Source of the DNA: Curvularia clavata
Taxonomy: Eukaryota
DNA: 64,000 nt
Assembly (NCBI GenBank): GCA_023920165.1
Contig: CP089281.1
Span: 1,984,001 to 2,048,000, forward strand
Direction of reading: 5' to 3'
In this document: positions 1 to 64,000 of the stretch, piece by piece
How positions within the stretch are numbered: the first letter of the stretch is position 1
Layout: each line of letters starts with the position of its first letter
The notes under the pieces: model-generated
What the model saw: the letters and a program-made list of their open reading frames with translations, nothing else
What the model was told of the DNA's origin: nothing
Database searches by the model: none
Position numbers and translations under genes: made by a program

Positions 1-1225
1 TACCTTGGATCACCTGGAAGCGTGGTGATAGGGATCCAAGTCGCATCGGCAGCAGCCGCAGGATGAAGCTAGATGCGTTATTTCAATGCTTTATTTACAG
101 TGCGTTACTTCAACATACCACACAACTCTTGTAACTAGCTTCTTTCTTCGCAGCCAGGTTCACCAGGCTCGTCGGCAGCAGGAGCGCTGGGTTGTAATCA
201 TATGGGTTTATTGTTGGTGTCACACATCGCGTACTAATCATGTCAGTGCAAGTGCTTATAGCGTCGTTCCATTCACATTGCGTAATTTCCGAGCAGATTT
301 TTGTGGCTGAAACCGGCCAGTTCAACGTGCTTAGCGCGAAAGGTTTTGGGTTCTCATATGTCGGTCTTCTTCCCCGCGACTGTCTAGTGAGTGTGGAGAT
401 GGGCGACGGTGGAATTGAAAGCGTCAGAGACGTGAGTTGAGAACCGCAGCCAGTGAATAGATTTGTCCAAGGGAACTGTCCGTATAAGGTGGGTATTGAT
501 ATGTAAATTGAAGGCGAGGTCATTGTGAGGCCATCAACTACTTTTACCACTGGTGATTTGGATGTGGCTGCTTCCGGTGCTGGACGGCTGATTGGCAAGA
601 GAGTGTTTGTTTGGGGGCAGAGTGGCTGCGTGGCTGGGGTTGGCCAGTAGTATATCTTCACGCTCGATCCTGCTAAACTGCATGGGCCGCCAGGAACAGA
701 AGAACATGCCCTATATGTCGTGCATGGGACTGGAAAGTCTGGGATCGGAGTTTCCGTTGTGTGCGCCATGTTCCAGCTTGATTGGAGTTTTGCACAATCG
801 TTTGCATTCACCGTGCAAGTTGGTGTTGGACTAGTCATGCTCGACCACGTGGTATACGCTGCTGTTGGATACCATTCCGTAACATATGCGCTGTACTGGC
901 GGCCGAGTAGACGAGGGATGTTGTCGCAGAAGGTCGAAGTAGGGACAGCTGGGTAGGTTGAAAATATCTCGGTAGACGTGAGAGTCGTTGTGTAAGACTT
1001 GGATGCTAGACTAGACAAGGTGGAGTAATATTGCGTCCACGAGTTGAAGCAAGCCTGAGCAGGTGGCAGAGGCGTGATAACATTCGCTATTGATGTTAGC
1101 ACAAAAGCTGCATGGCATTTTTTGAGCAGAGAGTCATCTTGCTCAGCTTGCTTGGGAAATGAATTACCAGCTGCCTGAGTGGCCAGGATCAAGCAAAGAA
1201 CTTGGAAACCAGATAAACTGACCAT
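1..1225 (-). CDS. Secreted Cys/Thr/Pro-rich hypothetical protein, 3' end runs off the window
   Basis: ATG at 1225 gives a signal-peptide-like start (MVSLSGFQVLCLILATQAAG) followed by many Cys. A GT-AG intron at 118..69 skips the ORF-track stop, and the frame stays open (LHPAAAADATWIPITTLPGDPR) to base 1. Confidence 0.7.
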
Positions 1226-2510
1226 GTTTGGCAAAGTATTTTTATGAAAACTGGGGTTAACTATAGAAAAAGAAATCTTTGTGCGCTGCTATATGAACGG
1301 AATCGAACAAATAGATACATGTGTATATGTATCTCTAAGGAAGAAACCATTCGCTATAGAAACCAACCTGGGCTCACCTGATCAGTGGTCTCTAGATTAA
1401 ATAGGTAGAAAGCCCGAACGTTGGTCTCCATTAATATCGCCGGATAATGAGCGCAAGTAAATATACGAATGGCTTTGAAGGATCAGTATGAATACGAATA
1501 TAGCGTGGATCGCCTAATTCATTATGTTCTAGAGAGTTGATTTTTTATTGCCAAGGCTGCGGCCCATCGTCAGCTAGTACGCTTATGGAGTCCGAGTGTA
1601 ATTTGTGGCGTACGACAAAGTGTGAACATGCAGGAGCTGAAAAGCACAACATGAATATTGGTAAGAGGTTTTCCAGCCTTGTGTATCTTCCGGGACTATT
1701 ACAAATCACTAGGCGCTAATTTTTTAAAATCAATACATCTATAGAGAGTAAAATGTATGAACAGCATTGCCAGATCTATACAGACACATTTGTCATGGCT
1801 ACACCTTCGTCGCTATCAAGCGAGCTATCGGAAGTGCTGTGAATCTCGTTAATGACTTTTTGCAGTACGACCATTCCTACTTGGTGTTGCGATTCTTCGA
1901 ACGCAAAATGCATTGAACAATAGAGAGTTGTCCGATGAACCCTCTGCAACAAAAAGTGTTGACTGCTACACCAAAAGCTCAGCATGCGAACTCCGAGACG
2001 TTTGTGCGATTACATAGTACATCACCAACATTTAACCATGCCAACATAGCCTTCCAGCCCATCGGTATTCATCATGACGCTAAGACTCGCTATGTGGTAT
2101 CTTAGCTATTTACCAGTCAAGCCACATTTGTTGAAAAGTTACATAAGGCCGAATGCAGGTTAATGTGCGCATCTCGTGCTCATCGTCATACCGGCGGCTT
2201 AAAGGTGTGAACCTGCACGCATACCGACTTCCATGCCGAAGCGTCACTCTCACAATAACGAGCTTTTGTAGGCTATGAAGTTTGACGTTGCATTGAATAC
2301 TCACAACATATCGCTGATAAAGAGATGTTGAACGTACGCAATGTCATCTATCCGTCAGACTAGTCCTGGCGTAGCCCCGTAGATGAGACTAGAGATCATT
2401 TTTACATTGTGGATGTTCTTGCAGTCACTGCCCCATTTATCGAATAATCCTGATATCTCATTTCGATTATTGCGGTATATCGCTGAAGCGTAAAGACGCA
2501 AAGGAGGTAT

Positions 2511-3617
2511 TTAATCATAATTTGCGTCGAGATAATCGGTCAATCTCTTGACACTTTCCTCCAACCCTGTCCAACCATGTCCACTAATCCTTTTAAGTAG
2601 CTCTTCAGCTCTTTCGTTGGAAACGATACTCCTGTCTTCTCCAATATCTTCAATATCGTCAATAAATGCCCTGTGCGGATACATCTTTCTGAACAATGCA
2701 AGTAGTGTGTTCCAGCTGTACGGCTTGGCGAACGTAAAGAGTCTCTCAGACTCGACGTCCTTGTAGATTAGCGCAGCCACATGGACGGCTGCATTGTCGT
2801 CCACATTAATGTAGTACTGTGGCGGGTTCTTTTTCAGATCCGCCTCGCCATCTCCCGAAAACCCATTCCACAGCGCTTTGATCCAGCCCATGGTGCTTGG
2901 GTATCCTTGATGCTCAATTGACAAGATCTCTCCGATGTTCATATTTGGCAGGATGCAATTGAGGACAATGCCATTCGAATCAGTAGACTTGACGAAATCC
3001 CATGCTGCTTGTTCTCCCTGTGTTTTGGAAGCAGAATACACGTCAAGCTTACGCTGTACGCCTTCGTAAGGAGGGGGCGCCCATGCAGCTCTGACCGCCT
3101 CTTCATTCCATACCGACGGGTCGATTTTGAAGATTTTGTTAGGCTGAGGTGATGCCGCGGCAGTAGATGAAGATGTTAAGACGAAGCGCTTAATGCCAGC
3201 TGCGGCTGCAGCTTTCAGTGCATTGGTAGTTCCAGCTACAACCATAGGTACGGCAACATTGGGGTCTGTGGACTGCATGACAGGGGTAGCGGTGTGGATG
3301 ACACCGGTACAGCCCTGAACTGCCTCACTGAAAGCCCCATCTTTAGCCATATCTGGAACGGAGACGAGTTCTAGCGAATCCGGACCATATCTCTCGTTGA
3401 AGAAAGGAAGAAGCCAGGATGCTCGGTCGATGTTGCGAACGGTGCCGCGCACCTGATGTTTGTAAGATTGCTAGTTCTACTTGATAGCATTGTATATTGG
3501 TGTTCAAACCTTGAATCCATTTTCAAGCAGTTGCTTGACAACATGGCTGGCTATGAAGCCATTCGCGCCTGTTACAAGAACTCGTGTGCCGATCTCGATT
3601 GCTAAATCTGAAGACAT
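2511..3617 (-). CDS. NAD(P)-dependent aldehyde reductase / epimerase-dehydratase (extended SDR, Gre2-like)
   Basis: Exon 1 encodes the Rossmann motif VLVTGANGFIASHVV and splices to VRGTVR. Also present: HTATP, TSSS and catalytic YSASK (YxxxK). Confidence 0.9.
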
Positions 3618-4846
3618 GTTCATAGTAGAAGATTTCCCAACGTGATCAAGATACAAATACCTTGGTACAGGTCTGAGAATAGATGACTGAAGTGAAGATG
3701 ATGTATTGGAAAGAGAATGTGACGAGCTCTCTTATATCTGAAATCTTGGTCTTTTCCAACTGATACCCTGAGTTGCATTCCATTTAATTTGCACTCCAAT
3801 ACGTAGTGCGGGATCTAAACATCGTTCAATGTAGTGTAGATCGCATAGTAATTAGCGATCGCAGCTCTTCCCCCGCACATATGTAAAACATAGCTCTGCT
3901 TACAATCAGCCCCACCTTCTCTGCGTAGCGAAGTGGCATTGTCAAAGTTGGAACGGTCGTACGGCTGATTGGTCAATAACCACTCTCAAATGACGTTATT
4001 ACCTCCAAGCATACTAACTGTTCCTTAGTGAGTTCAGTAGTCGCGAAGCACGCCAAGTCTTACTAAGCTACGAAGATGTACCAAGACTGAGAAAGTCAAC
4101 ATAATTGGCCTGAGAGATGTCTTGGTATTGCTTACGAAGCTCTAGTAAACCCCGTGGACTTGAATAATGACGAATGCATACCCAAGTTACACCTGCTCGT
4201 CAGCTACCAAGTCATCTAGCAGACCGGCCGACTATCATTAAAAGCAGCTCGCATACTGTAGGAGTAGCCAAAATAGCCACCAGCAATGTGCGTTTGTCAT
4301 TGCTTGAAGGTCTATAAGAAGTGTCGCCATGACTTGGTATCAAACCATCGAGATCTTTTTCATCATGTTATCGTAGCGCTCAAACACGATAAATTAATAT
4401 TCTCATGTTCCAGAATATGCAAACCACGAAAGTCAATGTCAAGGGGTGGAGAATGAACAACGATCATCGCGAATTGCTACAAGAATTAGGATAACTGTGG
4501 ACACACTGGTACCTCTAGTGAAAACATGCTGGCACGATAACTCAATAGAAGCTTAGGAGGCATCATCTCATATATAACTTCAGCTAAAGGCTCCGATTGA
4601 TCACCGTGTTGACAATTACTAGGTTTCAACCCTGAAGTCAGCTCTCCACTACCACCTGAGTCACATCAGTCATCACATAACCAACCATCCTATACATTAG
4701 AGACCATAAGATTGGGCTGATGGTAATAGATGGAAGGAAAATCTTTGCAATCATATGAAATAGTCTTGGACGCAGATGATCTAGCGTTAGGCTAATTGGT
4801 TTCGCGTGCGCTGCAAAACGCGACAACATTGCCAGATACAATCTGA

Positions 4847-5746
4847 CTAGTGATTGAGAAATCCTCTAACGCTAGAAAGAAACTCAGCTGGTTTCTCGAC
4901 CCATGGAATAAGGCCGCAATCGTCAAATATAACCAGTTTCGCGCCTGGAATACCATGGGCCAAAGCATCAGCCGCCGTGAGACTACACATAGGATCATCT
5001 CTGCCCCAAATGATAAGAGTTTCTGCAGTCACCCGACCTGCATCTGCGACGTGTGGTAGGCGGTTTTCAGGTTTGCTGTCGCAAGCTGACTGGCGCAAGA
5101 ATGCCCAAACCCTAGCAGGGGTCTCCTTGAGGTCACACTGCTGCGCGTAGATTGAAGCTGCCAATGGATCAGAGAAGTGATATGGCCCTGCTTTCACCAA
5201 AATTTCTGCAAACTCCTCGTCCGTGGTAGGTGGGCTCTTGTATGCAGCAGTAAGTGCCGCCAGGGCTGGCCCAAAAACTGCATCATCTTTGCGCTTCGCA
5301 ACCCATTGCTGAAAACTGTCGTTGGGAGGACTGTCGTGAACCTGAGCATCCACAAGGATGAGCTTGGCAACACGAAATGGATATCGCTCAGCATAGGTCA
5401 GGACAATGCATGCGCCATTTGCATGTCCAAAGAGTATAGGAATTGAATCCAAACCAAGATGCTTCCGCAATTCTTCAATGTCCTCAGCCATTGTCGCACT
5501 GGACATGGCGTTCTCGTCTTGCGGCCTTCCAGAGTTTCCATTCCCACGGGGAGTAACGTAAACAAGTGTGTAATCCTTTTCTAGGTGATGGCCAAATCCG
5601 TTGCGAAGATACGACGCTGGAGAGCCCCAACCAACAGAGTGCGCCACGAAGACTTCGTTACCCTGGCCAGCAACTCTGTAGGTCAAAGCTACACCTTTGC
5701 TTTCGAAAGTATGCTCTCCCTCGCTTAATGCCGGAAGTTTGTGCAT
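4847..5746 (-). CDS. Alpha/beta-hydrolase-fold protein (proline-iminopeptidase-like), catalytic Ser and His apparently replaced
   Basis: Intronless 299-aa ORF with PRGNGNS and TLIIWGRDD. The nucleophile elbow reads GHANG and the His motif reads CGLIPW. Confidence 0.8.
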   Translation of the reverse strand: MHKLPALSEGEHTFESKGVALTYRVAGQGNEVFVAHSVGWGSPASYLRNGFGHHLEKDYTLVYVTPRGNGNSGRPQDENAMSSATMAEDIEELRKHLGLDSIPILFGHANGACIVLTYAERYPFRVAKLILVDAQVHDSPPNDSFQQWVAKRKDDAVFGPALAALTAAYKSPPTTDEEFAEILVKAGPYHFSDPLAASIYAQQCDLKETPARVWAFLRQSACDSKPENRLPHVADAGRVTAETLIIWGRDDPMCSLTAADALAHGIPGAKLVIFDDCGLIPWVEKPAEFLSSVRGFLNH

Positions 5747-6332
5747 TTTCTTTTAGTAACAAAAACTGCGGCTCAGGGCGTTGTATTGATAGAGAAAAAG
5801 CTGCAAAGGTTTTGAGAAGAAAAAGTTATCAACCTACGAATGTTAGCACGGCTCTACACTCCGGTACTTAAATGCGTACGTGCGACAACAAGGACAGTTC
5901 AAAATGATGTGAAATGAACATCTACAGGACAGGAAGATTTCATCGGGTTAAGAGATAACAGATACGATCGTGTAGGTGGACGTAAGCGCTAATGGCAGCG
6001 CAAACTGTCTTTCTGTATTCAGCAGTTATCCAAAAGCAGGAGCTGACTGCATCAAGCAAGCTACCGCAACGGATAGTCACTATTCTTAGTAGCAGAGTTT
6101 AGATATTTATAAGTGCGAAGGGCTATGTTACGTGGCCTTGATATGGGATCTTCATTAAACACCATCAAATCTGACACACCTAGAGCTCTAGGATGCTAGA
6201 AAGACTTCCAGCCTAACTCTGCCCGTCATCAGTGTCTAGGCCCATACCTAACAACAAGCAAAATGTAAAGAAAACCAAACGCCAAACTTCCTCCAAAGAC
6301 AAGACTACAGTGCGTCCACACATCACCTGCGT

Positions 6333-8122
6333 CTAGATGTTCAGGTCTACCGTCCTCAGTCTTTGCTGTTGGGAAGGAAGACCGACGCGACCCGGTCCAA
6401 CACGATCCGGATCTTTGCAGGAGTCTCGGATTTCTTGGAGCCTCTCTGCCGTCATGTTGTACGTGTTCTTTGTGGTGACGTTCAGCATGTCGTTGTTTGT
6501 GACGTCGAGCCAGAACATTGGCATTTGCGCGACCCTTTGGAATTCCCGGAGATTGAACTGCCTTGCTACCAGCAGTTCGTGGAACCTGGCCAGGGCCTGC
6601 ACGGTGATGGCGTTCAGGTATTGCAAGGTGCCCTTGCTGGCTCGGACCAGCAGAATCTGGTACTGCTGCCAACGGCTGCGCGGTTGATGTCGGCCGGGGG
6701 GCAGTATGGGGCGGGAATATGCGCGTATACTCGCGGCTGTGGTGGGAGGTTGCCGTTGAGGTACACCAATGACATTGCGTCCTTCCATTTGTTCGTGAGG
6801 ATGGGCTTTCCCGCATAGACCAAGCCCAAATTAATAGACTGGTCGAATGCACCGACCAGGTCGCCATAAAACGCTTTAAGTATAACCTCTTCCGCGTCCT
6901 GTGGTGGCACAGGTCGTTTCGTCACGTTCGCGCTTGCGACAGGCCGAAGCTTCATGATGGGATCTATGTCGTTGTGGCCAAAGATCCTCAGTGCTTCGTT
7001 TTGGAAAGGCCCACTGTTGTACTTGTGAAGAGCTTAGGACCAGTTCCGGGCGAACTGAGTGGGGTCAGTGGTGACGGTGCGTACGGAACAGTCCCAAATG
7101 GTGACGTCACAGAATTCGACAATGTAGTCGAAGAGGTATTTATCCATGTTGGCTTGAACCCCTTGGTTCTGCGGAATGAGATGGCGGTGGTGTGCGCAAG
7201 TATCACACCAATGAACCTCTCGTCGACGACGACAGCCTCGATGGCCTGTTTCCAGGTCGTCCTGCTGTGGTTGCAGCGCTTCGTGACGTTGACGATGTGC
7301 TCGGATGAAATATTCCACCATATTGGCTGACTGCTTACCCGAATAGCCCAGCGTGTGCCCTAGGGTAAAGGCTGCGGCGATACTACGCATATCGTTGTGG
7401 AGGAGAGCCAACTCCTGCTCGGTTATTAATCCTTCATAGTAAGCCAATTTGGCGGCCTATAAAAGTCAACATTGTAAATAAGAACATAGACAGCTAGAGA
7501 TACTTACCAGGATTTCATTCTGCTTCTGAGCAGCGGCAGAACGAATCGATACTCCTGTGAGTAGCTTATAGAGTGCGCAATGCTCAGGCTTCACGAGTCC
7601 ACTCCAGGTCCTTAGAACGACTTGGTCTTGCTTGTTCGCTGTGGCGTAAACAAGCGGTCGGTCTCCTGTCTCGTTGGGGTCCTTTATACGCCATACAACG
7701 ATGTGGCTGATCGCGGTCTTACTAAAAGCCTCGTCAACAATACTTTGTTGTTGTTTAGGCTCACGAGGATAATCTTCCACGGTTTGCTCGACAAAGTTCG
7801 TCAGTCGGACAAATTCTATGGTGGCTTCGTATAGGTTGAGATGGAGCATGTCCGCTTGTGTAAAGGTGCCGGGCTTGGTGAGCCATTGTCCGCCCGGATG
7901 GTCTGCCTCGAATTCTTTCGACGCTATATGTACGGCTTTAAGCTGCTCTAAGATAAGATCTCTTCGCCGTAAATGCTTGGGCCAGTCTTTATCCGCGTCG
8001 CTCTTTCGAGCATGCGTCTTTTCAAACATAAGAGCCTGTCGCACCACGTTTAGCCGAATGCTTTCTGTTCTGGGGAGAAGCCATTTGACGCGCTTGCTTG
8101 AGGTCCTTGTGTTTGGTGGCAT
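6333..8122 (-). pseudogene. Disrupted hypothetical gene (in-frame stop and probable frameshifts)
   Basis: ORF 8122..~7508 splices via GT-AG to AAKLAYYEG. The TAA at 7034-7036 is followed in the same frame by ORF 6614..6955. Protein-like sequence then appears to switch frame near a G-run at ~6695. Confidence 0.45.
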
Positions 8123-8892
8123 TATTGAGATGGTGGTAATGAGGACTGTATGCGAGGACTGTATGCTACGATGCAAGAGGAATGAAGGACAAAGCTGGAT
8201 GGGTGTGAGAAGTGCGTGTAGAAAGGTTAGCGGTCTGAAAACGGCTGACTGTATACCGGTGATCCGTGCGCTAGCGGCCTCTCAAGGTGAAGGTGGCTTA
8301 CAGTGAATGTCGCTGTCGATACCGCCGTTTGTTACCTGACACCCATCGCCACCACGTGTTCTAGCTCTTGCACCAGCCATATCAGAATATCACCTTCACT
8401 GTCACTTCACTTCTGCAATCTAGTAATCTTGTCTGCGAGTCTCGGAATGAGAATCTATCTCAGGAAGACAAAATTATAATGACAAACCCCAAAATTTTCT
8501 AGAGCAGCGGTGATGGACGTGGAGAGTTGGGTGCCAGGTTGTGAATCTGAGTGCTGGTGACGTGCGCTTATCCGCTAGCGGGCTGCCAGTACCGCGAAGA
8601 CACATACACTGCGCACAATTGCCCACGGCATCACGTATAAAAGGTGACGCCAACGACAGATATAAATATCAGCGTAGGCGCGTCGCGAGGAGAATATTAG
8701 TGCGATGCATTGACACCGCATAGAAGACATAACATCAGTCTATCGTCCGCCACACATGCGCTGTGATGTTTGAAACAGCGTCAGATTTACTGTGGTATCG
8801 CGCGAAGGGGCGGGCGCTAAAGAAAGAGAGGAAGATGCAGAGCGGGGCCATAACTGCGAGCGCCATGAGAAGTGATATGAGGGCCGGTTGAG

Positions 8893-9571
8893 TTATTTGG
8901 AAGATGGGAGAGTATCTTCATGAGGGCCAAGAGTCCGAAAACTAGTGAGGTATATGAAGTAACACAGACTTCCGAAGACAGCGCTGAGGTTGCAGGCTAG
9001 TTGAATCCCTGCCTGCATGTTGATAGAGGGCTTGAGGCTTCCAACATGGAAGCAAGAGATGATAAGAAGGTCAAGCAGGATATTGACAGCGAACTTGACC
9101 AAACTAATGATTAGCGGAAGGTCTGGTTTATCTAGATCTCTCGTGAATGTGGGCATTGCCACTTCGATTGCAGAGCTGAGCGCAGAGAAGGCACTGATAT
9201 GGACGTGAGTTAAGCTTGTGGCCCGCACATCTACAGGCCCGAAATCTTTTGTAAAAGTTAGAGGCTGCGAACATGACTTTTATTCCCATGATTAAGCGAA
9301 GGGTTGATTGAAAGAGGATGAGTGTGTGAGATAGCTTGAGTCGTTGAGGTAGCGAGCGCGATGCTTTGTCGCCGATGACGACCCAAGCTGCTCGGGGAAG
9401 ACCTTCATTCAGAACCTCTACTACGACACAGATATAGGTGTACACGTCTGTAGTGACGACGAGCGAGGAGTCAATATTGGCTACCCAGAGTTTTGAAAGA
9501 GGACTGTAGAGAGCTGGGAGGACGAAGGCGATGAAATGAAAGATGAATGTGGCTAAGATATCTAGAGCCAT
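8893..9571 (-). pseudogene. Fragment of a MATE-like multi-pass membrane protein, frameshifted and truncated
   Basis: Two overlapping hydrophobic ORFs in different frames ([17 protein letters not shown]...NEGLPRAAW and [22 protein letters not shown]). They are far too short for a complete transporter. Confidence 0.5.
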
Positions 9572-10789
9572 TGCATTAGTCTTTGAGGAGCTGCGGTAGT
9601 AGAGACAGAAACTGTACCGATCGCAAGATAGCGATATTTCCAGCTTGCAGATGTATCACAAGTTTCAGCTCTGTGGTAAACGGATATTGATCGGTTCAAC
9701 ATGTGCTCATTAGACTTAGAGACCTTGAGAGAGGCGTCATCTTTAGACAACACCCTGTAGTGACACTGCGCTGGAAAGCTGATATTGCTATTTTCTTTTT
9801 AGCAACCCTTAAAAAGTCCATTACATTCACAGGGTATACTTTTCTTAGGATAAAAAAACTAATTGGTAGCCAAGGTGATCATCATTGCGGGGTAAGACAT
9901 GATGGAACGTTCATACGATTATTTCCATATTATTTCTAACTAGTTGCTGTGCGACCTGAGCGTATATCTCACTTCGTATTACTTCTGTACCCTCAAAACT
10001 ACTTTAGCGTCTTGAAAATGTCCGAACCCCCATTCAAAATGGCGTTGATGAAGCCCAGGCTGGCGGAATACAACTCCTCTAGCTTTTGATAATGACCTGA
10101 AGCTTGCTCTTGATGAAAGCTTGGCGGTTACCAGCATCAGCGCGAAGGGTATAAGTGCCCAGGCTCTAGTGTTTCGAGTTGATGCCTTCGTACGTGTTGA
10201 CTTGGTCCTATAGCATGGTTTCGAGCCTGCTGACAGCGGCGATGGCGCCTTGGAATTTGACGTTGATGTCTATGAACTGTCCGCACAGCGAACCCCCAGT
10301 ATAATTTGGCTCCTGTATTACTACACGTGCATATGTCTCGAACAGGAATTCCCGTATCACCGCACATTCTTGAGTTTAGAGATAGGAGGTGCGGGGAGAT
10401 TAACGAATGCAATCAATTTTCCGACGCGCTTGGTCGTTTTGGGTGTCCGACCCACAATACCAAGACTGGACCATATCAGTCGCTATAGGAAGGTAATATA
10501 TATTCCTGGATGCATAAATTTAATTGGTAGAGAGAAGCAGAAATCGTCCACTGCGTACAGTGAAAAACATTGCAGACCGCCTGATTACCTCCCTAATGAG
10601 GCTGCAAAGCCGTTCCAGCCACACTCATCGGCGTATGAGGGAGGCGAATGACTATGGTAACAATTGTGATTAGAGTAATTCTTGGCAAAAAAGCGATACG
10701 ATATATATAACAGATCCACAACATCAGTTTACCAAAATCCTCCAGCTACTTTTCTCTGTTTAGCAATCTAGTAGTCGCATCTCCACGCT

Positions 10790-11314
10790 ATGCAGTTTTC
10801 TCTTCTCCTTATCGCAGCTTACGCCTGCAGTGCTTCAGCGCGTCTCAACTGGTCGCTGGCAAAATCATCTAACCCAACTGCGGATCAAGCAGACGCCTAC
10901 GCTAGGATCGAAGCAGCAATGACCAAAGCTGTTGCACGTTATCACAAATTCTCAACCGCCAACAAGACCATCCGCGTCGCCTATGCACCGGGTGTTCCCA
11001 CTGCTGAAGCCAATTACAATGGCGATCTGCGCTTTGGCTCGAACCGAGCATACATGACGGAACGCACGGCTATGCATGAAATCTCACACACGTTGGGGGT
11101 GGGGCAGACAGCAGCATTTAATAGCAAATGCGCCTCGGGAGATTGGAGAACAGCGTTACCATTGCTTCGAAGCTTTGATGGACAAAATGCTAAGATCAGC
11201 TGTGGTGGTTCCCATTTTTGGCCATATGGGCTGAACTATGAGACGGAATGGAGTGAGACCAACGGAGATAGACATGTAAAAATGGTTCAGGCAATGCTTA
11301 ACGATGGGATGTAA
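10790..11314 (+). CDS. Small secreted protein with an HExxH zinc-metallopeptidase-like motif
   Basis: 174 aa with signal peptide MQFSLLLIAAYACSASA and motif AMHEISHTLG. A TATA-like TATATAA lies ~85 bp upstream. Confidence 0.8.
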   Translation: MQFSLLLIAAYACSASARLNWSLAKSSNPTADQADAYARIEAAMTKAVARYHKFSTANKTIRVAYAPGVPTAEANYNGDLRFGSNRAYMTERTAMHEISHTLGVGQTAAFNSKCASGDWRTALPLLRSFDGQNAKISCGGSHFWPYGLNYETEWSETNGDRHVKMVQAMLNDGM

Positions 11315-11641
11315 GGTTGCACAGGAAGATTTTGAATATCGAGGAATTTGTTATTATTGTTATCCTAGGATTAGCCATCCCCAGCCAGTAGTCTCTGCCA
11401 AAGGCCATAACTTCAATGGAGCGGACATGAATATATAACGCGCAACTCAACACTCTCTAACCTGACTAACATAGGAAGACGAACGAGGTCTGGTTCATAC
11501 TAAAATACCCGAAAACCAATCTTATGAGTCTTGACACCAAATCCTATTCTTAACATCTATGTGGTTTCTAAGAAGCAGAATCTTATTTGTTGTTAAGCTT
11601 CAAACTGCATATAATGCCATGAGCTCACTATCGGAGAGTTT

Positions 11642-12127
11642 TGTTACAAGTAACAAGAAGGATTCTCTCCTTGACAAGGGACGGCGAGGTTGAAGACCAA
11701 CCACGTCTATGTTAGAAGGTAATGACATTGCGGGGCTTGGGGTCACGTGATGTGTGCTCCCGCTAAGAACCCTGCTCCCAGAGCATAGGTGGCCTTAGGA
11801 GAGTTATACTCCTATTGCTCCTATAAGAAAGAGAGAATAGAGAGTACTAGATTAGAACACGATAAATATAAAAATATATTAGATTTTATTATTATACTCG
11901 TTATAGTCAACTTAGTAAAGTATCTTTTATAGTTATCTTTTATACTTAGATTAATACTAGTTATTCTATCTTCTAATAGAATTAGTTTTATCTATCTTTG
12001 TTATTCTCTACTACTAAATCGCTAGACAACTACCTTACGGTATACTTCGCGGAAACTAGCCTCGCCCTAACCCGGAATCTAGGCTAGGTAAGTATATTCC
12101 CACTAACAAATAGGGCCCCGTGTAACA
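11642..12127. mobile_element. Solo LTR, AT-rich/RIP-like interior
   Basis: Starts TGTTACA and ends TGTAACA (inverted termini, TG...CA). Flanked by an identical 5-bp AGTTT at 11637-11641 and 12128-12132. Length 486 bp. Confidence 0.85.
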
Positions 12128-12269
12128 AGTTTGAGTATATTCAGACAGCCTTAAACGTGTCATTGCACAAGCAATACATTTTTCATCAGAGCATTCATAT
12201 TCAATGATCTGAACTTTGTTACTCAGGGCTCACAACGCCTATCCAATACTACAAACCACAGGATTCTAT

Positions 12270-14578
12270 CTAGACTTCTTCAGATGTCTCGATCCAATTC
12301 TTCAGTCTTGCCTTTTCTGGATCTTCATTAATCGCAATCATGCCTGGTAGAGGCCACTGGCTGTGCGAGTGCTCTGCTAGCATCTGTTTGTCAGACTCAC
12401 TGATGATCGCAGCTGTAGCATACGTGCATATCAGTTGTAAGTCCTCAGGTCTCATGCTGGCTTGTAGTTGAGCACCAAGCAGCAGACCATTGTGGTACTT
12501 GAGGCCTTGGGTGGCCAGGCCCTGCGCTGAGAGAATCAAGATGGAGCGGTAGCCAGCCAAAGTGTTAGGATTGATGTCGGATTCTGTCTTAAGATTGCGA
12601 ATGACAGCGTTCCCGATGATTGTCAAGGCGAATGCGATCCATGGATCATAAAACTCCCAACTGTGCCGTGCGTAGTATAAGCAGGTGACCGTCTCTAGCA
12701 TTATCCGCGTTGTGTTAAGAGCTGATCGAGGGTTCTCTTCTGTGCCTAGGCCCAAGGCTTCAGTTTCGTTTAAGCGGCTGCCATCCACAATGAGTTGCAC
12801 AACACTCTGTACAACTTGCCAATACTGAATACTTGGGATGATGTTAGTGCTTTAAGTGCAGTTCAATTGCAAAAGACTGCATTAGAGCAACATCGCAGTC
12901 ATTAGAGATAGAAAGGAACGTACTGTAACATTAGATGAGACGGCAAGAAGAGCATTTCCGGCTGCAGTGGTTCGGGCAGTGTATCCTTCCAATGATCGAG
13001 TTTGCCTTTTAGTATGGCAACATCATCCAGGTTCAACGGTTGTGATGATGGTCTCTTAAACAAAAGCAGCCCTGTCTCATTCATGATTGCATGCAAAGCT
13101 GCCTCTGAATGAAACTTGAACCCAATGTAGGATGGTACTATTTTTTGGTCACGGGGATATTGTAACCAAATCTCTCCATACCACGACTCGTCCAGCTGCG
13201 GGTCTGGTAATGGAATTTGTGGAGGTTGGCTAAAGTGTGGTTGCCGAAAAAAGAAAAAATCGAACATGGCTTGCCAAGAGAAGAGCGCCCATGCCGTAAA
13301 GAGGCGAGCTTTCGCCATGTCCGTGCCTGCGCTGTGGTTGTTGGTTCCAAACAACCCCAGGTCCTCGCTCATCTTGCAAGCCCGCTCTGAATAGATTGCT
13401 CCGATTTCGTCTAAGCCGTTGTTTGTGGTATTGTAACTCATTATCAATGCCGCTTGTATAGTCGTGATGCTGCTCTTTCCTGGCAACGACTCCAAATCCC
13501 AAAGTCGTCTCGCTTCGGCCATGAATCGATAAGTAAGGGAATCCGGGAGCCATATCTTGGACTGGTTCGGGATATCAGAACAGCTTTGCTAGAGGCAGTC
13601 AGCTCTATATCATTCTTAATGGCAAGAGATTCATACACAAGCATTTGCAAGCATAGCATTGACCAGCAACGGTGAGCAGAAGGAAGTCCGACCCGCCGCC
13701 ATGTCATTTAAGAATAGATCCTTGTGCACGAAAGGGCCACAAGGATGAGGGTAGCAGAAGTAGGAGCAGATGAGTCGTCTGAATAAACGATCATCAGAGA
13801 TGACATTGGTCCATGGTGCCGCTGTAACGCTGTCCACTAGTGGCTCAACCAGTTGCGCAGTATGGTACGGAAGCTCGTAAGCGCTCTGGTGGCTACTAGC
13901 AAGCGTTGCACGCTGTCTGTTAGTCTTGATTTTATACTGACCTTGACAAGCGAGACTGCTCTTGTTGGCATTATCAACTCTATCACCTTCGTTTGAGGCG
14001 TCGCAGGGGCTGTTTGAAGGAAGAAATGTAGACATATAGAGCAAGGACTCCAGATATGGATTGCCCGCAACGAAGAGATGGCTGGGCATCTCACTTATCA
14101 GAGGAAATTCATACCGGCGAGTGGTCTCTGGTGCCACAGACAATTGCAGGAGTAGATTCCCATCCCTCGCATGCTTTACGATGGACTCAACATCTGCGCC
14201 AGCTTTCAGGCGAAGAAATATCTTCGCTGCATCTTGCTCATCCATTGTTCTTAGAAGTTCGATAAACTCCTCGTAAACAGATTGTCTTTGCTGTAAACGC
14301 TCGTGTTTCTTCCGAATCTGGCGCGTTTCTGTCGGATTGTAGTGGCACGTTGAGTTACGCCTGGTGCAGGCACCACAAGTTGGCAAGCCATCACACTGGG
14401 CTGCTTAGCTCAATGCAACAATTGTATACTGGGCAGCGAGTAGCAATGTATCTACCTTCAATTTATGCCGGCGGCAGCTCTCGCATGCAGATACTACCTG
14501 TCGCTTCTTCGGACGATCCGCCTCTGGTGGAGGCCTCGATGGCCGTACGGCTGGTAAAAGCGGTCGCAAAGGGTTCAT
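12270..14578 (-). CDS. Zn(II)2Cys6 transcription factor with fungal-specific TF middle domain
   Basis: ACESCRRHKLK-(intron)-CDGLPTCGACTRRNSTC zinc cluster. Downstream exons carry FCSPLLVNAMLA, TIQAALIM and RLFTAWALF. Confidence 0.88.
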
Positions 14579-15729
14579 AATGTGCGTTGCTACCCAGCTC
14601 TAAATATAGTCATGTAGCATATACATATAGATTGAATGTATGTAAAGACGCTCAGGAACCTTCGAAGATCAGGTAGCCCGAGAAGCCATTGAGTGCTGAT
14701 AGCTGGGAACTTCTTCGCGATTGCTGATGATGTAAGCCAGGCCTCGGGGTTTAGCTCCTAACCAATCACATGCTGTTATATGGCATACTTCACGATTCAA
14801 AGGATTAACTCATCTGAGCGGTGTTAACATTTCTTGAGCTGTGTGACTAAGGACTCCAGAATACAATGATTGAATATATGTCGGAGAGCGTCACGTAGTG
14901 TATATGAGATAGGGTAAAGGGGAGGAAAGATTACGTTTAAGCGCGTCACGTGATGCCCAATAGCCATCGTCTTCTAATCTGGACACTCTTGAACACTCAA
15001 TCTTTCATTCCAGATTCAGGAGAGATTCCACTACTTATGATAGTTGTAGGTTAGGTAATATGCCTTGGTTGCATGGTTGCCCGATACTCGTGACTGGGAG
15101 AAGTTTGTTAATACCGGTAGGCAACAGCATTGCATTGCAGCGTTGCATAGACACTTTTGTGGGCTGATATGTCCGAAACGGTCTTCCACGAAGAATTAGG
15201 AGTCTATAACACTTCACTCGAAGGCTTACGGTGCGCCTACTCATCTTCTACCATTTATTTCTGCATTCCACCGCTCTGAACATCATGTGACCTCTATACG
15301 CTTTTCATCATCAAACGGCGGAAGTAGAGTCCATTTTACCACTTTGATTGAACCCATTGCTGTTGTTTTATCCTGCAGGCATGCGGCAAGACAGAATCCA
15401 GACGTACACTTAGTAGGAAAGCTTCAACAGTGAATAATCACACCTTGTCTGCTCCTACTCAGGCCGCTGCGATGGGAATTACGTCTCTAGCAGTCCCATG
15501 TCAAACCAACAACTCTACCTCATCGTTTTGGGACATCGCTAAAGGCCCAAGCTTTTAGCGATTTCATTGCATGGCTATCATTGACACCGTACCGAGAACA
15601 TCATACATCAAACACCTAATAGTGATTTAAAATGATCCAGTCCGTGTTATAAAGATGCTGCTTTCCAGCCGACATGATACCAATCTTGCGCAGTGGCTAG
15701 AAGAGTTAATGGAATTGCGCTTACAAGCG

Positions 15730-16100
15730 TCGCTTACCAAAGCTTACATGCAGCATTTTATCGGAAATTGCGTCTCGTCGGCCGTGGATAAAGAATATCC
15801 TCTTGACTGAGCGGATGGAATGTAAGTCTTTCTCTGGAGCTTGTTTTCTTTTCCCTTACTATGGACTGATGTAATGTTCAGGTTCCGATGGGTGGAGCTC
15901 CAATTGAAACATTTCTGCGACCTAAAGTCGAGACATAGTATAGAGCGGGCGATGTCAAATCCCGCTAGAGCTTCCATTCGCACTGTGAATCATTCATATG
16001 CTACAATCTTCGATCAAATCCTCACAGCGGATTCATTTTCATACAACGTAGCAGCACAGATGTTTCGGCTCATGCTGTGTCTGCACGAGACCATACCCCC
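15730..16100 (+). pseudogene. Remnant of a NACHT-type NTPase (winged-helix region)
   Basis: ADGM-(intron)-FRWVELQL, then YATIFDQI and FRLMLC, resembling the GMFRWV motif of fungal NACHT/ankyrin proteins. No intact flanking ORF. Confidence 0.45.
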
Positions 16101-16739
16101 TCCGCACTACCTGCTGCAGCGTCCATTACATTGGATGGATTGCGGAGTACCCTGGCCATATCCATCTGAAGGAACAGATAGGGGCTTAGCAGGGGTTTCA
16201 ACCAGGTATGTTCGATGGGTTTTGCGGTTGTATCACAATAACCCTATCTATATTCGTAGGCGCTTTACAGTTAGCAGTAGATTCGTTCTTGGCTGGTTTC
16301 AACCTTCGTGTGACCAATCTCAATTATGCCGCATTATTGCACCGCTTTAAAACTCCTATTACAAATGCACCATGTTTTCCTGGCACCTAGAGTAACACCA
16401 CTTAGGTCGTTTGCTATTCTGGGCATGTGAATAGGGAAGTAGGCAAACTGTTATTGAATTTCCCCCCGATTCTCCCAGGTAAAGACTGGAATTTTCCAGT
16501 GAGCCTTTGGAGAGGATCGGCAGCACACGACGATATTTTCGATCAACTCCACTTTTGAAATCTATGTTGAACTCCTGGAGAAGGAAAACAAGCTTTTCTC
16601 ATATTTGGGATAATCTGGCAATTAAACTTGAATGTTTAATATCCCTACACCTTTGAGCCCTAGTATCATGGCCCTTATTTCTCGATCTGATTCTGACCGA
16701 CCTGGTAGTCCAAACGTACTTGCTAATCGAAAAGTTGGC

Positions 16740-17493
16740 CCATGCCGATCTCATCAAACATTAGCATCAAGAACGTGTGAAATAGTTGATGCTTCGCGTA
16801 ACTCTTATTAAACTCGTTAATTCCATCGAAATCAGCTACTTTCTATGTGCGTTCCACTGGCTCCTTTATAGCTGTCGACTATGGATCTTTAGGCGAGCTA
16901 TCGGCGATTAGGCCTCGACGAAGCACGTCATCAGCCAGGACTATACCTCCTACTTTAAGAAGCTGTTTGTTGCCAGATTTTGGGTTCGACAGTGAGTCAA
17001 TAACAGTAAGGTATTCAGAATAGAATGTTTTGTCCGCGTCGTTGGGTACCATGTCAAAAGGATCCGTCAACCCTTCGGCCGGCTTCTTCATAGTTTCACC
17101 GGCATCTCTAACAATCATCTCTACCTTCTTGATTTATTCCTTCTCAAACTTCAGGGTAACAACGTGACCGAAGAACCTATTGCCTCAGCCCGTGCTTAAG
17201 TTGAAAACCCAATGTACGTTACAATCTCGGGAACTAACCCTAGTCAGATATACGTAATACAAGAACATCAACCTCACTCTACCTCGCTTAACTCTCATAG
17301 CTTCTGTAAGCTAGATGTGAAAATTCGCCTGAAACAACGGTAGTATGAAAAAGCATATCTCTTGGGTTTTCATTCCTCACTCATAGTAAGACGTGATTTT
17401 CGAGGGCAGATCGGAAGAACGACTGAAGGCATGATTCCTCACTGCAATGCCGACCTCTTCATTGGGGTAAAGTTGAGTATGAATTTCTGCCAT
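16740..17493 (-). pseudogene. O-methyltransferase family 3 (caffeoyl-CoA OMT-like) pseudogene
   Basis: Fragments TQLYPNEEV, PFDMVPNDADKTFY (cf. FDLIFIDADK) and LLKVGGIVLADDVLRRG are interrupted by stops at 17377 and 16879. Confidence 0.65.
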
Positions 17494-18444
17494 TTTTGAG
17501 TCGAAAGGCGACGAACGAATTGCTGATGGTTGTGATTTGAACAGCGAGCCCTCGAATTTAATTACATGCTCCTTTGCATTCACATGAACCAAAACATCGA
17601 GACCTATTTCTTATCCATTGTAATGTTTGTCTACGCGCCATGCTGCTTTGATTTGCGAAGAAGGCTCAATCATGAGAGCAGGGCCTAAATAGCACCAGCC
17701 CTGTCAGGGGATTGTAATGGGAAAAACTAGCAACACCGGGACTTGCTTCAGTCAGATTCATAGGCTGATTACGTGTATCTATTATGCGGAGCTGATTATC
17801 CTGTACACTGAGGAATTAAAGATTCCAGAAGCGGAGTATCAGTCTCAAATACATGTTTTGGGATTTTCAACTAGCTAGAACCGAGGTAATGTAATGTAGA
17901 GTATTTCTTCTGAATCTTCTCTGATACTTTTCTTTACGCTAATTTCATGACCATAGCAATAGCGGAAAATACTATGCCCAACTATGAGAGTTGTAAACTC
18001 GACTGCAATTTATGGTACTACCTTGGTGCTACTGTTTGAGCGACCGCCAGGAACTGATGCGTTCTGGCCAGTCCAGGGAGAATGCGGAATACGACGTAAG
18101 CCCAGATACTATCTCAAGGGGGCTAGAAAGGCTAATAAGACCGTATCAAATTATCGGCATAGCGTATGTCGGAGTTGGTATTCATCACAGATCATGAATA
18201 GACGATGCCACGAAGTGGTTGCATGTGATGACCCACCAAAAGTGTCAAGTTACCCGACCTAAGCTATCACTCCGACACTGCGGAGTAGAACCTGGCGTAC
18301 TGACGTTCTCCTCCGCCCCCCATCTCCGTTTTCGTCTATCCGCATTGAGATAAGATGTAAACCAAGGTAAGTTTTGTTCCCATAGTTTAAATACCACTCT
18401 ACTCTAGCCCAGACACCACCCTACTCATAAAGTAAGACTGGACC

Positions 18445-19543
18445 TTACTCTTTTTTCCTGCCGGCTTTCTATACCAGTAATAGTGGTTAGAAAAGTAGTT
18501 TTCTAATGTAACCTATAGATATAAAGTTTACTTACTTTCTAGAAAAATATCAATACGAGAAAATTATTGCATTAGTCTATAGTATAAGTATATTGGAGAT
18601 ACTTACGACCTAAAGTAGTAGTAAAGGTTAGTTAAGTGTTTTATTATATAGGTATATCAGATTTACCTACCATCTATACAAGTAGTAGTTATTAGTAGAG
18701 TATCTTGTATTCTATGGTATGGATACGTCAGATTTACTTACATCCTATGTGAGTAGTGGTAATTAATAAAAAGTTCTATGAGATAGTCTATTAGATTGCC
18801 TTACCATCTATATAAGTAATAGTTATTAGTAGAGTATTCTATTAACATGTTATATCAGCATGTTATATTTACTTACGATCTGAAGCAAAGTAGTTAACTG
18901 TTAGTAAATTATCTAATTAGTCGCCAGGAAAGATATATCCATTTACTCACCTTCTATAATATTTGTTTTCATTAGTAAATTCATTTATGAGTGTCTTTTG
19001 AAAGGTATAGAGATTTCTTACAGCCTATACGTGTAGTAGTTATCAGTAAGAGGTCTTCTTAATCTACTGTTTACTTATATTAGATTTAACGACTTACAAT
19101 CTACATCCATCAATTTTATTAGCAAAGCATCTTATCAGTCTGTGTATTGAGTAGTTATGTTAAGACCACTTACAGCCTGTACCAGTGATTGTTAGTAAAG
19201 TACTAAATATGTACATAATGTAGATAAATAGGGTTTAATTACACTCTATATCAATATTAGTCTATTACATCAATACCTCAGATTGACTTACTTTCTATAT
19301 CACCAGCAGTTATAAACAAATTATTACTTTAACGTATCGCGTATATAATTAGTATTTGCTTACATCCTATATTAGTAGAAGTAGTAATTAGCAAATTATC
19401 TTATTAGTCTGTTGTGGGAATACATGGGATTTACTTACGTCTCTGACCTGAACAGTGTTCCTCTGAATGTTTTCTTCCTCTCGCGCATTTGAGACTCCAT
19501 ACATAAGAGGTAGTAACATACTTAAGAGTATAAAGAATCTCAT
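18445..19543 (-). CDS. Micro-exon gene: 15 exons (105 nt, thirteen 3-nt exons, 24 nt) encoding a predicted 55-aa secreted peptide precursor
   Basis: Exon 1 (19543-19439) = MRFFILLSMLLPLMYGVSNAREEENIQRNTVQVRD. Then 3-nt exons with plus-strand low coordinates 19364, 19292, 19243, 19174, 19098, 19022, 18951, 18877, 18805, 18742, 18671, 18607, 18536 = D,K,S,A,I,A,K,I,M,D,M,V,K. Last exon (18468-18445) = KAGRKKE*. All 14 introns are phase-0 GT..AG, 46-73 nt. Confidence 0.8.
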
Positions 19544-19655
19544 GTTAGGCTCTTATAGCTGGAAAAATGTAATTCTTGTAATGTAGATAGAAAGTAATTG
19601 CGCGATTCACAGTTGTCGAAACTTTTAATTTCTAAAGTTAGAAGAATAATATACA

Positions 19656-19662
19656 TTTTATA
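19656..19662 (-). promoter_or_regulatory. Candidate TATA box of the micro-exon gene
   Basis: TATAAAA on the minus strand ~113 bp upstream of the ATG at 19543. The AT-rich context weakens the signal. Confidence 0.35.
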
Positions 19663-20804
19663 GGCACCGGTAGTTATAAAGAATATAGGTATTATCTCTA
19701 GAGGTGGGGCCGTTACAGATGCCGATGATAATATAGGGGTTTAGTACAAGCCTAGCGAATAGCTAAGCAGTCTAGTCAAGATTCGCTTTTGATAGCAGCA
19801 TACCCAATAAGATAAAAGCAAAGATACTGGTTAATATCATGAGATTTAGACATGATAATAGCTCTTGAGCCTCTATCAGATACACATCGGGCCCCCATCG
19901 GGTACCTCTCATGTACCGATCCCGATACAAAACTTTAGTCTGCAGCCATGGTAGGTTTTTATAGCTATAGCTCTGATATTAGACTAGCAAATCATATACT
20001 TTTGTAGATATTATAGTTATCTAGAGATTCCTATGTATTACATTTACATATGCATTAGTCACACTACTATTAAGATTCTAAGAGACTTTACTTAACATAT
20101 ATCTAGATATAGATCTTAGTAATTTTAGGATTTTAATGAGATTTTAGGTAGCGCACTTAGCTATATAATGTATGTGCCTGTGAGATATGTTATAAAAGAA
20201 GGATATATCACGCCTAAGCATAGTTGATCAGCTCTCTTGTTAGTGTTAGAGAATGATGCGCTGAGAGAACCAGAGCTGCAAAGTAGATACGCATTACACT
20301 TAGCTATGTTCAAGAACACGAAAGACAAACCAAAAGTCTAGAAGAGAAAGCGTTCTGTTATACTGAGCATCCCGGAACTCTTCCATCGACATCAGCGCAA
20401 TTATTGTGTCTTGGAGACAGCACAGCAGGAGCGGGTACTTATTTATAGCTAGCACGTGAACTAAAGTATTAATCTGGGGGTTATCGTGTGGGTATCAGCC
20501 AAGTCCGGGTTTCTAGCCCGATGGCCTGGCATCAGGCCTTCCATGATCTTATTCCCTTTCCTAGCACCTACCGCTACGCCTGTGTAATATGTGCAGCTAT
20601 CCCTTTACACCAATTACAGAACAAGAAGCCGAGCAAGAAAGAACAGAGTGTAAAGATAAACATTGTCGTTGCCGATTCTAGCCGGTAATGAACAAACAGC
20701 TATGCAGATGCTCAGATCCGATAATATATACACATTAGAAGACGAAAATCTCATCTTCAAGACTAATAATTTGCACACACGAAAGGTCTCTACAAGATCA
20801 TCAT

Positions 20805-21434
20805 CTAAGCAGGAGCAGAAGAGTAGAGGCACTTCTTGGGCTCGGCCTCCTTGAGCGCCTTCATGGTGAAGGGAGTGCATCCCTCAGAACCAGCAGGCTT
20901 GTCGACACCAGAGAGCCAGATCTTCCAGCCTCCGCCAACAGCGCCAGGGCAAGCCTGGAAGCCAACATCGCCAGTCAGACCACCAGCAGCGAAGACGAGG
21001 TCACCATCGTCGTTGATCTTGAAGGGGCCGCGCTCCTGGTTCTTGCCAATGGGCTGGACACCGGTGGAGTAGCGGACATTGCCCTGGCCCATGCCGCTGC
21101 GGTCGACGTACAGCTGGAGAGGAGGGTTGAAGGTATAGATGTAGACGCTGCCATCATTCTCATCGAGTGAGAAGGAGGCGTAGTTGATGCCGCTGGTGGT
21201 ATTGTCGCGGTCGCCGTTGACGATACAGGTCTTGTTGTTCTGGTCGGGCGAATTGATGACGAGACTGCCGTCCTTGGCTTGGACGTTGCCGTACTGGATG
21301 GCGGTACCAGTGCGCAGAGACATCAGACGGAAGACGTCGCCAGCCTCGGGGCGAGGGAAGGGAAGAGAGGCTTGGGGAAGAGCGGAGGAGATGGCGGCCA
21401 TGGAGGCAGCGGCGGCGGCGGCGGTGAACTTCAT
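20805..21434 (-). CDS. phiA: PhiA-like secreted cell wall protein
   Basis: Signal peptide plus QLYVDRSGMGQG, GFQACP and GCTPF motifs. Strong codon bias suggests high expression. Confidence 0.75.
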   Translation of the reverse strand: MKFTAAAAAASMAAISSALPQASLPFPRPEAGDVFRLMSLRTGTAIQYGNVQAKDGSLVINSPDQNNKTCIVNGDRDNTTSGINYASFSLDENDGSVYIYTFNPPLQLYVDRSGMGQGNVRYSTGVQPIGKNQERGPFKINDDGDLVFAAGGLTGDVGFQACPGAVGGGWKIWLSGVDKPAGSEGCTPFTMKALKEAEPKKCLYSSAPA

Positions 21435-22620
21435 GGTGATGGTTTAGAGGTGATGTTATTGAAGTGTGGAAGTGGTAGTTGTAGTGATTAATTATTGGTG
21501 TGGGATTGATAAGTTGGTGTTTGGATGGAAGTCTACAAAGAGAGCATCCCATCTCTCATATATACAAATGCCATCTCGTATTTACTCCCCTTGTCCTACA
21601 TCATCTCACAATCAAAGCTTGTCCCCAGCGAGGCTCAGCAGTGCCCATGCTTGGCGCCGACGACCAAAGTGCAACGTTATGACTTCATCCAATGATAAAT
21701 TATCGTATCCCCAGTTTTGTGACCCTGAAATGGCCAGCACCGGCTGTGGCGTGGCCCCCACCCATGACGATCTAAGAAGGTTTCGGGCAGGAATGACGCA
21801 CAACCGCCACTGTATTTCCCCGAAGTGCTTGGCAAACATCCGAAAGAGGTAAAGCGCGACCACTTCTCAAACTCTAATTGGTGACGGCCTCGGCCGATAC
21901 ACTGCTCAAAATAGAAACAGTAATATCGTCTCTAGAAAACAGTTATGCCGAGGATATGCCTTTCAAACTAAATGTTTGCGTTAGGACACAGACATCTCTA
22001 GTCAAATACTATAGCAGATCACAAGACGATATTACTCTAAAACTATGGAGATAAACAACTGGGACTGGACGAAATTCTGGCCCTGACCAATACGAGGCAC
22101 GATATGCCAAGACCTAGTTAGTTTAGGTTAATCCAGCCCTGTTTGCTCTAACCCTGCTTTTGCTAGTCAGCAAGGGAGTAACTAGTTAGGGCTATATAAC
22201 CCCAGTAATCGCTAGAGAGTTTCGCTAGAGATTCGTCTCGTGAATATACGACTGTTTACACGTGATTTGTTCTTGTCCAGCCGGTATTGTGCTCACATCC
22301 GACCGAAAGTCTAACACCTAGCAGGGGGTAGGCGCCTATGCAACTTCGCAACTTCCCCGCTAGGACATACAAGTAAACAGCGCCCAGCGCTTACTTCCTC
22401 CGCCAAACACCGTTATTGAGTTACAGCTAATACTAACACGCTTACCTGCTCTTATCGGCTTCTGTCTTGTTTCCACATTTTTATCATGTTACCAGAGTTT
22501 ACCTGCAATCTGCTGGAGACCCTCCCCCTACCACCCTGGAAAGAGGAACTAGTCTGGAACCTCCACGCAACAAACAAATGGGAGAAGCGAATTCCGTTTT
22601 CGTACTACGTGCAGCCTACA

Positions 22621-23793
22621 ATGAGTACTACTACATATGCCTCTAGGCGACAAGCGACATTCTTCCACCAATTCAGCTTGCTTCCAGCGGAGTTACAGTT
22701 CCGTGTTCTTAGCTTTTGTCCAGCCACTACTCTTTTCCAGCTTATGCGCGTCTCTTCTGTTCTACGTACTGAAGCGTCAAAGCTCTTTTGGTCAAATCCA
22801 GATGCATATTTTCTTGTAGAGGCATACTGGCTTCTGAATGGAGGCTTCCCTGGCTATCACTGCTACGATCCAGCTTTCCTTGAAAATGTGCAGAATGTGG
22901 AGATTGAGTACGAGCCTAGCACGAATAATGAAATCTGGCCACGTTTCACTGGGAACAGTAAGATTCGACTAGACCTGATCAGTACCTTTTGGGAAAGCGT
23001 AAAATGGAGGTTTCCCCAAGTGAAGAAAATAGTCATAAACCAGAACGGTGAGCCTAGAATATGGAAGAGCGCCGACACAGTTCCACCACCGCTGCAAGCC
23101 TTAGTAGAGGCATGTCCTCCCACAATCGATATCCGTGTTCTCGTCTCAGAGAGAAAACCTCTTCCTAACGCTGAAATCAATACCGAAATCCAACCTGTAA
23201 CGACTTGGCAGAGATCTGTCTATCAGTTCACGTCGACTCACACGTGGACGAAAGTGGAATCTAGGCATAGTCAGACAATTCTTCTGCCCATAGGTCAATT
23301 TGATGGACTAGTTGGGAGGTTTGAAATGCTTAAACAGAGATGCGCAAGGATTCGGCTTCAACGTTACGGCCTCTGGCCTCTTGCTATCCAAGCTCTCGAT
23401 CGCCATCATTTCGACAGCGGCAGAAACAACCCTTTCGCGTGCCCATGGCCGGCTTGCGATGCATACTTCGACAGGGCTGGAGCATGGACTACACATGCGG
23501 CCATATCCCATTACCATTATCCAAGTCAGCTCAGTATCCTTCCGGATGATATACAATCACTATGGGAGCAACATGTGGGTTTACTAGAAGAGAGTCAAAA
23601 ACAAGCGAAGACTCAGTTTAGGAAAATTCGGGAAGAGTGGGAAAATGCAGGGCTAGATGGGAGAGGCATGATAGAGCGTACTTGGAGAGAGCAGCTGGGG
23701 ACTGATAACCGACGGGACGCGTCTAGCCAGGAAACAAGAGAGAACAAAACATGGGAAAGCTTTGTAAACTGGGCAAATGGAGACGACTACTAG
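22621..23793 (+). CDS. F-box-like hypothetical protein with a C-terminal C2H2-like motif
   Basis: FHQFSLLPAELQFRVLSFC is F-box-like, and CPWPACDAYF...WTTHAAISH is C2H2-like. The start may instead be the ATG at 22486. Confidence 0.65.
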   Translation: MSTTTYASRRQATFFHQFSLLPAELQFRVLSFCPATTLFQLMRVSSVLRTEASKLFWSNPDAYFLVEAYWLLNGGFPGYHCYDPAFLENVQNVEIEYEPSTNNEIWPRFTGNSKIRLDLISTFWESVKWRFPQVKKIVINQNGEPRIWKSADTVPPPLQALVEACPPTIDIRVLVSERKPLPNAEINTEIQPVTTWQRSVYQFTSTHTWTKVESRHSQTILLPIGQFDGLVGRFEMLKQRCARIRLQRYGLWPLAIQALDRHHFDSGRNNPFACPWPACDAYFDRAGAWTTHAAISHYHYPSQLSILPDDIQSLWEQHVGLLEESQKQAKTQFRKIREEWENAGLDGRGMIERTWREQLGTDNRRDASSQETRENKTWESFVNWANGDDY

Positions 23794-24831
23794 GCACAAA
23801 ATTATAATACATGTAATTATAGGACCAAAATATATTACTACATATATTATCCATAGTTAGATGCGTTGCTATAAAAAAAGTAAGTAGAAGATTATAAGAT
23901 AGAAAGGCTATAATACTATGTATGTAGGGGCGTGCTTGTGCCGCAATCTGCCTTTACCCGCCGCCCACAGTCAGCACCACTGCTGATCTTGAGACTTATT
24001 TAACACCTAGTAGAAAATGTGATCCTATACTAACTGCAATAGTATATACATAGTATGTTGTGTTTCTATTACTATCTACTCATATGGTCTGTATTCATGT
24101 AGAAAGACTAGTGTAAGGGCACAGCCTTGACAGTGCTACGACATCGGCGCACTGGTCGGCCACGGGGTACATGAAACCCGTGGACAGACTACTCAATCCC
24201 CCACTATACACCCACGGCATAGAAAAATTGTTAAGAAAAGCTCCTATAGAAACATATTTCCCACCTATATAAATATAGATAGCTAGGAGCCCCAGAGCGG
24301 TATAAGTTAATATTACTCTTTCCTCACTCATTGCTCGCTGCTATCAGACTTCTTACAACTAGATAAAGACCGCAAGTAGCACTAGACTGACGAGTAGGTA
24401 TGGGATACTGACCATAGGCCGAGGTACGGTATAGGGTTACCAGGAGGAGGGTTCGGGTAGAGCTGGGTTGCTTGGCGGGTGGGTTGGGGTAGGGTTGAAT
24501 TACTTAGTCATCAAGCCCAGCCCTACCTCTACCCATATCTTGGCAGCCTTACTCCACACCGACCATGGTCTATTTGCCAGTCTAGTCAATAGCTATGGAC
24601 TAATCAAACAAACGCGGCTACCAATGGGGCGAACCAATGCCACATGAGCACTAGTCACAAGCTCTACATGGTTACATAAGCATAGTGAGCAACTGCTAAC
24701 CAAAAGTGGCTGTCTCCTTAGTGAGAGCTCTACTCTCGACCCTTAGCATAAAGTGGAAATCTAATTCGCCAGACATCCAGTAAGCTGGTTATGGCAAGAC
24801 TTTACACCATCTTCTAAAGACACTCCTAATT

Positions 24832-25391
24832 CTATGACCAGTCCTTCTTGATATCATAAGACCAGTTGAACTGCAGATGGGTCTTCTTGTCATCGTCAAC
24901 AACTTCAGACAGAACCTTGTAGTGACCACGGTAAAGAGCGCCAGAGGGAGCTTCGTCAGATGCGACTAGAAGATAAGTTAGGAAAGTAAGATAGTAGTAT
25001 GGGATAACATATATACATGTCTTCTCATAAAATGGAGTCGTCTCAGTATTAGGGGGGAATGACCCCTATCATATTAGTTAGTATAGCTGCATCTGCATAA
25101 GAATTAGTAGAGTGAGTAAGGAAGACATACCATCATCTCCTCTGATTTGTCAACACCAACACCTTTGCGGGAAATTTTGTACACATATCTAAGACCAGAC
25201 AGAGTTTCATGCTGAACCTTGAACTGCATCTTTATACGATATTCAGTACCCTCTTTGATAGTAAAAGACTTTTGCTCAAGCTCCTCAACAGCACCCGGAG
25301 CACGTAAATCGATAACAACATCAGGGCGGCCTTCTACCTCAAGACCGAGGGAAAGGAGGATGCATCTGGGAGAATCACTGGGGTCGCCCAT
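24832..25391 (-). CDS. Rho GDP-dissociation inhibitor-like protein (Ig/E-set domain only, ~147 aa)
   Basis: Exons 25391-25131, 25065-25017 and 24965-24832. Motifs FTIKEG, LSGLRY, GSFPPN, EAPSG..RGHY, DDDKKTHLQFNWSYDIKKDW. Confidence 0.85.
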
Positions 25392-25630
25392 AGCTGGTGA
25401 TGCTGGTTAAAAGGATGTAGGATGCTTGGGTAGCTAGTGTTGGATGGCAGAAGAAAGTTGTAGAAAAGGAAGGTATTGGCAAGATGTTAATATATCAACG
25501 GAGGCAGAGAACTGCTATAGGTATATACCTTCTGATCTTTATTTCTTGCCGACTATCTAACAAAAGACAGCTAGTGGTTTTAAGTAAGTACTTAACCACT
25601 CGTAGTCAGCGATAAGAGTAGAAATCCTCT

Positions 25631-25798
25631 TGCTTTTCACTTATAACACGGGTCCCCACTAGAGCCGCAGGCTCTTTAGATCGACGTTGGGATGTCTAAA
25701 GAATGATTAGCGTTAAGAGTTGAAGTTTGTTGCTTATTACTTATAACACGGGCCCCCACCAGAGCCACAGGCTCTTTGAACTAACTTCAGGATATCTG
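25631..25798 (+). repeat. Degenerate direct repeat, two ~68-bp copies 100 bp apart
   Basis: ACTTATAACACGGG(T/C)CCCCAC(T/C)AGAGCC(G/A)CAGGCTCTTT occurs at ~25639 and ~25739. Confidence 0.75.
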
Positions 25799-26837
25799 TA
25801 ATAGGTGTTGAGAGAGCTAATATCACTCGTAGGTGTTACACTCCCAGCAGTAACAGTGTAGCGGCCAATGAGCTAATTTTACACTCTAGCTAAATAGCTA
25901 GCTTGGCTGTCTAGAAGTTCCAGGCTAGCGATTGATTTCAGAACCTAATACTTTCTCGCTGTCTTATATTTTAATCTCTTTTCTAAGTAGGGGGAAGTGC
26001 AGGAAGGAGCCTCCGGTATATTCACAGGCGTTGGATGTCGCAAAAGGGTTTGAACAGCAAGTGACGGCTACTCAAGGCCATACGGATGAAGAATTTGCCA
26101 AAGCGGAAAGAATCAGATGATGCCTGGAAGAGGATCTGGCTAGTCAGTCCATGTTGAAATGCAATACTATCTATCAACATATAGCGTATGTCTTGACATC
26201 CAGACTAAATGATGCAACGATACTACTCCACTATAGCTTGATACCATAGAGGATCTACCTATGGTGCTAGAAAATCTATACGATATAGATGAGACTGGAA
26301 CAATACGTTAGTAGAAGTTGAAGCTGATAGCTAGATTTAAAACGATACTAGAATTCAAGTATGTTTGATGAAGTTAGAGACTAGTACTATGTACCAGTTG
26401 GCGCAACGTATGAGTTCTGATCACTGAAAAGTTCCACTGGTGGAGAACCCATCTCGTCTGATGAGGACTGACTTGATCTCATCTGATAAGATTAATCTGA
26501 TCACGACTAAGATTACGTGATGTCATCTACGCAGTGATCTAAATTAGGACTAGTCTGACAGTATATGTATATATATTTTCATCACGTAACTGATGAAAAG
26601 CTTCAGCGAACTGTTGGATGAGTTTCTCGATACAATATCTTTTGTTCGAGTTTTCCCAGCTCCCACACTAGTCTACTATATCCAGACTATTCTTGATAAC
26701 TATACTAATAGTGTAGTGTCTTGCATCATCATATAGTTATAACTACAGAATTTCTTATTGAGTTCTGGTAGGAACTGCTTGTTCTGTTATATGTTATACG
26801 GTATTAGAGATTGTATAATTCAGCAATACTTTGTATC

Positions 26838-28470
26838 TTAAGAGGTATCTAGACCTAGCCCTAAAGCTACTACACTATCGCCCTGAAGCTGCTTCAAATC
26901 TATACGAATAGTTCGAATCAAATCGAACACCTTTTCTTCCTGCAGATGACAAGGATTTGCCTGTTCCGGAAGCTGAGGCTGCTGCCGAAATGTACAACGA
27001 TCCCAAGGAGCCTTCATCAACTGGTCAAACTGCTGTGGTCTGCCGCTGCTAGCCTCGGTGTTAGGCGCAAGACACGCTCGCATGGAGTCTAACAAGCTCT
27101 CTATTAGCTCCATAATGACCCTCAACCGTATAAGCGGATACTCCAACGCGTTGGAACCAATAGAAAGCCTGAGGACCGGCACTGAGCGAGCATGCGATGA
27201 GAAACCCGTAGCTAGCGCCGCCTTTATGGCAGTCAGGATCTTGGTGCATGTCTCCAAGATTCGGATGTAGCAAGACAACATCATCAGGACCGAACCGTGA
27301 TCAGCCGCTATGGACAACGACGCGGCGTCGGATCCGAAGCCGTTCGAAGCCGAAGTGCTCGTGGAAGAGCCATCGATGCTGCTGGATGAGCTAGGCGTGC
27401 GACTGGCCACCGTCCTGTGTCGCAGAAGCCCAACGAACTGGAGAAACAGCCCCAGTGCATCATCGAGCATCGCGCTGCTGGCATACAAAGACTGTGCTCC
27501 TTGGTCGGGAACGCAAGCGTGCTCTCTCATCGACTTTGCATGGCTGAACAGTTTCACGTTGAGCTCTGCAAGTGTAGAGAGCCACTGTCCATTTTCGATT
27601 GACTCACCCGTCGTTTCGGCGAGGAGCCCCAGGTTGGGCTGGGGCGGCGTAGCCGCCACTAGTGGCGGTTGCCCATCGCCAATAGTAGTTTCAGTGCCAT
27701 AGCATTCACCAATGCCTAAATCGCATAGCGGATTTGAAATCATACCCTTCCGGAAGAGCGTGGTTGCTGGATTCGAAGCCTTTGTTCTCTCTGGACTGGC
27801 TAGGTCGAAGTCTGAGAAATTGACGGAGTCCATGTCCAGATCCAAATTGATTGAAGTGTCTGATCTGGACCAAAAGTTGAAAAGCGATGTCGACTGCAAC
27901 TGTGGTGTATGTAGGCTGTCGGAGTTTGTATTAGAAGAGATCAAAAGGTTTGCTATCTCAGTATTGCTGGCCCAACTCGTCGTGTCAGGTAGGGGTTGAA
28001 TTTGGACTTCGTGTGGTGCACCCAGAGAGAGGATAGCATCAACACCGCTGTCTTTGTCTATGCAAGTATTTATAAGCTTTGAAATTGCGTAAAAATATAG
28101 TTTTGTGCTCGACCACTCACCAACATCTTGATCGTCGTCCGAGAAAGCTCGAACTCTTTGAGTATTTGACATGTTTCGCCTTCGAGCTGGATTTTGCCTG
28201 CCTCCCTGTCCTCCGAAAGACTTGGGATCCCCTGAATCTCGACGTCTAGTGTTTCGTAATGAAACACTCGTTTTGCACGGTTTGTTTGCCCTGATGCACC
28301 TTGCGCAGCTCTCGCTCCCGTCTCGTTGACATGACAACTTTTGGCCATGGCATCGATCGCAGGCTCGCCTTAAGTGCGGTTCTATGGTGCACCACCACTC
28401 GTGTTAGCCCAAATCCTTTTGCATCAGGAGCAGACAAAAGCCAGCCTGGGCAGGGAGACAAACCGCCCAT
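26838..28470 (-). CDS. Zn(II)2Cys6 transcription factor, probable regulator of the PKS-NRPS cluster
   Basis: Removing intron 28463-28382 gives [39 protein letters not shown] second, in-frame 63-nt intron is probable at 28120-28058. Confidence 0.88.
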
Positions 28471-29260
28471 TTCACCAACAGTGGTCGTTGTGAAAACTAA
28501 TCAGCGCCGCTGTTGAAGCGTGTTACCAATAGCCAAGACAATTCCAAGACTGAAAGCTTTGCTTAGCAGTGCTTGGTAGTAAGAGGGGCTCTTGGTACTT
28601 TATGACTGGGTCGTAAATGCGATCCTCTAGCACGGATAAGATGGCGACATCCGTTTTGACAAGCTGACGACCACCCGCAGGCGATACGCACCGCCTCTAT
28701 GCATAATACATCCGAGTAATAGACCTCAAACCGGGCAGCATTCTGGCGCCATTGCTCATGTAACGCGCAGCTCATCCTCTAGTAGCGATCCCTGTGTCTA
28801 CCTACGGCCACAGTTCCACCCATCAAAACAGTCCAATTCCGCCACTCACCAAGGCACTATATACAGTGCTGGAGGCCTTTGGCTACACTAACCTAAGACA
28901 CTGCACGTTCGGCCTCCGACGCAAGCGAACGGATTTACAGACGGTACGGCTTCAGCCAAGCGTGGGGTGGAGACAATCCTACGCCACTGACGCGGAAGGA
29001 ACCTCCACGGAGCCTATCAGCGATTCTGGAGCGGCTATACCAGTTGTTGCGGATACCGCTGTGTGCGAATACTCGACGACAGGAACTAGGATTTGAGAAA
29101 GCTTCTCGCAAAAGTAGTTGCGTCAGGGTATGTGACCAGGTCTTCAGTAGCGAGACTGGTAACAGTCCTAGATGTCGACGAGGGGAGGCCATGTGGGATG
29201 GCTATGCAGGGCAAATCCTTTTGGGCCAGCCATGCTCGGCAGCTGGAGCCAACTCGCGTC

Positions 29261-29603
29261 CGCATGGAAAATGTTAACGGGCCTACCAACAACAATGAAA
29301 TGACCTACCAACAGACATGGGTCCCTGTCTAGCGCGCTTGGCAGAAAAATCGGCAGTAATATTCGTATCTTACAATTGTATGAGCGTGCGCTAGTAACTA
29401 CCAGATTTCTAGACAGCAAGTATGCAAGTCCGAAGCTGGTAGTACTAGACCATCAAAAAAAAACCCCCCAGTCCATCGCGCCAAGACATAAAATTACAGT
29501 ATTGACCCCATATAGTTTAGATGTTCAGGCCCTGATGCGGACCCATGTCTGTTGGTAGGCTGTTTGCCTTGTTGTTGGTAGGTCCGATAACATTTTCCAT
29601 GCG
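29261..29603. mobile_element. MITE-like foldback element with ~64-bp imperfect terminal inverted repeats
   Basis: 29261-29324 (CGCATGGAAAATGTT...CCTACCAACAGACATGGGTCC) is close to the reverse complement of 29539-29603. No target-site duplication was identified. Confidence 0.65.
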
Positions 29604-30239
29604 CATCTGCGAAGAAAATACCAGTGCCTATTGGCCGAGCAGTTCGTTGGATAAAAGCCAACCAGCGCGCCTAACATCCATTTTGGCCCCAGGTTTATGT
29701 GGCGCAGGGCCTTAAATACAGCGGGACATAATCTAGAGAGCGCTAATCTATCTAAATAGGAAGGTAGCTAAGAGTAACCTTACCTCAGAGCGAGATAGTG
29801 CCTGCAGTCACGCTGTGCAGAGTTAGAAGCTTACTCTAAGACCCCTGCATGCTATGGTAGCAATGGTGTTGGGACCTTGTCCGAAATACCAGCGCCTGAT
29901 TACGGGGGGTTATTAAGAGGTGTTGGGCTTTCGGTTGACCGGAAAAATCGGATAAACACCGAGACTACCATGCATAATGCAAAGCAGTTAAAAAAAAACA
30001 GCAAAAACAACCTTTGTGCATAGTTGAAAGTCTTAGGTTCTGTACTGATGTTTCAAAGCTCCGCTTTGATAGACATCTACGTCTTTTTAGACTGGCAATG
30101 GATGGTTATCCACTGTTTAGCTAATTCTATTGCGATAGGGTTAAGGTAAGGTACTTCCTCATCATGGCACAGTGGTAGTGACGGTTAAAGCTTTACGGTT
30201 AGAATATGGTCAAGATCATTCCGGAGAGATGTCGCTAAT

Positions 30240-32029
30240 CTAGGACTTAGAAGACGAGGACCCTTGCTTGTCTGCTAGATCGCCGCTCTTTGCCTCCACG
30301 TCCACCTTTTTTGCCTTCTCCTTCAACTTGTGATCCGACGTGACTGTTGTGCGCAGTTTGATCTCCTTTTCGGGGAATACTAGTAAGAAACCTAACACGT
30401 TGAATGCCAAACAAACCTCCCACACGACCCTGAGCGCACCTTGATACGCGTTTACAACCTCGTTCTGCAAATCCAGCGGAAGGGACTTGATGAATGTTGC
30501 AGATACGTGGGTATAGGCATCCCCGCCTGAGAGGAAGCTGCGGACCCTTGGGTCCGAAATAGAGCCCACCCTCGCGTTCATCTGGTTGTTGAAGATCGCA
30601 GCAGGGATGGCAATGCCCCATACGTTTCCCAGAGCGCGCATGAATGCCCAGGTCGAGGTAGCTGCTACCACATCTTTGGGGGGATTGGCGGCCTGCACCG
30701 AGGGAAGCATTGTGGTCAGCAAACAACCACCGCCAATGCCTGCGATAATCTGGTAGATGACGATCTTAGCTAATGACGACTTCGCATCAAAATTAATGTA
30801 GAGTCCAGATGCGAGCGTGGCGACTGCGAAGCCGAAAATGTGGATCGGCTTATATTTTCCATATTTCGCCAGGACCTGCCCAGAGACGATCGCGGCCGGC
30901 ACACCTACAAGGATGGTAGGGAGTAACAGAACACCGGATCTGGATATGGATACCAGCAACACGGCCTGGAAGTATACAGGCAGGAAGTAGACCCGCCACA
31001 TGGTCAGCATCGACTGTATGAAGGTGCAGATCAGGCCGAGGGCGCTGGTGCGATTTAAAAACATGCGCGGAGGAATCGTGGGTTGGACGCAGAACTTGGA
31101 CGACTCGTAGACGAAGAACAAAGCTGTTCCTACGAAACCCAGGACAAGGGGTACAATGATCTGATACTCGCTCCATGCGTAGCGAGTGTTCGCCCAGGAA
31201 AGAGCAATCAGAATTGAGACAACCGAGGTGACGAGAACCGAGTTTCCAATCCAGTCAATCTGGCGCACCTTTTCCTTGAATGTAAGACGCTTTACGAAGA
31301 CGATTTGGAGGAAGAAGAACTGCATCAGGAGTGTCACGCCGCCAACTGGTAGGTTGATCCAAAAAGCCCACTTCCAATTGGAGTACTGTGCAATTGCGCC
31401 TCCAACGGGAGGTCCAACAGCTGTCCCGAGCCCGAAAACAGCGTATATGACCCCAATATATTTGCCCCTCTCACGTAACGATACGAGATCGCTGATGATG
31501 AGTTGTGTCATGGCCGTGATGCCCGCGCCGCCAAGACCTTGGACAAGACGTCCCGCAATGAGCATGGCAGTGGATGTTGCTCCACCACTGATTCCCGATC
31601 CAAGAACAAAGATAGCGACAGCGGTTATTGTGGGCCATCGCCTGCCCAAGACCTGGGAGAGTTGACCCCAAAGGGGGAGAAACGCAGTCCTGTGACGAGT
31701 CAGTCCGATTTCTCAACATTTGGTATCATGACGACTGAAAATCACACTTACGAAGTTAGAAGGTAGCCGTTGATGATCCAGACATAGTTGTCTCCGGATT
31801 TAAGGTCAGACGTAATCAGCGGGAGTGCCGATGACGTGACTGTCGAGTCGAGCCCCACAAGAAAGGTGGCGATAGAGAGCGGAGGAAATATCGCCCAGAA
31901 CCTCCATCCCTTGGCAGCCGGCTGGGCGATCTGAGGCGGGAAGGGCGGGCCGTTCCCTGCCGGTTTGGCAGCGCTGTTCGTGGCGCTTGGCGCCTCTGCC
32001 TTGGCCACGCCAGCTATTGGTTGCGACAT
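30240..32029 (-). CDS. MFS drug:H+ antiporter (DHA2/14-TM type), probable cluster exporter
   Basis: Exon 1 (32029-31752) has LDSTVTSSALP and intron 31751-31690 follows. Exon 2 has GRLVQGLGG, GPPVGG and WAFWINLP. Confidence 0.92.
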
Positions 32030-32621
32030 GAGGAGCTGAGGGCTTTTGACGGGGTAAAAGGTGATGGTGCAGAGTGGTAGTAGCAGCTTGTTGCGGGTTA
32101 AGAAAACGCAGAAGGGAGCATTGTCGAATGGGAGCTTCAAATTTTTGGGGACAATCCGGCTGGCAAGAGCACTTTACTACAATATCTTCACCCTGTCGTA
32201 CTGCTATGACTATACCCAGAATAGAAAATGCCTCGGCTGGCTGTTTATGCTCGTATTCACTCGGCGGGAATAATGGGCTAACTCCGCTAACCCCAGACAT
32301 TGAGGGAATCGGCAGTACATCACACCGGTTTCCTAACATCTTACCGGGGAATGCATGCAGCATGCAACGTGCCACAGGCGGGGAATCTCAGAAGTTTACG
32401 GAAATCGTCAGGACTGCACGAAGAAATGACCGAAACTTGCGCCACCGGCACCGAATCACTGCCAACACCGAATTCAACGCCGATACATCACCATCACGTG
32501 CACAAAGTCGGCGGCCATGAGGTAGACATCAGTGATAGAAACGAGGTCATTTCTCGTTACGGCTGATCACTGCACGGGTAGCCGCAGTTTTTTCAAGTCC
32601 AGCATCTGACAGTAAATCAAA

Positions 32622-34203
32622 ATGCAGTCTGATCAGTTTGACATGTTGTCTTCCCCCAGAGCTGTTGCGCTGGGCGCAGGCCTATGTTTTCTCCTCTATT
32701 ACGTGCTTTGGGCCATCTACGTGCTCTATTTCCATCCTTTGGCACGCTACCCAGGCCCAAAGTCATGGCTTTTCTCACGAGTCGCGTACTCGCGCGGTTT
32801 ACGCCAGGGTACCCTCATCCATAAGCTTCGACAGCTACACGACACATACGGCCCGGTTGTTCGCTATGGAGTAAATGAACTTTCGTACACCGATGCTCGC
32901 GCGTGGAAGGATGTTTATGGTTTCCACGGCGGACCAGACAAGAATTTCGACCGTGATCCCCGATTCTACCAGCCAGCGCCAAATGGTATTCCGAGCATCT
33001 TGTCAGCCAGAAACGAGCATCATGCTTCGATTAGGAGGCTTCTAGCCCCTGCATTTTCCGACACCGCACTAAAGCAACAAGAATCCATTGTGCGCGGCTA
33101 CGTTGACCTCTTAATGAGAAAGCTGCTGAAGCGAGCCAACGGGCCTCCGGTCAACATTGGCAACTACTTCCAATTCACTACATTCGATATAGCTGGCGAT
33201 CTCATGTATGGCGAGAGCTTTGGATGCTTAGAGCGGGAGGAGTACCATACATGGCTCAAGGTCATGACGGCGTTCTTCAAGCGATTGATGATTGGAGCTT
33301 CACTAGTATCACTGGTTCCTGCCATACGCCCCTTGCTCCCTTACATCATTCCGAAACGCGTCCAAGAGCAAACACGCCAGCGGTTTGCTTTCACAGTGGA
33401 GAAGGTCGGGCAGCGACTTGCTATGGGTGAATCTACCAATCGTGCCGACTTTATGACGTATATGGTTCGGACGCATAGCAAAAGCGGTTTTGCAATGGCG
33501 CGCGGAGAGCTTGATGCGACGTTCGATGTCCTAGTCAGTGCTGGTGCCGAAACCACTGCCACGGCTTTGACTGGTACCGTCCAATATTTGCTGCGCAATC
33601 CGGCCAAGCTGCACCGACTTCAAGACGAAATTCGAAGCCGGTTCGCGAGTCCTGAAGAAATCACAGTCGCGAGCGTGACAAATCTTCTGTACCTTACAGC
33701 AGTACTGAACGAGGGTATGCGACTCTGTCCGCCTGCGCCCTCAATGCGACCTCGAGTTGTACCAAGAGGAGGCGCATTGGTGTGCGGCAAGTGGCTTCCA
33801 GAAGGGGTGTGTAATTGACGCTTGATTGATCTCCATCGTGTAGAGTGTATTCGCTGACTAAGAACAGATCTCTGTAGGAATACCGCCATGGTCCACATTC
33901 AGGTCTGCAGAAAATTTCGCACAGCCAGACGACTTCATCCCAGAGCGATGGCTTCGGCCAGAAGAGGGTGGACTAGAGATGAAACCTCACGATGCAAGCG
34001 CATTTCTGCCCTTTTCGTACGGCCCCCGCGATTGTCTTGGTCGCTCGCTGGGTTGGGCAGAGATGCGTCTGATCTTGACAATGGTGATTTGGCATTTCGA
34101 TCTCGAGAATAGGAGTGTTGAGAATACGTGGGAGAACCAAAAGGTCTTTGTGATGTGGGATATGGTGCCGATGATGGTGGCTTTGCGACCAGTTAAGAGA
34201 TGA
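32622..34203 (+). CDS. Cytochrome P450 monooxygenase (Tri11/CYP65-like)
   Basis: N-terminal TM, HPLARYPGP, AGAETT and EGMR. After intron 33807-33867 come FIPERW and the heme motif PFSYGPRDCLG. Confidence 0.93.
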
Positions 34204-34767
34204 GGTGCATACACCGCGGAGTGATATGTGTAGCAACTATATGCAGTAGTATAGCTGATAGCAGAGTTTATGGAAGTAAATGAATACAAAATATCATTTT
34301 AGTGGTCCTTTTTTACTTTTTTGGTTTCTGTTTCCGGAGGAGGGCACTGTGGTTCAAATTACCTTGATTTAGGATTTTCTTTCCTTGTATTAGATGATCT
34401 TTTGAACGCCCTCTTCTTTTGATATTCCTCACTTTCTTCTGAGAGACTTTCTCATCTTGTTTTGAGAATATTCTTTCCATTATTCTCCATAAAATAAGGA
34501 AATTGAACCATAGTAACCTCTGTGACTATGCAATCACGGTTCCTATAATAGTTCCACTGTTGTTCAGATGCTTACTCATGATCCACTACACCAATACCGA
34601 GGTACGTGATCGCACCAACTTTCTTCAAGCTCTGCGGTAGGTATTGAAAGCCTTCTGCGATGCACCTATGAATGCGTACAAATAGTAAATAGAAGTACTC
34701 TTGATTGCTATCTGGACATGCTCAGGCTGGTCGCGCAAGCAAACTATATCCTTGATCGAACGGACAG

Positions 34768-35420
34768 TCACTTTGACTCTTCTTCGTTGTCGCGCATAGC
34801 ATACTTGGCACCCTCCGCTGGTCGTGCCGGGAAGGCCGTCGATAGATCGTTCATTTCAGACCAAGGTGGATAGGTTGACTTCCCGTTCTCATCGATATTG
34901 ACGACAGTGTGATTATCAACGTACTTCTCTACCCAACCTAGTGTAACTACAGTGTGAACCAGATTCACGTATGGAGCCTCAGTCGCTTGGAGCGCCTGGA
35001 ACTCAGGATCAGAGTTGACTTTATTGAGCTCGGCGAAATTGCGAAAGTAGAACTCGACCGTCACGTCGTGGTCCTGTGTGCGTTAGTCTGAGGTCGACTC
35101 TTCGGGTGAGAAATGTGCGACTTACGTCGATGGTCCAGCCACGGTTATTGCGACGGTTCATGTCGTCCAACGCAGCGCGATACCCGACGGGCGTGTAAAC
35201 CTGCGGGAGAGTGAGCTGGGTCTATCATAACTATCCAGTTTCATAGCAGTCGCCCGCATACCTGCTGGTACATCTCGATGCCGTTTTTGGCATGAAGTGC
35301 TGCTACCTTGGCCAGGTATTCACGAGCAAACTTCTCCCTATCCTCGGTGGTGCTGCTGTTCTGGTTGCGATAGATTTGGAGAGTAAGGCGTAGCAGACGA
35401 CCCGGTGCGGATGACGACAT
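34768..35420 (-). CDS. Small EthD-like (dimeric alpha+beta barrel) protein, ~179 aa
   Basis: Exons 35420-35262, 35200-35126 and 35073-34768 join in frame: YQQVYTP...GWTIDDHDVTVEFYFRNFAEL...DPEF. Family assigned by motif resemblance only. Confidence 0.7.
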
Positions 35421-36283
35421 GGCGAATGCTGGCAATGCAAGTAATGCAGTAAGAGTTGCGGTCTGAAGTCAGGTCTATGTGAGCAAGTGCTAGTCACGGA
35501 TCGAGCAATATAACCTTTAGGAAGCGCATCGTTGGCAGACGCATAGCCTCGGTAGCTACCACCGAGACTTTGGGTAGTGGGAGAGCAAATGGCACAGTGC
35601 AGGATCCTTTCTTGCAAAACACCAATCAATTGAGACGAACACGTAAAGCCAGGCACACTGGCAGTATAAATCCGTTAACTCCACTCCTTCGAGCTGTGCC
35701 GTATGAGATCGCCGAAGTTGATTTCGGTCAAGGCCGCACCCAGTAACTTGGGAACCAACCACCGATACGAAAACAGGGTCGGCGATGGATTTACCCAGTT
35801 AATCTGCCGCTTGTGCTCTCCAATGAGATATATTAGCCGCCTCCGAACATTTGAACCCGAATGCCGAAGCCTGCGTTACGCGAGGGATGTGCGAAATGGA
35901 AAAACGGCTCACGGAGTCAGACATTCTAGCTTTCTCGCCCCCATGAGTGCAGTTGCTTGATGGCTCTAGTACGATCACGGGACTCTGGCTCAGACGTGGG
36001 TCGAACCCTTTATGGGAATTAAGGGCTCTGAGGATGCAGCTTTGGTAGCTTCCACAGGGTATCGAATGAACGCTCATGTTCCTTAAGACCAAAAAAGTTG
36101 AGTGCACTCATTCTTAACTGCGCCTTCCGGGACTGGCCCTTAGCACTGAGGCTGGCTCACGTGCACGCGTGGTGCTTACTTTGCATGCTGACTGGCGATC
36201 TTGATAGTGTACACAGCAGTGCCAACTATCGTACTGGGGCAAGGATCCTAAATAAACTCTTTGATTCTACATATTTCACCTAA

Positions 36284-37576
36284 TCAACCTGAATGAGCGA
36301 TTTTGCGGTCGATGCCGAATTGGGCATCGAGGAATGCAAACGCTTTCCTTGTCAAAATGCCAAAAGCGCCCACTTTCGACTGCAAACCACCCGCACCAGC
36401 CTCCTCGCCAACCCACTTAACTTTCTTTCCCTTCGGAACGTTCACCAGCTCCTCGTAGATGCGATCGGTGCTGATCTCGGGTTGCGTGTACAAAGAGAAC
36501 CGTGCGCCCGTCACAAAAACTGGACACTTGACTTTGTGTAGGAAACCCGTGCCGTCGGCTGTCGCGAAAGTAAATCGCATCATGCTCCGAAACATGTCGG
36601 CAGTTGTGTTGACCCCATGCATCCAGAAAGACAAGTCCGATTCCCATCGCGTTTGCACATCCCACCATTTCAATAGACCGAGGAAGCTGTCCCAAAGCGA
36701 ATCCGGGGCAAAACCACCAGCCACAAAAGTATCAATGACTGGCTGTGGCATGCGCCCTTTGAGCAGGTCCCACATCGAGTAGAATGGGTCGACGGCGATG
36801 CATGCCTTTACCCGTTCGTCCGCTGCCCCCCTGAGTGCAAGATATCCACCCATGGAGGAGCCAGCCAGTGCGACGCGGGTTTTGTCTATGTCCAAATCGC
36901 GATTTTTTTCGATGTAGTCAAATGAAAAGTCAAGCACTTTTGATACAACCTCTTCCCAGTCGGGACGGAAGGGAATGTTATGCTTTCGGAGAACAATCCC
37001 TTGGCCAGGTCCTTCAAATGTAAGAACTGCGTAGCCCAAATCAAGCGCCGCCATGGGAAAAATAAAAAAAATCTCCTCCTGTGTCGCATCGGCACCGACT
37101 GTATTTACTAGGAGTGGAATCTTGCCAGGAAGCCTCTTGGAGGAATGAGGAAGGTGCAAGTAGGCCGGCAGTCTGATCTTTCCTTCGTAAGGGATTTCGA
37201 GTTTTCTGATGGACGAATCAAGGAGGTTTGCTGCACGCCAAAAGTTCGAGATCGATCTCTCCGAGTCTTTGAGGATGCGTGTGTCCTTTCCGTCGCGGCC
37301 ATTCAGCATAAATTGAGCAGCGCGTTGATAATTCGAGGCTCTGAAGAAGGCCCTCCTGGCAATCTCCCGCTGGCCTGAGAGCTCTGAGTCGGCAGCAAGC
37401 GTCTCAGCCTTCCTTCCTGCTTCTGTCCAAGCGGCATACCAGCTATCTGTATCATTGTCTTTGATCTTCGCCACAGCCTCGAAGAATTCTGCAATCTCTC
37501 CGCCCTCGTGGGCTGTGAAACTCAAGAGGCGCAGTGCCTCGAAATTGAAGAACTCAGATTTGAATATGCGGAACAT
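36284..37576 (-). CDS. Alpha/beta hydrolase of the Fus2/PsoB/CcsE type
   Basis: FFNFEALRLL, RASNYQRAAQF, DATQEE, FEGPGQG, RPDWE and nucleophile GSSMGGY. Confidence 0.9.
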   Translation of the reverse strand: MFRIFKSEFFNFEALRLLSFTAHEGGEIAEFFEAVAKIKDNDTDSWYAAWTEAGRKAETLAADSELSGQREIARRAFFRASNYQRAAQFMLNGRDGKDTRILKDSERSISNFWRAANLLDSSIRKLEIPYEGKIRLPAYLHLPHSSKRLPGKIPLLVNTVGADATQEEIFFIFPMAALDLGYAVLTFEGPGQGIVLRKHNIPFRPDWEEVVSKVLDFSFDYIEKNRDLDIDKTRVALAGSSMGGYLALRGAADERVKACIAVDPFYSMWDLLKGRMPQPVIDTFVAGGFAPDSLWDSFLGLLKWWDVQTRWESDLSFWMHGVNTTADMFRSMMRFTFATADGTGFLHKVKCPVFVTGARFSLYTQPEISTDRIYEELVNVPKGKKVKWVGEEAGAGGLQSKVGAFGILTRKAFAFLDAQFGIDRKIAHSG

Positions 37577-37914
37577 TGTAATGACGACGAGCAGTAATTG
37601 GGAAGCCTCTCACCACACTATTAGAATGTGTTATACAATAGTCGGCTTTACTTTTATCGGACATTGGTAGTAAGCGGCTAACCGATTCAGGATCACCGTG
37701 GCCGAGGACCGAACGACCAACATCGGTCGGCAGTACGTTGGTCGGAGCTGCATGTAAACAAGTGAGACATGCATGGAAAGGTAAGTGTGGTCAGCCCAGT
37801 CGGTCTAATGATAATCCACAACTGCACTCATACTCCACCCAACCCGACTACCCTAGTACTCTCTCTTACGATTATCGTTCGATATCGAGTAGACAGAAGA
37901 CAAGGCTCATCAAT

Positions 37915-39000
37915 ATGCCCTCTCACAACCCCAGAGTTCCGCTCATTCAAAGGGCTCTGGTATCTACTGGACCAGGCGTCCTTGCGCTGAAGCCAGTTCC
38001 CGTGCCTCGAATCGCTCCCGACGAAGTCCTGGTCCGCACAGTCGCTGTGGCTCTCAACCCTTCGGATTACAAACTGCTGGATCAATCAACGACTGCAGGT
38101 GCGATATCAGGAGCGGACCTGGCAGGCGTTGTCGTTCGAGTTGGTTCCAGCGAAGAAGCGCAGTCTTATCTCCAAGTCGGCGACCGTGTCTGTGGCTTTG
38201 CATTTGGTGCAAATCCAGGCAACCCTCACAACGGTGCATTCGCTCAGTATGTCGCAGCCACCGCAAGATTATGCGTTCGCCTACCCGACGACGTGAGCTT
38301 TGCCACCGCCGCTTCTTTGCCGATGGGCCTTTTCACGGTTGGATTCATTTTCAGAAGCCTCGGACTCGACATGGAACTGTCGACCACAACCGAAAACGGA
38401 AAAGCCAAAGAATTTGTCCTTGTCCACGGAGGCGGTACAGCAACTGGGACCCTTACCATACAGCTTCTCCGGAGAGCGGGATACAAACCCATATCGACCT
38501 GTTCGCCATCTAGCTTCGAACTAGCGAAGAGTCGAGGCGCCGAGGCAACGTTTGATTACAACTCGCCTACAGTGTGCGACGAGATACGTGAATACACGAA
38601 TGATAGCTTACGTCTCGTCGTCGACTGCATTGGTAGTCCAGAAACTATGACACTATGTTACAGTTCCATTGGAGACCGCGGTGGTCGTTATGCGGCTTTG
38701 GAACGTTACCCGCGTCGCTTGACGATCAGACGGCGAGACATCACGCACGACTGGGTCTACGGATGGACTATTTTCGGGAAAGAAGTCAAACTGGCCGGCG
38801 CTTATTACAGGCCAGAGCTTCCAGAAGATAGGATCATGGGTGAGCTGTGGGCCGAAGAAATGGAAAAAGTACTGCAAAGCGGTGAGCTGGAACCACATCC
38901 GCTGGATGTGTCTCCAGGAGGGCTGGGTGTGGTGCTTTCGAAACTTGACCTGCTGCGCAGAGGGAAGATCAGAGGAAAGAAGGTCGTTGTCATGATGTAG
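37915..39000 (+). CDS. Trans-acting enoyl reductase (LovC/CcsC-type MDR)
   Basis: VALNPSDYK, GAFAQY, HGGGTATG and GKKVV. ATG at 37915 gives 361 aa. Divergently transcribed from the hydrolase. Confidence 0.92.
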   Translation: MPSHNPRVPLIQRALVSTGPGVLALKPVPVPRIAPDEVLVRTVAVALNPSDYKLLDQSTTAGAISGADLAGVVVRVGSSEEAQSYLQVGDRVCGFAFGANPGNPHNGAFAQYVAATARLCVRLPDDVSFATAASLPMGLFTVGFIFRSLGLDMELSTTTENGKAKEFVLVHGGGTATGTLTIQLLRRAGYKPISTCSPSSFELAKSRGAEATFDYNSPTVCDEIREYTNDSLRLVVDCIGSPETMTLCYSSIGDRGGRYAALERYPRRLTIRRRDITHDWVYGWTIFGKEVKLAGAYYRPELPEDRIMGELWAEEMEKVLQSGELEPHPLDVSPGGLGVVLSKLDLLRRGKIRGKKVVVMM

Positions 39001-39927
39001 ATTGTCAAATTTCAATTATTTTCCTACACGGACCCAGCTATTCGAACCTAGTGTAGCTATCAAGGCACCACTAAATGGTGTAATGGAGTTTTAGGTTATA
39101 GAGTGATCTTTCACGTGAGGAACAGCTAGTCATGCGGCTTTGATTGATCAAACTAGATTCATGACATACGTCTTAGCTAGGTCATTTGCGAACATGACAA
39201 GAGACTGGAAGTACGCAGAAAGATTCAATACCTTGACTTCACTGAACCGCGGTTGGACTTCTTGTCGACATCCCAAACAAGTCCGATGGCCGATCATCCA
39301 TTTAGCAAGCTCCGTGATTCGTACATTCTCGAATTTGAAGCTTCGGCGCTCTTTGCCGATCAGTGTATGTGAAGCTGATATATTATGTAACTCGGCGTGT
39401 GTAAGTTAGATGCATGCCAAACCGGGGTTATGCTCACATCATTAGCGCCGACACGCATTGCGCCGGCGTTCCGAATTGGTTCAGTCAGGGTCTCAAACTA
39501 CCATTTCTCACGCCGAACATCCATTCAGCGAAACCCGTCGTAACAACCGTGCATCCCGAATTGACCAAAGGGGGTGACAAAGATGAGTCCGATTTCTCGA
39601 GCTAACAAAGCGCGACCAGGTCAACAGAGCCGCGCAACTATGCAACTAAAACTCCGAACGCGTTTTGGATGCCTCAATGCTACGACGAGGACTTTCGGCG
39701 GCGTTGTGCAGATTACGTTGAGTGGGGTGATTCTGGACGCCCACTACCTCGTTTATTGGGTATGAAAAATATACTATTGCTTGCATTGGGGATCGTTTAC
39801 AATACTTCTTGCGACGCTCCCAAGCCTGGAAAGACTTAAAATTGAATTCAGAAGAACGGCTAGATCACATTCCTCTTCCAGCAGTTACATTTCACTCCCA
39901 TTATCATCTAAAATTACCACCTTCGCC

Positions 39928-40509
39928 ATGGACTTTCTGCAACCTATAACCGGCGCACTGAACTCAACGGTGGCCCTGTCTGACTACGCTTCCACCCCGA
40001 TCACCCTAGAAAGACTCGGTTTGTCGCTTCTCCGCCTTGCACCGCTAGCCATCTCTTCCGGCTCCCTCATGTGCGCCTGGGATCAGCAGAACGCATTCCG
40101 TTCTTTTCTCGCGCCGCAAATCCTAGCCAAGCCTGGCCACCTCTCTGCCCACGTAGTCGTGGACTGGTTTGCCGAGTTCGCGAAGCCAACGAAATGGGTC
40201 ATCATGTTGTCGTACCCGCTGGCACTCATCATCGCCTTCATCAACGCCTTCAGCGCCGCGGGCGCGGGTCTGCACCCTCAGACCAAGACCTTCTACGCCG
40301 CGGGTGGGGTGCTGTCAATCCTGCACTTTTACTTCGGTGGCTATTCAATGATGTGGAATGCGCGCATTTCGAGCAAGGTGAATATTGGCAAAGCGAATGA
40401 GGATGCTTTGAGGGGATGGCTGGGAAACAATTATACGCGTATGCTTTGTGTCAATGTGCCGGCTTGGGTTATGTTTCTCTGCGCTACGGCCACGTTCATC
40501 AAGCTTTGA
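39928..40509 (+). CDS. Small integral membrane protein of unknown function (193 aa; possibly DUF1772/anthrone-oxygenase-like)
   Basis: ATG in a GCC-ATG-G context, about four hydrophobic segments and a C-terminal LRGWLGNNYTRML. Lies inside the cluster. Confidence 0.7.
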   Translation: MDFLQPITGALNSTVALSDYASTPITLERLGLSLLRLAPLAISSGSLMCAWDQQNAFRSFLAPQILAKPGHLSAHVVVDWFAEFAKPTKWVIMLSYPLALIIAFINAFSAAGAGLHPQTKTFYAAGGVLSILHFYFGGYSMMWNARISSKVNIGKANEDALRGWLGNNYTRMLCVNVPAWVMFLCATATFIKL

Positions 40510-41230
40510 TGACTGCCGGATTAGAACCCCGAGCGCTCTCCAACGCATGTCCGGCTCATGAATTGCGTTCCATATATCAATATAGAGCGATGAGGACATC
40601 TGCTGTAGGATGGAGTCCGGCATCAGAATTCGGACTTGGCAGGAGAAAAATTCCATGTAGGCTGGAGGGACTGGGGAGGGATTCCAAACATGCGTGATAG
40701 CTAAATCGTTTTATATGAAACTGCACGTCATTAATAGAATCTGTCAAGGAGAATCGCTTAATCATTGATCTGAGCTGACGTGATTTATCATCGACCAAGT
40801 GGTCGACAAATCATCTACTTCCTCGAACGGATTGGTTTAAGCGAGTGAAGCGATATTGCACATTGTAAATGGTAGAGGTTGCCTTACAGGTCAATCAAAG
40901 GTTCGATTAAATACAAATACTTCATGGGACAAAGAAATGTTGTCTTTTGGTGAGTTAATGTACTTAGAGGCAATGCCTACCGCTATTGACACAGGACCAT
41001 TACACGTTAGTAGCCCATATGACACACTTATTTTCGGGCAAAACTATGTCACAGTTCACGAGTCTATAGTAAGATTCACTCAGATAAGGTATCAGGCGAA
41101 CAATTCTGTCCTTGAGCTATAAAGAGAAATATCTATGCTCTGGAGGAGCTGGCATCACAGCACTACTAGCGAAAAGATCGTCAACATGGTGGATTGTAAA
41201 ATCACACGAGAACAGCGTGGCTGCCACCAA

Positions 41231-42896
41231 CTATCGTGCTAAATATACGTTGACCCCACCAGCGGGCGTCAACGTTAGTGTAAGATTCTCCTTCCACTCG
41301 CTCGAATCTTCACTCCAGATTGTTGAGAATTCTTGAGCGAATCGAATCAACACCAAAGATGCTTCTGTAATTGCATACTGCTGGCCGAGACAGATTCTTG
41401 GACCGCCGTTGAAAGGTATGTACTCCTGTTATCAAGGTCAGTTTCTCACCATCCAACGATTTGAAATGATCAAAAAGTTTCTTACCCAGGAAAACTTGCG
41501 CGATTCCCATCGCTCAGGACGGAACTCTTCAGCATCTTCTCCGAAGAGATCCTTTCGGCGATGCATAGCAAACACACTGTATATCACGACACCCCCTGAG
41601 GGGATGTGGATCGGATCCTCGCCATTTGGGCCGCCACCTCGGGGTAGCACTGTATCACGCACTGACACGCGTGTGTTGGAGGGGACCGGGGGATATAGGC
41701 GAAGCGCTGTTCATAAAATGTTAAACACATGACTCGTTTGATAATATCTCAACCTCCGACTCACTCTCATTAATACAATATCTGATATACTTCAAGTCGC
41801 GTAATTGGTCATATGTTGGAAGTTCTCCCTTGAGCTGGGCCACTTCATTTTTAACATTGTTCCAGATCTCAGGACGCCGCGCTAGCACGAAGAAAAGGCT
41901 TGACAGGAGACTGGCGACCGTGTCTCGTCCAGCGATAAGAATGTTAAGAATCTCGTCGCGGATCTTTTCTTTATCGTCTGTCGATTTCGCAAGCTCCCGG
42001 AGGAAGAAATTGCGATCGTGCTCCGTTGTTGGCTTCGTGTCTGACTCAGTAGCGTGCTTCCTCATCTGCAGGGCGGATTCTACGAATTGATCAACATAGG
42101 AGCGGCAAATTCTGTGCGCTTCAGCAACCTCTGGGTTGCGTTGGCGAAGTTTGCGAATTGGCCCCATACGGAATTGCAGCGCCATGTCTTTCAGCGAAGC
42201 ATTGAAGGAATCGCTGAATGCTTTGTCGGCAGCAGTGTTGGTTCCAAGTAGGTTGGTAGATCGACCAAATAGAAACTCAGTTGCGGAATCCAGCGTAAAG
42301 TGCAAGAAGAGAGGTTGAAGATCCACCAATTGGTTGTTGTGCACCAGCTTCAAAAGGTCTTCGATATGGCCATTGATGAGACTCAGGTCGGCGATCTGGT
42401 CCTTAACGAAATTGGGACGCAGCAGAGCTCGCGAATGCGACCATTCCTCTCCGTCTGAGACGAAGATGCCTTTCCCCAGGAGTTGGCCCATGATGGGTGG
42501 TCGGTCCCCTAGGCAATAATCTTGAAAGCGGCCAGCGAGTACGGTCTTCACATTGTCTGGGTCGATGGTGAAGACACCTCGACGGGCCAGGGCCCGAGCC
42601 GAAAAGGTATTTCCATAGGCTGCGTGGCGACTTCTTAATAGATCCAAGAATCCATTGCGTCGGAAAGCCCTTATATTCTGGATGATGAAGTCCAGGCCGA
42701 ACGCCAAAGGTATGTGTGGAAATTGGCCTTTGATCGGTTTGCATCCGTGCAGAACCGCAAACCTTGCTGCTCTCCTAGCTCTGACGACGCGGACGGCAAC
42801 AAGAATGGTCAAGCAAATGGAAAGTACAAGCCATGTTTCCGCTGCGCGCCATTTCTGAGATCCCCCAAATTCAATTAGAGAGTGGAGTAGTGGCAT
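41231..42896 (-). CDS. Cytochrome P450, CYP52-like alkane/fatty-acid omega-hydroxylase clan
   Basis: Exons 42896-41765, 41706-41486 and 41425-41231. Motifs [32 protein letters not shown] and [17 protein letters not shown]. Confidence 0.93.
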
Positions 42897-43109
42897 AATT
42901 GGGATGGTGTGAAGAGATAGGACTTGCGCAGGTCGAGGCTTGGGCGAAGATTAAAGATTGATGAGCAAAGTTGCCTTTCATTTGGGTCAGATTCATACTT
43001 CTTGGATATCTGCCTTGTAGCAGAGATGAATTGATTTCGTTGGTCAACGTGTGTGTCAGCATCGGGTGCCCAAGTGCTTGGACCATCACACGGAGTTGTA
43101 TCAATCCTA

Positions 43110-43320
43110 TCGGCACGACTGTGCACCCGGCACGTAGCATTGCACCTCCAGGAATCGGCAACCTTCTTCTCCCAATTCAGGCTCGCGCGCATGTCTTTTT
43201 CGGCAGTATGGGTCGCCGATGCGCGTATGGGAAGTCTGGACAAGCAGCCATCGGCGAACCAACGCCGAAAGCGCCAAATGCGTTCGAAACATTAGTAGGT
43301 AGGTGGTGCCTCTGCGCCGA
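43110..43320. promoter_or_regulatory. Cluster of TCGGC/GCCGA motifs in the divergent P450/PKS-NRPS promoter (candidate Zn2Cys6 sites)
   Basis: Seven copies at 43110, 43155, 43200, 43215, 43251, 43264 and 43316, including two inverted pairs. Confidence 0.55.
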
Positions 43321-43715
43321 ATGTCTCTCGGACGCCCTGCATCAGCGCACACCCAGCCACCCCCGCGGCCGGCCTACTGCCCGCCTCACGAGCTGATGGA
43401 CATGGCGCCGTTCTGCAGCATCGCAAACGCCATTCTGAGTGCCAGGCGTGTCCGAAACGGCGTGCGTTCGGTTGGGGGCGAGTCCTCTCGATTGGTGCGT
43501 GCTGACTCGTCAATAAGATTCGCGAGAGAACTCCTGTCATCACAGCGGCCATCGTTATTGACTGATATAGTATTGGTACCGTGCATGCCTCTTGGATTGT
43601 AATATGATGTTCTCTTAAGTGATTCAACCAATACATTACCGGCACGCCTCGGAAACCCCGAACACATCTTCACACGTCGTCCATTTTAGCCTTTCCGCTA
43701 TAATAAACTGGGACA

Positions 43716-46700
43716 ATGGCCAACAATACGTACAAGTCTGAACCAATCGCTATCATTGGCCGTAGCTGCAGATATCCAGGCCCAGCAACCTCCCCTTCTA
43801 AACTCTGGGAGTTCTTGCAGAACCCTCACGATATCTCTAAAAACGCGCCAAAGGAACGCTTCAACATCGATGGGTTCTATCACCCGAACGGCGAATACCA
43901 CGGTACGACCGATGCCCCAAAGGCGTACTGGCTGGAAGAAGATGCGTTCACTTTCGATACTTCCTTCTTCAACTATTCGCCCAGAGAAGCCGAGACCATT
44001 GACCCAGCTGGCAAGATACTGCTGGAAGTTGTCTACGAGGGCATGGAGTCGGCGGGTTTGACCGTTCAGGAATGCTCCGGAACAAAGATTGGGGTGTTTG
44101 TCGGCTTGATGACTGCCGACTACGAGCTGCTCACGGCCAAGGATGAGATATCAACCAGCCAATACTGTGTAACTGGAACATCGAGAGCCATTCTATCAAA
44201 TCGCGTATCCTACTTCTTCAACTGGACCGGCCCATCCATGACGATTGACACGGCGTGCTCATCTAGTCTTGTGGCAATGCACCAAGCTGTTCTCAGTCTG
44301 CGATCGGGAGAGAGCAACATGGCATGTGTAGCTGGTGTCAATGTCATGCTTAGCCCTGACGCCTTCACCATTGAGTCGAATCTACACATGCTGTCGCCTG
44401 ATGGCCATTCAAAGATGTGGGACGAAAGCGCTAATGGCTACGCCCGCGGGGAAGGTGCCGGCGTGTTCTTTCTCAAGACCCTTTCAAAGGCCCTAGCAGA
44501 TGGAGACAATATCGAATGCATTGTACGGGAGACCGGAGTTAACTCTGATGGGCGGACCCGCGGCATCACGATGCCGAACCCAGTGGCTCAAGCAAATCTC
44601 ATTAGAGATACATACGCTCGCGCAGGACTGGATGCATCAAATCCGGAGCAAATGTGCCAGTACTTCGAAGCACACGGTACGGGCACCCAAGCCGGCGATC
44701 CCCGTGAGGCCGAGGCAATCCACACTGCATTCTTTCCAGCCGCTTCTACCTCCTCACCACACTCAAGAGCCCGAGAGCTCATTGTGGGATCAGTAAAAAC
44801 TGCCATCGGACATACAGAGGGCGCTGCCGGGGTGGCAGGCGTTCTCAAAGCCATGATGGGATTGCAACAGAAGATTATCCCTCCAAACCTATATTTCCAC
44901 AATCCCAACCCCACTGTCAAGCCCTTCTTGAAGAGGCTGAAGGTTCCCACAGAGCCAGTGGTATGGCCTACTCCAGCCTCTGGACATCCAGCTAGAGCCA
45001 GCGTCAATTCCTTTGGATTCGGCGGAACCAACGCACATGCCATTCTCGAAAGATATGAGCCCAGCATACATGGTCAACAGGACCGAACGTTAACATCTGC
45101 GCCAACACTTCTCCCTGGTATACCACTTCTACTGTCTGCCAATTCTGACAAATCGTTGTCTCGCGTTATCAAAGACCAACTGGCTTACTTGCAAGCGACG
45201 CCAGATTTGGACGTCAATGCTCTAGTCGGTACCCAAGCGTTCCGACGATCTGTTTTTCCTTGTAAGGTCTCGTTCCCAGCTGCAGGAAAGGCAGAACTGG
45301 AACAGGCCCTGCAAAAGAAGTTGGATGCATCGAAAACCGGAGATATCGGCGTGCGATCCAAGGGAGATGGTGCTGGTCGCGTTTTAGCCATATTCACTGG
45401 ACAAGGAGCCCAGTGGTCGACTATGGGCAAGGCAATGATTGAAACCTCTGATCTATTCGCGAACTCTTTGCGATCGTGCAACGAAATTCTGCAGAGTTGT
45501 CCGGATCCGCCTTCGTGGGACCTTATCACCGAGTTGTTGCGGCCGGAAGAGTCGTCGCGATTGTCCGAAGCTTCTTTGTCGCAGCCGTTATGGTAATGCT
45601 TCCCATGATTGCATAGAAAGCTGCAGCAAACTAACGATGTTGCAGTACCGCGCTTCAGATAGCACTATGCGATCTTCTGTCACACTCGGGAGTCCGTCTG
45701 AGTGGCGTTTTGGGTCACTCTTCGGGGGAGATAGGCGCTGCGTACGCGTCTGGTGTCTTGAAAGCGAAAGATGCGATGCTCATCGCCTATTATCGCGGTT
45801 TCCACGCGAAGCTTGCCGGCGGCACTGATGGCTCTAAGGGTGGCATGATGGCTGTTGGAATGGGAGTTGATGATGCGCTCGACTTCTGTGGTCAAAATTC
45901 ACTCAAATCACGCCTTTATGTGGCAGCAAGCAACGCGCCGGCCAGCGTGACGTTGAGTGGCGATCTTGAATCGATCAAGAAGGGAAAAGCTCAACTCGAC
46001 AAGGAAAAGCGGTTCTGTCGGCAGCTCATGGTCGATACGGCATATCATTCTCATCACATGGACAGGTGTGCCACTCCTTACCTTGACTCTTTAGAAGCCT
46101 GTGGCATCGAAGCAGAGGAGGCCATCGCATCTTGCCCTTGGATCAGCAGTGTATATGGTCCATCAGGAAAGCCGACTACCAAGGAACTGAGAGGCAGATA
46201 CTGGCGAGACAATATGGTTCAGCCGGTACTGTTTGCCGAAGCGCTGGCTCGCATGTTGGCTGAACATGGACCCTTCGATGCTGTGCTCGAAGTCGGGCCG
46301 CACGCAGCCTTGAGAGGCCCAGCAAATCAAGTGATACAAGAGTCACTCGGATACACATTGCCATACTCTGGGGTGTTGAACAGATATAGCAACGAAGTTC
46401 TGGCATTTTCAGATGCACTGGGGATGCTGTGGTGTCATATCGGAGCATCTTCCGTGGACTTTCGTAGCTACTCTGCTGCTTTGGGATTACCTGCGAACAG
46501 ATATTCATTGGCTAGAGACGTTCCAACCTATCCTTGGGATCACTCGCAAAGTCTTCTACGTCAGCCTCGATTGATGAAACAATACCTGCACCGATCGAAT
46601 GCTCCCCATGAACTTCTCGGTATCCGAACTCTGGATGACACGCCATCGGATTATCGCTGGCGCAATGTCCTTAGGCCTTCAACAATTCCATGGATAAAAA

Positions 46701-49700
46701 ATCATCGTTTCCAAGGGCAGATAATCATTCCTGTTGCAGCTTACTGCGTTATGGCCTTGGACGCAGGCAGAGTAATGGCGACTGAGAGAGCGATGTCAGT
46801 AACAATGGTGGAAATCAACCATCTCCTCCTTAGCAACGGTATCACAATGGAAGACGATACCCAAGGCATCGAGACGCTGTTCTCCTTGACTTATGATCAA
46901 GAAAAATCTACTGATGATCAAATAGTTGCGAGCTTTTCCTTAGACTGGGGGCCTGTCTCAGGTAATCGTCGAACTAAACGAGCAGTCAGCGGCTTTGTCT
47001 CATTATACGCTATGAAAGAAACCACTCTCCCGTCTCCTTCACCCCGACAGCCCGTGTTAAGACATGTCAATGTCGAGGACTTTTATGGCCAGATGAATGA
47101 CATTGGTCTTGGCTACACCATGGCTTTCAAATCCCTCACTTCCCTGGAGCGACGCCACTTTTTTGCTGCAGGGAAGCTCGAAAAGCCTCATATTGACGAC
47201 ACCTCAACTCTTTTAGTCCGGCCAGCGCTACTTGACTCATGTTTTCAAGTAGCCTTTGCTGCGTTTGCAGCACCTAATGATGGGTATGTCATTAGATTCC
47301 TTTGTCGAGCGCGAATGCTAAATGAGTAACCCACAGTGCACTCTGGACTTCATTCCTTCCCCAAAGCATTCGGAGAATACGCTTCAATACCACAATCTGC
47401 AATGTAATTCCCGAGATCCAGGGTAAATTGGACGTTGAGGCTCGGGTGACGTCTTTTCATCCTGGTTCATCTACCAGTCCAGCGAGCTTTTCCGGAGACC
47501 TTGACATTTCCAACGAAGCTGGCGAAATGGAGATACAGATAGAAGGTCTTTCCGTTCAAGGACTCGCCACGAACACCGACGCCGAATATCGAGAATTTTA
47601 TCTGCAAACAGTGTACAAGCGTGATCCATGGACGGGTTTCGATGAAATTGAGAGTCCCATACGACCGAAGATCAACATAGATCTCGAAGAGCTTTCCAAA
47701 CGTATGTCATTACTGGTGACACCAAACACAAATTTGTTCATGACATCAGATGATATCGAAAGTACGCTCGATTTGGCTCTTGCTGGCTCACCGTACCGAC
47801 ATCACATTGAACTTCTGAAATCATGCAGCAGGGTCATGCCAGGGATACTCCCCGGGCTCATTCACGAAATCAAACAAGAGAGTGACGAGGTATCTATTGT
47901 GACTGAGAGATTGTCACAGGTCATAGGGGATATCAGTCATCGCCATCCTCACATTTCGGTGCTGGAGATCAACCTAAGCAACACATTGTCATTTACAGAT
48001 GCCATACGCGAAGGACTTGCACCGGCTCATTCGTCATTCACTAGCGCATATGTTCCAGGACTTTCCGTTCCCTCGTATCCGGAGCAATCGCAGTCTGACA
48101 CGTACTCGTCGATCCAACTCGACGAGGACAATATTCTGGAAGGGCTTGACGGAATGAACGTGCCATTTGACATTGTTATAATATGTGGACACAGTGAAAG
48201 AGTTGCAACAAAGGATGTCCGGCTACACGCTTTGCAGAATCTGATGCGCCCAGGCGGCTTCATTGTTTCAGTTGAGTCCGGCGGCCGTCTCCTCCAGGAT
48301 CGACTCACTGGACTTTTGCGAACTGAAAAGGGCAGGGGAACTCTCACCCCTTCTACATCTTCGAGTACTTTGGATCGATCAGGCTCGACGGAAAAAGCTT
48401 CAGTCGTGCTTTTCCAGTCCAAGAGATCAGGCCTCTCTTTACTGGTCGAGCAAGCACGCAATCATATTGTCGACGTTCTACGTTCGCCACTCTCTAACTT
48501 GGACAAAATCAGGATTTCAGGCCCAGTATTAGTCATTGGTGGGAAAACAGTAGAGACAAACGAGATACGGTGCTGTCTTGTGTCTGTTCTCTCATCGCTC
48601 GGGTGCGAGACTTCCTGCGTGGAGGGTCTGGATATGGTCACTCCGCAACTGCTCTCTGGCATCAATCGAGTGGTGCTGCTTGCCGATCTGGACCATTCGA
48701 TCTTGGAGAACACTAGCCCAGCTAGTCTCTCCGGCCTTCAAGCACTTATGAGCCCTGGAATGTCTGTACTGTGGCTTCTAAACGGGTTTTACGGAGGCGC
48801 AAACCCATACCACTCAGCTTCAGTTGGCCTTGCACGAACGGCCAAAGGCGAGACCCCAAATTTTCGCCTCCAGTTTCTCGACATGGACACCCTCACTGGA
48901 ATGGGAGAGCTGGTTACAGAAACGTTCTTACGATTTATATACCCAACAGAGTATGAAGATGAGGTTTCGGGGACTCTGTGGATGCCTGAAGACGAAATCA
49001 CCATTTCTCAAGGCAAAGTCATGCTCCCCCGAATTAAGCCCATCTCGGACATGAACAGGCGGCTCAATTCCAGGAGAAGAGCCGTCAATCACTCAGAGGA
49101 CATGGCACATGCGACCGTGGAATTGACCTTGCACGAGGAAAGCATGCCTTCGGTGTATGAAGCATCTTCCTTTCCCTCTGATGCAATGATTAGTTCAAGA
49201 GGCCATCAAGAGGCACACAAGGTTGCCGTTACGGTCTCGCACAGCAGTGTGTGGGCAATCAATGTCGGCAATGACTGGAATTTGTTCGTTGGTGTCGGTA
49301 CTATCGCCTCCGGTCGACGAGCGTTGTTCTTCTCTGACAAGTGCTCGTCTAACGTGTTGGTACCGCCATCGTGGACCCAGGACCTTGAATCGACAACAGA
49401 GTTTCCTGATGATATGATCCTTGCGCTGTTCCTCAGAGCAATTGTCGCTTCGCGGATCGTCAACTCGGATCGTGACAGACCAGTCATTATCATTGAACCG
49501 GACGATCTGCTCATGTCAGTCATTTCGCTTCTACAGCCGGCCAGCGATGGGGTTCTTGTGACTAACGTGACGACCGACCCTAAACGAGCCAAGAAAGATA
49601 CACGGCTTATCTTCATACATCCACGTTCCACGAAGCGCGCAGTGGCAGAGGCTTTACCTTTTGGTTTTGGGGCTGTTATTGATCTTCCTGGCAGCTCTAA

Positions 49701-52700
49701 ATCCATCTTTGGGAACCTCTTGCAGGAAAAGACGTCCTTTACCGCATTCGAACTATTTGCGACTACCACACGGTACACAAAGATGGGAAGTACACTTGAC
49801 ACTATTTTGACTACTGCCTTCACGTGCTTCCGTGAACTAGGATTCAGTGCTGTTATAAAACAGGTACAGAATGACAGGGCCATGGTACAACCACTCAGCG
49901 GATTTGTTGGCCAAGGTCCGCAGCCATATTTTACAATGGTGAATTGGAGGAAAGAGCCTGTGGTTGCACTGAAAGTTCAACCGACCAAACTGGATTTCTA
50001 CCTGAGTGGAACTAAGACCTACTTACTAGTCGGCTTGACGGGCGAATTGGGAGAGAGTTTATGCCGACTCATGGCCGCACATGGGGCACGTTACTTTGTT
50101 GTTGCCAGCCGGTGAGCCACACTTTCAGCAAGTTTCCCTTAGTGTGATGACCTGAACTTAATCGATGGATAGGACCCCAGAGAAAGCCCAGTCCTGGGCA
50201 GAGCCATTAAGAAGATTGGGCCTCACAATACACCTTGCTTCTTTGGATGTCACAAATCTTGAGGCAGTCCACAAGGTCAAATCGGAGGTAGAGAGCTTTC
50301 TTCCCTCCATCAGTGGTGTCGTCCAGGGTGCCATGGTTCTATCGGATGAACTGTTTGGATCCATGACTCTAGAAAGCTTGCAGAGGGCTCTCAAGCCGAA
50401 GCTGGATGGGTCTCGAAATCTGAGCTGCGTCTTCAACGAGCCAACGCTCGACTTCATGGTCATGCTTTCCTCTCTGACATGCGTGGGCGGTAACTCGGGT
50501 CAGTCAAATTATACTGCTGCTAACTTGGTAAGTGATTTCCGCTTGCATCATGAGACTTTGAGTCCTAATCCATTCTAGTACATGTCAGGCCTAGCTGCGC
50601 AACGCCGCAGTCATGGTCTAGCAGCTTCTGTTCTTGACATAGGGGTTCTCTATGGCATTGGATATGTCAACCGTATTGAAGGGGCGGAGATATACGCGAA
50701 CCTCCGAAGGCAGGGATATCTGCCCATCTCCGAGCATGACGTCCATGACATGTTCACGGAAGCTGTGGCCGCCAGTAAGCCGGAACGTGGATCTCTCGTG
50801 CAAATATCGACAGGCTTGAACCGTTGGAGCCCTAACACACAAACCCCACTTCCATGGCACAGGGATGCACGGTTTTCGCATCACAGAACATTTAATAAGG
50901 AGGAGTCTGCAGGTAAGAATATGGGTAGCTCATCTGAAACGATCAAGGGTCTATTAGATGCAAGCCAAGACAAGGCAAGCATCGTCGATCATTTGCAGAA
51001 AGCATTCTCTGCTCATTTGGAAACTATGCTACATTTGGCGCAGGGAAGCCTAGACCCGACAGTCGCCATCATTGACTTGGGGGTTGACTCACTCGCCGCC
51101 GTGGAAATACGAACTTGGTTTTTGAAAGAGGTAGGAAAGGATATGCCAGTTTTGAAGGTGCTGGGTGGCGCTTCGGTTGCGAACTGTAAGTTTTCAGTAT
51201 CCACAATGTCGCGTTGAGACGAGAGAGCTAATACTCGTGAAGTGTGTGAGGAAGTTGGTACCGACCTTCTCGCTGAAAGAGAGCCTACGCAAGATGAAAC
51301 CAACGAAACACTGTCCGAAAGCAACGCCGGGTTGGCTAAGAATTCAGATTCAGATTCGTCAGAGCTCTTCGACAACACCAATCTGTCACACTCTACAGAT
51401 CTAACATCGGACGACGAAGATGAGACGACGCCGTTTGAGCAAGTCTATCCGATGTCTTCTAGTCAATCCCGAATGTGGTTTCCATATCAGCTACTGCAGG
51501 ACAAGACAACCTACAACTGCACCACATCGTATCGTTTGCGAGGCCCACTCAATGTCGAACGCTATGAGGCCGCTCTCAAAACCGTCATCCATAAGCACCA
51601 GACTTTGCGCACCGGCTTCTACACCGATCCGTATTTGGGCCATCCAATGCAGGCGGTAGCAAAATCGTCCCCTTTCCAACTGAAGAAGGTTTCCAATGCT
51701 CTTGAAGACGTAGACTCTGCGCGAGAAACTGGCATGATTGCCAAGCATATTTATGACCTCGAACATGAAGACGTCTTCGTCGCAACGCTTCTGGAATATA
51801 ATTCAAATTACCATGAGATCATATTCGGTTACCACCACATCATCATGGACGGAGTAAGCTGGCAGTTGTTTCTACAAGAAGTAGAGCGCTTTTACGTAAA
51901 TCCCCCCAAGCGTGTATACCAGTCAATTGATTACCTTGACTTTGCCGTCAAGCAGCGAGCAGACCTCGACTCGCCAGCCATTCAAACAAAACGCGAGTTC
52001 TGGAAGAGCAGCTTCGCTGACCTGCCACCACCTATTCCGTTGTTTCCATTCGCCAAGGTCACAAACAGGAAGCCGCTCAACCGATACGAAGCTACAGAAA
52101 CCTTCATTGAACTGGACCAGGCTCTTGTGGCCCGCATCAAAACGGTTGCGGTGGATAACAAGAGCACGACCTTTCATTTCTACCTTACCGCTCTTCAGAT
52201 CATGGCTCGTAGATTGCTGAAGATTGATGATGTTTGCATTGGGATCACGGACGCCAACCGCTCGGAACAGGCCTTTATGGAAACAATCGGCCTGATACTC
52301 GACTCACTGCCGTTGCGTTTCAGGTCTAATGGCCCTGTTGATGAGGAATTTAATACCTGCCTTCAGAGCACACGATCCTCCGTTTACTCCGCCCTCGGAA
52401 ACAGTGGCGTACCTCTAGATGTCATCTTGGATGATATTGGTGTGGAAACCTCCACATCCCATCTGCCGCTATTCCAGATACTCGTCAACTACCGCATGGG
52501 GGCGATCAAACAGAAGACTCTCGGCCCAGACATTGAGTTCGAGTACTTGGCTTACGAGGACGCACGGCATCCGTTTGATTTTATCTTAACCATCGACGAA
52601 GAAGATGGGCGCGCTGGTTTGACGCTGTCCATGCAGGACTATCTCTATGATAAAACCTCTGCTCATACGTTCCTGAAGACGTTCATCAATCTTCTCGAGG

Positions 52701-55700
52701 TTTTCTCAGAGTCACCTGAAACGCATGTGTCGGACTGCCCTGTATACCCCGAAGCGCTAGTCAAGCAAGCGATGCAACTGGGTATTGGGTTGGAATCACC
52801 ACTTGATTGGCCGAGTACCTTGACTGCACGCGTCGATCAAATGGTGTCGCAATATCACGAGCAAATCGCCATCAAGGATGGTGAGATATCATACACCTAC
52901 TCCGAAATGGCACGAACAGTCGACGCTGTCGGCCAAGCCCTGCTTGATCGAGGTGTCACTAGGGGTTCTCGAGTTGGTGTGGCAAGCGGCCCTTCCGCAG
53001 ATGTGATACTGTCACTACTTGCAATACTTAAGATTGGGGCCATCTATGTCCCGCTTGATGAGCGCAATTCCGACAGCAGACTTGCAAATATGGTCTACGA
53101 TGGGTCGATTTGTATCATCATCCACAACGAAGCCACTGAGCCGCGCATCCCCATGCTAATTGCGGCTAACCCATCTACCAGGTCTATGAAATTCTCAGAC
53201 CTGAAACTGGGAGAATCTACCATATTAAGTGACAGTGCGGTTGCAGCGGAAACGGCTTTCATCATGTTCACCAGCGGTTCAACTGGAAAGCCAAAGGGCG
53301 TTGTGCTCTCCAATGCCAGCTTCTTGGCTCATATCAAGGCAGCAACCACGGCCATGAATCTTGGCAGGGAGACAGTCTTGCAGCAGAGTGCTCTAGGTTA
53401 CGATGCTTCGCTGGCGCAGATTTTCTACGCATTGGCAAATGGTGGAACTCTCATTGTGACCAGCAACCGGCAGGAATCAAGCAACATTGCCGCACTAATG
53501 CTTCGCGAAAAGGTCAGCCTGACCCTCATGGCTCCTTCGGAGTATTCCGTCATCTTCCAGTATGGAAAAGACTCGCTTGGTCGTTGCGAGTCGTGGCGAA
53601 TCGCCATGTGTGGTGGAGAAGCTTTTCCCTTGCAGCTGCGCTCGTCCTTCAGGGAGTTGAATAATAAGGGCCTGGAAGTCTGGAATGCATACGGTCAGTA
53701 CATGATTGATGTGTGAAACAGATTAGGGTCGCTAATACAATAACCAGGTCCCACCGAGCTATCAGTAGCATCAAACATGAACCAGGTTGATTGTAGCGAA
53801 GTGGCAATCAATGCTAATGTGACAGTGCCAATCGGCAGGGCCATTCCTGGATACAGCGTCTGTCTGGTTAACGATGCAGTACAGCCAGTTCCTCTAGGCT
53901 GCTCTGGTCAGATTGCTGTTAGCGGACGGGCAGTCGCGACGGGGTACCTTAACAACAAGCCGTTAACCGATGAAAAGTTCCTATCCGGAGCTCCCTCCCG
54001 ATTCTTGAGGAGCGCGGGCAGACAGACAGCAAGGTGGTATCTGACCGGAGACACAGCCCGCATGGATCTAGATGGCCAGTTGACGTATATTGGACGCATA
54101 GAAGACGATGCACAGGTCAAATTGCGGGGCATACGCATCGAGCTCACAGAGATCTCGAACTCGATACTAGCGACCGCAGCAGGTGTCATTGCGCAAGCTT
54201 CGATCAGCTTGCGGGGTGAAGGAGAGCAGCAATTCCTTGTCGGACACGTCGTCTTTGCTGCCGATCGCGAACCAGAGCAGGCTGCAATGTACCTTGATTC
54301 CGTCCTCGCCAATCTCCCTTTACCGGCATATATGCGGCCTGCACGGCTCGTTCCTGTTGCTGCTCTGCCACTGACAATGAGTGGAAAGCTGGACCGAAAG
54401 GCTTTGGCAGACCTTCCCATTACAAACACAGCGGATCAGCGACTGACGAATGTAACCGAACTCACTACCACAGAACTTCGAGTGAAAGACGTGTGGTCAG
54501 GTATTCTTGGCCGCACTGGACTTCAGATCACTAGGGATTCGAGCTTCTTCTCCGTCGGTGGGAACTCGCTGCTATTGCTTCGGCTACAAGCCGAGTTAAG
54601 GAGGACGTTCGGGATAGACATCAAACTTGCAGACCTATTTCAGATACACTCTCTTGGGGACCTGGCGCAAAGGATTGGAAGCCCCGAGGCAACACCAGGA
54701 ATTACTACCCAAGCTCGCATCGACTGGAACCTTGAGACCGCTCTCCCCTCTTCCTTGCTGAAAATGCCCCGAATGACGCCAATTACCTTTCAACGCTCAG
54801 GTCTCGGAAGCTCGCTAAGCGTCATCGTAACAGGTGCTACCGGCTTCCTCGGCACTGCCATTGTCAAAGCCCTCCAGGAGACACCGCGGGTACAAGAGAT
54901 CCATTGTCTCGCCGTTCGTCATATTCACGGAGAGAATGCAAGGGCCCTTCAGCGCAAGTTCTCGAAGGTTCGATTGTATTCAGGGGACCTCGCCCAACCA
55001 CGCCTTGGGCTCGGTGAGGACGAGGCGCGACTTCTCTTCGCGGATGCAGCCGCGGTCGTGCACAACGGCGCCGACGTGTCCTTCCTCAAGCCATACGAGG
55101 CCCTACGTGATACCAATGTCGGCTCTACAAGGGAATTGGTGCGCTTGTGCCTCGACTCTCGTTCGTCGGCTGTGCTGCACTTCGTCTCGACAGCCGGCGT
55201 GGGTGCCATCCTTGAGGCGCAAGGAAGTGGTAGTGTCCCCAAACTGAGGGCCACGACCCTGAAGGAAACACGCCCAGATTCTGCTGACGGCTACGTGTCA
55301 TCCAAGTGGGCAAGCGAGGTCTTACTCGAGATTGCAGCTGAGAAGACCGGTCTACCCGCCCGTATCTACCGCCCTTCCAGCATCACTGGTCCAGGAGCGC
55401 CGGCCCTCGACATTGTCCATAATGTGATGAATCTCTCGCGGAAAATGCGCACGATTCCGCGTATGCAGGGCTGGGCAGGTTGGTTCGACTTCGTGTCTGT
55501 GGAGCGGGTAGCCGAGGAGCTTGTCCAGGGCGTCTTGGGGCAAAAGCAGCCTGGACCGGTGGAGTTCGTGCACCCTACCGGCGAAGTGGTGCTGCCGGTT
55601 GCGGAAGCTAGGAGATATCTCGAGCGCCAGACGGGATACGAGTTCCGTGAAGTCGAGATGGAAGCTTGGATCGAAAAGGCAATGTCGTTTGGGATGTCGG

Positions 55701-55783
55701 AGCTCGTGGCGGGTTATCTTGGTCAGATCCCAGATTCAGGTGTGACACCGACCTTCCCTAGGCTGGAAAGCACTATTTTCTAG
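43716..55783 (+). CDS. Iterative hybrid PKS-NRPS: KS-AT-DH-(inactive MT)-(inactive ER)-KR-ACP-C-A-T-R, ~3912 aa
   Basis: Six GT-AG introns (45593-45645, 47284-47336, 50112-50172, 50528-50578, 51186-51242, 53694-53747) leave 11739 nt in frame. Motifs: KS DTACSSS/EAHGTGT/GHTEG, AT GHSSG, DH HRFQGQIIIP, KR GLTGELG/GQSNY, ACP LGVDSL, C HHIIMDG, A FTSGSTGKPKG/YGPTE, T GGNSL, R TGATGFLG/YVSSK. Confidence 0.97.
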
Positions 55784-56895
55784 TTCGATTATGTAGTTGG
55801 TGAACGGTACGAAAAAGTATTTGATGCGGGGGAGAATGTCAGGGGGTCGAACTAAGCCTAATTCGAAAAATAGCTCAAAATTCAAGAGCGTGCCCCATAG
55901 ATCAGTGGGTCATACGGGCAAGTGGGTTATCCAAAATCATACTAAAATCTTAGCATTAAAGAAGTCCATATCTAGACATATAGTTACGGATGATAAAGTA
56001 AATAGTAGTTCAGCGATTGAATTGTATAGCCTTCAAGGTGTATGAGTTAGCAGAGTAGCTAACTCGCTTGTAAATCACATTGTACGTGATAGAGATTGCT
56101 GGACAATGAATAGGTTAGTAAGCCCCTCTCTTGTCAGGGATTTGCACGGGCCACTTAAGGAAAGAAGACATCCTGAGGGATAGGGGTATCCTTTCGGATG
56201 TATATATATCATTGGTATACAGTTTGGACTCCGTTACTCTAGTAGATACAGAATCAGGTCATGATACACCCTAACAATGCTGCGCTTCCAAGCTCACGCG
56301 GCGTAAGCATGTACTAGAATTATCATTGTTCTAGACACAATGTCCGGCATCTAAGATAAGAGCATTTTTACATTTACACATGGCATGCATTTGACGTAAG
56401 TGCTTTTTGGTTTCGCGCAAATAATCTCCGCTCGGGCTCTAAGCAACGCCACATGCACTAGACAAGACGTTAACACTTCCTTAGACGCTTGGCATTCGTG
56501 TTCAGCTAAATTTAGTAATGGCTCTAGAAGGAACTTCTAATCATGTTTTGTGTGCAAACCTGTCTTACTTATAATACAATACGGACGCAACAGTAAATCT
56601 CGTATACTCGAGTCAGTCCAATCTCCATCTTTCATGTTAAGGCGATCGTCGACTATGGCGCGTGACATGGCGCCTCTTAGCGCAGCAATCTTGATGTGAA
56701 ACAACCTAGACTTTTGAACGTTGCACTCATGAAAAGCGGATCCTGAAAACATACTTCGCTTTGTTCCTTGGCGCCTTCATTTACTATTTTGACATGTTCA
56801 TGTCGATCTGTCATGGGTCACAGGTATAAGTCAGAGGCAGCGCCGCCGCAAATAGTCACAGTCAAATCACAGACCTCCCTTACACGCTCATTAAT

Positions 56896-58049
56896 ATGCT
56901 CTTCAACAGCGCCGCGCTCCTCGCCGCAGCGACCCTCACCAACGCTGTTGTTCTCCCCGCACGGCAGGTCAGCAATGGCAGCAAATGTATCGACCCACCG
57001 CAGAGAATTGAGTGGCGCAAGCTCGAGCCTGCTCAGCAGAAGAGCTACATTGACGCCGTGCTTTGCTTGAAGACAAAGCCTTCGCGTATCGGTCTCAAGT
57101 CACTATTCGATGACTTCCCGCACGTCCACTTCCAATTGGCCAGCAGTAGTAAGCTCGCCATTTGTCTTGATAGTTACGCCGCCAACATGAACTCTTCCAG
57201 TCCACAACCAAGCAACGTTTCTGCCCTGGCACAGGTACTTCACTAAGTGCTACTTCGATGCTCTGGACGAGTGCGGATACAGTGGCCCTGGAACGCAAGT
57301 CTTCCACCAGACTCACGAAAGTGGACTTCACTAATGCAGACGTAGCTACTGGGATTGGACACTAGACCACGACTCCCTCCTCGCATCTCCGGTCATGTCG
57401 TCCACCACTGGCTTTGGTGGCAACGGCAACGCCAGCCGCAGCGAGTATAATGCGCCGACCGACCAGACAATATCGTGCGTTGACAACGGACCCTTCAAGG
57501 ACCTGCGCCCGGAGTACCTCGCCAACACGCCCACCGAGATCACCGAGGGAGGTCACTGTTTTTTCCGTAGCGTGGTTGAAGCCAACGAACCAGCGGCATG
57601 GGCTACGATGAAAGAGACGCTCACACCAGAATACGTTGCCAATCAGCAGAAGCTTGAGACTTTTGCAAAATTTGCGCCGGATCTCGAGGGCAGTCCCCAT
57701 GGAACTATCCACGCCAGTTTGGGTGGCGAGATGAACCCCACGACTTCGCCAAACGGTGAGTAGAGATGCGCATGTGACGTGCTGTTCAGTGGGCAGGTGA
57801 CTAATAAAACTTCTAGAGCCACTTTTCTTCCTTCACCACCCACAAATCGATCGCCTATGGTGGAACTGGCAGCAACAGAATCCGGAGAAGCGTGTGGCTG
57901 ATTACAGCGGTATGCATCGGCCTTGGGGAAGCACAGATTTCATTCCGGCGTCTATGAACGATACACTAAACATGCTGGGCATCGCGGACGATGTGCTGGT
58001 CAAGGATGTCATGAGTACTACCAGCGGAGTGTTATGTTATCGGTACTGA
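56896..58049 (+). CDS. Secreted tyrosinase / di-copper-centre protein
   Basis: Signal peptide; DDFPHVH, IHNQATFLPWHR, YWDW, PHGTIH and SPNEPLFFLHHPQIDRLWW; ends LCYRY. Three introns, the second GC-AG. Confidence 0.9.
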
Positions 58050-58530
58050 TTATAATTTGCTCAACTCAGGAGGTCATTATCACTTATGCGGTAACAGCGA
58101 GCGAGTGAAGCAATGAAAATAGGAAGGGCAGCAAACGATATATTTAAAAGTCTTTTGCATGTCACCATGGCTATATTTGCTAATCTGTCAACTGATCCAA
58201 GACGCCTTGGATCTATGTCATGACTCGCTCTAACTCGAGTCAGGATGAATTTTGTTATTCGTGACTCCTCAAGTCAAATCCTTGCGTCAGAACAGTACGC
58301 ACCCGTTCATGAAAGCACATTTAGAGACGTTGTCCTTGATGAAGAATTAGTCGTCTGTCAATCCACATCTAGGTTATTTATAAAGCTCAGGAGTGGTAGT
58401 GTGTAGACCAGGTTATATGGTCCACGGTGATAATGAAGAAGCATTGAGCTACAAAGCTCGACAAACACATCAAATTATGGTAAAGAACATGGGATATTAG
58501 CCTCTGGTCTGGTAGCTTGATTGCTCAACT

Positions 58531-60216
58531 CTAGCTACTAGAAGAGCCCTTCTTTCCTGGCCACTCCTTTACCCAGGCTTCTAGTTGTGCAAGTACTTCA
58601 TGAATCACATTCCGAACACCTTCGTTAAGGCGACCATTTCGATAATAAAGAGAATCACTGCAATGATAACCTCCAGGCACAATCCAGGTGGGAAGCTGCT
58701 CTGTGCTCTTGAGGGGACCCCCAGGACGTTGTTCGGCTGCAACTGATGTTGGTCTCCAATAGTCGTACTCTCCATTGACAAGTAACAATCGAGTCGTGTT
58801 CCCAATATTCCAACCTCCCCAGTACTCATTGAACTCGTCCTCCGTGCGCAAGCCGTATGTCTCCCCATGAGGGCCTTTGGGAAACAACATATCGCACATG
58901 TGGTACCCATACTTGACATCAAGTGTGCGGCTAATGAGAGATGGAATGTCCTTGGGTGCACCTGCGGTCCAAGCACCGTATGGCTCATTGCATGAAAGCC
59001 AGAGATATTGTCGGTTCCAGGGATTTCCAACGCTTATATCTGTATAGAAAGGGTTGTTGGGGTCGTGAGACTCATCGCAGTAGGTACTGTTCTCGCTGTA
59101 TAGCCCAGGGTAGTTTTGATTGCCAAAATCTGGGCATGATCCAGGTAGCTTGTAATACTTCATCCATTTACCCCAGTTCTTCAGTGCTTTCTCAACACCA
59201 ACTCCTTCAATACCGGGAAGCTTGGAATGGGTATAATTTCTAGTTACTGGGTCCCAGACGCCCTCAATAGCATCGCACCACATGTAACTGTTCGTCACGT
59301 CTGGTGCGACGAGAAAATCGAACTGCATAGTGTACCAAAGCTGAGGGTCTCCACTAAGCATGTTAACGAAATCGTCGTTGTGGGTCAGATTCTGGAGACC
59401 GAAGTTTGCTTTAAGGGTGTCAATCTCCTTTTGAGAACCATTTAACAGCACACTGTCGATGTGATCGATGACCTGTGCCACGTCTTTTGTGCAATTTTTT
59501 GGTCCTGCTTTCAGGAAACTATCGGTTTGCCTCCAGTAGTTCAACTGTACCTCCACTCCAGCACCTGTCGCCCAATACGCCCAGAAAGTACCAGGTAGCT
59601 TTGTTGCAATGTCAACGGTGATGGTACCACTGTATGAGCCACCAGTGAGTACCCATGGCACATCTGACGCAGTGCTATTGACGGCGAATGGCAGCTTGAC
59701 ATTCGTAGCAAAGTTGACAGTATCGCGCATGACTTGATCGAACGTGAGGTATTTCAGGTTTGCAGTAGTCAGTTCCGAGTACGGTGAGGACTCTCCGTAA
59801 TATCGATTTTCGAGTAATATATATGCTGCTCCAAGATTGTAGGCTAACTGCTCCTGGCTATAGTAAAACTCCGTTGAACTGTAGTTCCCGTACCAATTAG
59901 TGAAAGGAGCCGGATTGATTTCACCAGGTAGGAAGAGTACAATAGGAGAACCCGGGCCTTTCCAGAACTCGTTGCTCCAAGCATAGCGCATTTTGAATGT
60001 TCCAAGGCTGGGGTTATGGTGATCAATTGGCTGCTCGAAGTAGCCCACACCAGGATTGTCATCAGTGCCCTGAGGTGCCTGCCTTCTTCTCAATTGTGAT
60101 CGTTTTTGTGTATCTGGCCTTCCAACATGTCGACCAGTGATAGATAGAGGATTCTTAGGGCGAATGGCGAGACTGACGGATGCCAGGAAGAGAAGAAGAA
60201 AAAGAACAGCTTGCAT
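58531..60216 (-). CDS. Secreted serine carboxypeptidase, family S28
   Basis: Signal peptide; FEQPIDH, LENRYYGES, nucleophile GGSYSG, NGEYDYW and HCSD. Confidence 0.9.
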   Translation of the reverse strand: MQAVLFLLLFLASVSLAIRPKNPLSITGRHVGRPDTQKRSQLRRRQAPQGTDDNPGVGYFEQPIDHHNPSLGTFKMRYAWSNEFWKGPGSPIVLFLPGEINPAPFTNWYGNYSSTEFYYSQEQLAYNLGAAYILLENRYYGESSPYSELTTANLKYLTFDQVMRDTVNFATNVKLPFAVNSTASDVPWVLTGGSYSGTITVDIATKLPGTFWAYWATGAGVEVQLNYWRQTDSFLKAGPKNCTKDVAQVIDHIDSVLLNGSQKEIDTLKANFGLQNLTHNDDFVNMLSGDPQLWYTMQFDFLVAPDVTNSYMWCDAIEGVWDPVTRNYTHSKLPGIEGVGVEKALKNWGKWMKYYKLPGSCPDFGNQNYPGLYSENSTYCDESHDPNNPFYTDISVGNPWNRQYLWLSCNEPYGAWTAGAPKDIPSLISRTLDVKYGYHMCDMLFPKGPHGETYGLRTEDEFNEYWGGWNIGNTTRLLLVNGEYDYWRPTSVAAEQRPGGPLKSTEQLPTWIVPGGYHCSDSLYYRNGRLNEGVRNVIHEVLAQLEAWVKEWPGKKGSSSS

Positions 60217-61658
60217 CGTATTGGCAAATGCTTTCGTTGCTTCGAAGGTACTCTAAACCAAAGAGATTAGAGATTTTCTATTTAAGAATGTCTCACTGCT
60301 TCATTCTGGCTAAATTGACCGCTACTAGGTCGGTCCGGTGCACTTATGGCATCAGGGGAAGCTAAACCCATCGGATCCAGGGTAAATTCTCGCAAGATTT
60401 AAGTTACTAGGATGTGGTAAGACGGCTGTTATTTCAGATGTTCTCGGATTCCCGGAGATTGCGCTGACCGTTGGACTTGTGTATATTTGTGTGCAAATAT
60501 GTAGAGGACGCTGACAATCATAAGGTTTAGGGCTGACGAGTACAAGTCCAGGGCCTGTTCGATTGCTCCGTATCCGTATCCAGCCGGTTTAAGCTTGCTT
60601 TGGGTTAGGGCTTTGCCAGGGGTTGGTGGTTAGTGTGGTAGCTTGACTCATCTCAATTGGATTCGAAAATATAGCGCTCAGACCCCTCCCGATGCAGTCC
60701 TGTTTATACACCATATGCGTCTCTGCAGATGCGTTCAAAGCAGTGATTGCACTAAGCAATGGCGAAACTTTCTATTGAACGAGAAACACCCTTGAGAAAC
60801 TGATTCGCAGTCACTGTTGCGGTCTGGCCGAACTCTGGTACAATGAGGATTCAATAACAGGAATGTTGACTGCAATGAATTCCGCTCAATTTACCGTTAT
60901 TGGCGAAACCAACTGTATAATGGTCATATAAATGCATGAGAATGTTGTCAAGTTTATTGCAGCACTCAGGATTTAGCGGAAATTTTGCAAGCTGATACAC
61001 CTAGTGTTTTTTAACTTCATCTTTATTCTCACTTCTGTATGCAATGAAGCTAGCTAATCTGTATGGCAGCGATTGGCTTGAAGATAGTATAGTTACCCCT
61101 ATATCGCTTCAATATAACTATAACACAACCACAGCATTATCATATTTGACTATTTCTGCGCATACGCCACTTTGTACATATCAATTGTGCAGTGTAGTAG
61201 TTTCTGGTATACATAGGCTGGTAGGAGATATGATAAGAGCTATGGATATCAATTCTCCGTAGGACGCTGATAATGAAAGCAAGAGTGCGCCATCAAGTAT
61301 GAGGAGTATGAAAATTCAAGGTGTTCTGGCCGCTTCGAGCTGGGATACCGATTGTTATTCATCACAATGGCAATGCTCTTGCGTGCATCATACACGAAAC
61401 TATGCCTGCATCTTATTCACTTATTGGATTTGAATTGATATAACACAATAAGTGTTGCACGTATAGTCCGTTTTCTCAGCTATCCTAATATGAATACTTT
61501 CCCGTACCTAAAGCTTTTTAATCATGGAAATTTGCTATTCCCAGTCTTGACTTTCTGAGCGTTACCTTTTGAAGCTTTCTATTCCTGATTGGATGTAATG
61601 TACAATTTTCGATGCAACTTTCAAAACATGTGAAAATATCGCTTACGAGCTTAAATGA

Positions 61659-63118
61659 TTATAGGTCGATATCATACTTAGAAATATCACAAAACCAGTA
61701 AAGTGCAAGATTTTTTATTGCCAGATGATAGCCTCCACTTAGAATGGTCAAGGTACGTCCATCCAGAGTAATATGTACAGAAATTGCTAACGATATGGCG
61801 TGTTCTCGTACTGCATTAATACCCTCATTGGTCTTCTCACAGCCGCGCACCATGACTGATTTTATTACCGGACACCACTTGTCCTTCAGTTGAATTAGAT
61901 CACCGAGAACAGCCCGATCTAGATTCGCAAAATTGCTATAGCTCAGATCCAGGTGTTCTAACGACATAGGGAGATCTCGGAATCTTACAAGCTTTTCGAA
62001 CTCGATAGACATTTCCGTAAGACTCTCAAAACCACGAAATGAAGGGTATGTGTAAGAGCTGTCTTCTAGACGTTCTACTTCTGCTAGAAGTTCAGGGTCA
62101 TGGAGATTGTAATAGTCGTGAAAGTCCAAGAGGAGCGTCTCCAGTCTTTGTCTATGCGTTTGAAGCAATGCCTTGACAAGGTCCCGTGGCGTGACTAAGG
62201 GTTCATAGCCCACATCCCACATCCATCTGTAGCAATTTCCGTCGGGTATGATGAGTTTGAATACAGTCAAACGGGAACACGCTTGCAATAGCGATTCCAT
62301 TGTAGACAATGGCCCTAGACACCAAAATAGTTCCGCAGTTATGTGTGTCAAGATATTGACTGCGCAAGACCCATTCAGAGTGTTTGGCACATCGCTCTCA
62401 GATGAGAACTTCTCGAAAAATGGAAATCGCATTAGAGGTATGTAATCCCTTATGTTGAGTGGGCCATCCTCGTACTGCTTATGCCTGGATGTGTGAGATT
62501 AGCTGCATTTACTCAAAGCTGGCAAGAGCGAAAACAGAACTACTGATCTGCCTTGCTTAAGTTTGGATAAAGCAAAAGACCCACTTACAAATGAAGTGAT
62601 TTCAACTTTGACAAGATGAAACTATCAGTCTGCATCTTATAGATGCGATACATCAAAGATCGTGGTGCTTCGATTTGAGCTGTGAGGTGGATATGTTGCA
62701 GATTTGGCAACCGAGCCAGGACTTGAACAGAAAGCGGGTAGTAACAAAGATCAGGTTCGATCTCAGAAGGATGACCTCCTATCAGCGCTGAAAGTTCCAT
62801 GAAAACTGTATCATGCGCAAGTGCAGGCCATTCATAACGCACTCCGCGATCATTATATAAAGCGAGTTCTTTCGTCTTTTGAGCGAGTGACGGACGCTCT
62901 ATCAAAGTACGGAGGAAGAGCTTGACATGAAGTAGAGGATCTGTTGCTGACTCGACTATTCGAACACTAGTGTAAAGTGCTGGCTGCGCAACGTCACATA
63001 AGATGCGTGACGTACGGCATAGGCGAGATAATGTTCTGACATTAGAGTCATCGCTTGTGGTGAGATAGTAGATTATACCAAGGAGGAGTTCGTTGGACAA
63101 ATCTGTGATTTGGGCCAT
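61659..63118 (-). CDS. F-box-like / LRR-like hypothetical protein
   Basis: N-terminal MAQITDLSNELLLGII...LCRTSRILCDVAQPALY, then leucine-rich repeat-like segments spread over two ORFs. Intervening splice sites were not resolved exactly. Confidence 0.6.
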
Positions 63119-64000
63119 CCTTGCAAGAAAACGAGGGGTAAAGATTTTAGAGACAGTGTGCACAGATAGCTACACTGCCAGTAATGTAAGGTGTAAGATG
63201 TAAGTAGGCTCTGCGGCTGGCAAAGATTCGGCAAAGATTCAACTACTGTAATTGCGGGGTATGGTGTCTGTGTGCGCACAATGTACGTCATACACATACT
63301 CATCTTCAGGCTGATATGTACGCATGCTACGTCGTGCGCTCTTGAACCAATAGACACTTGGCGCGTTTCGTCAACTCTGCGATAGCTTTCTTGATCCGTG
63401 GAAGGTTGCTTAAATATGCCACATCTCTCTCTTCAAACCCCCTGCTGAAAGACCGTGTATCACGAGAGCTTGCTACCCTAATCCATCAATGCACACCTAC
63501 TTCCTGTACCTGATGATGATATAGGCACAACTCAGTTTTATCCAGTAAATCATTCGAGATTCCTTCTCGTTTTGGTCTGGACAATAACCTCATATTCCAG
63601 CTGTCATCGCATTCTGATACAATGTAGTTATTTCGACAGGATTCAGAGACACACTTGACATGACCAATGCTCGAGCGCATCTTGGTATCAGGTGATGTGT
63701 TCGGCTGTCAAAACAAGTTGGATGGCGTGAGCTGCATCCCGCCGAAGTAAACTATTTTCCGCACGACATTTGGCCGCCAATTATGGCAGGGTTTTCGCAA
63801 AACAAGCGTATGACTGTTCACAATGAATTCCAACTGCAGACACCCAAACGATGGTGATGATAATGGCAACACGTGCTTTGGTATGCGGATCGAAACATTC
63901 GTGGAGTTGCTGTAACCACTATGTTTGCCCTCTTTTCGAAAACTATTCAAGGAAAACTGCACCGAAACTATTTTCGTCTACTCCATCTGCAACATCTTCG

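Follow-up and report, generated by a model that had tools for sequence, protein, structure and literature searches.

A candidate fungal gene with a predicted middle written in thirteen consecutive single-codon exons

Layout of the locus

The minus strand of positions 19543-18445 carries a small gene model, which a direct parse confirmed to the base; the window, as the term is used here, is the whole 64-kb stretch of DNA analyzed. A 105-nt exon 1 leads into an array of 14 short introns (46-73 nt) that separate 13 exons of exactly 3 nt, and the model closes with a last exon of 24 nt. Each of introns 1-13, whose lengths are listed below, is followed by 3 nt, so that 13/13 internal exons have this length, and 14/14 introns are of the form GT...YAG. 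Joined in silico, the exons yield a coding sequence (CDS) of 168 nt, that is, 55 codons and a single terminal stop (55 aa), to which the micro-exons contribute 39 nt. The initial annotation had described the same elements (exon 1, 14 introns, 13 one-codon exons and a short terminal exon) and all of them were recovered; its donors and its 13 codons match the parse exactly, and its predicted CDS length was borne out. The 13 triplets comprise 10 different codons, every one beginning with a purine; the absence of stops among them carries no weight, because a purine start made a stop impossible. It follows from the parse and the CDS that skipping any subset of the 3-nt exons preserves the frame. 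The G+C fraction is 0.27-0.32 over the introns and increases at both flanking exons, and the ATG at 19543 stands in a good context. The features are listed below in the direction of the minus strand (-); micro-exons are placed by the parse, and distances of branch motifs are from the 3' end of the intron.

19656..19662 (-): TATAAAA box, 113-119 nt upstream of the ATG; read directly, putative promoter element
19439..19543 (-): exon 1, 105 nt; ATG, hydrophobic signal-peptide-like start and charged stretch, ending at a GTAAGT donor; inside ORF 19388-19552
19367..19438 (-): intron 1, 72 nt; GTAAGT...TAG, CTAAT at 21 nt
19364..19366 (-): micro-exon 1, 3 nt; 3 extra bases here in the X3 relative, near a contig end
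19295..19363 (-): intron 2, 69 nt; GTAAGC...TAG, no YTRAY within 40 nt of the acceptor, the weakest branch site
19292..19294 (-): micro-exon 2, 3 nt
19246..19291 (-): intron 3, 46 nt; GTAAGT...TAG; together with the next 3 nt (49 nt), doubled in the X3 relative
19243..19245 (-): micro-exon 3, 3 nt
19177..19242 (-): intron 4, 66 nt; GTAATT...CAG, CTAAC at 15 nt
19174..19176 (-): micro-exon 4, 3 nt
19101..19173 (-): intron 5, 73 nt; GTAAGT...TAG, CTAAT at 18 nt
19098..19100 (-): micro-exon 5, 3 nt
19025..19097 (-): intron 6, 73 nt; GTAAGT...TAG, CTGAT at 18 nt
19022..19024 (-): micro-exon 6, 3 nt
18954..19021 (-): intron 7, 68 nt; GTAAGA...TAG, CTAAT at 18 nt; site of all three small indels in relatives (18962, 18968, 18983)
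18951..18953 (-): micro-exon 7, 3 nt
18880..18950 (-): intron 8, 71 nt; GTGAGT...CAG, CTAAC at 21 nt
18877..18879 (-): micro-exon 8, 3 nt
18808..18876 (-): intron 9, 69 nt; GTAAGT...TAG, CTAAT at 18 nt; nearest to intron 11 (81% identity)
18805..18807 (-): micro-exon 9, 3 nt
18745..18804 (-): intron 10, 60 nt; GTAAGG...TAG, only TTAAT at 18 nt
18742..18744 (-): micro-exon 10, 3 nt
18674..18741 (-): intron 11, 68 nt; GTAAGT...TAG, CTAAT at 18 nt
18671..18673 (-): micro-exon 11, 3 nt
18610..18670 (-): intron 12, 61 nt; GTAGGT...TAG, CTAAC at 18 nt
18607..18609 (-): micro-exon 12, 3 nt
18539..18606 (-): intron 13, 68 nt; GTAAGT...TAG, CTAAT at 33 nt
18536..18538 (-): micro-exon 13, 3 nt
18469..18535 (-): intron 14, 67 nt; GTAAGT...TAG, CTAAC at 18 nt
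18445..18468 (-): last coding exon, 24 nt; 7 codons + TAA, with a sharp G+C rise

The whole CDS, at 55 codons, has a signal-peptide-like start and contains no NACHT or ankyrin part. By eye, exon 1 encodes an n-region and a stretch of 15 hydrophobic residues, and positions -3/-1 hold small residues; mean Kyte-Doolittle hydropathy over residues 3-17 is 2.2. The indication of an amphipathic helix is weak, since 8.4% of shuffles reach its hydrophobic moment of 0.56. When the 51-aa read-through ORF was used as the query, none of the exon 1 words was shared by the 28-90 aa proteins in a 5.8-billion-protein collection, which suggests that the gene has been annotated by nobody and that no homologue is known. 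Compared with Rfam, with E values up to 1 admitted, 18200-19800 showed no RNA family and a single irrelevant match (E 0.44). A snoRNA host gene was considered and rejected: Rfam found no snoRNA, and introns of only 46-73 nt are presumably too short to hold one.

The host is a fungus, as shown by a neighboring gene with a Fungal_trans domain and a neighboring PhiA cell-wall protein that shares 93% identity with one from Bipolaris, and it is likely a filamentous, Pleosporales-like species. Real introns in the neighboring zinc-cluster factor gene are of the same style as those of the array.

The units, their relatives and similar arrays

A chain scanner applied to both strands of the 64-kb window found this locus to be the sole chain of at least three units; when the region was shuffled 200 times, 193 shuffles held no chain at all and in the other 7 the longest had one unit. 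A five-junction pattern matched once in the window and in 0/100 dinucleotide shuffles. Two chains that appear when exons may measure 1-15 nt, at 55740(+) and 4256(-), are probably due to chance, lacking consistent branch sites and barely exceeding the shuffle maximum of 3. Between 18421 and 19387 there is no stop-to-stop ORF of at least 50 aa in any frame, and Tandem Repeats Finder detected no array at the locus.

The 14 units, 49-76 nt long, fit one common consensus over 72 columns, with a mean column identity of 61%. Mean pairwise identity is 0.65 vs 0.61 +/- 0.05 for shuffled interiors; individual pairs range from 46 to 81%, and the best pair, introns 9 and 11, reaches 81% vs a shuffle maximum of 71%. 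All 14 units carry GT and AG, an invariance that is partly built in, the units having been cut at those dinucleotides. Donor positions +3, +4 and +5 are each kept in 13/14 units, and 13/14 have a YTRAY branch motif at 5-40 nt from the acceptor, the distance being exactly 18 nt in 8/14; the branch sites are mostly CTAAY/CTGAY, as the initial annotation had it, with introns 2 and 10 lacking a good CTRAY near the acceptor. The three exon columns of the alignment are not conserved. As their shared consensus shows, all 14 units descend from a single intron-plus-codon unit, and they have since come to differ by many transversions and indels, beyond the transitions typical of RIP.

DNA contigs about 92% identical to the locus, from runs X3, X5 and X6, retain the array as unspliced DNA, and their only small indels fall inside intron 7 (18962, 18968 and 18983). 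In the X3 contig, 19245-19293 is repeated, giving one additional 49-nt unit (46-nt intron + 3-nt exon; one contig, depth 4.3), and micro-exon 1 carries a 3-base insertion 9 nt from the contig end; both changes would be in frame after the predicted splicing. Copy number has changed by a whole intron-plus-exon unit in this relative. Divergence is about 8% in the array region vs about 1-6% in the flanks. A second isolate with the same species label (run X2) contains 92% of the locus's sampled words. Run X11, probably an RNA run with that label, yielded contigs on 20490-21459 and 22239-23000 only and has no bearing either way on expression of the locus.

In a scan of metagenome DNA for one-codon arrays, 23 further non-redundant arrays with variable codons were found, in about 14 sequence groups, one of them (L067) with its single-codon exons behind a signal-peptide-like exon. 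Together they hold 292 single-codon exons with 2 stops vs 13.6 expected, so that stops are depleted. In L114, an ATG exon is followed by at least eight single-codon exons (about 10 by eye) and then by an ORF in the same phase that encodes a HET domain (E 1.5e-25) and has no Met ahead of it. Some arrays precede HET domains; by eye, one lies before and one after an ankyrin-like ORF. In five groups, related intron units occur on different contigs. The 48 non-redundant metagenome arrays also include 15 TAAG-like microsatellites and 8 with one constant triplet, and chains of 5-9 in coding repeats of phages and giant viruses (L008, L016, L009/L033, L032) were rejected as false positives. The strict five-junction pattern of the locus matched 0 metagenome contigs, and blastn of 18300-19700 against all 155 metagenome loci retrieved gave no match.

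Readings of the array

The DNA is best read as a gene model, with a putative TATA box, an ATG in context, exon 1, 14 introns that follow the grammar of the host and a terminal stop; to this extent the initial annotation's gene reading stands, and its companion claim, that no fungal precedent was known, falls (see below). We think it probable that the locus is a real, unannotated protein-coding gene in which 13 consecutive single-codon exons encode the central part of the product, and to the same degree we expect it to be spliced and expressed. Comparable arrays at other loci are likewise in phase with genuine coding exons. Transcription would start downstream of the TATA box near 19660, and each of the 14 short introns would be recognized separately, by the intron definition that is usual for short fungal introns, and then removed. 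Splicing would produce the 168-nt CDS and, from it, a 55-residue precursor whose first ~20 residues would serve as a signal peptide, positions -3 and -1 being occupied by small residues, and a Lys/Arg/Glu-rich peptide of ~35 residues, devoid of cysteines, would be secreted. The array itself was probably built by repeated tandem duplication of one intron plus codon, with whole units still being gained or lost. Because the internal exons are one codon long, any skip would keep the frame and the gene could give several peptide variants, as reported for the truffle nank genes in the accounts cited below.

Could the pattern be unrelated to splicing, arising from a tandem repeat or satellite in which each unit contains AG-NNN-GTAAG by coincidence? 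False positives of such a kind exist, as the viral coding repeats, the microsatellites and the arrays of one constant "codon" attest. Here, however, the units are far from near-identical, Tandem Repeats Finder gives no match, the units are of uneven length, in most cases not a multiple of 3, none of the frames stays open throughout, the triplets are diverse, the branch motifs keep a fixed distance from the acceptor, and the array is bounded by an ATG/signal-peptide-like exon on one side and a stop-bearing exon on the other; such an artefact is extremely improbable. A dead or never-functional array, in which a unit expanded within a now silent or decaying gene and the signals persist through recent or RIP-biased decay, is a more serious alternative. 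It would account for the tiny product with no detectable domain and no homologue among the 28-90 aa proteins of the collection, for the higher divergence of the array than of its flanks, and for the RIP-like dinucleotide indices of the array (TpA/ApT 1.42; (CpA+TpG)/(ApC+GpT) 0.63). If RIP drove the divergence, splice motifs composed mostly of A, T and G could persist without selection, which would weaken the argument from purifying selection. Yet the differences between units are not RIP-type transitions alone, the ATG, the signal-peptide-like exon, 14/14 donor/acceptor pairs and the stop-bearing last exon are all intact, and both a second isolate and a lineage ~8% divergent have preserved the array, with changes that are only intron-internal or in-frame. 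We regard a dead array as unlikely.

The locus might also be transcribed and spliced with micro-exons that are not constitutively coding, being mostly or all skipped so that exon 1 is spliced in frame to the last exon or to some of the micro-exons, or might act at the RNA level, as an intron-rich non-coding transcript or a source of proliferating introns. Frame neutrality is compatible with such skipping, adjacent spliceosomes 3 nt apart may interfere with one another, and the recurrence of related intron units across contigs in five metagenome groups recalls proliferating introns; alternative splicing has, moreover, been reported for the 3-bp exons of Tuber (PMC9815663, PMC4986451). Against this stand the behavior of the units, in which the micro-exon codons vary and the signals stay, and, at the level of the class, the depletion of stops (2/292) and the L114 HET gene, which requires in-frame reading of its array. 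An RNA-level role gains nothing from the Rfam scan (best E 0.44) or from introns that are presumably too short for snoRNAs. This alternative seems to us rather improbable.

Should the coding-gene reading hold and the locus be spliced as written, the spliceosome of a fungus is able to join 13 one-codon exons in a row, and the architecture reaches beyond truffle NLR genes to small peptides secreted by members of a plant-associated order of fungi, among which peptides of this sort are candidate effectors or antimicrobial peptides. Gene finders and spliced aligners are unable to place 3-nt exons, making such genes invisible in fungal annotations. One-codon arrays can be mined directly from DNA, provided that coding repeats, microsatellites and constant-triplet satellites are filtered as look-alikes. 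With 14 diverged copies, and one more in a relative, the locus illustrates clearly how introns multiply when whole units are duplicated. More speculatively, codon-per-exon arrays may be a widespread, almost unrecognized fungal device to build and vary short peptide segments, of which this locus would be the purest form, its 13 exons skipped independently (up to 2^13 combinations) and its units gained and lost to generate a cloud of secreted variants. The 23 metagenome arrays in about 14 groups, some of them lying near HET, ankyrin-like or signal-peptide sequences, fit such a class, but we consider the full proposal doubtful.

Relation to known systems

Schistosoma micro-exon genes (MEGs) are animal genes for secreted products in which a signal-peptide exon is followed by many short symmetric exons of 6-36 nt. 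The initial annotation had drawn this analogy, which is apt for the way of working (a putative signal peptide on the first exon, short symmetric exons and skips that would keep the frame) and does not extend to a family relationship: there is no homology, the host here is a fungus, the exons are 3 nt long, and micro-exons hold only 39/168 coding nt rather than most of the CDS.

Intron gain by tandem genomic duplication, the AGGT model (PMC4974935), for which an experimental demonstration is mentioned in PMC8469720, offers a parallel for the origin of the array, with homologous neighboring introns and a relative that differs by exactly one intron-plus-exon unit; the shared consensus and the one-unit difference are what one expects when duplicated segments bring AG|GT boundaries with them. 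Published cases add one or a few introns, whereas here the predicted series comprises 14 successive units and the duplicated exon part is one codon. Introner-like elements of Dothideomycetes, the class of the likely host, are likewise short canonical introns that multiply, but they are described as almost identical copies dispersed among unrelated genes (PMC4457414); the copies here are in tandem, strongly diverged (46-81% identical) and confined to the sole chain within the 64-kb window. Isolated 3-nt micro-exons in animals, such as those of Drosophila homothorax (PMC7392893), human MAP4K5 (PMC8632122) and RPS24, show that a spliceosome is able to include a 3-nt exon, although in these accounts they are single, flanked by long introns and dependent on exon-definition factors, in contrast to a run of 13 between mini-introns.

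Close counterparts are the nank genes of Tuber melanosporum, which encode NACHT-ankyrin NLR proteins and include 3-bp exons by the dozen, subject to alternative splicing (Iotti et al. 2012, Fungal Biol 116:261, as related in PMC9815663 and PMC4986451); they disprove the initial annotation's statement that no fungal gene of one-codon exons was known. In these accounts, alternative splicing of the mini-exons is reported to serve diversification. Features shared with our locus are runs of codon-sized exons, short canonical introns, a filamentous ascomycete host and frame-neutral skips. The nank genes are large intracellular NLR genes of a Pezizomycete with reported alternative splicing, whereas the present locus, in a Pleosporales-like Dothideomycete, would encode the precursor of a secreted peptide in 55 codons, with splicing predicted from DNA. 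The design is thus rare but not unprecedented, and what is new here is its appearance in a predicted small secreted-peptide gene of a Pleosporales-like fungus.

Layout and setting of the putative array gene

By script, the minus strand from 19543 to 18445 parses into a 105-nt first exon, 13 micro-exons of exactly 3 nt set between 14 mini-introns, and a 24-nt last exon, a parse that reproduces in full the exons, introns, donors and 13 triplets of the initial annotation as well as its 168-nt CDS. Joined by coordinates, this predicted CDS comprises 55 codons with its sole stop at the end; no stop-free stretch of 50 codons occurs in any frame of either strand between 18421 and 19387.

Predicted features of the array gene (script parse; the TATAAAA box from reading the sequence) and of its neighbourhood
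19662-19656, minus: TATAAAA box, 113-119 nt upstream of the ATG
from ATG at 19543, minus: first exon, 105 nt, with a GTAAGT donor at its end
between first exon and intron 14, minus: introns 1-13, 46-73 nt, with exactly 3 nt between each of them and the donor that follows
18535-18469, minus: intron 14, 67 nt
to TAA end at 18445, minus: last exon, 24 nt
20805-21434, minus: intronless gene, 1.26 kb upstream of the array gene, whose product is a 209-aa secreted protein of the PhiA cell-wall type
22486-23793, plus: F-box gene
12270-14386, minus: zinc-cluster transcription factor gene

G+C drops to 0.27-0.32 over the array introns and rises again at both ends. A longer A+T-rich block, 18470-20400, has a G+C content of 0.27-0.36 in surrounding DNA of 0.44-0.53, with RIP-like dinucleotide indices (TpA/ApT 1.16-1.42). 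The 209-aa protein shares 93% identity with a Bipolaris victoriae protein named cell wall protein PhiA in UniRef and 88-89% with Parastagonospora nodorum proteins, which marks the host as a Pleosporales-like Dothideomycete. Among annotated proteins of 28-90 aa, none has words in common with exon 1 of the array gene, and the array locus has no match in Rfam.

Descent of the units and retention of splice signals

The array exceeds chance expectation. Its 13-unit chain is the only one of at least three units that a chain scanner (donor, 40-110 nt, YAG, 3 nt, next donor) finds on both strands of the 64-kb window, the longest chain in 200 shuffles of the array region was 0 in 193 and 1 in 7, and the window has one match to a fixed five-junction pattern, which occurs in 0 of 100 dinucleotide shuffles. 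Intron-like chains of 5 and 6 stretches at 55740 (+) and 4256 (-), with "exons" of 2-14 nt, are probably chance, since they are without consistent branch sites and the shuffle maximum is 3 in 10 kb.

All 14 intron-plus-codon units fit one consensus (mean column identity 61%) made up of the donor GTAAGTAAATCT, an inner ACTAAT, the branch TTTACTAAT, a pyrimidine-rich tail and TATAG. Mean pairwise identity is 0.65 versus 0.61 ± 0.05 for shuffled interiors, and the closest pair, introns 9 and 11, reaches 0.81 versus a shuffle maximum of 0.71. The units are therefore far-diverged descendants of a single ancestral intron-plus-codon unit. GT and AG are present in 14/14 units, partly a product of how the parse cuts them; donor positions +3, +4 and +5 are retained in 13/14, and 13/14 carry a YTRAY branch motif 5-40 nt from the acceptor, at exactly 18 nt in 8/14. 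The intron style is that of the real introns in the neighbouring zinc-cluster factor gene, and the three exon columns of the alignment show no conservation. Since this splicing grammar was retained while the rest of the units diverged, we read the pattern as purifying selection on the splicing signals. The contrast between signals and interiors could be partly mutational, because the dinucleotide indices of the array are RIP-like and RIP leaves splice motifs rich in A, T and G largely untouched. Against RIP as the whole story stand the numerous transversions among units and their differences in length.

X2, a further sequencing run under the source's species label, contains 92% of the sampled words of the locus. 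X3, X5 and X6, larger runs that come from three studies, yield unspliced DNA contigs about 92% identical across the array (60 differences in 742 nt, 48 in 556 and 42 in 553, respectively). The same three 1-nt indels, all inside intron 7, recur in X3, X5 and X6, which therefore represent one related lineage. One X3 contig carries 19245-19293 twice, that is, one additional 46-nt intron and 3-nt exon. X3 also shows a 3-base insertion within micro-exon 1 that is tentative because it lies 9 nt from a contig end; under the splicing model, both changes would be in frame. The sequence upstream of the array gene (19544-20400) differs by ~1-6% in the relatives versus ~8% for the array. Contigs from X11, a probable RNA run, cover only the neighbouring PhiA-like and F-box genes (20490-21459 and 22239-23000), at a depth of ~1294 over the former and 13 over the latter. 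Over the PhiA gene X11 differs from the window by ~7% (67 in 970 nt) under the same species label, which thus evidently spans clearly diverged lineages.

Single-codon exon arrays and their look-alikes

Among viral contigs, 35 loci match a loose version of the pattern, and the long chains at L008, L016, L009/L033 and L032 turn out to be coding repeats, nearly identical to one another, within ORFs of phages or giant viruses. Together with L015, these viral coding repeats mimic introns with 3-nt exons in chains of 4-9 and offer a useful false-positive control for micro-exon-array scans.

In metagenome contigs, at least 120 loci (L036-L155) match GTAAGT-N(35-65)-TAG-NNN-GTAAG-N(35-65)-TAG-NNN-GTAAG. 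Among the matches listed, 52 have chains of at least 6 units and reduce to 48 non-redundant arrays, from which we set aside 15 TAAG-like microsatellites, 8 arrays whose triplet never varies and 2 whose unit lengths are multiples of 3. The 23 variable-triplet arrays left, of 6-32 units each and in ~14 sequence groups, contain 292 triplets, 58 of them T-initial, with 2 stops where positional composition predicts 13.6; if each codon type is counted a single time per array, stops number 2 in 145. Environmental fungal-looking contigs thus commonly carry putative single-codon exon arrays, and these are depleted in stops. Examples are L047-L049, L073, L094/L095, L061, L057, L121, L093 and L104. Intron units are related across contigs in L047 and L093; L094, L103 and L142; L104, L131 and L132; L120, L121 and L122; and L139, L140 and L154.

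Three of these loci connect an array to coding sequence, none with sequence likeness to the window's array. At L114:2290-3665(+), an ATG exon and at least 8 single-codon exons (~10 by eye) precede an in-phase 205-codon ORF with a HET domain (E 1.5e-25); this ORF lacks a Met ahead of the domain, which leaves in-frame splicing of the array as the only route to the protein. L048 opens with ATG plus one codon, and its chain of more than 32 units leads in phase into an ORF of 125 codons. L067:71-560(+) shares the plan of the window's predicted gene, with a 29-codon signal-peptide-like exon and, immediately behind it, at least 4-5 single-codon exons, the sole such case among 69 strand-arrays in the matches listed.

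The 6.2-kb contig L044 holds 44 successive intron-like units of ~70 nt with the same triplet, GGA, between all of them, and is either an intron-mimicking satellite or 44 glycine codons on 44 exons. Short single-codon exon chains in L109 and L097 adjoin ORFs that are ankyrin-like by eye and recall the truffle NACHT-ankyrin case; Pfam finds nothing in the 55-aa L097 piece.

Competing explanations and known precedents

The gene interpretation of the initial annotation is plausible, and we consider this locus probably a real unannotated gene. We posit that intron-definition splicing would remove each of the 14 mini-introns singly, so that a precursor of 55 residues remains for a secreted, Lys/Arg/Glu-rich peptide of ~35 residues without cysteine; the gene would have grown through duplication of the intron-plus-codon unit, and in-frame skipping of micro-exons may give variants. 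The hydrophobic moment of the peptide (0.56, reached by 8.4% of shuffles) weakly suggests an amphipathic helix.

The array could instead be a silent or decaying relic, which we think unlikely, or, with a slimmer chance, belong to a spliced transcript that mostly skips the micro-exons or acts as RNA. A tandem repeat that merely mimics splice sites has a class of look-alikes to recommend it, namely the viral coding repeats, metagenome microsatellites and constant-triplet arrays, but Tandem Repeats Finder reports nothing at the window's array, its unit lengths are irregular (49-76 nt) and its 13 triplets include 10 different codons, making such an artefact very improbable.

The initial annotation knew of no fungal gene built from one-codon exons, which is wrong: passages of PMC9815663 and PMC4986451 cite codon-sized mini-exons in black truffle (Iotti et al. 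2012), and fungal NLR papers are among those that deal with 3-bp mini-exons. Papers on 3-nt exons concern, judged by title, single exons of animals, plants and one Ganoderma gene, with no arrays, and no tandem arrays figure in excerpts on introner-like elements and stwintrons. The one-codon-exon design is therefore already known, but barely, and is of a rare kind. In the NLR and HET cases a segment of the protein is written one codon per exon, whereas in the window's gene essentially the whole of a small secreted peptide is predicted to be written in this way.

Follow-up and report, generated by a model that had tools for sequence, protein, structure and literature searches.

Introduction

The micro-exon genes (MEGs) of Schistosoma mansoni carry exons of 6–81 bp, mostly of 15 bp, which are separated by introns of 100 to almost 5000 bp (PMC10526429). 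Among fungi, long reads of Coprinopsis cinerea support 27 3-nt exons, distributed over 26 genes (PMC12230235), a 1-nt exon is present in Fusarium CYP621A (PMC12940212), and a paper of 2024 describes functional microexons as previously undescribed in filamentous fungi (PMC11121469). Introns can be gained by tandem duplication within a gene, as in the potato RdRp case (PMC4974935), a process that has been called rare in fungi (PMC4457414). Repeats that are highly conserved apart from hypervariable positions are known from the NLR and het genes of Podospora (PMC1805685; PMC2873952; PMC4986451).

The gene model presented here lies in a fungal DNA stretch of 64 kb (the whole stretch that was analysed, hereafter the window) and is composed largely of exons that consist of a single codon. 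No description of tandem arrays of 3-nt exons was found in the literature searched, in which few subscription journals were covered. One-codon exons that alternate with uniform introns form a recurrent architecture, which is translated, codon-hypervariable and frequent in HET-domain genes, and which appears to be new.

Results

Gene model and splice signals

The gene model occupies positions 19543–18445 of the minus strand, starts with an ATG at 19543 and ends with a TAA stop at 18447–18445. The first exon has 105 nt, each of the 13 inner exons exactly 3 nt and the last exon 24 nt, and between them lie 14 GT..AG introns of 46–73 nt with a GC content of 0.22–0.33 (Table 1). All 13 micro-exons are in phase 0 and, in agreement with the first-pass annotation, each of them represents one whole codon at the positions proposed there. 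The acceptors preceding the micro-exons are 11 TAG and 2 CAG, and in most of the 14 introns a CTAAY motif puts the branch A ∼18 nt from the 3′ end. By a regular expression 12 of the 13 junctions were matched, the 13th having the weak donor GTAATT. The strength of the splice signals is uneven along the array, with weak signals in 3 of the 14 introns (one GTAATT donor and two poor branch sites). These had already been pointed out in the first-pass annotation, and the donor at 19242 does read GTAATT, while the introns at 19363–19295 and 18804–18745 lack a CTAAY in the usual place.

The sole ATG from the TATAAA box to the start codon is found within the box itself, and the start ATG has an A at position −3. 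A GTAAGG overlaps the stop codon of the last exon and is, in principle, conceivable as a further donor.

Table 1 Features of the predicted gene (positions within the 64-kb window)
Feature	Position	Strand	Length (nt)	Characteristics
TATAAA box	19657..19662	-		114-119 nt 5′ of ATG
Exon 1	19439..19543	-	105	35 codons, last codon GAC, phase-0 end
Intron 1	19367..19438	-	72	GTAAGT..TAG, CTAAT, branch A 21 nt from 3′ end
Micro-exon 1	19364..19366	-	3	GAT (Asp)
Intron 2	19295..19363	-	69	GTAAGC..TAG, only CTAAT 54 nt from 3′ end (weak branch site)
Micro-exon 2	19292..19294	-	3	AAA (Lys)
Intron 3	19246..19291	-	46	GTAAGT..TAG, CTAAT 11 nt from 3′ end
Micro-exon 3	19243..19245	-	3	AGT (Ser)
Intron 4	19177..19242	-	66	weak donor GTAATT, acceptor CAG, CTAAC 15 nt from 3′ end
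Micro-exon 4	19174..19176	-	3	GCT (Ala)
Intron 5	19101..19173	-	73	GTAAGT..TAG, CTAAT at 18
Micro-exon 5	19098..19100	-	3	ATT (Ile)
Intron 6	19025..19097	-	73	GTAAGT..TAG, CTGAT at 18
Micro-exon 6	19022..19024	-	3	GCT (Ala)
Intron 7	18954..19021	-	68	GTAAGA..TAG, CTAAT at 18
Micro-exon 7	18951..18953	-	3	AAG (Lys)
Intron 8	18880..18950	-	71	GTGAGT..CAG, CTAAC at 21
Micro-exon 8	18877..18879	-	3	ATC (Ile)
Intron 9	18808..18876	-	69	GTAAGT..TAG, CTAAT at 18
Micro-exon 9	18805..18807	-	3	ATG (Met)
Intron 10	18745..18804	-	60	GTAAGG..TAG, only TTAAT at 18 (weak branch site)
Micro-exon 10	18742..18744	-	3	GAT (Asp)
Intron 11	18674..18741	-	68	GTAAGT..TAG, CTAAT at 18
Micro-exon 11	18671..18673	-	3	ATG (Met)
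Intron 12	18610..18670	-	61	GTAGGT..TAG, CTAAC at 18
Micro-exon 12	18607..18609	-	3	GTC (Val)
Intron 13	18539..18606	-	68	GTAAGT..TAG, CTAAT at 33
Micro-exon 13	18536..18538	-	3	AAA (Lys)
Intron 14	18469..18535	-	67	GTAAGT..TAG, CTAAC at 18
Last exon	18445..18468	-	24	KAGRKKE + TAA stop

The array is not a chance product and cannot be read straight through

The junction motif YAG-NNN-GTRRG[TCA] is present 17 times on both strands of the window, and 11 of these 17 copies are located on one strand of the 830-nt stretch of the array. Shuffled sequences contained 11.3 such motifs over 128,000 strand-positions, corresponding to ∼0.07 per stretch of this size. When three units were demanded in succession, the pattern had one match in the window and no match in any of 100 shuffles. 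Since both the motif density and the three-unit pattern are far above the shuffles, an origin of the array by chance is excluded.

Across the array 26–35 stops were counted per frame in all six frames, ruling out a coding repeat that is read straight through. An in-frame stop is present in 13 of the 14 introns and the 14th intron shifts the frame, so that retention of any one intron is not tolerated. Conversely, any donor joined to any later acceptor leaves the frame intact. The first-pass annotation had derived from the phase-0 codons that skipping of any subset of codons keeps the frame and the KAGRKKE tail, and that 2^13 = 8192 splice patterns would lead to somewhat fewer distinct peptides. 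Both statements hold, the number of computed residue strings being 5648 with the empty one included.

Other types of loci were considered and rejected. A host gene for snoRNA or ncRNA was dismissed, as the introns contain no known RNA family; the Rfam search at E up to 1 returned two chance-level matches only, both outside the introns. Ratchet points of recursive splicing are ruled out by the 3 bases between every AG and the next GT, which leave no zero-length exon. A CRISPR-type array is likewise ruled out in the window, where the whole unit is conserved while 3 nt vary.

The introns are related to each other

Introns 9 and 11 form the best pair with 81% identity and a score of 37, and the 15 best intron pairs score at least 19.5, compared to a maximum of 16 among 300 shuffled pairs. 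A profile of the unit recovers all 14 introns with E values of 1e-13 to 3e-4 (intron 1: nhmmer E 9.9e-14), while the next match in the 64 kb has an E value of 6.1. All 14 introns descend from a single ancestral intron of ∼70 nt. Intron 3, the shortest of the 14, has the 3′ half of the unit deleted. None of the introns has a stable fold (z from −2.06 to +1.40 versus shuffles).

Pairwise diversity among the 14 units is 0.00 at GT, AG and the branch-site T, amounts to 0.26–0.40 at positions +3 to +6 of the donor and to ∼0.5 inside the intron, and reaches 0.69–0.79 at the second and third codon positions. The splice signals are under selection whereas the remainder of the unit has drifted, with the highest variability at the codon. 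Since the splice signals stayed invariant while the interiors diverged, the array has been kept spliceable. Tandem Repeats Finder did not detect the array, the units being too diverged, and the copies are therefore old or fast-evolving.

Codons are duplicated at both edges of the array (GAC/intron/GAT at the 5′ edge and AAA/intron/AAA at the 3′ edge), the last exon starting with the same AAA codon that forms micro-exon 13. An ATG follows both intron 9 and intron 11, which is a trace of unit duplication; beyond these pairs the codons are diverged. Due to the paralogous introns and the duplicated codons at the edges, we infer that the array has grown by repeated local duplication of units of one intron plus the following codon, each adding one residue.

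The locus lies in an AT-rich patch with a GC content of 0.30. TpA/ApT is 1.40 here versus 0.79 in the whole window, and (CpA+TpG)/(ApC+GpT) is 0.66 versus 1.23. Despite these RIP-like dinucleotide indices RIP is probably not the main cause of unit divergence, since transitions do not predominate among the substitutions between units (1167 transitions versus 1195 transversions, ratio 0.98).

Predicted product and setting of the locus

The first exon encodes Met-Arg, a hydrophobic core and Ser-Asn-Ala, with a mean Eisenberg hydrophobicity of 0.79 for residues 3–16, and this N-terminus looks like a signal peptide. The predicted spliced product has 55 residues, of which 35 belong to the mature part with its 10 Lys/Arg and 7 Asp/Glu. 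For the encoded segment the hydrophobic moment is 0.42 versus 0.24 in shuffles, a value that 6.9% of the shuffles reach; helical amphipathicity is thus not significant and only suggestive. A 51-aa query of exon 1 plus read-through retrieved no protein sharing words with it, and four RNA runs of the same species label, searched as contigs, gave no match on the locus. A look-up of RNA runs for positions 18250–19700 listed none.

The host is a Pleosporales ascomycete. A neighbouring gene encodes an S28 peptidase with 79% identity to Bipolaris victoriae and 65% to Clathrospora and is without intron. A PKS-NRPS cluster is also present in the window, and the flanking ORFs returned no useful family.

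One-codon exon arrays in metagenome contigs

Metagenome contigs were scanned for three consecutive junctions, which yielded at least 131 loci. The pattern demands a 3-nt spacing, so the regularity of spacing in this set is partly built in. An array was defined as a run of 5 or more consecutive 3-nt exons with no fewer than three codon types. At least 117 arrays of 5–32 consecutive 3-nt exons are located on at least 89 of the at least 131 loci, the longest array among the matches listed having 32 units. As a control, the same pattern was applied to 596 Gb of prokaryote genomes and gave 48 loci, of which 17 were single matches, and the 31 with multiple matches were all titled cyanobacteria. One of the cyanobacterial loci (L150) is of CRISPR type with a constant 37-nt repeat, which contains the motif, and variable spacers. 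Two metagenome loci (L004 and L083) are also of CRISPR type and were left out of the array set.

Among the matches listed, 194 of 937 unit lengths are divisible by three, and most arrays are without a long open frame across them; both features rule out read-through coding repeats. We then asked for stop codons in the 68 arrays of at least 8 units among the matches listed. Only 3 of their 849 inner codons are stops, while 40.9 are expected from the positional composition or 45.4 from a model of position 1 × positions 2–3, i.e. stops are avoided 15-fold. Three control triplets (stops on the other strand) were found 11 times in these arrays versus 11.3 expected, and junction motifs outside the arrays of the same loci, again among the matches listed, contain stops in 69 of 754 cases. 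Since stop codons are avoided, the one-codon exons of this class are under selection to stay open and hence are translated.

When each unit of 69 arrays from the matches listed was compared with its most similar copy, the introns diverged at 0.094 per site and the codons at 0.56, with random codon pairs differing at 0.61. In 69 of these 69 arrays variability is higher in the codon than in the intron, which is plain in the rows of L089 and L091. Either the introns were homogenised after copying or the codons change fast. Some codons of L089 travel with an intron variant, and therefore units have been copied whole. Due to these codons, and to a noisy nearest-paralogue test (the introns are too alike to define the nearest copy), no independence of the codons from their introns is claimed, and only the plain diversity contrast was kept. 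Between the orthologues L064 and L098 there is 1 difference in 63 codon sites and there are 10 in 1463 intron sites, counts too low for a contrast of codon and intron.

The unit profile gave no nhmmer match at E 1e-3 to the at least 131 metagenome loci, and tblastn with exon 1 gave only E values of 3.7 and 8.5. None of the metagenome arrays among the matches listed appears to be a relative of the gene in the window, for which the class provides evidence by analogy. A few arrays among the matches listed have a GC content near 0.15–0.25 and may come from other eukaryotes. In 240 proteins searched for 6-residue words of the predicted array peptides, 3 matches to 2 proteins were obtained; as spliced array products, one (P0130) was dismissed for its unrelated context and the other (P0080) was taken for chance.

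Genes that carry the metagenome arrays

Pfam assigned a HET domain (PF06985) to ORFs beside the arrays of at least 4 loci, and tblastn with 120 HET proteins revealed HET exons in at least 11 loci. Among the matches listed, the array lies directly upstream and on the same strand in 9 of the 9 HET loci with a detected array. In 7 of these 9 loci one of the acceptors leads in phase 0 into the HET frame, which carries little weight, several acceptors being on offer per locus. The HET ORF of L072 has 68% identity to a protein of Elaphomyces granulatus, and due to this resemblance at least the HET-linked contigs are assigned to filamentous ascomycetes. According to Pfam, L073 encodes a GPI-inositol-deacylase winged-helix domain and ankyrin repeats, and its arrays sit between the ankyrin repeats of one open frame.

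The one-codon exon design thus recurs in fungal genes of self/non-self recognition, which fits a role in diversity. However, constitutive inclusion of every codon, with the diversity residing in the germline, accounts just as well for the avoidance of stops and for the recurrence in recognition genes.

Discussion

We propose, with a confidence slightly better than even, that the locus is a protein-coding gene in which the 13 one-codon exons are mostly all included in the product. Short introns of filamentous fungi are usually recognised by intron definition. The gene in the window would be transcribed from its TATA promoter, and each of its short introns would be recognised on its own. Since the splice sites of neighbouring introns are only 3 nt apart, these introns are probably removed one after another and not together. 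The main product would keep the 13 codons, giving a 55-residue precursor that, after cleavage of the signal peptide, is released as a Lys/Arg-rich secreted peptide of 35 residues. The arrangement is a fail-safe design, in which a wrong pairing of donor and acceptor loses residues but never the frame, and this may have let the array grow.

The same fail-safe framing allows for a different interpretation. As proposed in the first-pass annotation, donors might often join acceptors further downstream, creating a ladder of in-frame peptides that lack one or more residues and whose variety would be the function, and the sequence does offer 8192 patterns and 5648 strings from pairings that are all in frame. 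Evasion of host recognition or a broader target range would be conceivable purposes. Splice sites at a distance of 3 nt should hinder simultaneous recognition and could favour occasional skipping, for which the uneven signal strength along the array would also speak. However, the splice sites of short introns in filamentous fungi pair across the intron, and among the forms of alternative splicing in these organisms exon skipping is the rare one. In the metagenome arrays (69 of 69 among the matches listed) the codon exceeds the intron in variability, but codon diversity in the germline needs no splicing lottery. Furthermore, the avoidance of stops demonstrates that inclusion is common enough for selection to act, and constitutive inclusion explains it fully. 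The occurrence of the architecture in HET-domain and ankyrin NLR-like genes, classes that are known for fast diversification (PMC1805685; PMC2873952; PMC4986451), is in favour of this interpretation, which we regard as doubtful. A broader version would see one-codon arrays as a general fungal diversity device, with the spliceosome sampling subsets of codons in genes for secreted peptides as well as in HET/NLR-like genes; the intron repeat would then be kept uniform for the units to splice alike, while the single codon is free to vary. As a speculation, 3 nt may be the minimum size of an exon that is at once the 3′ exon for the preceding intron and the 5′ exon for the following one. We consider this generalisation unlikely.

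That the array is instead a relic of tandem duplication, dead or never expressed, with units that only look like introns and yield no product, is still less probable. The lack of matches in the four RNA runs of the same species label, the lack of a homologue for the 51-aa query and the AT-rich patch with its RIP-like indices would be in line with such a relic. However, 14 of 14 GT and 14 of 14 AG are intact at an interior diversity of ∼0.5, and the balance of 1167 transitions to 1195 transversions speaks against RIP as the main cause of divergence. Moreover, the first donor is directly preceded, in phase 0, by a hydrophobic exon that starts with ATG, and the last acceptor leads into a short exon ending with a stop. 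Stops are also missing from the 13 codons, which is weak alone, as the chance for this is ∼0.53. Removal of the whole array as one intron of ∼970 nt, or skipping of all micro-exons, would join exon 1 to the last exon in frame, with the inner units as passengers, and could at first have made a newly duplicated unit tolerable, but it is very improbable, because the inner splice signals would be free to decay and have not decayed, because it cannot explain the 15-fold avoidance of stops in the class (among the matches listed), and because an intron of this length is unusual for a filamentous ascomycete.

If these arrays are spliced as their sequences imply, they represent a limit case, in which introns are defined without exonic information over up to 32 consecutive one-codon exons. 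They would also provide a route to longer proteins, with one residue gained per duplication of an intron unit. The one-codon exon architecture is widespread in filamentous ascomycetes, common in soil fungi and apparently undescribed. Since gene finders miss such genes, small secreted peptides of fungi and the N-termini of HET proteins may be systematically mis-annotated. With the link to allorecognition and immune-like genes, and with uniform introns next to near-random codons, diversification based on splicing becomes a testable idea.

The gene in the window resembles the S. mansoni MEGs in several features (PMC10526429). Both have a coding middle of many short exons with lengths that are multiples of three (13 of them here), and the signal peptide and small secreted product of MEGs may have a counterpart in the signal-peptide-like start predicted here. 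Variation by alternative splicing has been proposed for MEGs, as it was in the first-pass annotation for the gene in the window, and genes of this kind are missed by automatic annotation (PMC10526429). In contrast to MEGs, whose introns are unrelated to one another, the inner exons of the fungal gene are all of 3 nt and its introns of 46–73 nt are copies of one another; the hosts, a fungus and a flatworm, differ as well (PMC10526429). The 51-aa query of exon 1 plus read-through gave no relationship to MEG proteins. The ultra-short exons of Coprinopsis and Fusarium indicate that fungal spliceosomes handle exons of 1–3 nt, but in these cases such exons are nearly always single, while here they form an array (PMC12230235; PMC12940212).

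As in intron gain by tandem duplication, where new introns are local copies that carry a few exon bases along, the introns of the array are local, and the edge codons fit this mode. The known cases add one intron, whereas at least 13 rounds with a spacer of exactly one codon would be needed here (PMC4974935; PMC4457414). The metagenome arrays among the matches listed extend this to up to 32 one-codon intron units, compared to the single gains known so far. Introner-like elements reportedly have a predicted stable secondary structure as a feature, a finding attributed to van der Burgt et al. in 2012, while the 14 introns of the array are without such a fold. With these elements the array shares a family of similar spliceosomal introns in a Dothideomycete; however, Introner-like elements are near-identical copies across unrelated genes, and the array consists of only 14 local copies within the 64-kb window (PMC4457414).

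A parallel to the metagenome arrays in terms of variability is provided by Podospora, where the repeats are conserved and only certain positions are hypervariable. The units of the metagenome arrays are alike and the codon is near-random, and the gene classes are also those with HET domains and NLR-like ankyrin repeats. The gene in the window differs from these by its predicted product, a small secreted peptide and neither an NLR nor a HET protein. The repeat of Podospora is a coding WD40, ANK or TPR unit, whereas the repeat of the arrays is an intron, with one coding codon per unit.

Results and discussion

One-codon exon arrays, i.e. runs of consecutive 3-nt exons separated by similar introns, were found in environmental ascomycetes directly upstream of the HET exon of HET-domain genes, with 5–31 exons each. 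The database proteins for these genes begin at an internal Met and leave the arrays out. An NLR-like gene with a winged-helix and ankyrin repeats (L073, also L074) carries such arrays, with 21 and 9 exons, in ankyrin repeats that follow one another; each array occupies the same site of its repeat, between '...CYTY' and 'TPL...'. At a further metagenome locus, L089, a 29-unit array has ATG as its first one-codon exon, with a further intron-like stretch in front of it. Here a 3-nt exon may itself supply the start codon.

Among the matches listed for the metagenome arrays (L001–L131), the length of the unit of intron plus codon is divisible by three in 194 of 937 cases, the other two classes comprising 313 and 430; this under-representation would fit selection for frame-breaking on intron retention, but units of one array are not independent. 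Codon position 1 in these matches is A in 0.21, C in 0.25, G in 0.34 and T in 0.20, without a purine rule. The Curvularia clavata gene has a purine as first base in all 13 micro-exon codons and in the codon that opens the last exon; peptide composition or, in this species, the sequence context of the acceptor may account for this. This gene lies in an AT-rich patch (GC 0.30 vs 0.48 in the whole window) with RIP-like values of both TpA/ApT (1.40 vs 0.79) and (CpA+TpG)/(ApC+GpT) (0.66 vs 1.23), and transitions do not predominate among the unit-to-unit differences of its array. The window also holds a secondary-metabolite gene cluster.

Positions of arrays and of genes in the window
Feature	Location	Remark
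Micro-exon gene, AT-rich patch	window 18445–19543 (-)	
Its 13 one-codon exons	window 18536–19366	
HET-linked arrays	L030, L036, L039, L044, L051, L057, L069, L072, L082	same strand as HET exon
NLR-like gene	L073:965–3441	
Array with ATG exon	L089:156–2057	
CRISPR-type array	L150:287–2237	Nostocales
Secondary-metabolite cluster	window 26800–55800	
Zn2Cys6 factor	window 26.8–28.4 kb	cluster member
MFS/TRI12-like transporter	window 30.2–31.7 kb	cluster member
P450 (first)	window 32.6–33.8 kb	cluster member
P450 (second)	window 41.7–42.9 kb	cluster member
Hybrid PKS-NRPS	window ~43.7–55.8 kb	KS, AT, DH, KR, C, A, PP + reductase
Alcohol dehydrogenase	within cluster	cluster member
Hydrolase	within cluster	cluster member

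Since the contigs of some arrays (L045, L046, L060, L087, L124) have a GC content of only 0.15–0.25, unlike typical filamentous ascomycetes, the one-codon exon design may reach beyond this group. In the control scan of prokaryote genomes (L132–L179), CRISPR-type arrays of Nostocales cyanobacteria, e.g. L150, matched the same pattern because their 37-nt repeat includes an acceptor-3 nt-donor look-alike. Recognisable by a constant triplet and a variable spacer, such CRISPR-type arrays are false positives to be filtered in any genome-wide search for micro-exon arrays.
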